Positions 1-64,000 of a stretch of 64,000 nucleotides of DNA are shown piece by piece (the stretch's first letter is position 1; every line of letters begins with the position of its first letter). This stretch comes from Octopus vulgaris (taxonomy: Eukaryota). The notes below the pieces were generated by a model. The model did not search any database. It saw nothing but the letters and a program-made list of their open reading frames with translations, and was not told the origin of the DNA. A program made the translations under genes and the position numbers. Where the stretch lies: NCBI GenBank assembly GCA_951406725.2, contig OX597817.1, positions 87,110,001 through 87,174,000 of the forward strand, given 5' to 3'.

Positions 1-2346
1 TAGGAATATTAATCCGCCACACACATAAGTATATACGTATTCAGCCTCATACACACTAACAAACATCCGCATATATCTGTACAGCCTCATGCACACCAAC
101 AAACTGAAACTCTAGTATGTTAGTATATTTACTATATTCCATGAAATTAAGAATTAATTTCACACACGGTAAGGGAAGTTGTGGTCTTTGTTCGCAAGGT
201 GACAACTATAGATATGTTGCACTATACAGGATTTCAACAGTGAAGCGCAGTCAAACTGGAACCTGATTTGATAAAGAGTTTTACAAACAAGAAAAACGTT
301 AGGAAAAATTGCGACCAATATTAATATGCATGAATCCTTTTAGTCTAAAGAGTCATTGGTATAGATTTAGATAAAGTAATGCATTGAATGCCGTGTGCAA
401 AATATTTTCAATAAAATATAATTTACCTCTTAGTAAGAGAATGAGAAAAGAAGCCTTGTGCACTTGTTTTCGATCCCTTAAGACAAGGGGAGATAATTTA
501 AAGAATTTATGATTTGATTTCTCAAAATCAATTTACATGTTTACAGAAAAAAATCAGTTCTTTGTCAGTAGACTACAGTGAATATGCATGGCAACACCCT
601 ATTCTCAATAAATTTGTGTTAATCTAATAAAATCGGATTCAAATACTCTAATCCTCAGAAAGTTTTATAACTCTAAATAATCCTGTATCAGACTGTAAGG
701 TTACATCAAACTGATATATTTAATCAATTATCTTACTTTTTTGGTATCAGTTTTAAAAAGACAATTGTTCGTAACTGCCAACGTTATCTATGAAAAATGA
801 ATTATATTAGTTATTTTATAATCAGAATCTTAAAAAAGAAAGTGACGGATTAAATCTGTCTGAATGTATAAATATTTACTGCACTCGATGCAGGAATGTA
901 AGACAAGAGGAACGAAATTAAATACTACGAGACATTATTATATTAGTTGACATGTCAATTTTACCTACCAAAAGTAGTAGCGAAACACTCTCAAATTACT
1001 TCCTGCACTTCCTAAACATAGAAAGATACGCTGGATAATGTAAATCATGAAATACAAGGGAACAGTAGGGTCACTGAAGGAACGTATTTGATCCAAGTTC
1101 TGTTGGACCTAGATTGTCTAGGGCAACAATAGCAGCAGCAGTAACTCGAATTACCTTCATATATCATATTGAAATATTAACTTGCTTCTTTCTCACATTC
1201 GAAGTTTATTACATTAATGTTTATGTTGCAGATTTGGTGTGACACTTTGTGGATGTCTTTTAATGTCTATATCCAAAAAATATTCATTTCTTTACGCACA
1301 CACACTTTTAGCACTGTACGGTCGATATTACAAATACCAGTAATATGTAGGAATCGATTCAATCAAAAGTATCACTCTACAATAAAGCGTTGGCATGTAA
1401 CTAGTAAAAACCAAACAAATTGAATGACTATTCCGGAATATTCCAAAACTCAGTATTCACATCAGCAAACTATTGTTATTTTTCTTTTTTTTTTTTGTTT
1501 TATTTTAATCATTGCTATTTAAACAATTTAGACAAAACAGGAAATAAAAGAACTTCACAATCAGTATTTGCTACTGAAAGTTAGTGATTGAACTTATCAC
1601 ATAATTAGGGCAAATTTTTTTCTTGTTTAATAAAAATAATATAAAATGCTACAATAAGAATCAAGAAGAAAAACAATTTCCATAAAATTTTAAAATTTGG
1701 AATGTTATAAGAAAATATTATGGCGTTCGAAAAATATATAAAAAAAATTTAAATAAATATTCAAAAATTTGCATTTTATTTTTAGTTTTAGTATGTTGTT
1801 GAAGAAGACATAAAACGTAAAATATTTTAGATTTCTCCTCAGAAAGGTATGTGAACATTATTTTAAGGGAGAGAAAAAATGTGGATCGAATTTGGATTGA
1901 AAGTAAATGCGATTTTGAAATATTTGAGTGAAATATTTAAAGACATCAACTGCCGATTTTTATATTCACAAGTTTTAGATAATTATTCTGTGAAACAAAA
2001 AAATAATGAATTCAAATTGAGCGAAGAAAGAATAAAACCGAACCATTAATGGATGTCCTATATTTCTCGTCTTGATTATTTTATTTGTCATCGAGAATTA
2101 TATTGTCAGATTGAGGGTGTAAAATTAATATTACCGAATAAAGCGAAGGCAATGAGTTGGCAGATTTTGATGCACTATGGATTAAAAGCAATTAGTTTCT
2201 TCCCACTTTTCTGAGGTCTAATTGCACTAGCATTGTTATTTTACCTCCATTAAAAAAATAATGGAACTGACAAGAAAACCCCAGTAATATTTTGAGGGTA
2301 TATATTCAATAGGTTTATTTGCTGTACTACTACTACTACTACTTTT

Positions 2347-2547
2347 CTCTTTTACTTGTTTCAGTCATTTGACTGCGGTCATGCTGGAGCACCACCTTTA
2401 GTCGAGCAAATCGACCCCAGGACTTATTCTTTGTAAGCCTAGTACTTATTCTATGGGTCTCTTTTGCCGAACCGATAAGTTTCGGGGACGTAAACACACC
2501 ACCATCGGTTGTCAAGCGATGTTGGGGAACAAACACAGACACACAAG

Positions 2548-2610
<63 letters not shown>
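2347..2610 (-). mobile_element. SINE family 1, 3' half only, ending in its internal (CA)n tract
   Basis: Matches 20488-20700 and 40620-40830. The tRNA-like head is missing and the sequence abuts a Dong fragment. Confidence 0.8.
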
Positions 2611-2614
<4 letters not shown>

Positions 2615-4087
2615 TATCATTCCCAGGGCACCTATGACAACAGGTATTGTTTTAGTCTTCAGGTTCCACATTTTGCTGATTTCTATTTCAAGATCTTTAT
2701 ATTTGCTCAGTTTTTGGTAGGTCTTGACAGATACGTTTATATCCATTGGGACAGTCATATCAATGAGGAGGCATGTTCTTTGTTTGAAGTCTTTCAATAT
2801 GATGTCTGGCCTATTTGCATCTATCTTTCTGTCAGTTTGAATGGTGAAGTTCCAGAGGAGTGAGATGTGATCATTTTCAAGCACTGGGGGTAGTTTGTGT
2901 TCCCACCAGTTTTTTTTCATGGGGCAAATCCAGGTTTTTGCAGATTACCCAGTGAATATATTGTGCAGCTCTATCATGCCTGTTGAGATACTCTGTAGGC
3001 GCTAGAAGACTGCACTTGGAGACCACATGATCAATAGTTTCATTTTGTTGCTGGCATACACGACACGTTGGGCTACTGCCGATCTTTAATATATTGGCCT
3101 GGTAGTTTCTTGTTGGTAGGCATTGATCTTGAGCTGCTATGATAAACCTCTCTGTTTCAGATTTTAAGCCAGAGGCCATTAGCCATTGATGGGTCAGGGC
3201 TTTGTCAACATCTGCATTATTCGCTCTCTTTGGGTATTTGCCATAGAGAGGTTTTTCTTGCCATTTATCATTCAGAATATCTAAGGCCGCAGATTTAGCA
3301 CGGGTTTTCATGAGCTTAGCTTTTTCTGTGCCTGTTTCTTGTATGTCTATCTCTAATTCCGAAATTTGTTGTATTCGGAATTCACTTAGATATTTCTTTG
3401 CCTGTTTTGTTACTGAGTATGATGCTTTCTTGTTTTCATGTTTTGAGACAAGTTTTAACATCCAGTCCTCAGAGCTTTTCAGGTAGGTGTCTAGGCCAAT
3501 TGTAGCAATCTTCATTGTTATTGCCAGTTGTAAAAGTCCACGGCCTCCCTCTTTTCTTGGCAGATAAAGTCGTTCTGTATCTGCCTTAGGGTGGTGCATT
3601 CTATGCATTGTCAACAGTTTTCGTATTTTTCTGTCAAGAATACATATTTCAGTAATTGACCAGTTAAAGATATTGAAACTGTAAGTCACGACTGGTATGG
3701 CTAACGCATTGATCGCTTCGATCCTGTTTCTCACATTCAGCTCTGTCTTGAGTATTGCTCTTACTCTGCGATAACATTCTCTCCTGATCCTTTCCTTCAT
3801 CTCTGAATGCCTTATTCCGTCTCCTTCAATTACCCCTAGATACTTGTAGTTCTCCGCTGGGTCTAATTCTTTTATGACATTCTGCTGGTCAAGGTTAACG
3901 TTAGATGTTTCTGTCATTTTTCCTTTGATAAAGGTAGCTTTTGCACACTTATCGAGGCCAAATTGCATTCTGCTGTCATCACTGAATTGTTTGACAATCG
4001 CTAGTAAGCTCTTGAGTTGTTGGTCATTTTTTGCAAAGAGCTTTAAATCATCCATGTAAATGAGATGATTTATATTTTTATCGAACA

Positions 4088-4090
<3 letters not shown>
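2611..4090 (-). mobile_element. R4/Dong-clade non-LTR retrotransposon fragment (family A), truncated at both ends and frameshifted
   Basis: ORF track shows the RT motif YMDDLKL, a CRVC..ETIDH..C zinc finger, RHD, and RPD..D restriction-like endonuclease motifs. It is highly similar to 32670-34150, has a 1-nt insertion in the T-run at ~2910, and its 5' end joins (TTA)n at 4090-4160. Confidence 0.92.
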
Positions 4091-4161
<71 letters not shown>

Positions 4162-4164
<3 letters not shown>

Positions 4165-5290
4165 CAGTGAGCTGGCAGAATCGTTAGCACGCCGGCCAAA
4201 ATGCTTAGCAGCATTTCGTCCGACTTTACGTTGTGAGTTGAAATTCCGCCGAGATCGATTTTGTTTTTCACTCTTTCAGGGTCGATAAATTAAGTACCAG
4301 ATGAGTACTGAGGTCGATGTAATTGACTTAACTCCTTCCCCAAAATTTCGTGCCTAGTGCCTTTTGTAGAAAAGATTATTATTTCTATTATTATTAGTAA
4401 GGCAGCGAGCTGGCAGAATCGTTAGCACGTCGACCAGAATGCTTAGCGGCATTTCGTCCGTCTTTACGTTCTGAGTTCAAATTCCGCCGAATTCGACTTT
4501 GCCTTTCATCCTTTCCTGGTTGAAAAATTTAGTACCTCTGAAATTCTGGGATCAATGTAATCGACTAGTCCCTTCTCATAAATTTTTCAGGCCTTGTCCC
4601 ATCGTTATTATTATTCTGGTAAAAAGCATTGAACTGGTAGAATCGTTACCGGGCCGGACATAATGCCTAATGGCATTTCTTTAGGCTTTACGTACTGAGT
4701 TCAAAGGCCGCCGAGAACACCTTTACCATTCATTTGTTTGGGGTCGATGAAATAAAGCACCAGTTTATCACTAGGGCTGATGTACTCGAATAGCAGCCCG
4801 AAATTTCAGGTTTTGTGCCTATTGAAGAAAGGATCATTATTTTTATTGTAAAAGGGCTAATTGGCAAAACTGTTAACGCGTACGACAAAATGTCTAATAG
4901 TATTTTTTCGATTCTTCAATTTAGTTCAAATCCTGCTGAGGTCAACTTTACCGAACAGCCTTTCGGAACCAATCAAATAAAGTACAGCCAAGAAGGCGGA
5001 AGTATAATCGAATCACCATCACGCTTCAAAGTGGCTGGCATTGTGACTAAATCAGAAACGATGTGGTAAGATATCAGAATCGTTAGATCATCGGAAGATA
5101 CGCTCTGTGGCATTTACATTTGTTCCGACTCTTTATATTCAAATTGCACTGAGTTTGCAGACGTTATTTAATATCATGACCGTATATATAGTGTGTCGAT
5201 AAAATAAAGTGCCAGTTATAGACTGGGAAAGATATGCGACTTATAATCTCCCATCAAAACTGTTGGCATTATGCTTAATTTAGGAACCAT
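4162..5290 (+). mobile_element. Head-to-tail array of about five tRNA-derived SINE family 2 copies
   Basis: Repeated unit gagctggcagaatcgttagc...gagttcaaattccgccga...gcctttcatccttt...gtcgataaa..aagtaccag starting near 4162, 4401, 4630, 4855 and 5065, with A- and B-box-like motifs. Confidence 0.8.
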
Positions 5291-5699
5291 TATTACTTGA
5301 TGTTATTACTTAACTATTCCATATTAAATGTCCTTTTGTTCAGAAGCTTGTTCGCCAAGGACGGAATCAAATATGGATTGGAGACGGTTTCGTACCACTG
5401 TGTGCGCATATGTGTGTGTATGTTATTGACATTATTACTTGAAGTAGTGGATTGGCCGAAATATCACCGGACTAGACCATATACCCTACAGTAATAAATT
5501 TAATCTTTCTATGTTCTGAGTTCATATCCTATGAGAGTAGAATTTACATTTAATACCTCCGAAAATGAGAAAATAGAGCAAGACTTGTTCTAATTAACGA
5601 TTATATAATTTCCTTACAAATTGTGGAGATGTATGTAAATCTGAGGAAGCTTAGGTTTACATACATCTGAGATTTTGTGTCAGAAAGAGCAACACATTA

Positions 5700-6035
5700 A
5701 ATAGCAACATCGACTATTTCTAGTAGAGCTTCATCCAAAGTGAGGACCGGCAATAACTTGGAATTCAAAGCCAAAAATGTTCCAATGCTCTACCATGAAA
5801 ATTAAGAAACTTACGCCATTTGAATGTTTTGAAAAAGGAACTGGACATCCTCCTATTTAGATACCTGAAGAAGTAACATCTTAGCATGAAGTACAGAAGA
5901 GAGTGGCAGTGTGAAACTCCATCATTCATTAAATGAGCCAACAACCAGGTAAAAAGCACACGCAAGAGTGGTGATAGGAAGTCACCCCACCTTGAAGAAT
6001 TCAACCACATAAAACACCTGTGAAATGGGTACAAA
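5700..6035 (+). mobile_element. Decayed 3' end of a CR1/L2-like LINE
   Basis: Frameshifted translation resembles a LINE ORF2 C-terminus (..NALP.KLRNL..LNVLKKELDILL..IPE). Confidence 0.4.
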
Positions 6036-6114
6036 GTCAGGGTGGTACCCTAGCATTGCCGCAGTCGCATAGCTGTAACGCATAAAAGGATGTGTGTGTA
6101 TTTGTATGTGTGTG

Positions 6115-6156
<42 letters not shown>

Positions 6157-6774
6157 AGTGTGTACCAGTATTTTCATGTGCGTTTGTGATGCTCTTTTCG
6201 TTGTCAGTGTTTCAAAAACATCTACATCTCTAAGTGTACAAATGGTCAAGAATATGTAGCATCTATCACATTTAAAACATTCTTGCTGTATCGTGAAAGA
6301 ATAGACAAAATTACATCTTAGAATTCTCTGGTGATACCATTCCATATTTAAACTAATGTTACAATTGCTTTATGTATTTTCCGTCAGAGTTGTAATTTAT
6401 ATCATAATTTTCCCTTTCAAATTTTTATAATACTTCGACCATAGATCAGCTAACCTGTTGGGAATATCTTCGGTACAATCACACGTATAGAGTGCTGCAA
6501 AACTATTTCTTATTCTGACTATAGATATCATATTTGAATTTTTTTATGCTTTCTTTTCTCTGTCAACCTTTGTTATTGTAAGATATCTTATTTTATTTTT
6601 CTCCTATTATCATTTCACTCAGACTATGGTAAACTGTTGAATTTTTCAAACCTACGTGCAGAGAATAAAACACGCGGACACACACACATACACACACACA
6701 CACACACACGACCTCTGCATACATATTTATAAGTATGTATGAATGCATGTGTGTATGAATGTATGAATATAAGC

Positions 6775-6824
<50 letters not shown>

Positions 6825-6831
6825 TTCCCCG

Positions 6832-6899
<68 letters not shown>

Positions 6900-8581
6900 A
6901 TGATTCGTGTTTCATTATATTACACGTTTTTATCAAATTTCAAAACTTAAAATTAGTCTAACATATATCTACATTTCCTTGTATTTTCTTCTTCTTTCTT
7001 AAATTTCTAATAGCAGTTATAAATCTTTATATGTTGATTTTCCACTATTTTATGCTGCATTATTGTTTACCTCTGCTAATACAATATTTTAAAATACGAG
7101 AAAAAAACCTATAGAGGTATTTTATATAGTTTTCTCAGTTACGTTTGGTTACTGTCTTTATATCTTTTTCAGTGATTTATATTACATTTTTACCTGTTCT
7201 GCAAGTATAATATTTTAAAACATGTAAATCTGTTAATCTTTTCTTCCCTTTCCACATTTGTTCTTGTTCTTCCTGAACTCGTTCAAATAGTTCCATGTTC
7301 TCGTTTGTTCCACCTTTTCTTTCTTTAGCAGTTCTGCATATATTGTTTTTGTTCGTTTTTAACTCTGTTTGCAGCTAGATATATATTTTCGGTTATTGGA
7401 TTACCTTTTTCTTCCAAAGCACTACGTTTATGAGGTCATCTATCGGTTTCTTAGCTTGCTAATCGTGCTTCTCATAATGTCGAAGTGACAGAGAAATAAC
7501 ACTTCTTTGAAATGGAATGCTGATCAGTTGAAACAAAGTGAAAAAGAAGACTTCCAGTCAAAGAGACATATTGATCTATTAAGAAAGAATGGAGACCACT
7601 ATGCGAGCATCTATTAATTTTCTGTCGAGGACAAGTTGGGTGTCATTTAAAAATTACCTAACAGTAGTTCAAATAAAAGAATGTATTTGTCAATTTTGTA
7701 TATGTATTGAGTCTAATGATTAACAAAGAAAAGGAAAGTTGAAGAATGAAAAGGAATTAATTATCAGGGTCCATGTATGTTAACAAAAATGCTGTAGAAA
7801 CTTCAGGTCAGGAATGAGAAATAAGAACATCAGAAAGGTGTAGTACCTAATGAGGTACATCTCTAAAATTTTGGAATATAAATAATCTCCCTTCCATATT
7901 TACTGGAGAACTCAAGTATTTTCATACTTCATTTATATTTACTATCCTTCATTTGGTTACAATTACACAATCCAGAAACTTTGGTCGACAGGACCTCTTT
8001 CTTATGTTGACCTTCAATCGCTAACTGAAAGAAACTGAGATAAAGCAACATTTTCAAATAACTGCAATGTTAGCTAAGTATAGCAGTAGTAGTTATGAGG
8101 CAGCTTGCAATTCAATTTAATCAGATAATATTTGCTGTTTCTTTGGAGAATAGACGTGTATACTTCACATAAGAAACTATTGAGAGGTTGCTAAACAACG
8201 TTGACAGGATTCTTTTAGCTTTCTTAACAACTTTATAAAAAATCTGCTGTAGAATGAAGTGGCATAGTGCTACACATGTTAAGACAAGATGCAGAAGAGA
8301 CAAGTTGTTTGGAGCTAAACTGGTTCACACTCAGGTTTCAGGATGTGTACAGCTTTAGGAAAAGTGTATTTTGCTTTCAAATAATTGTAACCCAGTTTGT
8401 CAAAAACCGAAGCCAGTTTACTATTAATATAACTTGAATAAAAGCTTGGATGTACCTTCTAATGACGCCTTATCCTTCTGTAGCATGGCTCAAAAATTTT
8501 AAGAAAGATTAAGAAAGTAATGCCAAGTTACTTTGGCAGTTCCATCCTCTGCAATATCAATAACTCTTCTCATAAGGCAAG

Positions 8582-8800
8582 CTATGGCATAAAAGATTAA
8601 TGTTATGGGAGGCTTAACACTTCCCATAAAAGAAGCTATGGGAGGGTTAACACGTCCTGTAAGAGAAACTATGGTTAAAAGAAACTATGGTTAAAAGATT
8701 AATGCTATGGGAGGTTTAACACTTCCCATAAGAGAAAATATGGTTTAAGAAATTAATGTTATGGGAGGTTTAATACTTCACATAAAAGAAGCTATAGTTT
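8582..8800. repeat. Degenerate minisatellite with four copies of a hairpin core
   Basis: Core tatgggagg(t)ttaacacttcccata is repeated with related linkers. Units run about 33-70 bp. Confidence 0.8.
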
Positions 8801-8802
8801 AA

Positions 8803-9090
8803 CAGTGGTTCCCAAAGTGGGTGGTACTGCCCCGCTAAGGGCAGTGGGAAGTTTCAAGGAGTAGTTGAAGAAAATTGGGGCTATAATGAGGTAGTGATTC
8901 ATGTAAAAATTGGGGCAGTAATGGGATGGTGATTCATGTAAAAACAACAAAATAATGGATTTGTTAGGTTAAGTTTTATTTGTGAAATACAGTTGCTTTG
9001 AATTTGCTTCAGAAAGAGGCCCATGTTTGTGATGATTAGTTGGGATGGGGGCACTAGGAATGTGGCCTGGGTGTCAAGGGGGCGGCATTT
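8803..9090. mobile_element. Probable non-autonomous hAT remnant
   Basis: Begins cagtggttcccaaagtggg, a typical hAT/Charlie terminus. The second TIR was not found. Confidence 0.4.
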
Positions 9091-10139
9091 TGGATGGAAG
9101 TACAATGTCATGCAAGACACCGTTTCAAGCCGATACAAACGGTTTCCGTTTCTCCATGGAATTCGAACTTGTCAGTTAAGGTTCAACGAAGCATATCATC
9201 ACCAGCTTCTTCTCATTCTACTCTTTTAACTAATGTTGTGGCAGTGTGGTTGTCCTATGATTTTGATTGACTTTAGTAGTTTTCTGAAGAGAAATGAAAT
9301 TTGATATATTGAATGTCAGCCTGAAATCATCTTTTATTGGACCACATATTAATCTGCGGATGAATATGCTAATGATGTATCATCTTCTAAGGGTGCCAAT
9401 AACCATTTGACTATCTGTAACAGCAATAATCTATTGAATTCCAAGTATGAGTTTCATGAAAGATTTTAAAGTCAAAGTTTTCTCTAGCAGAGCGTAACAC
9501 TTTCATGGTGTTAAGTGGTTGCAGGAAAGATCAAAACTTGCACCCAAATGATAAAATTAAGAAAAATCATCAATCAAATCATAAATCTCCATCTTCTATC
9601 TGGATCTGTACCGTCATTCAAGCTTATAGATACAGCTTTAATATATTGATTAAGAGGTTCAATATACAGAGGAGTTCATGAATTCAGTTTTAAAAACATA
9701 TGTCATCTCATAGTAGGATTATTGGGACCAATGAAATCAATGGTGATTGTTGAGCCCCAGGTCGGGTCTTTTTGAGAAAACAAGTGATCAATAGCGTTCC
9801 AGTCGTGACCATTCCGTATTTATGCACATCTACAACTCCACGGTCGAATGTGTCCTTTGTATTTTTTAATGTTGATTGGTGTATTTCAGTGGATATAGCT
9901 TCTATTTCTATCGGACTATGAAACCATGCAGGACCTCGCTCGAAGGTCCGTCACAATGAGTTGCTAAAGCCATATTTTCCAATTAACGTTTAATGTAGCC
10001 TCATTCCTTCAAGGCACAAAGATTGTAGGGAAGTCATTAAAGTTACCAAATGTAACTTAGCAAGAACAGCAACAACAGCAACAGCAATAATAATAACGAT
10101 GACGATAATGCTAATGATGATGATGATGATGATGATGAT

Positions 10140-10275
10140 AAAATAATTTATAAAGTGGCAGGAAGAGCTTGCACTCCCCTAACAACAAATAGGAACGCAC
10201 AATGTTGTACACACCCCAACAACACGGAGGTCTAACAGGTGATGCAGTAGAAATCTGCGTGAAACTGTCAAATGT

Positions 10276-10277
<2 letters not shown>
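10140..10277 (+). mobile_element. Diverged 3' end of a Dong-like element with a (TAA)n tail
   Basis: gaggtct....ggtga and the terminal aaa..gtcaaa....gaataataat resemble the family A 3' UTR at 32338-32405 (minus strand). Confidence 0.45.
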
Positions 10278-10670
<393 letters not shown>

Positions 10671-11127
10671 GAAGTAACAACAGTGACTTTGGGACATTTC
10701 AAGGTAGTAAGAATGCTCAATACAATACTTCCTTTAATTACAACAGGTCTTCCGCCTTCCAGTTCATTTAAATTATCGTGTCAGGCTCTGTTTTGTGATA
10801 TCTAAGAAAACTCAAGGCTAATGTAACGAAGTTGTAGATTCAACCTTCAGACGTGTTTCTCTCATGGTCAACTCTACGCAGTCTCGTTCACGATTATCAA
10901 GTGAAAATAAGTGTTCACAACATAGCTTTTAGAAGTGTTATTAACACAGCTTTGGTATTTTCTTTTATATAGAAAATACATGCTTTGAGTTTCGACACAG
11001 ATGTTTCTACATTCATGAAGACACCCGTATTTCGAATATTATTTCAGTCAGGTGTTACCCACTGCTGTAAGTTGATACAAGTATTTATTTTCTGGTACAC
11101 CGCTGCATACTTACTGCGAGAATGCAG

Positions 11128-11505
11128 TCACATACATACGTACATACATACATACATACATACATACATACATACATACACCAGATAGTATATACACACA
11201 TACATACATACATAGGTGCATGTACATATACGAGATATATATATATATGTATGTATACACGCACATACATAGGTACATACATACATAAGTACATACGTAC
11301 ACACACACACATATATGTATGTGTATATATATATACATAGACACATGCATACACACATATATGTGTGTCTGTATACACATACATACGTACACACACACAC
11401 ACACACACACACATATATGTATATATATATATATACATAGACATATTCATACGTGTACATGTATATACATACACATACATATACACGCATACACAGATAC
11501 ATACA

Positions 11506-11539
<34 letters not shown>

Positions 11540-11590
11540 CATACATACATACATACATACATACATACATACATACATACATACATGCAT
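11128..11590. repeat. (TACA)n/(CA)n/(TA)n low-complexity tract
   Basis: Directly visible. Confidence 0.95.
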
Positions 11591-12097
11591 AAATGTTTAG
11601 TTGTACAAACGATAGAAGAATGTACTGAAACATGTAGTAGACTTTATTCATATAGTCGAGGCTGATTCTTCACTATCACGTTTGCCTTGAGGAATGTGAT
11701 AGTAACGGAAAACTGTGAGTAGTCACAGCGTGAAACTTTAGATTTCAATAAAAGAATACACACACACACATACGCACACACACATTTGTTTGTGTGCGCG
11801 CGTGTACTTGCGTGTGCGTGTGTACGCGCGCGCGTATACGTGTGTGTGTATAATGCAGACCTATATTTGTTTTGTCAGGTTACTATTCCACCTGGAGACG
11901 GTGTGTTGAAACTGAAGCAGTGACACCGTGGAAAGATTATTTTAATCATTTAAAATCACAGAGAACCTGTAACAATCATTTATCACATGTTTCAAAGCAG
12001 TACTGTGTATTATGATATGGAAAAATGTTTGGCCATGCTTCTGATTCCTGGTCAATATCTGGAGTGGAATTGTATTAGTAACTAGTTGTCAAACACA

Positions 12098-12153
<56 letters not shown>

Positions 12154-12713
12154 CACATACACGCACGCACCTGCACACTCGCAGACATGGCTGAGTGTGT
12201 AAGAATTTCATATGACAAATATGTGTCTTTCAATATGCAACATTCCATCTTATTTAAATCTCTCCTACCATAACCACAGGTAGCCCAACATCTTATGGGT
12301 AGAATTTGTTTGCCAGTAGCAGTAAGGAAACGCACTGCCGATAGAAAAAGACGTAAAACGAAGTAAATAAATGCAGAAGGATAATATAAAATTTTTTCTT
12401 CCACTCTACTAATGAAAAAGTGCTGAGGATTTCCGACAAGACGATTGTCTTCCTTGCTGTAGGGATAAAACGAGCAACCAGTCTATATACACACGCATAT
12501 GCATATGTATAAGTAAATTTAAAAAGACTCAATAAGATTATAAGGCTAAAATGTGTACAATGAAAATATATACGCCAATGAAAGGAAGAGAAGAGAATCT
12601 AATGTTTCGGGTTAAACCTTTTATCAAAAGAAGGAAATAAGAGAAAGAAAGAAAAAAAATGAAAGGAAAGCAATAGGGAATTTATAATTTATAACGTTTA
12701 TTTACAAATCAGG

Positions 12714-12786
<73 letters not shown>

Positions 12787-12799
12787 TATATACACATAT

Positions 12800-12869
<70 letters not shown>

Positions 12870-12879
12870 TACAGGTTTA

Positions 12880-13918
12880 CAGGGTGTCCCAGGAAGATTT
12901 ACCCATTGATATTTCTTAATTATTCAAAATAAACTTAAGGTAGGATTATGAAATTTGGCTCAAACGTTCTAGAGTAAATTGACAATCTATTCCAGCAATT
13001 ACATTTCAGAATGATCACCTTTTGCCTTGATCATAACCTGCAAACGAGTGATCGTTGAATTGCATGGGCACCGTACGACCTCTTCATCCGTCTTGACCCA
13101 TGAACACAGAAGGGCTTTCTTCAGATCTGATACATTTGAATAGGGGCGAGCAGAAACATTACTCTCAAAGATGGACCAGATAGCAAAGTTTATGGGATTG
13201 ATGTCTGAACTTGAGGAAGGCATAGTCACATCAGATGCAACTGCGGTCCACAGCATGACTGTAGCTGGCTTCTGATGATGTAAATGACTCCTGCTACCTT
13301 CGGGTAAGTCACCTGCAGTAGGTACATGAAACCTATCATCGGCCTATTGGTAAATGTACACCACGGTGACGATCTCGTCGGACCAGCTCAACACTTTGTT
13401 AGCGGCGCGCTTATCTCAGCTAACATGGTTTTAACCACGTCAAGCTGTTTCTTCCTGGAAGCTTCTGAAATTAATTGCCGGGATTGTTTCTTGTATGCAG
13501 CTAGTTTTAAACCCCCTTTAAAAACCCTGTGCATTGACAATTTTGAAATATCAAGAGCTTTGCAGATTTTTCCTGCACTCTCTTAGGGATTTCGGTTCAT
13601 TCACTTCTTCACAGCTTCAATAGTTTGGTATGAATTGATCATTTCCTACTAGGAATTGATTTGGTAGAGGTGGTAGCAGACTCCATATATCGTTTCCAGG
13701 TATTCAACACTGTTTTACGGCACACATCCTACTGCTTTATTATGTCTTTGTTGCTCACTCCAGATGTTTTCAAAGTGTCACGTTATAGACGGACGAAACA
13801 ATAGACACATGAACAAAAGATAAATGCAAATCTTTATGTAAAATGTAGATAATATTACCTGAACCGATATTCTTTAGGAAGAGTTTTAAACATGAATAAA
13901 TATTTCTGGAACACACCA
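12880..13918 (-). mobile_element. Decayed Tc1/mariner-superfamily DNA transposon (maT/DD37D-like)
   Basis: Begins TA-cagggtgtcccagg with an imperfect inverted end at ~13900-13918. ORF 12999-13256 gives SSDINPINFAIWS...DLKKALLCSW...RLQVMIKAKGDH, typical of a transposase C-terminus. Confidence 0.75.
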
Positions 13919-13959
13919 TATACATACATACATACATACATACATACATACATACATAC

Positions 13960-14446
13960 ATAGTTAATCCAAACATAAAAACATAACAACGCGAGGACAT
14001 GGAACAAGTATAGTATTATTGGACGCTCAGGAAAGAAGGAAAGAAGGAGGGTTTAACGTTTCGAGCTGAGCTCTTCGTCAGAAACATAGGAGAAGGAAAG
14101 ATCCAGAGAAGGGAAGACAGAGGAAAAAAAATCGCCAACGGTACACAAGCAGTCACATTTTGAATGACCGGAAGGGAATGGGTGAAGAAAAGTTCTTTCA
14201 AAGACAGGAGAGTGCAAGAGAAGGAGGTATGTGTGTGTAAGTGTGGATATGTGCCTGCGCGCAGGTCTGTGTGTGTGTGTGTGTGTATGTGTGTAATGAT
14301 AGCACGTGTGTGTGTGTGGTTGTGCTTAGTATCGTTTAAGGTCAAGGAAGAATGAAGTAGGAGTGGCTCTTTTGTCTACCATGTGCATGGAAGAATGGTC
14401 AGTGAAAGGTACTGGTAGTTTGAAGTATGTGTGTGTGTGTGTGTGT

Positions 14447-14478
<32 letters not shown>

Positions 14479-15160
14479 TCGTGTATGTATGCGTAGTGGT
14501 TGTGTGTGTGGGGAATAACTATGCTTCACTTTGTGTATGTGTGCGTGTGTGCTTGTATGTGCGTATGTGTGTATACATGTATGTATAATTGTGTGTGTGT
14601 ATGTATGAGTGTGTGCTGTGTGTATGGGAGGTATGTGTGGGTTCATTTGTGTGTGTATGTACGTGCGTGTACTTGTGTGTGTATGTGTGCGTGTGTATGT
14701 GTGTGCGGGTATGCGTATGTGGGTGTATATACGTGTATCCGTGGGCTTGTGAGTGTTAGGTGTATGCATTCGTGTGCGTGTGTGCGTGCGTATGTGTGCG
14801 CATGTTTGTGTGTGCGTGTGTGTGTCTGTGTCTATATGTGTATACGTGTGCGTATATGTATAGGTGTGTATGTGAATTTGTGTATGCGTGTGTGGGGGGT
14901 TTGTGGAGTTTGTGTAGGCGTCATGTGCGTGCGTGTGTGCGTGTATGTGCGTGTGTGTCTGTGCCCATGTGTGTATAATTGTGTGCGTGTTTGTATGAGT
15001 ATTGTTTGTTGGAGGTATATGTGCGAACCTGTGCTGGTGTGTGTGTGTGTATCTACGTGTGTATATGTGTGTGTGCGTGTAGTATGTGCGTATGTATGTG
15101 CGTGTGTGTGTATGTGCGTGTGTGCATGTGTGTATGTGCGCGCGCGTGTGTGTATGCGTG
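13960..15160 (-). mobile_element. Non-coding Penelope-like pLTR/3' region with a CA-rich body
   Basis: Carries a minimal hammerhead and the downstream ttcctgagcg..taatac motif shared with the 3' end of the Neptune element (53200-53340). Homologous to 21915-22672 and ends in (TACA)n. Confidence 0.7.
14051..14085 (-). ncRNA. Minimal type I hammerhead ribozyme (Penelope type)
   Basis: Minus strand reads gttt-CTGACGA-a-gagc-tca-gctc-GAAA-c-GTT-aaac: intact core, stems I and II, and palindromic AACGTT for stem III. Confidence 0.8.
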
Positions 15161-15689
15161 GATCTAGGCCAGAATTTCCGACCATTTTATTGGAGAAAGA
15201 AAACTCTGGTGTAACACCTGCAGCTTGGTTTGCATTCAATGATGTAGAGTAGTTCTTGTTTTTGGGCGACTGCAAGCTTTCTTCAGAAAGTGAGATTGGT
15301 TCGGTACATGACCTTTGATCATAAAGCTTCAAACACAAGCATCGCTTGGTTTTATAACATCGCTTAGTATGTGTCTTTCATATCATAGTGAGCCGTAACC
15401 GAGAAAGGCAAAACATTCAACGAAAAATGTTATGATATAATGTGTCAACGTGGGTGGCAAAATCTCTGAACACATACTGCAAGAGGCGTTTTATCGTTGT
15501 CACAGCTGCGCATGATATAGTTCCCTAGAAAGACCAGAAAATGATATATTTGCTCCTTCCACATATAAACACGCAAGCACACATACAAATACGCGTTCAT
15601 GCCAGACAAACAAATAGTCTTAAAAGACTAATCAGACCCCTACATTCACTGGTTATGCTAATTAGGGTTCATCACTGTATTGCATAATA

Positions 15690-16260
15690 TCGCCATAATA
15701 AACATAAACACGTGTATAACACATGCTGTTATTCAGCATGTGTATATAACACACCGATACTAAGCACAACGATATATATACACGATGGCGATGCTAATGA
15801 TAATCTGGTATATAACATGACGCTACTAAAAAGTGTATATAAGAAGGCAATAATTTATCTACATAAGCATGTGCATATAACATAGCGATACTTCGCAGTG
15901 TATATAACACTACTATACGAACTAAAGGCATATGTATATAAGATGGCTAAGCCAATCATAAGTATGTTTATACAACATGGCAACACTAAATTGATGTATA
16001 TAAGGTAGCTATATAAATCGTAAGACTGTGTATATAACATGGCAATACTAAAGATTGTATATAAGATAACAGTACTATATATGTTAAACATGTACATATA
16101 ACATAACGATACTTAGCAGTGCTTACATAACACAGCTATACTAACCAAAAGAAGGGGAATATAAGATGGTTATACTAACAATAAGCATGTGTATATAACA
16201 GGGCAATGCTAAATAGTATATATAAGATGGCTGTATAAATTCTAAATCTGCATATGTAAA
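15690..16260. repeat. Degenerate ~30-bp minisatellite, also present at ~18930-19500
   Basis: Recurrent gtgtatataacatggcNatactaa-like units. Confidence 0.7.
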
Positions 16261-16642
16261 CACAATCAAGATATAAGCGAGGATTCATTTCCACAACAAA
16301 TCACAGTAATCATTGATAATGATGATAATAATCCTGATCGATATCAATATTATTATCATTTTCATGAAACTTGTTATTGTAGCAAATGCCTCGAGGTGGT
16401 CACGGTATCAAATTCAGTTGACTAAAAACATTGATTCGTGATTAATGTCATGTCTTAAGGCATCTGAAATGTCATTAAGGCGAAATATTGCATCTCAGTA
16501 TGTCGCCTGCTTAAAGTACCTTAAAACTGCTTCCTCTTCAACAATCGTTGCCACCAAACACACATCTTTTTCTTGTAATTTTACCATTTCAGGTAGAAGC
16601 TCCAGCTATCATAGTTTCGTGATTTTAAATTTCCTTCTCTGT

Positions 16643-16742
16643 NNNNNNNNNNNNNNNNNNNNNNNNNNNNNNNNNNNNNNNNNNNNNNNNNNNNNNNNNN
16701 NNNNNNNNNNNNNNNNNNNNNNNNNNNNNNNNNNNNNNNNNN
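16643..16742. other. Assembly gap (100 N)
   Basis: Run of n characters. Confidence 1.
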
Positions 16743-17288
16743 GTTTTAAACCCCTTTAAAAACCCTGTGCATTGACAATTTTGAAATATCAAGAGCTTTG
16801 CAGATTTTTCCTGCACTCTCTTAGGGATTTCGGTTCATTCACTTCTTCACAGCTTCAATAGTTTGGTATGAATTGATCATTTCCTACTAGGAATTGATTT
16901 GGTAGAGGTGGTAGCAGACTCCATATATCGTTTCCAGGTATTCAACACTGTTTTACGGCACACATCCTACTGCTTTATTATGTCTTTGTTGCTCACTCCA
17001 GATGTTTTCAAAGTGTCACGTTATAGACGGACGAAACAATAGACACATGAACAAAAGATAAATGCAAATCTTTATGTAAAATGTAGATAATATTACCTGA
17101 ACCGATATTCTTTAGGAAGAGTTTTAAACATGAATAAATATTTCTGGAACACACCATATACATACATACATACATACATACATACATACATACATACATA
17201 GTTAATCCAAACATAAAAACACAACAACGCGAGGACATGGAACAAGTATAGTATTATTGGACGCTCAGGAAAGAAGGAAAGAAGGAGG

Positions 17289-17323
17289 GTTTAACGTTTC
17301 GAGCTGAGCTCTTCGTCAGAAAC
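17289..17323 (-). ncRNA. Minimal hammerhead, duplicate of 14051-14085
   Basis: Identical sequence inside the duplicated block. Confidence 0.75.
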
Positions 17324-19971
17324 ATAGGAAAAGGAAAGATCCAAAGAAGGGAAGACGGACGAAAAAAATCACCAATGGTACACAAGCAGTCACATTTTGA
17401 ATGACCGGAAGGGAATGGGTGAAGAAAAGTTCTTTCAAAGACAGGAGAGTGCAAGAGAAGGAGGTATGTGTGTGTAAGTGTGGATATGTGCCTGCGCGCA
17501 GGTCTGTGTGTGTGTGTGTGTGTATGTGTGTAATGATAGCACGTGTGTGTGTGTGTGATTGTGCTTAGTATCGTTTAAGGTCAAGGAAGAATGAAGTAGG
17601 AGTGGCTCTTTTGTCTACCATGTGCATGGAAGAATGGTCAGTGAAAGGTACTGGTAGTTTGAAGTATGTGTGTGTGTGTTTTGTGTGCGTGTGTTGTTTG
17701 TAGTGTGTGTGTGTGTGTTCGTGTATGTATGCGTAGTGGTTGTGTGTGTGGGGAATAACTATGCTTCACTTTGTGTATGTGTGCGTGTGTGCTTGTATGT
17801 GCGTATGTGTGTATACATGTATGTATAATTGTGTGTGTGTATGTATGAGTGTGTGCTGTGTGTATGGGAGGTATGTGTGGGTTTATTTGTGTGTGTATGT
17901 ACGTGCGTGTACTTGTGTGTGTATGTGTGCGTGTGTATGTGTGTGCGGGTATGCGTATGTGGGTGTATATACGTGTATCCGTGGGCTTGTGAGTGTTAGG
18001 TGTATGCATTCGTGTGCGTGTGTGCGTGCGTATGTGTGCGCATGTTTGTGTGTGCGTGTGTGTGTCTGTGTCTATATGTGTATACGTGTGCGTATATGTA
18101 TAGGTGTGTATGTGAATTTGTGTATGCGTGTGTGGGGGGTTTGTGGAGTTTGTGTAGGCGTCATGTGCGTGCGTGTGTGCGTGTATGTGCGTGTGTGTCT
18201 GTGCCCATGTGTGTATAATTGTGTGCGTGTTTGTATGAGTATTGTTTGTTGGAGGTATATGTGGGAACCTGTGCTGGTGTGTGTGTGTGTGTACGTGTGT
18301 ATATGTGTGTGTGCGTGTATTATGTGCGTATGTATGTGCGTGTGTGTGTATGTGCGTGTGTGCATGTGTGTATGTGCGCGCGCGTGTGTGTATGCGTGGA
18401 TCTAGGCCAGAATTTCCGACCATTTTATTGGAGAAAGAAAACTCTGGTGTAACACCTGCAGCTTGGTTTGCATTCAATGATGTAGAGTAGTTCTTGTTTT
18501 TGGGCGACTGCAAGCTTTCTTCAGAAAGTGAGATTGGTTCGGTACATGACCTTTGATCATAAAGCTTCAAACACAAGCATCGCTTGGTTTTATAACATCG
18601 CTTAGTATGTGTCTTTCATATCATAGTGAGCCGTAACCGAGAAAGGCAAAACATTCAACGAAAAATGTTATGATATAATGTGTCAACGTGGGTGGCAAAA
18701 TCTCTGAACACATACTGCAAGAGGCGTTTTATCGTTGTCACAGCTGCGCATGATATAGTTCCCTAGAAAGACCAGAAAATGATATATTTGCTCCTTCCAC
18801 ATATAAACACGCAAGCACACATACAAATACGCGTTCATGCCAGACAAACAAATAAAAATAGTCTTAAAAGACTAATCAGACCCCTACATTCACTGGTTAT
18901 GCTAATTAGGGTTCATCACTGTATTGCATAATATCGCCATAATAAACATAAACACGTGTATATCACATGCTGTTATTCAGCATGTGTATATAACACACCG
19001 ATACTAAGCACAACGATATATATACACGATGGCGATGCTAATGATAATCTGGTATATAACATGACGCTACTAAAAAGTGTATATAAGAAGGCAATAATTT
19101 ATCTACATAAGCATGTGCATATAACATAGCGATACTTCGCAGTGTATATAACACTACTATACGAACTAAAGGCATATGTATATAAGATGGCTAAGCCAAT
19201 CATAAGTATGTTTATACAACATGGCAACACTAAATTGATGTATATAAGGTAGCTATATAAATCGTAAGACTGTGTATATAACATGGCAATACTAAAGATT
19301 GTATATAAGATAACAGTACTATATATGTTAAACATGTACATATAACATAACGATACTTAGCAGTGCTTACATAACACAGCTATACTAACCAAAAGAAGGG
19401 GAATATAAGATGGTTATACTAACAATAAGCATGTGTATATAACAGGGCAATGCTAAATAGTATATATAAGATGGCTGTATAAATTCTAAATCTGCATATG
19501 TAAACACAATCAAGATATAAGCGAGGATTCATTTCCACAACAAATCACAGTAATCATTGATAATGATGATAATAATCCTGATCGATATCAATATTATTAT
19601 CATTTTCATGAAACTTGTTATTGTAGCAAATGCCTCGAGGTGGTCACGGTATCAAATTCAGTTGACTAAAAACATTGATTCGTGATTAATGTCATGTCTT
19701 AAGGCATCTGAAATGTCATTAAGGCGAAATATTGCATCTCAGTATGTCGCCTGCTTAAAGTACCTTAAAACTGCTTCCTCTTCAACAATCGTTGCCACCA
19801 AACACACATCTTTTTCTTGTAATTTTACCATTTCAGGTAGAAGCTCCAGCTATCATAGTTTCGTGATTTTAAATTTCCTTCTCTGTTATCTAGTCTCTCT
19901 CCCTCCCTCCCCCTCTCTCTCTTTCTGATTTATTCTCTCTTCCTTTTCTCTCTTCATCTTTCTCTGTGCAC

Positions 19972-20054
<83 letters not shown>

Positions 20055-20430
20055 GCTGTCTGTCTGTCTAACTATATCAGTATATACATATAACTATCGT
20101 AAATATGAGGCTAATAAATTAAAATAATTTATTACCAGTAGTTAGTATGCATAAATAAAAGTCATAAGATTTAACATATTTTTAAAAATATAAGAGTGTA
20201 TAAAATATTTTTATACACAGAGAGGAGACCCTTGATAGGGCTCCTTACATGCCTAAAAGGGTATTTGAGTTCGGGATTTACTTATTCATTACTTTTTTTT
20301 TTGTTCGGTCAGGTGTTATAACAGCATGCCTCATGAATTTTCTTTTCGTGGTTTGGGTTTTAACTGCCATTTTAGGCATGTAAGGAGCCCTGTTCAAGGT
20401 CTCCTCTGTGTATAAAAAGTATTTTATACT

Positions 20431-20475
<45 letters not shown>

Positions 20476-20487
20476 TCTTTTTTTTAC

Positions 20488-20885
20488 TCTTTTTACTTGT
20501 TTCAGTCATTTGACTGCGGCCATGCTGGAGCACCGCCTTTGATCGAGCAACTCAACCCCGGGACTTATTCTTTGTAAGCCCAGTACTTATTCTATTGGTT
20601 TCTTTTGCCGAACCGCTGGTGACGGGGACATAATCACACCAGCATCGGTTGTCAAGCAATACTAGGGGGACAAACACAGACACACAAACACACACGCACA
20701 TATATATATATTACATATATACGACGGGCTTCTTTCAGTTTCCGTCTACCAAATCCACTCACAAGGCTTTGGTCGGCCCGCGGTTATAGTAGAAGACACT
20801 TGCCCAAGGTGCCACGCAGTGGGACTGAACCCGGAACCATGTGGTTGGTAAGCAAGCTACTTACCACACAGCCACTCCTGCGCCT
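20488..20885 (-). mobile_element. Full-length tRNA-derived SINE family 1 (CORE-like, resembling octopus OR-type SINEs)
   Basis: Minus strand reads ggcgcaggagtggctgtgtggtaag (A box)...ggttcagtccc (B box)...ccttgggcaagtgtct, with an internal (TA)/(TG) microsatellite. Many copies occur in the window. Confidence 0.85.
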
Positions 20886-20895
20886 AAATATATAT

Positions 20896-20976
<81 letters not shown>

Positions 20977-20989
20977 CTGTGTGGAAATT

Positions 20990-21701
20990 AAAGCCTTACT
21001 GCAGGAATACTAGGTTTTACAGACACAGGGAGGAATATAGATGTTGCAAACACTATAAAACAACCAGATAGACGATACAAAGAAAACAAGAAAGGGTCAT
21101 TCGGAGTTTTCTTTCCTCAGTCGAGTTCCAGATTGTCTTTCCCTCCTCTTTTCACTTCACTATGTCCCGGTCATTTTTTTCGCCCCTCCTTAATTCTTCT
21201 GTCCCTCTGCCTCTACCTCTCACTCTTCTCTCACCACGTGACCGGTGTTCGGTCAAGCCTGATTTTTCTTGGTTCGGCCATCGTCTGTGCATCATCTATA
21301 TTCCTCTCTGTGCCTGTGAAATCTTGTATCACTGCCATAAGGCTTGATTTCCACACACGCTAGCTTAATTTAATTCGTCCTTAGTCGAAAGACACCTGTT
21401 GTTATGTCCTGTTATTTGTATTTGTGTAACATTCTCCGTTTTTTCCGTCCTTGTTTTCTTATACAATCGCTGCTTTCTTCCAAGGAATCGAATGCTCTTA
21501 GCTTAGTTTTTTCTTGGGGCTGGCCAGATCGGAGCAATCTCCTGTATAACCAGCCGAAATTGCAAAGATAATCTGGAACTCGACTGAGGAAAGAAAACTC
21601 CGAATCACCCAACCTTGTTTCCTTTGCATCGTCTTTCTTGATGTTTTCTTGTCCTTTTTTTGTATCACCTAACTGTCAGGATGTTTTGTGTTCTTGTCCG
21701 A

Positions 21702-21715
<14 letters not shown>
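20990..21715. mobile_element. Penelope-like non-coding remnant with an inverted partial terminal repeat
   Basis: Perfect 36-bp inverted repeat at 21099-21134 and 21570-21605, extending imperfectly. Pyrimidine-rich body ending at (TA)n. Confidence 0.5.
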
Positions 21716-21773
<58 letters not shown>

Positions 21774-21914
21774 CATACACACACACATATATATATATGC
21801 ATGTATCTATGTATGTATGCATGCGTGCGCACACATGCATTTGTAGATATGCATGATACAGACCTACGCACAAATATCTCTATCTATCTATCTATCTACC
21901 TATCTATCTGTGTG

Positions 21915-22672
21915 TCTATGTGTCTATACACACGCGCAGACATGCACACATACACACGCGCACACACGCACACACACATATACACAAGCACCACACACAC
22001 AACTCCATGCACACACACGCATACTCACACACACAAACACATACGCACACATACGCACACACATGCACACACAGACGCATGCACACACACCACACAAAAC
22101 ACACGTACACAACATATACATACACGTACAAACATGCATACACACGCGCACACATACTTCAAACTGCCAGTCAAACACCTTTCTATTGACCATTCCTCTA
22201 CGCACATGTGAAGAGACAGACGACACAAAAGACCACCACTCCTGTTACCATACTGCTGAATACTACATTAAGAGACACAAAGTTCACTCACACATGCACA
22301 TATAAACAGCCAAAACAACACAAACACCACACACAACACACAACACACATGCATACACACGCACATATCCACACATACAGATAAATACTCCTTCTCTTAC
22401 ACTCTGCTGTCTTACAAAAAACTTTTTCTTCACCCATTCCCTTCCGGTCATTTCAAAATGTAAGCACATGTGGATCGTTGGTGATTTTTTTCCTCCTTCT
22501 TCCTTTCCTCTTGAACTTTCCTCCGTCTACAGTTTCTAACGAAGAGTTTGCTCGAAACGTAAAACTACCTCTCTTTCCTTCCCTGAGCGTCTGCTAATAC
22601 TTTGCATGTACCACGTCCTCGCGTTGTTGTTTTTTTCTTGTGTTTGTTTTTCGTTGTTTTGGGGGGATTTAC
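21915..22672 (+). mobile_element. Penelope-like pLTR remnant, older copy of the 13960-15160 family
   Basis: Colinear similarity (cacatacttcaaact.ccagt, ttttcttcacccattcccttccggtcatt, cctgagcgtc, gtcctcgcgttgtt). Degenerate hammerhead gttt-CTAACGA-a-gagt-tt-gctc-GAAA-c-GTA-aaac at 22532-22565. Confidence 0.7.
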
Positions 22673-22869
22673 ATACATACATACATACATAGGCGCAGGT
22701 GTGGCTGTGTGGTAAGTAGCTTGCTTACCAATCACATGATTCCGGGTTCGGTGCCACGCATTGACACCGTGGGCAAAATATATTCCGATAAGTAGATTAT
22801 CTCCCTTGGTTAGGCGACTCTCAATCCAGACAATTCTACTTCCGTGGATTACCCACGCCATTGTTGTTG

Positions 22870-23393
22870 TGTGCCATGTCATATTAATATTAAGCAGCTC
22901 GAATTAAAGAATTATTTGCGATTACATGGACAGTATGTTACTGGGAAAAAGGCGGATTTGGTTGAAAGGTTAAAAGGTATTAAAATTCTTTCCATAAAGA
23001 ACGTCAATGAATTAAAATCAGCAGACGAGAAGTATACTTCAGATCGGAATAAACAAAAACTTATCTCCTCTCGGTGAAGTTTTACCTGATCCTAATGTGC
23101 TGAAATCAGATTGGACTAAAGATCTTCATAAGTTGCCGAAATTTACGGATAATGACGATTACCTCGTGCTACGGATGAAAGCAAAGCGACAGTTAAGGAG
23201 TGACACATTTTACCATGACAGACGCAGCCATAAGATTAAGTATCACGATATTACCGAAAACTGCTCTCACTGCATTGTCCGGTGTCTGGTAATCCCGTCA
23301 ATACCCAACATCTAACAAAAAGAACAATCCTGATGACTGGGTATCAAAGGTCACGGGCAATGTGTATTCAACTGATTGCAGCTGCACAGCAGG
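22870..23393 (+). pseudogene. SAP-domain plus SWIM-finger protein N-terminus, frameshifted
   Basis: ELKNYLRLHGQYVTGKKADLVERL fits a SAP domain. VSKVTGNVYSTDCSCTAG fits the start of a SWIM finger. Confidence 0.7.
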
Positions 23394-23577
23394 GAAAGAG
23401 CCTGTTTAATTATTTTGATTTTTTCCCTTGTATAATAAATTATATTTTCTATGGATGTAAATAAATGTATATTAAAACAATAAATAAATGAGACTTAATT
23501 TTGAATATTTAAAAAAATCCCTATCATGTTTATCAAACACAAATGCACAGTCATATACATATATCTCTGAAGTTTGT

Positions 23578-23826
23578 CTAATAAACGGATGGTAAGGTGT
23601 GATCTATCGATGGTCCATTAGAATCGACGAAACGCTGGGAGCAAATCTGACTATTTGCAGTGTAAACAAAGTTTTTCCTCACAGGTCTCGATCTCTGAAG
23701 CCAAATACGATGAATAGCGACGTTTACAGAATATCTATGAAGTGAAGAAACTTTGCCGTCTACATTCTTCCCCCTATAATTGCTGCATATACAACAGTAT
23801 TTACACGATTTCTTCGGAGACATCAT
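23578..23826 (-). pseudogene. THAP zinc-finger domain, probable transposase first exon
   Basis: YCCICSN...SLHRY...RIWLQ...ICSQRF...LPSVY follows the THAP pattern, with the metal-binding His replaced by Arg. Confidence 0.75.
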
Positions 23827-23852
23827 ATTAACCGGTCATATATATATTTATA

Positions 23853-23899
<47 letters not shown>

Positions 23900-24234
23900 T
23901 TGTGTGTCTGTGTTTGTCCCCCAACATCGCTTGACAACTGATGCTGGTGTGTTTACGTCTCCGTAACTTAGTGGTTCAACAAAACAACCTGATAGAATTA
24001 GTACTAGATTACAAAAAATAAGTCCTGGGGTCGATTGGCTCGACCAAAGGTAGTGCTCCTGTATGGCCGCAGTCAAATGACTAAAAAAATAAAAGAAAAA
24101 AGAATACAAGATTATGTTTATATATATAAATCCTTAAATCCTTAAAAATGTTTTAGCCCGAAGGCCGCGGCCATGCTGGGGCACCACCGATTTGTTTTGC
24201 AAGATTTCTGATGTGAAATCGTGTGTTGAAACAG

Positions 24235-24618
24235 ATATTGTTGTATTTAGGAATGGTCATTTAGCCAGTTTAGCCAATAAAAACACACGCACTATATATT
24301 TGGTGTTACTTTGCTTCAGCGTTATTAATTTTTTACATTAATCTTAATCTTATTTCGGCCAGAGTTCTTTCGTCACACTCCTGTGACCTCACCAGTGGTC
24401 CTTCGCTTTCTTCTTTCTTATTTGTGTGTCTCTCCTTTTGTATTTTGTATTCCTATTATATGTGTCTTCATTTGCGCATGCGTATACCTCTATGTGTGTC
24501 TATGTTTAGTTAGTGCGTGTGTGGGGGGAAGTGCCTGTAATATTTGTATCACCTGTTTATATATATGTTCGTGTAATTTGTTTTTTGTTTTTGTTTTTGT
24601 TTTTGACCATTCCTAAAT

Positions 24619-24628
<10 letters not shown>
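24235..24628 (-). mobile_element. Penelope-like remnant with a 25-bp inverted repeat and a hammerhead-like motif
   Basis: atattgttgtatttaggaatggtca (24235-24259) is inverted at 24604-24628. Minus strand 24357-24401 reads ggacca-CTGGTGA-g-gtcac-aggagt-gtgac-GAAA-gaa-CTC-tggcc. Confidence 0.6.
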
Positions 24629-24691
<63 letters not shown>

Positions 24692-24786
24692 TATATTTAT
24701 ACTCTTTTATTCTTTTGCTTGTTTCAGTAATTTGATTACGGCCATGCTAGGGCACCACCTTTAATCGAGCAAATCTTCCGCAGGAC

Positions 24787-24817
<31 letters not shown>

Positions 24818-25412
24818 TAACAAGTACGCTTCGTCATCATATGGTCTCGGGTTCGATGCTAGGGCGTGACACTTTCGACGAATGACTTTTACCATTGTCT
24901 CGGTTCGACTTTAGGCTTTTGAATGGAATTGCGCATTAAAGGAAACTGTACAGAAACTCGCTGAATAGCCTGTGCTGGTAATTCAAAATCCTCAACAGCT
25001 TCTTCACAATACTTCTGCTTTAAGATTATGTTAGATCCATAAGTCTCTGTGGAATACTCGGCAACTTAGAGGTTAATTTAATAAGTAGGTAGTTCAGTTG
25101 AATGAAGAACGAAATATTTACTATGGAATGCAGTGGAAAATCCATTAGCCATCATTCGACAACGAAAGTTCAATATAAACATTTTAAACATGGTTTGGCT
25201 TCGAGCACCATAAAGTGCTCCTTCACCGATTCGTATTATACGTCAGAAAGAACGTGACGTGGATTAAAAGGATCTTCAACATAATAATCTCTTTCTCAAG
25301 TTCGGCTTTTTGCTGTACGACTGGTACTAGATTATAAGCACGCATGTATGTGCGTGTGTGTCTGTGTGTGTGTGTGTGTGTGTGCATATCTGTATATCTA
25401 TGTGTATATGTG

Positions 25413-25510
<98 letters not shown>

Positions 25511-25859
25511 TGTATGTATGTATATATATGTGCATATATACATGTATGTATATATATAATTATGTATCAATATTTATTTTTTTAGTTATCATATTCTTCT
25601 TCTTTATACCTCAGACCTGCAATCTATCGCTTATATCACTTTACTGCATTTCAAGTTTTGCAGCAGAACAAAACGATATATTTTTATTGATCAGAATCAG
25701 TTCTGAGGTTTAGATTTTCAGCAAGATTAGGATCAATTCCAGAAAGTTTATCACTTAAGTGTCATCCAATAATCAGGATACTGCACTGAATCTACCGCTC
25801 TGCTCTGTTCTGTCTGCTTGTCTATCTATTTCTCTCATTCTCTCTCGCCTTCATCCCTC

Positions 25860-25899
<40 letters not shown>

Positions 25900-26139
25900 G
25901 CTTTCTCTAATGCACTTACTGCGTCTCTAATTCTAGATATCGTTTTCTATTGCCTTGTTTCTGGTTTCTTCGTTCGGTCCTGTTCGGCATATTTGTAATT
26001 TCAGCTTTTGTTAACGATGAAGATGCGTATTATACATAAAAGAGGAAATAAAATCGCTGTTATTATGCTTCTATCTTATGATCAATGAACACAAGTATTG
26101 ATTTATTTTACCCAGGAAAAGTACAGAAATTCTCCTTTT

Positions 26140-26383
26140 ATCTTCTAATCATGTATTTCTGTCATTGGACTGCGGCCAGACTGGGGTACCGCCTGGAAGG
26201 GGTTTTAATTGAACACATCGACTCCAGTGATTACTATTTTATTTTAAGGCTGGCACTAATCTATCGGGTCTACTGCCGAACTGCTAAGTTACAAGTTCGT
26301 CAGCAAACCAATACTGGTACGTAGTGAAGCGGGCAAGCACAGACACAAAGACTTCCCACCGCACCCAATGTATATGTGTATAT

Positions 26384-26448
<65 letters not shown>

Positions 26449-26541
26449 CATATATACATACATATATATGTATGTATATATGTGTTTATATATGTGTGTG
26501 TATATATATATGTATACATATATGTATACATTCATACATAC

Positions 26542-26595
<54 letters not shown>

Positions 26596-26765
26596 ACGAC
26601 CAGCTTCCATACAGTTTGCGTCTACTGTATTCATTCACTAGCATGTATATAAACCCACTGTCCTGGGTTTATATTAGATAGCATTTTCCCAAGGTGCTGC
26701 GCAGTGGAACTGATCTGAACTGATGTGATTACAAACCAAACTTCTCAACCATAGAACCATGCCTT
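26140..26765 (-). mobile_element. SINE family 1, diverged, with an expanded internal microsatellite
   Basis: Similarity to 20488-20885. Confidence 0.7.
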
Positions 26766-26849
26766 CCCCTGGAATAGGGGCGACTATTTGAAATGATGAC
26801 TCTGTCGACATAAAAATTAACTCTATATGATTGGAACATAGAATAATTT

Positions 26850-27030
26850 CAGGCGAGTGGGTGTGTCGATTACAACGATCCGGTGCTCAGCTGGTACTTA
26901 TTTTATCGAACTCGAAAAGATGAAAAGCCAAGTCGACCTCGGTGGAATTTGAACTAAGAACTCAGACGGACGAAATGCCGCTAAGCATTTTGCCCGGCGT
27001 GCTAACGATTCTACCAGTTTACCGCCCTTT
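26850..27030 (-). mobile_element. SINE family 2
   Basis: Reverse complement of the 4401-4600 unit. Confidence 0.75.
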
Positions 27031-27560
27031 GAACCTAGAATACTGAAGGATTTGACAAATATATCTTGTCGAGCGATCTACCGTGTTTTCGCCATCACTG
27101 CTATGGGATTAATGAAATAATGGTTTACTCTCGGTGGGTTAAGCCGCACTAAAACACAGCAACGCTTTGAACACCGATTATCCGAAATGAGAAGCAATAT
27201 GAAAATGATTTTAAATTCTTTTGAATCAATAAACTAAGCTAGCAGTGAAATATTTAATGAAATGTCGCTAAAATAAATGCGAGTCAAATATTTTACCCAC
27301 TGTCCCTTCTCTTGCCCTGTAAGAAAAAAATCAGTAAGAAATCTAGTCTCTCTAATATATACAACAGTACATGTCACTCATTTTTATTTTACAAGATTTC
27401 CCGAATCAATGTAGTGAAAATTTTATCTTGTGATTTAAAAAATAATAGATGGTTAGTTTTCCTTATACAAATATTTTGATATACCAAAACCATTCTGGTG
27501 TGCTCCAGCTTGCATGGTACGTAGATGAAAGACATAAATATGTATGTATGCATGTATACA

Positions 27561-27594
<34 letters not shown>

Positions 27595-27628
27595 CATACA
27601 TACATACATATATACGTACATACATATA

Positions 27629-28895
27629 TAGGGGTTGGACAAAATAATAGAAACATCTTAAAATTTCAAGCAAGTTTATTTTAATATGGAGTAGGACCAA
27701 CTTAGGCAGTAATTACAGTTTGAATTCTACGAGGTATAGACTCATGCAAAGTTTGAATTGTTTCCAAAGGAATTTTTATCCATTCTTCAGTTAAAACAGT
27801 CTCCAGTTCTTGTAGTGATGAAGGTGGAAGATATCAACTCCTCACCTGCTTTTCTAAAATTCACCTTAAATGTTTAATAATATTGTGATCTGGGGACTGT
27901 GGTGGCCAGATAAAATGTTCAACTTCACTAGAATGTTCCTCGTGCAATTCAGTAACAACTTTAGTTGTGTGAATTGGTGCATTATCATCCTGAAAGATTG
28001 TTTCCCTCTGGAAACAGTTCCGTAACCATAGGATGAATTTGATCAGATAAAATGCTTAAATAGTCTTGACTAGTAATTCTGCTATGAAGGGAAACCATTG
28101 GGCCAGCGGATTTCCAAGATATAGCACCCCCCATTCCTCACTGATCCTCCTCCGTGTTTAACAATCGGAAGAAGGTAGTCTGGATCAAATCCTTCTTTTG
28201 GCTGTCTCCACACGTATACTCGGTCGGTGGTCGGAAACAAGGTAAAGGATGACTCGTCCGAGAAAGTAACATTCTTCCACGGCTCTAATCTGTAAGTTTT
28301 TACTTCACTCTAAACGCTTAACAACGTTTGTTTTCGAAAGTAGTGGTTTTCTAATTGAAGCCCTCCCATCAAATCCGGTTTTGTGCAGCTCCCGCGCGAA
28401 CAGTTTTTGCAGAAACTGGATTCTCGAAGTAGCCATTAAGTTCCGCAGTAATTTTAGGAGCTTTACTTTTGTGATCCTTTCTAACAATTCGCGTAAGAGT
28501 CCGACGGTCCCTATCTGAAAGTTTTGGTTTTCTTCTGGAGTTTTGTTTCAACGAAGAGGTTTTTACCCCTTTCTCAAAGGCTGTCATAACTTTCGAGAAA
28601 GTACTTCTTGATACACCAAACATTTCGGCTGTTTTCGTTACGCTAGCGCCTGCCATATGAGCACTAACAATTTCACCTCTTTGAAAGTCCGCTAGATCTG
28701 TCATTTTAATGAATTTTAATTACCTTTTTCCGATGATATCTGAAAAGAAAGAGTAATTTTAGCAAAACAAATTAAGCAACACTGATAATAAATAAAAAAA
28801 AATATAAAAATAAACAAACTTTTGACGGTTTTATAAATATTTCAAAATTATGATGCTATGATATTAGGTGTTTCCATTATTTTGTCCAACCCCTG
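27629..28895 (-). mobile_element. Full-length Tc1-like transposon with a disrupted transposase
   Basis: ~30-bp TIRs (c/t)aggggttggacaaaataat(g/a)gaaaca with TA on both sides. ORF from 28704 reads MTDLADFQRGEIV...GASVTKTAEMFGVSRST (paired HTH), and DDE motifs (FSDES, FQDDNAPIH, WPPQSPD) are present out of frame. Confidence 0.93.
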
Positions 28896-29424
28896 TATGT
28901 GTGTCTGTACACACACACACACATAGAGAGAGAGAGTGAAAGAGATACATACATACATATGCATGCATAAATATCGATGAAGTGCATTCACTATTTTAAT
29001 GCTGAAAAATTATATTCAAATTCATCTCAAACAACGTTCTTAACTCAATGCTGAAGATATAGCTAATAAATTATCTGTATATCCTAGCTTGTTTTCGCTA
29101 AGTATGCTGTCCTGTAATATCCAACGGAATGAAAAACAGAAGAGATAAAACGAAAAGTAACAATAAAAGGTATTACTGCCAATAGTTATCTTCATTATGT
29201 GGTGCTTCATAAGTTTTAACTGAAAAGCATCGTTGTTCTATAAACATTTATCGAAGCTTTCACTAACTGATTTATGAGAGGTTTTTACTATTTTTTTAGT
29301 TACTGGAGGAATATACGAATATTATTATTTTTTTTACTTCACAAACAAGTAGATAAGCATAGAAAAGAAGCGTAAAAATACTCTATTTAACAAATGCTGT
29401 CAGAGAAGGCCTTAACAATCCATT

Positions 29425-29620
29425 CTGGTATAGCACAGGGCCCGAAATAATAGGGAAGGGATCTAGTCGATTACATCGATCTCAGTGTGAAACTAGTACC
29501 TATTTCATCGACCCCGAAAGGACGACAGACAAAATCGAACTCGGTCGAATTTGAACTCAGAACGTAAAAACGAAAGAAATTCCGCTAAGCATTTTGTCCA
29601 TCGCAGTAACGACACTGCCT
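29425..29620 (-). mobile_element. SINE family 2
   Basis: Similarity to the other family 2 copies. Confidence 0.75.
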
Positions 29621-29992
29621 GCTTCTATCCTTTCTGAAGCTGGTGACAGCACCTTTCAAACTACAACAGCCATGTATCAACGGCAGATGAACTTCTTTGA
29701 GGATGTCGGAGTTCTTCACTGTGTGAATTGTGCTATGTATTTTAATGTCGGACGCAGGCTGTGTAGTATATGTGCAGTGTGACTGTTTCACTGGTGAGCA
29801 ATTGTGCAGAATGTGATTTGTCTGAGTAATAGTGAATGACTGGGATTCATATCAATATGCGGGTAGCAATTATGCAAGTGTATGTGTTCTAGCATCTTAC
29901 TGCGTGATGAATATTGCTGCTTGTTAATTACGTGTTCACTCCCAGCCCAGTCCTGATGGAGCACATCTATTATCAGTAATGTTCTACTAACG

Positions 29993-30245
29993 TGAAAGCC
30001 TGTGGCTTAGTGGTTAGGGTATTCGGCTCACGATCGTAAAGTCGTGAGTTCAATTCCCAGCGACGCGTTGTGTCCTCGAGCAAGACACTCAATTTCACGT
30101 TGCTCCAGTGCACTCAGCTGGAAAAAATAAGCAGTACTTGTATTTCGAAGGGTCAGCCTTGTCACACTCTATGTCAGGTTGAATCTCCCTGAGAACTACG
30201 TTAAAGGTTTGCGTGTCTGTTCCGTTGATTGGATCAACTGGAACC
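29993..30245 (+). mobile_element. tRNA-derived CORE-like SINE (family 3 relative)
   Basis: tggcttagtggtt A box, gagttcaattccc B box and tgtgtcctcgagcaagacact. The 3' part is shared with 38425-38570. Confidence 0.75.
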
Positions 30246-30722
30246 CTCTACTAGCGGCTATTACGCTATTTCTCTATTAGGGTCTAAACTGTCTAATGTA
30301 TACTTGTTTAAGATGGTAAAGTTCCATTTAAGAGAGATTAAGCTGTCATTTCTAGAGAGTCAAGCGATAGCGGAAAGGCTCTCACATTAGCTCGTTATGC
30401 TTTTACTTACTGAGTCTAGAGGAAGGGCCTTCTCTATGAGATTTCCAGCACACCGTGACTATTGAGCATAATGTTACAACTCTGTCAAGTCTGTAAATGC
30501 ATTCTATCATGGCTAAGATTAGTTAGCCAGAGATAATGTGGTTTCTATCACCATATATTCTGAAGTTACAATAGTCTGCTACGTTACATGCTTTTGGTGG
30601 TTTCTCTCGTGGAAGATTTGATCCTATGCGGCACCCTGCACACATCAACTTCTGTAAGAATTATTACACGCTTTTCAACTCTACTCAGAGGTGATTATCT
30701 AGGGACCTTCTCTTACTGTGGC

Positions 30723-30771
<49 letters not shown>

Positions 30772-30773
30772 GT

Positions 30774-31270
30774 TATTTGCCATGTAAATATGGCTAACCA
30801 CTAAGGGTGGGTATTACTGTAGCTTGTAGCCCTAGGAGAACATCTTCTCCAGCTGGCTGTTGGCCTATCGGTATTTGCAAAGGGAGGTCATCCTTCCCTC
30901 GTCAACCTAAGTGATACGCACAGACTGCAGTTTCTGGGTAGTGACCCGTCATCAGCGCACGACAATAACCGATTTTCGATGGAAGGGTCCCAATGCAAAT
31001 ACATAGTTCCTTTTTCCAGTGACTTTTCGTCACTGATCTTGAAAAAGTCCGTGCGGACTGCAGTCCGTGCGTATCACTTAGGTTGAAGAGGGAAGGTTGA
31101 CCTCCCTTTGCAAATACCGATAGGGCACTGAAAGTGTGTCAATAGCCAGCTGGAGAAGATGTTCTCCTGGGGCTACAAGCTACAGTAACATCCTTAGTGG
31201 TTAGCCATATTTAGATGGCAAATATACTTCACATTGCCGTGCAGTTACTGTCTATACCTCGTTCAGAGAT
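30774..31270 (-). mobile_element. ~500-bp non-coding long-hairpin element inserted in (TAA)n
   Basis: Inverted arms at 30774-30931 and 31057-31224, (TTA)n on both sides, and a central hammerhead. Confidence 0.75.
30923..31065 (-). ncRNA. Type III hammerhead ribozyme
   Basis: Minus strand reads gactgca-GTC^-cgcacg-[~90 nt]-cgtgcg-CTGATGA-c-gggt-cact-accc-a-GAAA-c-tgcagtc. All core nucleotides and three stems are present, with a C-A mismatch at the base of stem II. Confidence 0.8.
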
Positions 31271-31279
31271 TTATTATTG

Positions 31280-31346
<67 letters not shown>

Positions 31347-31347
31347 G

Positions 31348-31546
31348 TATCAGTATTATTATTATGATTACCTTTGCATACCTTCTAACACCGGAGATGT
31401 ACTACGGTGTCAGCTGTTCACTACCAGTGAACTAAGGTAACACCTCTTATTTTTCGAGCACCTTCTGGAGTATTCGAGCGGTTCCAAGCAATGCTGTTTT
31501 CTGCAAGTGCTCCACCCTTATTGCAGCCCCTATTTGTTCCATGTCC
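31348..31546 (-). mobile_element. Dong family B, short 5'-truncated 3' end
   Basis: Near-identical to 35738-35915 and flanked by (TTA)n. Confidence 0.85.
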
Positions 31547-31616
<70 letters not shown>

Positions 31617-32173
31617 GATTGAGAGAGCAGTTCATCCCATCAAAGTGACACTGGGGTAAAATATACGAAGCCCAATATACCCATCATGACTACCCGTCTG
31701 ATAAGGGTACACCAGGCACATGCATCACAACCATATGTGCGCGACATGGTGATCTCATATCAAGATAAACAGCACATGACCTTGCAGGTGGGGCCCAGTT
31801 AGAATTTTCTTCAGGTTGAGTAGCCCATCCCGCTCAAAAGATCCCCGAATAAGGGTTGTTTAAGGATGTTGAAAGAACCACCCATGTTTCCAGAGGTGAA
31901 TTATTCAAACCCCAAAGAATCCCTCTCAACACATGGCTATGATGCTCCCCCACTACTTCTGCTCGTGATCAGAGATGCACATATCGTCAGCCACTAAGGG
32001 ACATGCTCAACTGGTTAAAGTCAAACAACTGACAAGCAAATCTGTGGTATTGAGCAGAATATTTGCTGTAGCCCATCTTTTATACCAAGACAAAACAATG
32101 TACATGATAACACTTCCAATCAGTTAAGATCAGAAGCCATGAGAGCCACTGCCTGGTACTGCATCAGGGCATT
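31617..32173 (-). mobile_element. 557-bp non-coding (TAA)n-associated element, copy 1
   Basis: Reverse complement of 37431-37987 with only a handful of substitutions. Flanked by (TTA)n. Confidence 0.85.
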
Positions 32174-32219
32174 TATACTGCATCAGGGCATTGGTACTGC
32201 ATCAGGGCATTGGTACTGC

Positions 32220-32273
<54 letters not shown>

Positions 32274-32278
32274 CTTTA

Positions 32279-32319
<41 letters not shown>

Positions 32320-32337
32320 ATAATTATTATTATTATT

Positions 32338-35300
32338 CTATGTTTGACTTTTGCTTTATATTTGTACAAGTTGGCTCCAAGTCTCACCCAGAGACCTCAA
32401 GAGACAACAGGGTTGGAAGTTCATGTTGTTGTTATGCCTAGTGTGCCATATATTTGGGGGTGGGGATGTTGTACTAATGAATGTCAAAAAAAAAAAAAAA
32501 AGTTTTTTTTTTTTTTTTTTTTTTAAACCGAAAATTATGTTTGTTTTAAACCTTGAGATTACATAGAGAGTATTTTGCGTAGGATATGAGCAGTTCCCAT
32601 GAGCACTATCTTTTGAACTTCTGCCATTTTTGGGTTTCCTGGTATCTGAGTTAGGTAGCTATCAGCCCCTTTTGCTATCATTCCCAGGGCACCTATGACA
32701 ACAGGTATTGTTTTAGTCTTCAGCTTCCACATTTTGCTGATTTCTATTTCAAGATCTTTATATTTGCTCAGTTTTTGGTAGGTCTTGACAGATACGTTTA
32801 TATCGATTGGGACAGTCATATCAATGAGGAGGCATGTTCTTTGTTTGAAGTTTTTCAATATGATGTCTGGCCTATTTGCATCTATCTTCCTGTCAGTTTG
32901 AATGGTGAAGTTCCAGAGGAGTGAGATGTGGTCATTTTCAAGCACTGGGGGTGGTTTGTGTTCCCACCAGTTTTTTTCATGGGGCAAATCCAGGTTTTTA
33001 CAGATTACCCAGTGAATATATTGTGCAGCTCTATCGTGCCTGTTGAGATACTCTGTAGGCGCTAGAAGACTGCACTTGGAGACCACATGGTCAATGGTTT
33101 CATTTTGTTGCTTGCATACACGACACGTTGGACTGCTTCTGATCTTTAATATGTTGGCCTGGTAGTTTCTTGTTGGTAGGCATTGATCTTGAGCTGCTAT
33201 GATAAACCCCTCTGTTTCAGATTTTAAGCCAGAGGCCATTAGCCATTGATGGGTCAGGGCTTTGTCGATATCTGCATTATTCGCTCTCTTTGGGTATTTG
33301 CCATAGAGAGGTTTTTCTTGCCATTTATTATTCAGAATATCTAAGGCCGCAGTTTTGGCACGGGTTTTCATGCGCCTAGCTTTTTCTGTGCTTGTTTCTT
33401 GTATATCTATCTCTAATTCCGAAATTGGTTGTATTCGGAATTCACTTAGATATTCCTTTGCCTGTTTTGTGACTGAGTATGATGCTTTCTTGTTTTCATG
33501 TTTTGAGACAAGTTTTAGCATCCAGTCCTCAGAGTTTTTCAGGTAGGTGTCTAGGCCAATTGTAGCAATCTTCATTGTTATTGCCAGTTGCAAAAGACCA
33601 CGGCCTCCTCTTTTCTTGGCAGATAGAGTCGTTCTGTATCTGCCTTAGGGTGGTGCATTCTATGCATTGTCAACAGTTTCCTTATTTTTCTGTCGAGCTG
33701 ACATATTTCAGTAATTGACCAGTTAACAATATTGAAACTGTAAGTCACGACTGGTATAGCTAATGCATTGATTGCTTCGATCCTGTTTCTTGCATTCAGC
33801 TCTGTCTTGAGTATTGCTCTCACTCTTCGATAGCATTCTCTCCTGATCCTTTCCTTCATCTCTGAATGCCTTATTCCGTTCCCTTCAATTATCCCTAGGT
33901 ACTTGTAGCTCTCCGCTGGGTCTAGTTCTTTTATGACATTCTGTTGGTCAAGGTTAACGTTAGATGTTTCTGTCATTTTTCCTTTGATAAAGGTAGCCTT
34001 TGCACATTTATCGAGGCCGAATTGCATTCTGATGTCGTCACTGAATTGTTTGACTATCGCTAGTAAGCCCTTGAGTTGTTGATCATTTTTTGCAAAAAGC
34101 TTTAAATCATCCATGTAAACGAGATGATTTATATTTTTATCAAACATTTTATACCCGTACTGCGCGTCATTGAGCAGCTTTGAGAGAGGTATTAAGGATA
34201 AACAAAAGAGGAGTGGTGACAGTGAGTCACCCTGGAAAATGCCACACGAAATTTTTACATCACCAGCATTTAGGGATTCACTGTCACTGTTCAGCGTTAG
34301 TGTGGTTCTCCATGATCTCATACTTACAGTCAAGAAGTTTCGCAGAGTTGGTGCTATCTTATACATTTCAAGGCATTTCCTAATCCAGCTATGTGGTAGG
34401 CTATCAAAAGCCTTTTTATAGTCTATCCAGGCTATTGATAAGTTTTTGTGTCGTTTGTGACAATCTTCTAAGATCATCTTATTGATGAGTAGTTGGTCTT
34501 TACAGCCGTAGGATCCACGTTTACATCCTTTCTGTTCATTAGGGAATATGCTGCTGTCTGTTAAAAAACTATAGGTATATTCCGTCAGGACAGATGTTAG
34601 TGTTTTGTACATAGTTGTTAAGCAGGTTATGGGTCTATAGTTTTTTGGTTCATTTGTTTCTTCACTTTTTGGAAGCAGGAATGTTAACCCATTAACTAGC
34701 CAAGGAGGCATCCTACTAGGGTGTTGCAAAACATCATTGTACAGTTCTGTTAGCAGTTCATGGCTCTCTGGGAAGGCATTCAGCCAGAAGTTAGGAATTT
34801 TATCCTTTCCTGGAGACTTCCATTTGCTTGACCTCCTGAGAGCAGATCTTATATCTTCTACCTTGACACCCTCCCACTTTTGCTCTTCTAAGGGGTCCAG
34901 TTCTGTAGATATTCTGTCAATCCAGGGGGCCTTTTCGTTGTGTGTTTTTTCTTCTGCCCAGATTTTATTCCAAAATCTCTGCACTTCTTCTTTTGATGGT
35001 ACAGACCCTGCAGTAAACGCTGTTTTTCCTATCTTCCTGTAAAAATTCTTGGTGTTATTTTTGAACATGTTGTTGTCCTTGAAAAATCTAACACGCTTTT
35101 CATACCTCGCTATGCGGGCAGCTTTGGCAGATACCTTTTGTTTGATGGTTTCTATGGTGGCATCAATATCAAGTATAGTTTTCATATTGTATTTTTTCAG
35201 TAATTTTTGGGTTTTTGTAGGTTTGGTAATCTTGTGAGCCTTAAGGTTTTTCAAATATTCAATGTCAGATCTAAATATTTTAATTTGTTGTTGCAGACGC

Positions 35301-35674
35301 TCTTGCCAAGAAGGCTTTTTGTGGGACTGTTGCCGTTTTCTAATCTTTACACCACATAGGATCGTTGAGATTTTCGCGGATGCATAGTATAGGTGGTTGA
35401 GGTTTGTGATATCAACATCATTAACTGAAATTATATCCTTAAGTGCAAGCCGGATTTTACCAATTATTTTCATGTTTTGGTTAGAGTTGCGGATTTTAGG
35501 AAGTGTATCACGCTCATCCATGCTGGTTTCTTTAATTTTCAGCCATTCAATCATGATTTGATTTTTTAGCTCATGTAGTTCTGTTGGGTCAATATTTGTA
35601 TGACTTTCTTTATCTATTTGATGCTCATCTGTCTTAGTGTTTATGATTGGTTCAGGGCGTATTTCACTTTGCCT
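32338..35674 (-). mobile_element. R4/Dong-clade retrotransposon family A, 5'-truncated, with complete 3' UTR and (TAA)n tail
   Basis: ORF of ~1000 codons broken by a single frameshift, a ~220-bp 3' UTR, and (TTA)n on both flanks. Confidence 0.95.
32559..35674 (-). pseudogene. Reverse transcriptase, CCHC finger and restriction-like endonuclease ORF
   Basis: Motifs KSPGKD, NYRPITCL, EQKG, IDYKKAFDS, GIFQGDSLSPLLF, YMDD, CRVC..H..C, RHD, RPD and KYKDL. There is a 1-nt deletion near 33610 relative to the 2611-4090 copy, and the frame stays open upstream of ATG 35554 up to the truncation. Confidence 0.93.
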
Positions 35675-35675
35675 A

Positions 35676-35716
<41 letters not shown>

Positions 35717-35737
35717 GTATCAGTATTATTATTATGA

Positions 35738-36602
35738 TTGCCTTTGCATACCTTCTAACACCGGAGATGTACTACGGTGTCAGCTGTTCACTACCAGTGA
35801 ACTAAGGTGACACCTCTTATTTTTCGAGCACCTTCCGGAGTATTCGAGCGGTTCCAAGCAGTGCTGTTTTCTGAAAGTGCGCCATCCTTATTGCAGCCCC
35901 GTATTTGTTCCATGTACTTTTCAAGATTTTTACTCACTGTTCCCAGGGCTCCAACAATTATTGGTACTACTATCACCTTTTTCATCGACAACAACAGCTT
36001 AACCTCCCAAACTAACCTGCCATATCGATCGACTTTTCTTCCTTCTTTCTCGCATACCTTGTTGTCAGCAGGGCTTGCTATATCTATGATCCACCATAGT
36101 TTGTTGTCTTTCTCAAATAAGACTGTCTGGCTTCCTATCCTCTATCTCATGGTCGCACTGAATCATAAAATCCCACAGGATCATTGCATTATCACTTTAG
36201 ATGATGCCTTCGGGGTTGTGGTCGTACCAATTTTTTGCTCTGTCAAGTCCATGCTTGTTGCAAAGTGTCCAATGGAAAAGCCTTGCTTGTCGTGGCGTCT
36301 CTTATATTCCTTCTGGGTTAGTGGCGTACATTGGCTGGTAATATGCCATACGGTTTCATCATTTTGTCCATAGATTCTGTACTTATCACTTTCTGGTATG
36401 TTGTCTATTCTGTATTTTATGTAGTTTGTTCTTAGTGCTTGCTCTTGGGCAACACAGCTTAAAACATCCATTTTCGATTTTAAATCACTTTTAGTAATCC
36501 ACAGCCATCTTTTTTCCCTGTCTGTCTTATCTTCAACATCCCTATGAAATTGTCCATGCATTCTTTTCTTTACCCACCTATTTTCAGTTTCATTCGTTTT
36601 CA
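35738..36602 (-). mobile_element. R4/Dong family B, 5'-truncated and decayed
   Basis: MHGQF...AQEQALRTN...ETVWHITSQC...YKRRHD and VVPIIVGALG. Clearly diverged from family A and flanked by (TTA)n. Confidence 0.85.
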
Positions 36603-36645
36603 ATCATAATTATTATTATTATTATTATTATTGTTGTTGTTGTTG

Positions 36646-36730
<85 letters not shown>

Positions 36731-36755
36731 CATCATTATTATCATTATCATTATT

Positions 36756-37129
36756 GAGTGAGAGAGGAGTGTATGCCATCAAATTGACACTGGGGTAAAA
36801 TATGCGAAGCCCAGTATTCCCATCATGACTACCCGTCTGATAAGGGTACACCAGGCACATGCAACACAACCATATGTGCGCGACATGGTGATCTCATATG
36901 AAGATTAACAGCGCATGACCTTGAAGGTGGGGCCCAGTTAGAATTTTCTTCAGGTCAAGTAGCCCATCCCTCACAAAAGGTCCCTGAATAAGGGTTGTTT
37001 AAGGATGTTCAACAAAAAAAAAACATGTTTCCAGAGGTGAATGGCTATGATGCTCCTCCAAAATTTCTGCTTATGATCAGAGATGTACATATCGTCAGCC
37101 ACTAAGGGAGATACTCAACTGGCTAAGGT
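36756..37129 (-). mobile_element. 557-bp element, copy 2 (older, 5'-truncated, internal deletion)
   Basis: Colinear with 31617-32020 but with more mismatches. (TAA)n tail. Confidence 0.8.
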
Positions 37130-37159
37130 CTCGCCAATGAGAAGAAAATATTATCATCG

Positions 37160-37375
37160 GAGAGCAACGAGTTGGCAGAACCGTCAGCGCGCTGGGCGAG
37201 ATTCTTATCGGTATTTCATCTGCCGCTATGTTCTGAGTTCAAATTCCGCCGTGGTCGACTTTGCCTTTCATCCTTTCAGGGTCGATGAAATAAGTACCAG
37301 TTACACACTGGGGTCGATGTAATCGACTTGCCCCTCCCACAAAAATTTTCCAGGCCTTGTGCCATGAGCAGAAAT
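37160..37375 (+). mobile_element. SINE family 2
   Basis: Similarity to the other family 2 copies. Confidence 0.78.
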
Positions 37376-37396
37376 GACAATAATAATAATAATAAC

Positions 37397-37430
<34 letters not shown>

Positions 37431-37433
<3 letters not shown>

Positions 37434-37987
37434 GCCCTGATGCAGTACCAGGCAGTGGCTCTCATGGCTTCTGATCTTAACTGATTGGAAGTGTCATCAT
37501 GCACATTGTTTTGTCTTGGTATAAAAGATGGGCTACAGCAAATATTCTGCTCAATACCACAGATTTGCTTGTCAGTTGTTTGACTTTAACCAGTTGAGCA
37601 TGTCCCTTAGTGGCTGACGATATGTGCATCTCTGATCACGAGCAGAAGTAGTGGGGGAGCATCATAGCCATGTGTTGAGAGGGATTCTTTGGGGTTTGAA
37701 TAATTCACCTCTGGAAACATGGGTGGTTCTTTCAACATCCTTAAACAACCCTTATTCGGGGATCTTTTGAGCGGGATGGGCTACTCAACCTGAAGAAAAT
37801 TCTAACTGGGCCCCACCTGCAAGGTCATGTGCTGTTTATCTTGATATGAGATCACCATGTCGCGCACATATGGTTGTGATGCATGTGCCTGGTGTACCCT
37901 TATCAGACGGGTAGTCATGATGGGTATATTGGGCTTCGTATATTTGACCCCAGTGTCACTTTGATGGGATGAACTGCTCTCTCACTC
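37431..37987 (+). mobile_element. 557-bp non-coding element, copy 3
   Basis: Flanked by (TAA)n on both sides and has the same termini as copy 1. Confidence 0.85.
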
Positions 37988-38025
<38 letters not shown>

Positions 38026-38213
38026 TAATGATAATAATAATAATTGTTGTTGTTGTTGTTTAGGCCGCGTGCCGGTAGAGTCGTTAATACGCCAAACAAA
38101 ATGCTTAGGTGTAGTGTACCCAATTTTACGCCTTAATTTCAAATGCAGCCGAGCTTAAACCTGTATTTCATCCTTTAGTAATCGATAATCGTTTAGCAAT
38201 CCTTTAGTAATCA

Positions 38214-38595
38214 TGGAGGCGCAATGGCCCAGTGGTTAGGGCAGCGGACTCGCGGTCATAGGATCGTTGTTTCGATTCCCAGACCGGGCGTTGTGAGTGT
38301 TTATCGAGCGAAAACACCTAAAGCTCCACGAAGCTCCGGCAGGGGATGGTGTTGATCCCTGCTGTACTCTTTCACCACAACTTTCTCTCACTCTTACTTC
38401 CTGTTTCTGTTGTACCTGTATTTCAAAGGGCCGGCCTTGTCACTCTCTGTGTCACGCTGAATATCCCCGAGAACTACGTTGAGGGTACACGTGTCTGTGG
38501 AGTGCTCAGCCACTTACACGTAAATTTCACGAGCAGGCTGTTCCGTCGATTCGGATCAACCGGAACCCTCATCGTCGTAACCGACGGAGTGCTTC
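38214..38595 (+). mobile_element. tRNA-derived SINE family 3 nested in a family 2 SINE
   Basis: tggcccagtggtt A box and gtttcgattccc B box. Probable target-site duplication tcctt(t/a)agtaatc. Host SINE halves lie at ~38062-38190 and ~38600-38700. Confidence 0.8.
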
Positions 38596-38704
38596 CTTAA
38601 GTAATCGATAAAGTACATACCAATTGAGTACTGGCGTCCATGTAATCGATTAGCCCCGCCCCTTCACCCAAAATTTCAGGCCGTGAGCATATTGTAAAAA
38701 GAAT

Positions 38705-39160
38705 CATGAGTTCCGTCTCTTTATCTTCTGACTGCAAATCCCGCCGAGGTCAACATTGCCTTCCATTTCGGTATTTCGTCAGTCTTCTCATTTTGAGTTC
38801 AAATTCCGTCGGGGTCAATTTTGACCATCATCCTTGTGGTGGGGGTCCATAAAATAAGTAGCAGTTAAGCGCTTGGGTCGATGTAATCGATTAATCCCAT
38901 CTCCACGAAATTTTAGGACCTGTGCATATACTAGGAAGGATAATTAGTGTCATATTTTGGCACAAGGCCAGCAATTTTGGTGCAGGGGTTAAGTCGATTA
39001 CATCGAATCCAGCACTCAGCTGGTACTTATTTTCACGATCGCAAAAGATAAAAGGCAAAGTCGACCTCCGCGGATTTTGAACTATTAATACAAAAGCGGG
39101 CGAAATGCCGCTACGAATTTTGCCCGGTTTGTTAACGATTCTGCCAGTTGACTGCCCTCA
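38705..39160. mobile_element. Cluster of family 2 SINE pieces (plus strand, then minus strand)
   Basis: Family 2 motifs in both orientations. Confidence 0.65.
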
Positions 39161-39791
39161 CTAGCAGGATTATTACTAACTATATTGTTGAGGACCAGTA
39201 TGAGATATTAGAAGTGCAGACAAACAAATTCCAGTGTTTAGTATTTCTGTTCAGTTGTTAGATTCGTGTTTGGGAACGATTTCTTTATGGAAACCAAGTA
39301 GGTGATAATGGAATTACCACATTACCACACGTAAGTCTTCGAGTTATTTTAGGAAGAACTCATTGTGATATAGATATCTTGTTGGCACCATCGATTGCAA
39401 TATTTCTCTGCGGTCGTTTAGGGTAGAGTTCACGAGGTTTTGTTTTGAATATTTGTTCGGTTTATTATCGGGTATCTATACATCGTTATGTATTTTCATA
39501 ACCCAGGGGAACGACGCAATAAAATATGACATTTTCAAAAGAATTATGGAAATTTGCTTCAATATAATGTGTAATATATTCCTTGTATGAAAGAATCGTG
39601 TAAACATTTGGCATCAGAGCATTTAAAAGACTGATATCCAGTGAGACATTCAGCAAATACTACAGCCATGAAGGCTGTATGCTGCTCCAAGGGACGTATG
39701 ATAGAGGCGACATCATCACAGAGTGCAGCATTTCATTCATAACTCAATAGTTCAATTATTAAGCACTAGCAAATACACAACACACATTCTG

Positions 39792-39823
<32 letters not shown>

Positions 39824-39969
39824 TTTACAGAGAGAGAGAGAGAGAGAGAAAGATAAATGCTGAAAGCTGGAGAGTTAAATATATTTGCAAATATCGATGG
39901 AGAGAGAGAGATATATATAGATAGATAAACAAAGACTCATAGGAGACTTATGGCAACAAATGTAGAGAA

Positions 39970-40028
<59 letters not shown>

Positions 40029-40619
40029 GTCGCAGTCAAAATGACTTAAACCAGTAAAAGAATAAAAGAATATATACGCATACCTATATGTACACACACA
40101 CACAAACACGCACTCACACACATATACACACGCACACACAGGACATTTATATGTCCTAAGGAGAAAATCGAATTGAAAAAAGCACACTTGGAGTTGTGGA
40201 CAGCCAAGAGACGGCAATATCAATAAAGTAGTTTGTCTTGTATAAACATAAGGGGGAAAAAAAGACAATGTAAAAATAAAAAGAATTCTCGATCTTCGAA
40301 TTGTATGTTCTTATCTAATGAAGTAAATCCTCAGGAGAACTTATACGAAAAGATTATGAGTATGGACCAATAGAAAGATTGTTATTTAGTATTACAAGAA
40401 CCGAATCGGTCTTAAGCGCCTTATATATCTACTAGAATATATACACGCCTTCTCTTCAACCAGTAAGCACTCGCAAAATTATTGAAATCTGATTACATGC
40501 GCACGCACGCGTGTGTGAGCATATATATACATATATATATATATATATTTCTGAGTGTACTGAAGTACTTGCATGAGTGTCTTTCATATGCAGTATATAT
40601 TTATATGTGTATATTCTTT

Positions 40620-41001
40620 TATTCTTTTATTTGTTTCAGTCATTTGAAGGTGGCCATGCTGGAGTACAGCCTTTAGTCGAGCAAATCGACCCCAGGACTT
40701 ATTCTTTATAAGCCTGGTAATTATTCTATCAGTCTCTCTTGCCGAGCCGCTAATTTACACATCAGCATCGGTTGACAAGCGATGTTGGGGGGACAAACGC
40801 AAACACACACGCACACACACACACACATATATATATACGACGGGCTTCTTTTAGTTTGTGTCTACCAAATCCACTAACAAGGTTTTGGTCGGCCCGAGGT
40901 TATAGTAGAAGATACTTGCCTAAGGTGCCACGCAGTGGGACTGAACCTCGAACCATGTGGTTGGTAAGCAAGCTACTTACCACACAGCCACTCCTGCGCC
41001 T
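40620..41001 (-). mobile_element. SINE family 1, full length
   Basis: Similarity to 20488-20885. Confidence 0.85.
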
Positions 41002-41329
41002 ATGTATAATTTTTATTGCCATCTCTTTGTGTGTCTCTATATATGTCGGTATGTCTGTGTTAATGTGCATGTATGTTTGTGTGTGCGCGTGTGCGTTCGC
41101 GAGAATGTATGCGCGAGTAAGAACGTATGCGCACGCGAGCGTGTGTGTATGTGAAGGGATAACTAGATATAGCTGCACTTCACAAATCACATGTTAATTG
41201 ATCTAATCAAGCTAATTACACAAGGAAAATCTCAACCACAAATTAGATATCCATGAAGGGGTTATGATCAGCCTCTATGTGAAAAACAATCGGAATGAAT
41301 TACAAATTTTCACATGTGAACAAAATATG

Positions 41330-42022
41330 TACATATTCACGTTAGGGAGATTTCCTACCGCTAGATCAGCAGTTAATATATACATGTTGCTGACACCATA
41401 AGAGTCAAATTGAAACAATTTCTATTTTGGGACGGTGAAACTCGAAGCAGATAAGGCTATAATTATAAATAATGGTGTGTAAATATGGGATCAAAAAACC
41501 CTTACATATTCACGTTAGGGAGATTTCCTACCGCTAGATGAGCAGTTTATATATACATGTTGCTGACACCATAAGAGTCAAATTGAAACAATTTCTATTT
41601 TGGGACGGTGAAACTCGAAGCAGATAAGGCTATAATTATAAATAATGGTGTGTAAATATGGGATCAAAAAATCCTTACATATTCACGTTAGGGAGATTTC
41701 CTACCGCTAGATGAGCAGTTTATATATACATGTTGCTGACACCATAAGAGTCAAATTGAAACAATTTCTATTTTGGGACGGTGAAACTCGAAGCAGATAA
41801 GGCTATAATTATAAATAATGGTGTGTAAATATGGGATCAAAAAATACTTACATATTCACGTTAGGGAGATTTCCTACCGCTAGATGAGCAGTTTATATAT
41901 ACATGTTGCTGACACCATAAGAGTCAAATTGAAACAATTTCTATTTTGGGACGGTGAAACTCGAAGCAGATAAGGCTATAATTATAAATAATGGTGTGTA
42001 AATATGGGATCAAAAAACCCTT
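41330..42022. repeat. Tandem repeat, 4 x 173 bp, near-identical
   Basis: acatattcacgttaggg starts at 41331, 41504, 41677 and 41850. Confidence 0.97.
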
Positions 42023-42289
42023 GGAGAGTAAAATCAAAGACTGCCCGTAGGCCTCGAACCTACTACAGTCCTTGCTGGTAAGAATAAAGTTTCTAAATTA
42101 GATAAACAAATTTGAATGATTGTTTTGGTCTAATGATAGAACGCCTGTCATGTTTACTGAAGGTATGGGTTAAAGTCTCACGCACAGCCTTCAACGTTTT
42201 TTTATCCAACCAATATTTACACGCTGCTCTTTATAGTTTATCGATTTCGAGCTTCACCGATGAGTGAGAGAGAGAGAGAGAGAGAGATA

Positions 42290-42321
<32 letters not shown>

Positions 42322-42361
42322 ATGAAAGAAAGAAAGAAAGAAAGAAAGAAAGAGAAAATTA

Positions 42362-42750
42362 TTGGCATGGCTGTGTGGTAAGAAGTTTGCTTCCCAACCA
42401 CATGGTTCTGGTTTCAGTTCCACTGCGTGGCATTTTGGGCAAGTGTCTTCAACTATAGCCTCAGGGCTACCAAAGCCTTGTGAGTGGATTTGGAAGACGG
42501 AAACTGATCGAAGCCCGCATATAAATAAATGCATGTATGTGTGTCCTTGTGTATGAGTCAGTCCCCACACCACCTGGTAACTAGTCTCGGTTTCTTTCCG
42601 TCCCCGTAAGCTGCTTGTCAAAAAACCTATGGAATAAGTACAAAAGTTTAAAAATCAAGTACTAAGGTCGGTTTGCTCAACTAAAACCCTCCTAGGTAGT
42701 ACTCCAGCATGGTCTCATTTCAACGACCAAAACAAGTAAGAAGATAAAAC
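42362..42750 (+). mobile_element. SINE family 1, diverged
   Basis: tggctgtgtggtaag...ttgggcaagtgtcttc... Confidence 0.75.
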
Positions 42751-43516
42751 ACATCACCACGAAATATATAACATGGCCACCATCAACACATCATTTAGGA
42801 ACTGAGACCGAGAAGGTGTAGAAACAGTAATGGAGTTAGGTACGTTATTGTTTAAAACTACATGTATAGGCCTATTAAAAAACAGGGAAATTCATTATTG
42901 AAAAAGCTGAAATTCGAACATAATTTCGTTTTTAATATAACGCACGCACATGCATGCATACAGACACACAGAAACATGCTATATGATGTATATATATGTG
43001 TATGTTCATTAAATACTACTGTATATGATTTATGTATTTATAAATAATGTTTGTATATGTTTTCAGCTGCGTGTTTGTATTTTCGTGTGCAAGATTAATA
43101 TATTTAGATACATACAATTTATTTACAAAACAGCGACTCTATACCTGATTTATAATTCAAAATATATTCACATTTTCAAATTATTGATTAGCTATCATCC
43201 ACTCGTTTCCTTCCACCCGATTTTTTTCTTTTTGTGTGTGACGTTTCTGGCCGATAATTCGATATAAAAATTGAGGATAGCGCCAACTCTCTCAAACACG
43301 TATAATCACATATATTCACAAATGTGAAATCACACGAAGATATATAGAAACATAAATGAAACACTACACATAGAGAATGAATGATGTGTATCCACAAAGT
43401 CATAAAAGTGACACACAAGTACTTACGAATATGCACACACTTGCACACACGCTCTGATATACACGTGCGCAGAACAGAGGTATCAATCTTTTATACATAA
43501 ACACACATGCATATAT

Positions 43517-43870
43517 CAGGGTGTACCCAAAAGAAACCGGAATGTTGCAATATTATTCTATTCACTTAGTTTTACATGTTTACATTCTTATCGCCTTCAA
43601 AGTATTCTCCATTTGAATCAATGCCTCGGCCCAGGGGCGTTTTTCTGCTGTTCAAAGCAGTCCTGGAACTCTTGCTTAAATGATGCTTTTTAACGCCTCC
43701 GTCGTTTTTTCTTCACCTCTTCCATATCTGCAAAACGTTTTCCTTTAAGGAATTTTTTTTCATTTGGGGGAACAAAATAAAGTTGCAGGGAGCAAAATCG
43801 GGTGAATAGGAAGGATGGGTAAGCGGGATCATGCCATTTTCTTACCACACAAGCATACCGACGTTCCATT
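43517..43870 (-). mobile_element. Mariner transposon 3' fragment
   Basis: Terminus cagggtgtaccc. Frameshifted translation gives YSPDFAPCNFILFP..KKFLKGKRFADMEEVK. Confidence 0.75.
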
Positions 43871-44049
43871 TTCTTTTGTAGTAGGCAACAAGAGTCAATG
43901 GAAATATATTCCAACTAACAAAATCATCATCACCGATCTTAAATAATTTTAACTGTTAACTGTATGTTAACATATTCCACGGTGAAATATATATAATTTT
44001 TGCTGCCATTAACAACGCTTGCATAACTAATTTCCTATTTTTTAATGAA

Positions 44050-45770
44050 ATTATATACTGCATTTAAGCAGCAAACCTTGAAATTCGTAGCGTTTGTTAG
44101 AGCCGGTCTCATGTCATCTCCAACAACCATTCGTTTTTATATTGACAAGAGTTGAAAATCTTGCCTCATCCAAGTAGGTAGAAGCAAATGGAATAAGGAC
44201 CATAATGCTATCATGCTGACTTTGGACTATGACTGATACATAGCGCACCAGAACTGAGACACCGATTTCAACTTGAAGAGATCACGAGCTGGGGAGTCGT
44301 TTCTTAGATCCAGAAATTCATATTGGATCTCATTTGGGATGCTAGATACATCAAGTGCAGTACAAAATAGGTTCCTTACCAGGGTCTCCTATTCCTCTGA
44401 TAGCTCAGAGAAGTATCGCTCAAATTTTCTCTTCTACAGACTGACGATGTTCAGTAATCTCATCCTTGAGGAACTGATCCATTTGGCCCCGAGACTCATC
44501 CATCATTCCCTAAAGTTTTTCAATCATAGCGATGTTTTCAAGATTGGTTTTCCGACACCAGTTCTGCAGTTTGGAAGCAAAGGCCCAAAGACTATCTTGA
44601 AAAAGGGAAATATGCGCTTCCCTTCCTTGAAGCTTCAAATTTAACTTGTTCAGCTGGTCGAATATGTCGGCGAGGTACGCAACCCTTTTATTCTATGCTT
44701 CATCTTCGAAGTGAGCTACGAGATCTTTCTTTTCTTAACTTTCAGGAATAGGTTTATTTCATCTTTCATCTCGAAGACACGATTATCAACGTTCCCTTTC
44801 GATAACCAACGTACTACTGTGTAGAAAAGACTTCGTGGTCAGAATTTATGTCTTTGCACAGTTCTTTGAACAACCGAATGCTAAGTGCTGCAGTCTTCAC
44901 ATAATTTACAATTACAATTTTGATCCCAGAATCAAGCACTTCGTGCAGAGATGTAGGGAGTGTCTTACTGGCGATAGCATATCGGTGGATCATGTAGTTG
45001 ATGCCCTTGGCTTCAGGTGCTAGTTTCTTTACTCTCGACAAGAATCCTGACTTCGATTCCAGCATAGGAGGTGCTCCATCCCTACAAGCCCCATACATGT
45101 TTGCCCATTGAAGGCCTTTCTCACGAAAAAAAATTTGAAACTTTTTCCATGATATCATCCGATTTTATAGTAGTTTCAAGTGCACTGCAGAACAAGAATT
45201 CATCTTTAAGATTACCTGAATGAATGTATCTCATGAAGACTAGCAACTTAGAACATGAATCCACATCTGTTGACTCGTCGTGCTGAAAGGAGAACAACGG
45301 AAAAGCCTTGATTTCGGTCAGAACCTGCTCCTTCACATCCATATATATTTTGGAATGTGCCTCTCAATAGTATGATTTGACAGGGCTACTTGTTGCATCT
45401 TCTTTGCACTGGCTTTTCCGAGAATAAGATTTACTGCTTTCAACATGCAGGGTTTTAGAAGTGTTTCTTCTATCGTGTGAGGCTTTTTTTGTTTATCAAT
45501 TTCCAATGAAATCTCATATGAGGCTTCCACTACGGCTGTACTCTGCTGCTGAAACAACCCACTAGCATCGAGTCTTTGACATTTGAGACACCGTTCATGC
45601 CGTTTGAAGAAATCCAAATCCTTCTTGCGTGTTCTGTATGTTTCGTCTCCTGATGACACTTGAGTTTCGATGGTTTCATTGACTCTGCACTCAGGACAGC
45701 ATGGTGAGCATGGTGGAGAAGCAAATGTTGAGGTATCATTCTGAGTATCTGCGTCGTTTAGTCATGGATT
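44050..45770 (-). mobile_element. Decayed hAT (Buster/Charlie, ZBED5/SCAND3-like) transposase
   Basis: VLSAESMKPSKLKCH.ETKH, ASYEIS..I.KQKKPHTI.E.L.KP, LSNHTI, DESTD...LLVFMRY and C.DGAP.M, spread across frameshifts. Confidence 0.9.
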
Positions 45771-46166
45771 CAAATCTACGAACAGAATAAATCATATTAA
45801 GAATAGATTCAGTTAGAAAATACACAAGAAACTGAAACATAAACATGTCTCCCATCAAAATCTCATACAACAACAACATGCCTGCTAGACACAACTTACC
45901 TCTACTGTGCTAAAAACCGCCAAGACACACGACACAATCACCACAACTTCTCGCTATCTTATGTCTCGTACTTCCTCCGGCTCTGCATCTCAGTTCGGGC
46001 CAATCGCACAATTCGTCATCGACCAATCAGTGATGGGCATGCGACTCACGTGTCAACAACCTGCGCGCGCGCGCACACACACACACACACAGACACTCAC
46101 ACACACACACACGCACACACACACACGTGACGCGCTATAGCACGACGAGTAACTGAGCACACATAC

Positions 46167-46984
46167 TTAAGCACAGCTAAACAAATTCTCTTGAATGTTT
46201 TCTTGACTAATAGTAGCACGCTGACGATTCAATCTAACAATCCAAAGAGAAAGAAAACGTCCCATTTCTTCAAAGATTTTGCCTCTATTCTTATTGATGA
46301 CAGTGTTCTTCATCCTTGGGGCTTGAGATTTGATATCTGCTAAAATCTTGTCCTGATCATGTACAATCGTCGATACAGTTGTCCGACTCATCCCAAAAGA
46401 TCGTGCAATTGCTATCCCTTGTTCACTTTTTTCATGGCGTTTTATCATAGCCAGTTTATCTTCCAGCATTATAGCATAACGTTTAGCACTTTCACTATGA
46501 ACTTTCTTAGGAGATATGAGGGTAAAAAATAAAATCACAAATGAATGAGAGTGAGAAAGTAGCCGATAAACAGACATAAACAAATCTGAATTCAAAACAA
46601 TTGCAGAAATCACGAGTGACAACGATGCCTGACGGTAGTTATTGGAACTACAGCGAATTATGAGCTCCGAAAGATCGATAAATATGACAATACAGCTGAT
46701 TTCCTGATTTCGTTCACTAAACTACACTACTTTATGGTGTGTGTCTTAACATTTACTGTACATATTTCAATATGATTTTATTTTTATTTATTGTAAAGTA
46801 ACATAATTTTATGTGCTTTTAACGATTTTCTAGTGATTTTACGATTCCAATATTTGTGGCGGACAGACGTAAAGTGGAGTAAAATGATTTAACTTGACAT
46901 TTCTTTTTCTATATATTATTTTTGAAAACCGACGTATAATCGAGAACGACTTAAATCGAAACAACTTAAGTCGAGGTATGCATG
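46167..46984 (-). mobile_element. pogo/Tigger element 5' fragment
   Basis: CENP-B-type HTH (EDKLAMIK...IARSFGMSRTTVSTI...EEMGRFLSLWI) and a terminus reading TA-catgcatacctcgactta. Confidence 0.8.
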
Positions 46985-46994
46985 TATATCTTTT

Positions 46995-47368
46995 ATCTTT
47001 TATTTGTTTCATTCATTAGATTGCGGCCATGCTGGAGCTCCGCCTTAAGTATTTTTAGTCAAAGGAATCCACCACAGTTTTTTTTTTCAGGCTGGTACTT
47101 ATTCTATCGGTTCCTTTTTGCCGAACTGCTAATTTAACGCACCAGCCCCGGTTTTCAATCGGTAGGGGTGGGGGTGGGGGCAAACACAGATACACACACA
47201 CATACACATATGTGTACGACAGGCTTCTTTCAGTTTCTGTTTACCAAATACACTCTCAACCCGAGGCCATAGTAGAAGACACCTGTTCAAGGTGCCACTC
47301 AGTGGTAGCGAACCCGAAGCCATATGGTTGGGAAGGAAGCTTCTTACCACACACCCACGCCTGCGCCT
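46995..47368 (-). mobile_element. SINE family 1, diverged
   Basis: Similarity to 20488-20885. Confidence 0.75.
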
Positions 47369-47379
47369 ATGTTATACAT

Positions 47380-47424
<45 letters not shown>

Positions 47425-47456
47425 CACGCGCGCTCATATCTATGTATAAATACTAT

Positions 47457-47509
<53 letters not shown>

Positions 47510-48279
47510 TATATATAAATATGTATATATATATATACATGCATATTTATATATATATCTATACATAAGTATGCATGTTATTGTTGTTGTGAGTAGTGGA
47601 AGCACGGTAAATTCACGAATGTTTCGATGTTTTGCTCAGAAACAATCATGAGAAAACTCCGATGAAATATTTTCCAAAAATCAATACGGTAAAGAGACCG
47701 TCGTTGTATGAACCTGATAAGGAAAACGACGATCAATTGTATGATTTATTATACTGCAGATATTGCCAATTTAGTCGTGAGTTAATTGTGTGACATTCTT
47801 TACAAAATAAAATAAAATAAAATAAAATGAAACAAAATTCTGCTGTTGTTTAGTTTCACATTAGCCCTGATCGAGAAAACTCAAAAGGAACAATATTTCA
47901 GCCTTCATATAGCATTTTGTTTAAATATGAAAATCTCCGTTCTCCAATGTGTCCTTTCTTTTGTTATGGTTCAAGGTCTCTAGCAAGTCAATCAACTACA
48001 TAGGCTCGCCTACAATGGCTCTGTCAATTTTATTTGCAGTGTTATGATTGTACCACATTAGCGGAAGGATGAACAAGACAAAAAGGCACGAGGTGCGGAT
48101 TAATGATTCAACTATAAAACCAAAGCTGCATTTCGAGCACAGTTTCTGGGAGATTACCATACTTCTCAGGCAATAGTACTTCCTAAAGGTGTTAGATGGA
48201 AATGCGAAATCTTTATTTGAAACCGGATCATTACTGATTACATTTCTAGGTGCAAAGACCAATTATTGATTTAAAATTT

Positions 48280-48972
48280 TGGCACAAGGATAGCAATTTC
48301 TGGGTGGGGATAAGTCAATGACATCGAACCCAGTGCTGGTACTTATTTTATCGGTCCCAAAAGGATGAAAGGCGACCTCGGCGGAATTTGAGCCCCGAGC
48401 AAGAGACGGACGAAATGACACTAAGCATTTTACCCGGCGTGCTAACGATTCTTATTTCTTTATTGCCCACAAGGGGCTAAAGATAGAGGGGACAAACAAG
48501 GACAGTCAAACGGGTTAAGTCGATTACATCGACCCCAATGCGTAACTGGTACTTAATTTATCGACCCCGAAAGGATGAAAGGCAAAGTCGATCTCGGCGG
48601 AATTTGAACTCAGAACGTAACCGCAGACGAAATACCGGTAAGCATTTCACCCGCCGTGCTAACGTTTCTGCCAGCTTGTTACCTTCAAATGCTAACGATT
48701 CTGCTATCGGCGTGCTAACGATTCTGCTACCACGCCACCCTAGAAAGACCAATTATTCTTTTCTACTCTAGGCATAAGGCCCGAAATTTTGGGGGAGGGA
48801 TCTAGTCGATTAGGTCGAGCGCCAGTATGCAATTGGTAGTTAATTTATCGACCCCGAAAGGATGAGAGTCAAAGTCGACCTCGACAGAATTTGAACTCAG
48901 AACGTAAAGACAGACGAAATGCTGCTAAGCATTTCGCCCGGCGTGCTAACGTTTCTGCCAGCTCACCGCCTT
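48280..48972 (-). mobile_element. Three tandem or nested family 2 SINEs
   Basis: Repeated tcgaccccgaaaggatga..ggcaaagtcga...gaatttgaactcagaacgtaa...gtgctaacg. Confidence 0.8.
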
Positions 48973-49234
48973 AGAAAGAAAGACCAATTATTAACGCCAA
49001 AAAAGCACAACCCTTTCAAAGAAGTTTTCCATCATTTATAAATAGCATTTATAAAACCATCGGGGGGTTCCATAAATAAACATGGTTACTCGACCTACAT
49101 AGATGCTCGACCTGCTAGAATTAATCACTAAGTTTTCTTTAAACAAAAAGCCTTTGGCATTAAAAAAAATGGCTCAATAAGTAGAGTCGTGGTTCTGGTA
49201 TTAAGGCGCTTACTTTGCAACATTGTGATCTGGT

Positions 49235-49335
49235 GTTTAGTCCCACTGCATGTGGCATCTTGAGCAAGAGTCTTCTACTGCAGCCCTAGGATCAAAACCT
49301 TTTGAGTGCAGAGAAACTGAAAGAAGCCCGTCGTG
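49235..49335 (+). mobile_element. SINE family 1, 5' part (3' part at ~53400-53600), interrupted by the Penelope element
   Basis: gtcccactgcatgtggcatcttgagcaag...gaaactgaaagaagcccgtcg followed by (TA)n. The SINE tail resumes after 53340. Confidence 0.7.
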
Positions 49336-49337
49336 TG

Positions 49338-49399
<62 letters not shown>

Positions 49400-49580
49400 A
49401 GAGTAACCACAAAAATGTGAAACAAGGTAGAAAAATAGTACTCGAATACCGGCGGAAGAGTAGTATGCTGAATCGAAACTATCCGACGAATGGGAACGTG
49501 AAACTCTGAATAAGAGTTTTTTAAAATGTTTTTGCAGTTTTAATAATAAAGTTTGTGTGTATATATATATATTTCTTTTT

Positions 49581-52368
49581 AAAAAAACCCGCTTCTCTAG
49601 CCATGTCTCTTTCCTAAGCCGCTGCCTACATCACCGACTCATCCCTAAAGGTTTCCGCCTCCACTTCCACCCTACTCTCCACTCGGATTCTTCCATCTTA
49701 CCCATACTCTGCACCACATCTTACCGCCTTATGCGGGCCACCATTCGCTCCAATCTCTCTAAACTACATGCCATCAACCGCCTTCTTCCTCCTGCTTTCT
49801 CCACCTTCTTCTCCTCTCTGCCGCCTCTCTATGCTCCAAACACGCTACGCTTCATTATCCATTTGAATCAACTCTTCCATCAATTTCTTTCTGATACCAA
49901 ACTTCGTAAACTCCAATCACTCTTCCATTCCACCCTACCCGACGCCACTACCCCAACTCCTCCACCACCCTTCTCCCCTCCCGATAGGCTCCATCCACCC
50001 ACACCTAACCCCACTGCCCCTCCCTACAACCCCTTCTCCCCTCCCGATAGGCTCCATCCACCTACACCTAACCCTACTGCTCCCCCCACACACACACCTC
50101 CCCAATCCCTCCCCCTCAGACCTCCACGAGACCTACCACCCCTCCTACTTCTATTCCACCCACCCCTTCTCCACTTCCGTCTGTTGTTACCATTCCCCCC
50201 GATCTTCCCCTCTCTGCGGCTGAACGCTCCGTCCTTGGTAGGGGTCTGCGTTTCATCCCCCTCACTCCATCCTGTAAGGAATTCCAGACGCGAGTTGATG
50301 TCCACAGCTTTGTGCGCCGTGTCCGGTTGGGTGCGCATTACCACGACTCGCCACCCACACCCAACGAAGAGGACTGCTTCACTGGCCTGGGCCGCCGACC
50401 ATCCCCGTGGACGCCTGCCCCTGGCCAGATCCTAGCAGTGGATCTTTTCGCGGGCACTTGTCAGCGTGCATTGGAGCGGTTCAACTTCTCCAGGCGCCAA
50501 CACCGCCTCAACATCTCCCCGGCTGAGCTCTTGGCTCTTCGTTCCCTCCAACGGCGCGCTGACATTATCATCAAACCGGCTGACAAGGGTGGAGCTGTAG
50601 TGGTTTGGCGCGCGGACCTCTATAGGGCCGAGGCTTTCCGCCAACTCAATGACACCTCCTTCTATTCCCCTCTGCCCTCTAACCCCACACGTAGCTACCA
50701 ACAGACGGTATCCTCTACTGTCCACGACCTCATCTCGTCCTCCCGTCTCCCCCGCACCGCATCCAACCTAATTGTGCGAACCCCACGTATCCCCACCATT
50801 TACTTCCTCCCCAAAATCCACAAACCCAACAACCCTGGCCGCCCCATCGTCTCCGCCTGTAACTGTCCCACGGAGCTCATCTCTAAATACCTCGACTGTG
50901 TCCTTGCCCCCCTAGTGGCATCTCTTCCCTCCCACATCCACGATACCAACCATGCTCTCCGGCTTTTCAACTCTTTCTCCTTTCCTCCCGGCTCCTCCAA
51001 AATCCTTTTTACTATGGACATCCAAAGCCTCTATACTGTTATCCCTCACCACGAAGGACTGCAGGCCCTTCGACACTTTCTTGACCTCCGCTCTAACCCT
51101 GTACCAGACACCTCCACACTCATTCGTCTGGCCGAACTTGTCCTTACTCTGAACTGCTTCTCGTTCGCGGGCGAGTTCTACCATCAGGTCTCGGGAGTGG
51201 CCATGGGAACGCGAATGGGCCCCAACTATGCGAACCTGTTCGTTGGCTATGTTGAGGCCCAAATATTCTCTAATTTCACTGGTCCCACTCCTGAACTATA
51301 TGGTCGTTACATTGACGACATTATCGGTGCCACCTCTCACTCTCCCGTGAACATCTAGATTCCTTCCTCTCTTTCGTCCAATCTTTCCATCCAGCCCTCC
51401 ACTTCACTTCCACTATCTCCAACGCCTCTGTCTCCTTCCTCGACATTTCGGTTAGCATTCTTCACTGCACTCTTACCACCTCCATTCACTACAAACACAC
51501 AGACTCACACTCATACCTCAACTTCTCTTCCTCCCATCCAGGACACACCAAGCTTTCCATCCCCTATTCCCAATTCCTCCGTCTACGTAGGCTCTGTAGT
51601 GACGACCATGACTTTGAGACTCAGTCTCAACGTATGGCTCACCACTTCACCCTACGTGGATACCCCCTCACCACTATCCACACCGCCCTTGCCAGAGCAC
51701 GGTCCGTGGACCGTGTATCTGCTCTCTCTCCCCGAACCCGCCCTGTAGTCTCCCGCCTCCCTTTTCCCCTCACTTACCACCCCACGACCCTACGTCTCCA
51801 ACGCACCATTCTTCGAGTTTTCCGTCATCTTCAGTCCGACCCGTCCACTTCACACCTCTTCCCTAACCGACCCCTCCCCTCTTTCAAACGAGCCCACAAC
51901 CTTCGAGACCTTTTGGTCCATAGCTCCTTCCCTGACCCTACCTTCCAACCCGGCTCGTTCCCCTGCTCCCGCCCACGTTGCCGCACTTGCCCATACCTCT
52001 CCAACACCACCCTCCTCACTAGCACCCACCATCGACCCTATCCCATCATCCACTCCTTCACCTGCACCTCCAGCAATATTATCTATTGCGTCTCTTGCTC
52101 TCTCTGCCATTCCTTGTACATCGGACAAGCGGGACGCCGCTTGGCTGACCGGTTCGCGGAACACCTTCGTGACATCCACCTTGCGAACGACACACCGGTC
52201 TCACGCCATTTCCGCTCCACCGGTCACTCCTTGCAACACCTATCTGTGTTCGGTTTGTCCTTACACAGAGGCCATCCGGATTCCCGTTTGCGCCGTGAAC
52301 AGGAATTAATCTTCTCTCTTCGCTCTTATACGCCATTTGGTCTCAACTCTCCCCCCCTCCTCATCTAA
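49581..52368 (+). pseudogene. Penelope RT / GIY-YIG endonuclease polyprotein, frameshifted at ~50100 and ~51345
   Basis: HVSFLSRC..LIPKG, GLRF, KPADKG, LPKIHK..PGRPIVS, DIQSLYT, GVAMG, RYIDD, FLDI, the CSRPRCRTC linker, NIIY..C..C..YIGQ..R..EH and GLN. Confidence 0.93.
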
Positions 52369-52699
52369 CCCCCTCTCCCCCCTCCTCACCTATCCTTCCC
52401 CCCCGACCCCTACTTCTTCAGTCCTTCATCCTTTCACCCCTACTCCCCTTCCCTTCTTCCCTCTTTCTCCCTCCCTCCTTCCCTCTGCTCCCTCACTCCC
52501 CTTCTCTCTCCCCCTCTCCCTCTTTCCTCCTTCCTCCTCCTCCTCCTCCCCTTCCTTCTCCTCTTCCCTCTCCCCCTCCCCGCACCCTCCCCGCACCTCC
52601 CCGCACCTCCCCGCACCCTCTCCTCTCCCCCTCTCCTCCCCCTCCCCTCTTCTCCTCACTACACCACACAACTTTACACATCACATCATATATGATGTG

Positions 52700-53040
52700 C
52701 CATACTAATACATACACCAACTAATACATACTAATACGTACTAATACATACTAAAACATACTAATACATACACCATACCTATACATACACACGTCCAGAC
52801 CCCTCATACGCACTTATACTCTCTCATACACACACACACACTTATACATACTAATACGTACTAATACATACTAATACATACACCAACCCCATACACACGC
52901 ACGTCCAGACCTATCCTACGCACTAATACTCTCTCATACACACACACACACACACACTCACACACCCTTATACATACTAATACATACTAATACATACACC
53001 AACCCTATATATACACACGTCCAGACCTCTCCTACGCCTT
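52700..53040 (+). repeat. Internal repeats in the Penelope 3' region
   Basis: catactaata decamers within three ~120-bp units, each containing acgtccagacc. Confidence 0.8.
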
Positions 53041-53202
53041 AATAGCTGGTCATCCAACCCTATTATCTCCCCTTATTTCGCTCTCGCGTCTCATGTTTGA
53101 TCTTTGACCTCTGGCCGAAATCAGATCGCCATGTTGATTCGTTAGTTACTGCACACATTTTTTTTCTCTCCTTCTTTCTGTGTTTTTTTTTCTCTCTGTG
53201 TA

Positions 53203-53240
53203 TCTTTCTGTTGAAGAGCGTAGGCTCGAAACGTTAAAGA
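53203..53240 (+). ncRNA. Minimal hammerhead variant in the Penelope pLTR
   Basis: tcttt-CTGTTGA-a-gagc-gtag-gctc-GAAA-c-GTT-aaaga. Core position A6 is replaced by U. Confidence 0.7.
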
Positions 53241-53338
53241 CTTGTTTTATTTATATTTCCTGAGCGCCATACTAATACAATTGTTTGTTTGTTTCCCACC
53301 TGCCTTCGTCTTTTGTCTATTTTCATAAAGCTTCCCGT

Positions 53339-53414
<76 letters not shown>

Positions 53415-53975
53415 TGTTGTGATAATCGTTGTTGGTTAGTTTATGACCCCGCAACATACCGGTTCGGCAGAAGTGCGATAGATTAAAAACCTCGCTTAAA
53501 AATAAGTACAGAGGTATATTTGTTTGACTGAAGCCTTGTAGGCGGTGGCCCAGCATGGTCACAATCCAATGACTGAAAGAATTAAATGATAAAAGATAAA
53601 ACTATTTGAATAAAAGATGGGTTAGATAAGTCTGGTAACCTTTGATCATATGCCTATTAGCTCAGAGCTGCTGCGTTGGGCTAAACAGCAAATGGTTTTA
53701 GCAATGTGAACAAGAATCCTGATAGAATCGATATCCTAAAGAATACAGCAGTGTACTAAAGAATACCATTTATGCTGTCAAAGAGGAAGTGAATTATTGA
53801 ACAGATAAATTTACTTTCCTGTATGCGCGCACAAACACATATAGAAATGCGTACATGACTATGTGTGTAGTTAAATGCAAAAACGTACATATGAGTTGAA
53901 ATATGGTATGCATGTATATCTGTATTTGTATGGTAGGTATGTATAGGTATAAATATATATATATGTGTGTGTGTG

Positions 53976-54010
<35 letters not shown>

Positions 54011-54045
54011 TTATCTATCTATCTATCTCTCTATCTCTCTCTCTC

Positions 54046-54119
<74 letters not shown>

Positions 54120-54236
54120 AAGGGGTTTGTATGATTGTGTATAGAGTAATATATACATGTATATATGTGTGTGTACATACATATATATATTTACATACAT
54201 ATATGTATATGCGTATGCATATGTACACATTCGTAT

Positions 54237-54271
<35 letters not shown>

Positions 54272-54279
54272 GCAGCAGC

Positions 54280-54332
<53 letters not shown>

Positions 54333-54816
54333 AAGTTATTGAATTTTGAGTTTCACGTTTACCTTCAATTCAGTCGTTTGAATGATCGGTAGCGTTAAAC
54401 TGCGAGTTAGATTCCCAAATGCTTCAACGTCTAATAAAATATACATATTCTACCTGATATATTCAATAGTTTTCGTTTGTAAAAACAAACGTTCCCCAAT
54501 CCACGAATTTCATTTCTTTCTTTCTTTTTTTTTTGTTTGTCGTAGATAAATAAATATTTATATAGGATATTGATAGACTCATAATTAGATATTCTCATAT
54601 GTAAATACACATTTAAGTCGATATACACAAGAGTATACATATATATAAATATCGATATACACATTCTTTCAAACACACAGATACCCACACATACAGTTAC
54701 AGATATATGTATACACGCGTGCGCGCGCAGACACACTCACTCACACATACATGCACACACACTCAAACATACACTCACTCGCTCACTAACTCTCTCTCTC
54801 ACACACACACTCTCTC

Positions 54817-54864
<48 letters not shown>

Positions 54865-55337
54865 TCATAGATACACGCGTGTGTAAAATCCATGATTACG
54901 GTTATTTCAGCGCATGTGCTTCATGTAGAAAATCAAAAAGTAATTGCGATTAAACGAAAGAATTTAAGTAGGGGAATTGCATCTATTGATCAGCTGGCAG
55001 CAGTTGGTTAAAGGTATAATTATGGTGTTCGGAGAATGATATCGAGATAAAAGCGGGGAGATAAAATATAGGATAGAGAAAAGAACGGTGTGTGGTTGGG
55101 TGCAGTCAAATGATAAATGAATATCATATAAAACAAACGGAAAGGAGAAGCCACCAGCCAGAATTACCATTTCAAAAATTTCTTCGAGCGGTAAATCAAA
55201 GAGAGGTATGTAAACATATTCCTAAACAGTTCTTTATATTTATCTAATTCCTATAACAAACTCACTCGGTTTTTGATCACAAATTTATCTCACATTAAAA
55301 GAAAATGAGGGAAAAAAATCAATGGATATATACACAA

Positions 55338-55404
<67 letters not shown>

Positions 55405-56577
55405 CAGGTTAACAACGTTAAATTCATGAATGGGTGTATAATTGTAGTTAATCTTAAATTCTAAATATGTCGGTGTGGTATGGTTGGAGAATGTTAATCT
55501 ACTACAAGACGAGTCCATGATAACATTTTCAATTCCCCTTTGTAAATCTGTTACTTGAGCTGCCAAATTTAAGCGAGAAAACGCATGAGTGTTACAAAAT
55601 CTCATCCTCTTCACTGAATATTTGTGTTTTTTTTTCTTAATTGTTACTACAAACGTGAAGGGAGCTTAATTTCCCAGTCGTTATTTGTTAATTAGTTGTC
55701 GTTATTTCTTAATTAGAGTAGAGGTAAATACACGCTGAATAAAGTTCCTAAGACGGTTTCAATTGCAAGTTCCCTGTATCATGAGACACGCATTATACAA
55801 CAGCTAAGGGACCAAGTCAGGTATCTAGAGCAAATCAGATAAGCGGGATCTAGTCCTGTACTCACATAAATACTGCAAGCTAACAAATTGTTCATCAATT
55901 GTAGTATTATTACTGATTAGAAGTCGAGGTGAGCCACTTGCGAGTTAAATGCTTTCGCTACAGACAGTGATCTGCTAGGTACATAGTAAAAACCACCGAC
56001 CACTTGGTAGATTGTAGGCTGTTAATCAAAGGCAATAGCTTTGCTCATTCATACTTTCCACAAAGGTCAATATTCCTTTTAACTCGCTAAATAATAATAC
56101 ACCTCACATCAAACACAACGCATACTGCCTCCACCTTTCTTTCATTCAGTCAGGTGTGTTTTATTACCAATGCTCTTTTATTGAATCTTTCACCAAAAGA
56201 AATTAATCTATTTATTATTCCCGGAATATACATTGTTTACTCTGTGTATTAAACTTTGTGAATTCGAATTAAACATTAGCCATATTAATCTCAATTCACT
56301 TGTTCATGCATCGAATCTTGGCGGGCCTGTGAAAGTTTTGCGTACAGTCGCTTCTCCTCCGAATACAAAACAATAGGAGATTTCTATGCTTGTGTATGAA
56401 ATACATTGTAAATTACTTATAAATATTAAGAGTCCCCACTGTTGTAATAAAAGGGATTTAGATTAAAATCTTAATACATATTTAATCCGTTTCACTGCAT
56501 GCCGTAGTCGAACTTCAGTATAAAAGACATTTAATCAGCAGACATGACACGATAGCGGGAACTATTTATGATTAGGG

Positions 56578-56625
<48 letters not shown>

Positions 56626-57121
56626 CATAGAAAGAGAGAAAGAGAGAGGGAGAGAAGGAGAAGGAGAAAGAGAGGGAGAGGTGTTAGAAAAAGAAAACAA
56701 TTACAAATAAAATGTAAACCACAAAACTAGAACTATTAAAATATCGAGCTTTGAACAGATTAACTGGTGGTGTGATTTATAATGTCCCTTTTTTAATGCA
56801 TGAACTAATTATCAACATAAATAGATTCAGAAGCCAATCCCTTCGAATATGGGGAGAGTTTGGTTAACCTCATATGTGTTTTGGACTGAATAAGGTGATA
56901 AGGAAAATAAATCTAAATATTGATTTTGGGGGTTCAAATATTAATCCTTCGAGTGTATCCCTCGTCGTCATCGTCGTTTTTGTTGTTGTAGTTATTGTTG
57001 TTAAATGGAATAAATCTAGAAGTATATTGCTTTTTTTTAGCTCTACATCTGCCCGTGAGAGTAGATATATGATCAAAGGCATAACAGCAGGGACCGTCCT
57101 GTCTTGCTTTGATATATCTAC

Positions 57122-57183
57122 CTAGCATTTCTCAACTTTTTCTTTGAGAATATCCAGCAACTGGCTTTTGTTTTCTTCAGCAA
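57122..57183 (-). CDS. Possible isolated short coding exon
   Basis: An acceptor-like tttgcctttcag is followed by AEENKSQLLDILKEKVEKC-stop in non-repetitive sequence. No homology recognised. Confidence 0.2.
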
Positions 57184-57884
57184 CTGAAAGGCAAATTTCA
57201 ATTAATTGAGAGTATTTTACATGCGTCTTTCAGTACATCACCACCTACCCGATTTATCTAGATTCATGTTTGTGGCCACTGGCTCATTTCTTTAGATCAA
57301 GGATTACATTATACATGTTCTCTTTTGTCAAAGTGTAGGATGTGACTAAAGGGGATTTGTTAACAATTTCGAGATGGATGCTACTTCGCTGAATAGATAG
57401 GAATTATGTTGTGCACAGTGGTAAGCACCGCAGGTTTCTGGTGAACCTAGCCTATAATCCATATTCTCTTCGCGTATGTATTCGCTTCGTTTACTCTCTT
57501 CTGACTCTTGGAACCCAGATTGGCGTCAAAAGTTACAACCAAATAATAGCAATAGGGCTGATCACTCACTGATCAATACATCTGATCGATTAAGATGATG
57601 CTAGATAACGATATATATCGCTTCAGTAGAGAAGAGGGATATAAATATCTCTTTAATTTAGTTTAATAGATGAGAGGTTAGAGATGATGAAGGTGAAACA
57701 AAGTAAAGGGTGATTGATTGCAATATACTTGTGTTTAGGTAATGTTAAACGGTATAAACTGAACAATGCCAGATAACTGATGTACCGAGTGATTAAATGG
57801 TACAATTTCCGTGCCGGACTAAAGGATGACAAGATGGTATCGTCTAGTTTGACATGGTGATAGGATCATTGAAAGACTAGCGAT

Positions 57885-58030
57885 TGTTCTGAGTTCAAAT
57901 TCTGCCGAGGTCGACATTGCCTTTCATCCTTTTGGGGTCGATAAATTAAGTACCAGTTACATACTGGGGTCGATTTAATCGACTGGCCCCCTCCCCCCAA
58001 ATTTCGGTCCTTGTGCATTGAGTAGAAAAG
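57885..58030 (+). mobile_element. SINE family 2, 5'-truncated
   Basis: gttctgagttcaaattctgccgaggtcgac... Confidence 0.78.
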
Positions 58031-58275
58031 ATAATAAATTACCGTAATGCGAAGATGGCACTTGTGTTTATTTTCAAAATTAACTTATGTACCAAAAAAA
58101 ACAAACAAAAAAAAAACACACACATACATCACCTCTCTCTCTTTCTTTCCGTCTGTCTGCCTGTCTTTCTCTGTGTAACTCTAGTTCTGCTTGTCTGTCG
58201 ATATGTCGGTCTGCATCTCACCGTCTCTCACAATACAAATACATAAATACACATATTTGCTCATACACACATACA

Positions 58276-58331
<56 letters not shown>

Positions 58332-58987
58332 AAGAAAGAGAGAGAGGGGTGGAGAGAGTAAATAAATAAGTGAATGAGCGAGTGAGATCTTGTGTTAGGC
58401 TACAAAAGAAAGTTAAATCGCGGAATACTATGTTGAGAATGGGTAAATGCATATATAAGTAAAATAAACAAGAATTATAAACCTGAATCATGGTTTTGTT
58501 CGTTCCTGTTCTTTATCTTATACTGAATATGAGATACTAAAGGTTTCACCTTTGTTTCCCGATTTCTAAATGTACTTTGAAGGGGTTGTGGTATTTTCCA
58601 AGAGGCGGTGATGAAATGTATTGTTATACTGGTGGAGCAAGGAGTTTTCTGTATGTCTTCTATTGTTCATTGATGTGATGTTGATACATACATAATGCCG
58701 TAAGTAAAGCAATCCCTCTAGCCTTCTCTACCTTTTAGAAGCAATCTTCCATTGGATCTTTTTACGCTGTTTCGTTGCATTACTTTACAATTATGTCCGT
58801 TGATGTTGATACCTTTAGAAAATACTTTTTACCCTGTTGTAACTCAACTAATGCTGCTTTTGTTGAAGAGCCCGTGGAATTTGTGACTGTTCAGCAATTG
58901 TTTTCCAAATAGCAAGAAGCAAGCATTTACACCTTTATATTGCCTAGTTCAACCCGAAAAACAGTTTACTACTTTTAAACCTGATGC

Positions 58988-59117
58988 TATCCATCCATCC
59001 ATCCATCCATCCATCCATCCATCCATCCATCCATCCATTCGCCCGTCCATCCTCCCGTCCGTCCGTCCGTCCGTCTGTCTGTCTGTCTGTATGTCTGTAT
59101 GCCTGTGTGTCTCTCTG

Positions 59118-59191
<74 letters not shown>

Positions 59192-59300
59192 CATCCATCC
59201 ATCCATCTATCTATCTATCTATCTAGCTAGCTATCTATCTCTCTGTCTCTCTCTCTCTATCTATCTATCTGTCTGTCTGTCTATCTTTCTATCTATTCTA
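58988..59300. repeat. Compound tetranucleotide microsatellite (ATCC/GTCC/GTCT/ATCT)
   Basis: Directly visible. Confidence 0.95.
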
Positions 59301-60280
59301 CTATACATACATATATACATATACACACGCATACATACATATTATAGATATAGATAGATAAATGTGCATATACATCCATCCATCTATCTCTTTATATATA
59401 CGTATATATGTATGTATATTCACATTTACATACACATACGCATGCACACGTATACATACATATTGCATGTGTGAACAAAGGCGTTATTGGACAACGCAGC
59501 TCAAATTGTGCTCTATCGTTTCATCAGTGTTCTACACACTCATACAACCAAACAAGCATGCGCTCGCTCAAACTTGTACACATGTATATTTGCGTTTGTA
59601 AGTCTCGTATATGTGTATGTTGTTCCACAGGTGTAAGAATACACGTCTATGTGTGTATTACTGAGAATATTACTATGATTTAGTTTTACTTTTTCATTTA
59701 AGGTTTGTCGTATTGCCTGCATAAACGTTATATTTTATATGGAACAATAAGATCCGTATGTCTATCAACATCTGAAGACATTGCTAGTCTTATCTTCGAG
59801 ACTAAATCACTATTGTGGAAATTTTATTGATGTTTTATTGAAGGCGAAAATCACGTGAATATTCTGTAACCGTTATCACCGGCTATCTCTCTATTGTATA
59901 TTTAATTTCATCGTGCTTTAGTTAATACTGTCTGACTGTTTTGCATTTTCTCGTACACTATTTCTTACTGTCTTTATCTGAATGTTTTCTTCTTACCTTA
60001 CAATAATTCTCTTCTTAAAGGTTTATCTTTATTTTTTGTTTGTTTGGTTATTTGTAAGTACCTTTACCAAATCTTAATCTATTTATTTCATAAAATTTTC
60101 ATATATATTTAAGAGATTTATTTTGACTTCTTAATGGTACAAGGCATCAGGTGCATGAATCTAAAGTTATTCTATCAAACCAATTTACTCAACACTCCAG
60201 GATGTGAACATTTTGCTTCACTCTCTCTATTTTTGCAACCATTTTACTTCTTTCCTTTCATCTGACTGTCTGTCTGTTTG

Positions 60281-60364
<84 letters not shown>

Positions 60365-62030
60365 ACTAACTCTCTCTCTCTCTCTCTCTCTCTCCCTCTC
60401 TCTCTATCTATCTATCAATAAATACATAGACACACATATATGTGTGTGTATTTTATATTCTTTTACTCATTTACTCGTTTCAGCTATGCGGGTTTCATCA
60501 TGCTGGAGCACCACCGTGAAAAGGAGCACCATGAGTGTACATATACATGCACACACACACGCACACACACACACGCACAGACACACACTCACACACACAC
60601 ACTGGAAAATCTACTCATGCATGTAATATTTTAAAGGAAAGATACGTTTCTCTTTTGTCACATTACAGGAATACGAAACGAAGTACTGAGGAAGGTAGAA
60701 GAAAAAAGAATGTATTGCAATGCGAAAAGCAGGTGGTTGGACGGATAAATAGGAAGGTGACAGAGTGGGAGCGAAAGAGACAGTGAGGAAAAACTTCAAG
60801 TTGCAAATATTAGAAAAAATCAGGACATCAGATACAGTTTATACGAAGATATGAAAAAGAACAAAAGAGGAGATGACGAAGTTGTGTAAATAAGAGACCC
60901 GAGGCAGAGAGATGAAACATGCCCTTGTATAGTAGAGAGACAGAATTAGAGAGGTAACATGATAAAGTAAGAGAGTTATTGACCGTGGGTGTTTAATAAA
61001 TAGAGTATTAGAGACGGGAAAACTGAGGGAAAGAGGAAGATTGAGAGGTAAGGGGAAAGAGAGACAGAGACAGAGAGAGTTCAGTTTGACATTGAGGAGG
61101 CCTCAGTTGAAGAGAAGTGATTCTGATTGAGAGAAAAAGTAATGGAAGTACACACACACACACTCACATACACATGCTTACAAGGAGGGCTGAAAAGTTT
61201 GTGGTTTTATGGGTATCGCGAAAACCTTGGTTGGAAGTCTAGCCTTTCGAGTTCCTTTACAGGGCTTAGAAAACTGTAGTGGGAAAGGTGCAGCAAAAGA
61301 TGTTGAGGTAGCAGATGAAATAGGCATGTGGACGACATCAAAGCAAAACAATGGGAAAGCATCGAATGGTGGTTTAAATAATTTATTTAATCGACATTTA
61401 CGTGTTGTATACACCAGACATTACCAACTCGTTTCGAGTAGGGAAAGAAGAAAATAAACAAGGGAAATACTGTGTCGATATGACGAGGTAGAACCGGGCA
61501 TATTTAGTGTCTGTGTGTGCGTTGGTCATTCGGTGGAGTCTGAATATGTGGTTCTATGTTGGTAACTTGATTGGCGCAAGTTACTCGTTGGCTGTCTCAC
61601 CTGGTGATGGCTATCTCCTTTGTCGTATGTCTGACTGTATTTATAATAATTATGACAGCTAGAAGGACGGACACACCACAGGAGTAATTTCTACCTATGT
61701 AGGTTGCCTCCTGTCCACTTGAACCTTAAATGACACGGCTCAGGTCGTAGGTCGTAGGGAAATCCATCCATCCCTTTTTGACAGGACAAAAAATTTTCTT
61801 TCGCACCTGTTTGGCCAGTGGTGGATCAGACGAGTGAGAATCCTTAGATTCGGTTTCGAATCTCAGATCGAAAAAAGGAAGTGTTAGTTTTTACAGACTG
61901 CTGTAATAAGTGTGTGAATCTGAGAAGGGAATATGTTGATTAAAATCAAAATTAACTGATCCTCTTATATTTTCTTTCACCGAAAGCCAGGAACCTTTGA
62001 GCACTATATCGTATGTGTGTGTGTGTGCGT

Positions 62031-62073
<43 letters not shown>

Positions 62074-62075
62074 CA

Positions 62076-63159
62076 CAGGGTGGCTCTAAAATGTGTGCAC
62101 ACTTTCACAGATGATTACTCAATTTACTTTCGTTTTTAGATTAATCCCTTAGAAATAATAATGAGGGGACAAAGACTAATCTTTGAACAAAGGGAATTTG
62201 TCCTAAAGTTCTACTTAAATTCTAAAAAACGCAGTCGATGTGCAAAAACAGTGTAAGAGGAAGTCATAAACAAATCCCTCGGCAACACCTACCGTAACTC
62301 GAATTACAGATGAACTTAAAGCAGATGGAACTGTCCACAATTTCCACAAGAACCGTTCCGCATTATCGTGTACATAGACGCGCCTACAAAGCAAGATAGA
62401 TCACCAGAAACGTAATGATAAGGTTCAAGGAAATACGTGCCGCAAGCTAGTTGTGAAATGTGAATTTCAAAATCAAGCGTCTTTCGCTTTTTGAGCCAAT
62501 GCCATTGGAAAAGTTACATCCCAAGAATAATCCATGTCCTCAATGAAGATGATCCGAACCAAAAAATTAAGTTTCGTAAGAGGTACTTGCCAAAATGTGT
62601 TGATGCAATCGCCGCAATTGACCATACTAAGTACCTGAGAATCTGCATATTATGGAGGGACATAATGTTATTTTACCAAGTGTTACAGTATGGTGCGATT
62701 TATCTGCAGAAGGATTAATTCGACATTTTTTGATAGTACTGTGACTGATCCCATTTACTTGAGCTTGCTGTAACAATGTATCATGTGAAGTATTCAAGAA
62801 CAACTTTGAAGATGCGGAGGTTAGTTCCAGCAAAAATGGTGGGAAGAGTTTCAGTAGAATACTCTCGGCGTTCACCGGTCTCACAACACTAGATTTATTT
62901 TCAGAGGGACGCTTAAAAGATAAAGCTCACGGTACAAATTTGGTAACAGTCGATAAATTTAGTGAAGCCGTTGAAGGAGAATACTCACAATACCGAATGA
63001 AATGTTTCTTGATGTTTGCGATTCCATTGCTTTGAGTTATTAACAGTGCCTGGAGCAGAACGGTCATCAGTTTGAAAGCAGGCATAATTAAAAAGTAAAA
63101 TTAATTTTAAAGAACATTCACTTCATAATCATTCTATGCGTGTGGTTTTAGACATCCTA
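62076..63159 (+). mobile_element. Heavily decayed Tc1/mariner-superfamily element
   Basis: cagggtgg.tctaaaa terminus with a weak inverted end. Remnant translations include LIFEQREFVLKFY, HVLNEDD and SPVSQH/LTTLDLF..GRLKDK. Confidence 0.55.
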
Positions 63160-63399
63160 TATATACACGTGTGTGCATGCTTGTGTGTGTGTGGATGAGT
63201 GTGTGTGTATGTGTGTGTGTGTGTGTGTATACACATATGTAAATTGATATACGCGCTTAGATTCCAATATATATATATATATATACAACTAGAAAACTGT
63301 TATAAAATAACCACCATAGGCTTACAGAAATATCTAATTCAGAAGCAAGGGCAACTGGTACAAATAGCCACAAAACACGAGTAAAACAAAAATACGAGA

Positions 63400-63910
63400 A
63401 AGAAGTCAGTGCACCTGACAACTATAATGAAAAAGAGGAGGCAACAAAAGTTGTAACACAACTGAAATCAAAACTGGAACAACAAAGTACTACGATAAAG
63501 CGATGGCAACAAAAGCCCTTACATGGCAAGTACTGGGATAAACTAAACAGAATAGAAATAGACAAAGTAAAAATCCCACAATGCCTGAGAAGCTTAGGAC
63601 TCAAAGCGTAGACTGAAGGATTTTTTAATTGCTGTACAAGATCAAAGTCTCCCCACCAGAAATCACTAGAAACACGCAATGAAGAAAAATACAACTGCAG
63701 AATATGTGGTTAGGGGAAGAAACAATAAATTATATTGATTCTGGCTGCCCAGTCCTGGTTATGAAGGAATATCTCCAGACACGACAGAGTTGTGACCTGT
63801 ATACACTGGAAGCTATTCCAACACTATGGAATGACAACAGAAAAAAGATGGTATAGGCACATCTCAGAAAATGACAAAGCAACCATAATCTCGGATACGC
63901 CAATACACAC
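63400..63910 (+). mobile_element. Decayed R4/Dong fragment (third lineage)
   Basis: RWQQKPLHGKYW...GLKA*TEGFLIAVQDQSLPTRN and CRIC align with the family A C-terminal region. Confidence 0.75.
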
Positions 63911-63915
63911 AAGTA

Positions 63916-63963
<48 letters not shown>

Positions 63964-64000
63964 CTAACGGGCCTGATACAGTTGGCAGAGATCATCAAGA

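Follow-up and report, generated by a model that had tools for sequence, protein, structure and literature searches.

Metazoan non-LTR retrozymes are described in PMC7229834 and bioRxiv 10.64898/2026.07.22.740005 as non-coding monomers of 150-450 bp with a GC content under 45-50% and one type I hammerhead per unit. Insertions of Penelope-like elements, according to PMC8557442 (Craig et al. 2021), are truncated at the 5′ end, may be partly tandem, carry an inverted 5′ copy and, at one end, a tail of 30-40 bp, and are biased towards microsatellites. PMC11167929 (Frangieh et al. 2024) ties the tail to two internal positions at which reverse transcription can start, and shows that AT-rich DNA is nicked.

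Here, we compare these systems with a locus of Octopus vulgaris that lies in a 64,000-nt stretch of DNA, analysed as a whole and referred to below as the window. A sequence-only reading had taken this locus for a rod-like element with a type III hammerhead at its tip, which the TAA-specific machinery of Dong may mobilise. We consider it highly probable that the element is one insertion of a multi-copy, tandem-monomer type I hammerhead repeat of about 354 nt (a non-LTR retrozyme), with the type III fold limited to its inversion junction. Penelope-like RT/GIY-YIG enzymes are the likely agents of its copying and insertion.

Structure of the window copy

The window copy is made of two pieces, a 5′-truncated direct monomer and an inverted second copy. 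Together they form the long arms at 30774-30931 and 31057-31224, which are present as first described and pair in three blocks with 93-94% complementarity. Unit positions refer to the natural copy L030 (352 nt). In window coordinates, the parts are as follows.

30723..30773, no strand: (TAA)n tract, left half of the insertion site (from the sequence)
30774..31048, minus strand: direct 5′-truncated monomer (blastn against L030, 88% identity; unit about 9-298 of 352)
30908..30970, minus strand: family type I hammerhead (alignment and pair counts)
31017..31035, minus strand: small hairpin, an ordinary part of the monomer found in other copies at the same unit position
31047..31056, no strand: copy-specific junction (sequence; single copy; depth collapse)
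31050..31058, minus strand: GUC 31058-31056 and stem I strand 31055-31050 of an incidental, predicted type III fold (constrained fold equal to the minimum energy)
31057..31279, plus strand: inverted second copy, the other arm (92% identity; unit 127-352), reaching the family's 'long' 3′ end
31234..31279, plus strand: 'tail' of about 45 nt between the two family 3′ ends, on one side only (two end classes in 29/29 loci)
31280..31347, no strand: (TAA)n tract, right half of the insertion site (from the sequence)

The direct piece stops near the family's 'short' 3′ end, and the element ends at 31279 rather than at 31270, where its end had been placed. The small hairpin at 31035-31017 is indeed present; however, it is no special insert in loop I, as had been supposed, and belongs to the ordinary monomer. 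Contigs from runs labelled organism A, C and D cover both halves of the window copy. None of the runs that contain the sequence is recorded as RNA, and such contigs cannot show ends or strand. Upstream of the element, window positions 30000-30230 hold a tRNA-like SINE head, with a weak Rfam tRNA match (L102 451-512) below the gathering score.

A multi-copy family of tandem monomers

A search of the genome (2.8 Gb in 227 contigs) with the element's DNA gave 4200 first-look candidates, of which 40 were scored. A 21-nt stretch at the family 3′ end, in a pattern that also demanded A or T 14 bases further on, had 858 exact matches in the genome, and the control had 0. Among the first 100 terminus matches listed, 44 run on into the next monomer by hand count, and the remaining 56 lead into sequence that is clearly (TA)n (41), TA-rich (4), (TAA)n (1) or other DNA (10). 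Two odd continuations past the terminus (L196 and L197) turned out to be flanking DNA. The natural dimer L120 measures 354 nt from cut site to cut site, with 42% GC and two intact cores, and the circular fold of this unit has a z of −3.1 against 60 shuffles. The longest frame noted in the monomer is 30 codons. The view that this is a multi-copy, non-autonomous, hammerhead-bearing retroelement is supported.

A sister family has a 357-nt monomer (233/362 identical) at 30 loci (L216-L245), with trimers in L226 and L240. It is the younger of the two, its copies being about 97% alike; it forms dimers as well as trimers, carries a U3 core and is the best candidate for RNA tests.

Three features by which non-LTR retrozymes are recognised were found: a short, low-GC monomer, a type I hammerhead in each unit and tandems with at least two complete hammerheads. 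Compared with the metazoan non-LTR retrozymes of Cervera and de la Pena (2020) and of Li, Clavereau and Pollet (2026), the family is alike in its size of about 354 nt, its 42% GC, its type I hammerhead per unit, its partial tandems up to dimers and trimers, its duplications of more than 4 bp, its predicted dimer-dependent cleavage and the presence of Penelope-like elements in the same genome. It differs in that most copies are dispersed, truncated and often inverted, in that it is known here from DNA alone and in that no homologous autonomous repeat was found among the Penelope-like loci sampled. An undescribed kind of element had been suggested; the window element instead fits metazoan non-LTR retrozymes together with a Penelope-like insertion structure. 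Since the element itself is unexceptional within a known class, the idea that it represents a new type III family should be given up. The literature searched held no description of the family, of the type I-to-III permutation or of the cassette treated below, a weak negative result from a search limited to papers, largely open-access ones; the main text of PMC13282606 mentions neither ribozyme nor retrozyme.

The family hammerhead

In the monomer, a palindromic loop of 4 nt separates GAAAC from the GUC behind it, and stem I is closed by bases past the cut. The corresponding parts in the window are a bulged stem I, CUGAUGA at 30955-30949, stem II at 30948-30935, GAAAC at 30934-30930 and the palindromic stem III/loop 3. 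The cut is predicted to fall after a second GUC, at 30925-30923, which the sequence-only reading overlooked and which is the family's own type I site. Rfam gave no hammerhead match at the gathering score in the window, nor one at E up to 10 in 30600-31400, nor any in four loci examined, three of them other family loci.

We found 71 distinct segments and aligned 67, omitting two because of internal deletions and two because of an indel of 1 nt. Across these 67 copies, 91.0% of the cells in the named type I structure are paired, against 87.8% after shuffling (0/500 shuffles as high) and 20-51% when the structure is slid along the alignment. Double-change cells number 48, against 15.2 in shuffled alignments; these covariation counts overstate independence, as the aligned sequences are relatives whose shared descent inflates the figures and 29 loci entered the sample through their exact core. 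The core pair C3-G8 is CG in 55 copies, UA in 8 and UG in 4, and is broken in 0/67; the same U3-A8 variant is given in PMC4209133 (Cervera and de la Pena 2014). At stem II, pair 10.2-11.2 is GC in 38 copies and AU in 23, and pair 10.1-11.1 is unpaired in 54 of the 67. Therefore, the C-A mismatch at the closure of stem II, which had been suggested as a possible cause of reduced activity in this copy, is the family state and no damage peculiar to the copy. The sister family retains stems I-III with different letters.

For L120, the fold energy of the dimer with an 8-bp stem III is −121.1, next to a free minimum of −121.2 and a value of −113.5 for the monomer; this preference agrees with the dimer model in PMC4209133. 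In the alignment and the modelled folds, the family ribozyme is a type I hammerhead with a short palindromic stem III, and its cleavage is predicted from folding energies only.

Insertion footprint

The footprint was read from 29 loci chosen only by the exact type I core. The 3′ ends of these loci fall into a short class (16 loci, unit 299-309) and a long class (13 loci, unit 347-352), about 45 nt apart. An inverted 5′ piece is present in 11/29 loci and no inverted arm in 18/29, and tandem pieces occur in 11/29. The flanks are (TA)n in 18 loci, (TAA)n in 0 and other DNA in 11. At 7 of the 11 non-microsatellite sites there is a duplication of at least 11 nt, one mismatch allowed; these duplications are AT-rich and some may be due to chance. 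In 8 of the 9 copies in which the inverted arm reaches the terminus, that arm starts at the end class opposite to that of the direct copy, and the window copy conforms to this pattern.

Within the same core-selected sample (L103-L131), 11/29 copies begin at unit 70-89, compared with 5 at unit 10-69. This cluster hints at a transcript start, or at a stop in copying, just upstream of stem I.

Set against the Penelope-like insertions described in PMC8557442 and PMC11167929, the family is alike in its 5′ truncation, partial tandems, inverted 5′-truncated copy, one-end tail, two 3′ ends and microsatellite or AT-rich targets; its tail of about 45 nt is slightly above the 30-40 bp of PMC8557442. It also shares with Penelope hammerheads, as described in PMC4209133, a helix III that is both small and palindromic, along with the U3-A8 variant of the core. 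Unlike endonuclease-bearing Penelope-like elements, the family unit lacks an RT-endonuclease ORF. In the portions of the literature compared, the inverted arm and the two-ended tail are described for Penelope-like elements and not for retrozymes. That a tandem monomer devoid of an ORF bears the full Penelope footprint, with two 3′ ends and a tail that changes place between the direct and the inverted arm, backs the proposed link between retrozymes and Penelope-like elements.

We propose that tandem units would be transcribed, that self-cleavage of the RNA would occur chiefly in dimers, by way of the palindromic stem III, and that circles could form. Once AT-rich DNA had been nicked by a Penelope-like protein, reverse transcription would set out from one or the other of two internal sites. 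The inverted copy would be added by a further priming event or by a template switch.

Candidate partners in the genome

Young autonomous Penelope-like ORFs are present in the same genome, with 1310-1312 aa in 9/9 loci fetched, and there are also 781-aa frames. By the zinc-finger motif given in PMC8557442, the 1310-1312-aa family is assigned to the Neptune/Nematis type. In the four copies examined, its 3′ ends lie at two sites separated by about 55 nt, a 5′ piece is present in inverted orientation and the flanks are (TA)n. This very young family (L186-L194) has a long Asn-rich insert and a tandem unit of about 4.6 kb, and the core of its hammerhead-like motif ends in C where A9 is expected. In a second young family (L276-L283), a 781-aa RT/GIY-YIG frame stands behind another long frame, and the repeat carries a U3-A8 minimal hammerhead.

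The search for a parent covered the endonuclease fragment near L034, 24 wider loci, the 1312-aa family and Pfam GIY-YIG matches. In this non-exhaustive sample, none of the Penelope-like loci yielded an autonomous element whose repeat is a homologue of the monomer, so that it is from the footprint alone that we infer the partner. Monomer matches near Penelope-like loci (L072, L080, L099/L133, L146, L148, L156, L171, L281 and L282) appear to be separate insertions; L034, L133 and L282 were inspected over their full length.

Origin of the type III fold

How did a type III fold come to lie in a copy of a type I family? The letters of the minus-strand core are where they had been reported, with GUC at 31058-31056, stem I at 31055-31050 paired with 30961-30956, CUGAUGA at 30955-30949, stem II, and GAAAC at 30934-30930. 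The type III rod is also sound as a fold of the window copy, whose minus strand folds at −311.0 kcal/mol (z −26.8; 0/100 shuffles as low); when the type III helices are enforced, the energy is unchanged from the free minimum, and the predicted fold makes up about 0.22 of the ensemble. The family type I fold is computed to be shut out in the full hairpin RNA (about 1e-23), and as a monomer without the arm it is predicted to be rare in this copy (about 1e-5).

The rod is not, however, the architecture of the family. The type III junction has a single genome match, at this locus, both with an exact 25-nt pattern and with a looser 18-nt pattern, against 29 exact matches for a type I core of 44 nt. 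Across 31049-31054, the summed depth of contigs falls to 7.9, 1.2, 0 and 0 in four runs, a collapse in 4/4, compared with 167-6607 in the preceding bin and 1110-74430 in the following one. Among 79 loci examined, some of which overlap, there are 38 distinct inversion junctions, and all differ. Six of them stop within unit 120-136, and on inspection the window copy alone offers a GUH triplet together with a partner for stem I. The type III topology is confined to the junction of the window copy and is not inherited by the family.

The segment 31047-31055 is a 9-nt duplicate of 31063-31071 and lies beside a 10-bp palindrome at 31056-31065; it is because of this palindrome and this duplication that the window copy has a type III junction. 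The inverted copy would have stopped here inside the stem III palindrome, and the 9-nt duplication would have supplied the partner for stem I. Because stem III is palindromic and stem I nearly self-complementary, the core would have been rebuilt as type III by accident. According to PMC4209133, a longer helix III in such motifs results in cleavage mostly at non-physiological magnesium, and by analogy weak ribozyme activity of the window copy is possible. This copy may be a working natural permutation from type I to type III, made in one step by an inversion of the Penelope style. Formal type III topology is all that it has in common with type III hammerhead systems; unlike the known system compared, the window element is without LTRs, a primer site and a 4-bp duplication, and its topology is not inherited. 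That a palindromic stem III and an inversion can permute a hammerhead in one step calls for caution with ribozyme calls made at a single locus.

Alternative explanations

We weighed three other accounts of this element. The proposal of a distinct rod-like family, capped by a type III hammerhead and carried by TAA-specific Dong/R4 machinery, draws on the tie between the type III fold and the minimum energy in the window copy, and on the position of that copy in (TAA)n about 1 kb from a LINE whose 3′ end abuts (TAA)n. This LINE (window 32338-35677, minus strand) encodes an RT, has a frame break between frames of 699 and 361 codons, and is one that we take to be of the R4/Dong type from its C-terminal restriction-like endonuclease motifs. 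Further broken RT-bearing LINE copies lie at window 2877-4289 (minus strand) and 49464-52368 (plus strand). The two elements share the (TAA)n setting at this locus, but the ends differ, no 3′ end is shared and the monomer resembles the neighbouring LINE no more than chance predicts (best E 0.78). Flanks in the family are mostly (TA)n, and mobilisation by Dong finds (TAA)n ends in none of the core-selected copies. It had also been argued that the ribozyme strand reads (TAA)n as the Dong copies do; this argument carries nothing, since an inverted insertion has a 3′ end on either side, of which one here reads into (TAA)n and the other into (TTA)n. With the junction single-copy besides, we regard this account as very improbable. 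A terminal-inverted-repeat DNA element (MITE) would explain the long inverted arms of the window copy. However, arm length differs from copy to copy, most of the core-selected loci are without an inverted arm, the tail makes the ends asymmetric, and 5′ truncations and tandems are common; fixed terminal inverted repeats with a short fixed duplication are ruled out by the variable arms, and a MITE is the least credible of the accounts.

An unlikely but somewhat more plausible view is that the copies do not pass through a retrozyme life cycle themselves and are mere solo pLTRs, truncated ends that stem from an autonomous Penelope-like element. The footprint is the same as that of Penelope-like insertions. 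Moreover, an ATG-started frame of 30 codons spans the tail in several subfamilies, in a position that matches the ORF start in the 1312-aa family, which suggests descent from such an element; as a lead only, it may be a relic of the parent's ORF start, although stop-free frames of that length are not rare by chance. Against solo pLTRs, the sequence that precedes the monomer start is the end of the previous monomer and not an ORF, in keeping with the 44 of the first 100 listed termini that enter a next monomer, none of the listed termini leads into an identifiable coding region, and dimers and trimers exist. We therefore favour a non-LTR retrozyme, probably inserted by Penelope-like enzymes. 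Points that speak against this reading are the negative outcome of the parent search in the loci sampled, the lack of Rfam hammerhead matches, the unpaired state of 10.1-11.1 in most copies, the predicted rarity of the monomeric type I fold in the window copy and the slightly long tail.

An ORF1-only cassette next to hammerhead cores

Two family loci run on into an ORF1-only cassette with a zinc knuckle. The cassette (L034:1312-2880, L134, L135 and L036-L065) is about 1.55 kb long and has an end that resembles a poly(A) signal; its ORF1 is presumably Tx1-like. A search with the cassette protein gave 14298 first-look candidates, 150 of which were scored; the sample consists of the closest relatives of one cassette and is not genome-wide. 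Among the best 30 cassette loci, 27 have a recognisable end, and in 22 of these 27 a hammerhead core lies 19-38 nt downstream. The other five ends comprise two that enter another cassette and three at non-hammerhead sites. The adjacent cores belong to several divergent hammerhead families, and most sites show a duplication of 15-21 nt.

A tentative possibility, to which we give slightly less than even weight, is that the retrozyme superfamily is itself parasitised, an ORF1-only element of about 1.55 kb inserting 19-38 nt upstream of the cores in several hammerhead families and then travelling with them under Penelope-like mobilisation. If genome-wide, the siting of an ORF1-only element directly ahead of hammerhead cores would amount to a new target preference. 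Several cassette insertion sites have a TATA-like stretch some 25-35 nt upstream of them; therefore, the target of the cassette may be a transcription start, an idea that we offer as such. At L066, L067 and L069, the cassette occurs in head-to-tail arrays with units of about 1.7-1.9 kb, intact frames of about 450 residues and no hammerhead.
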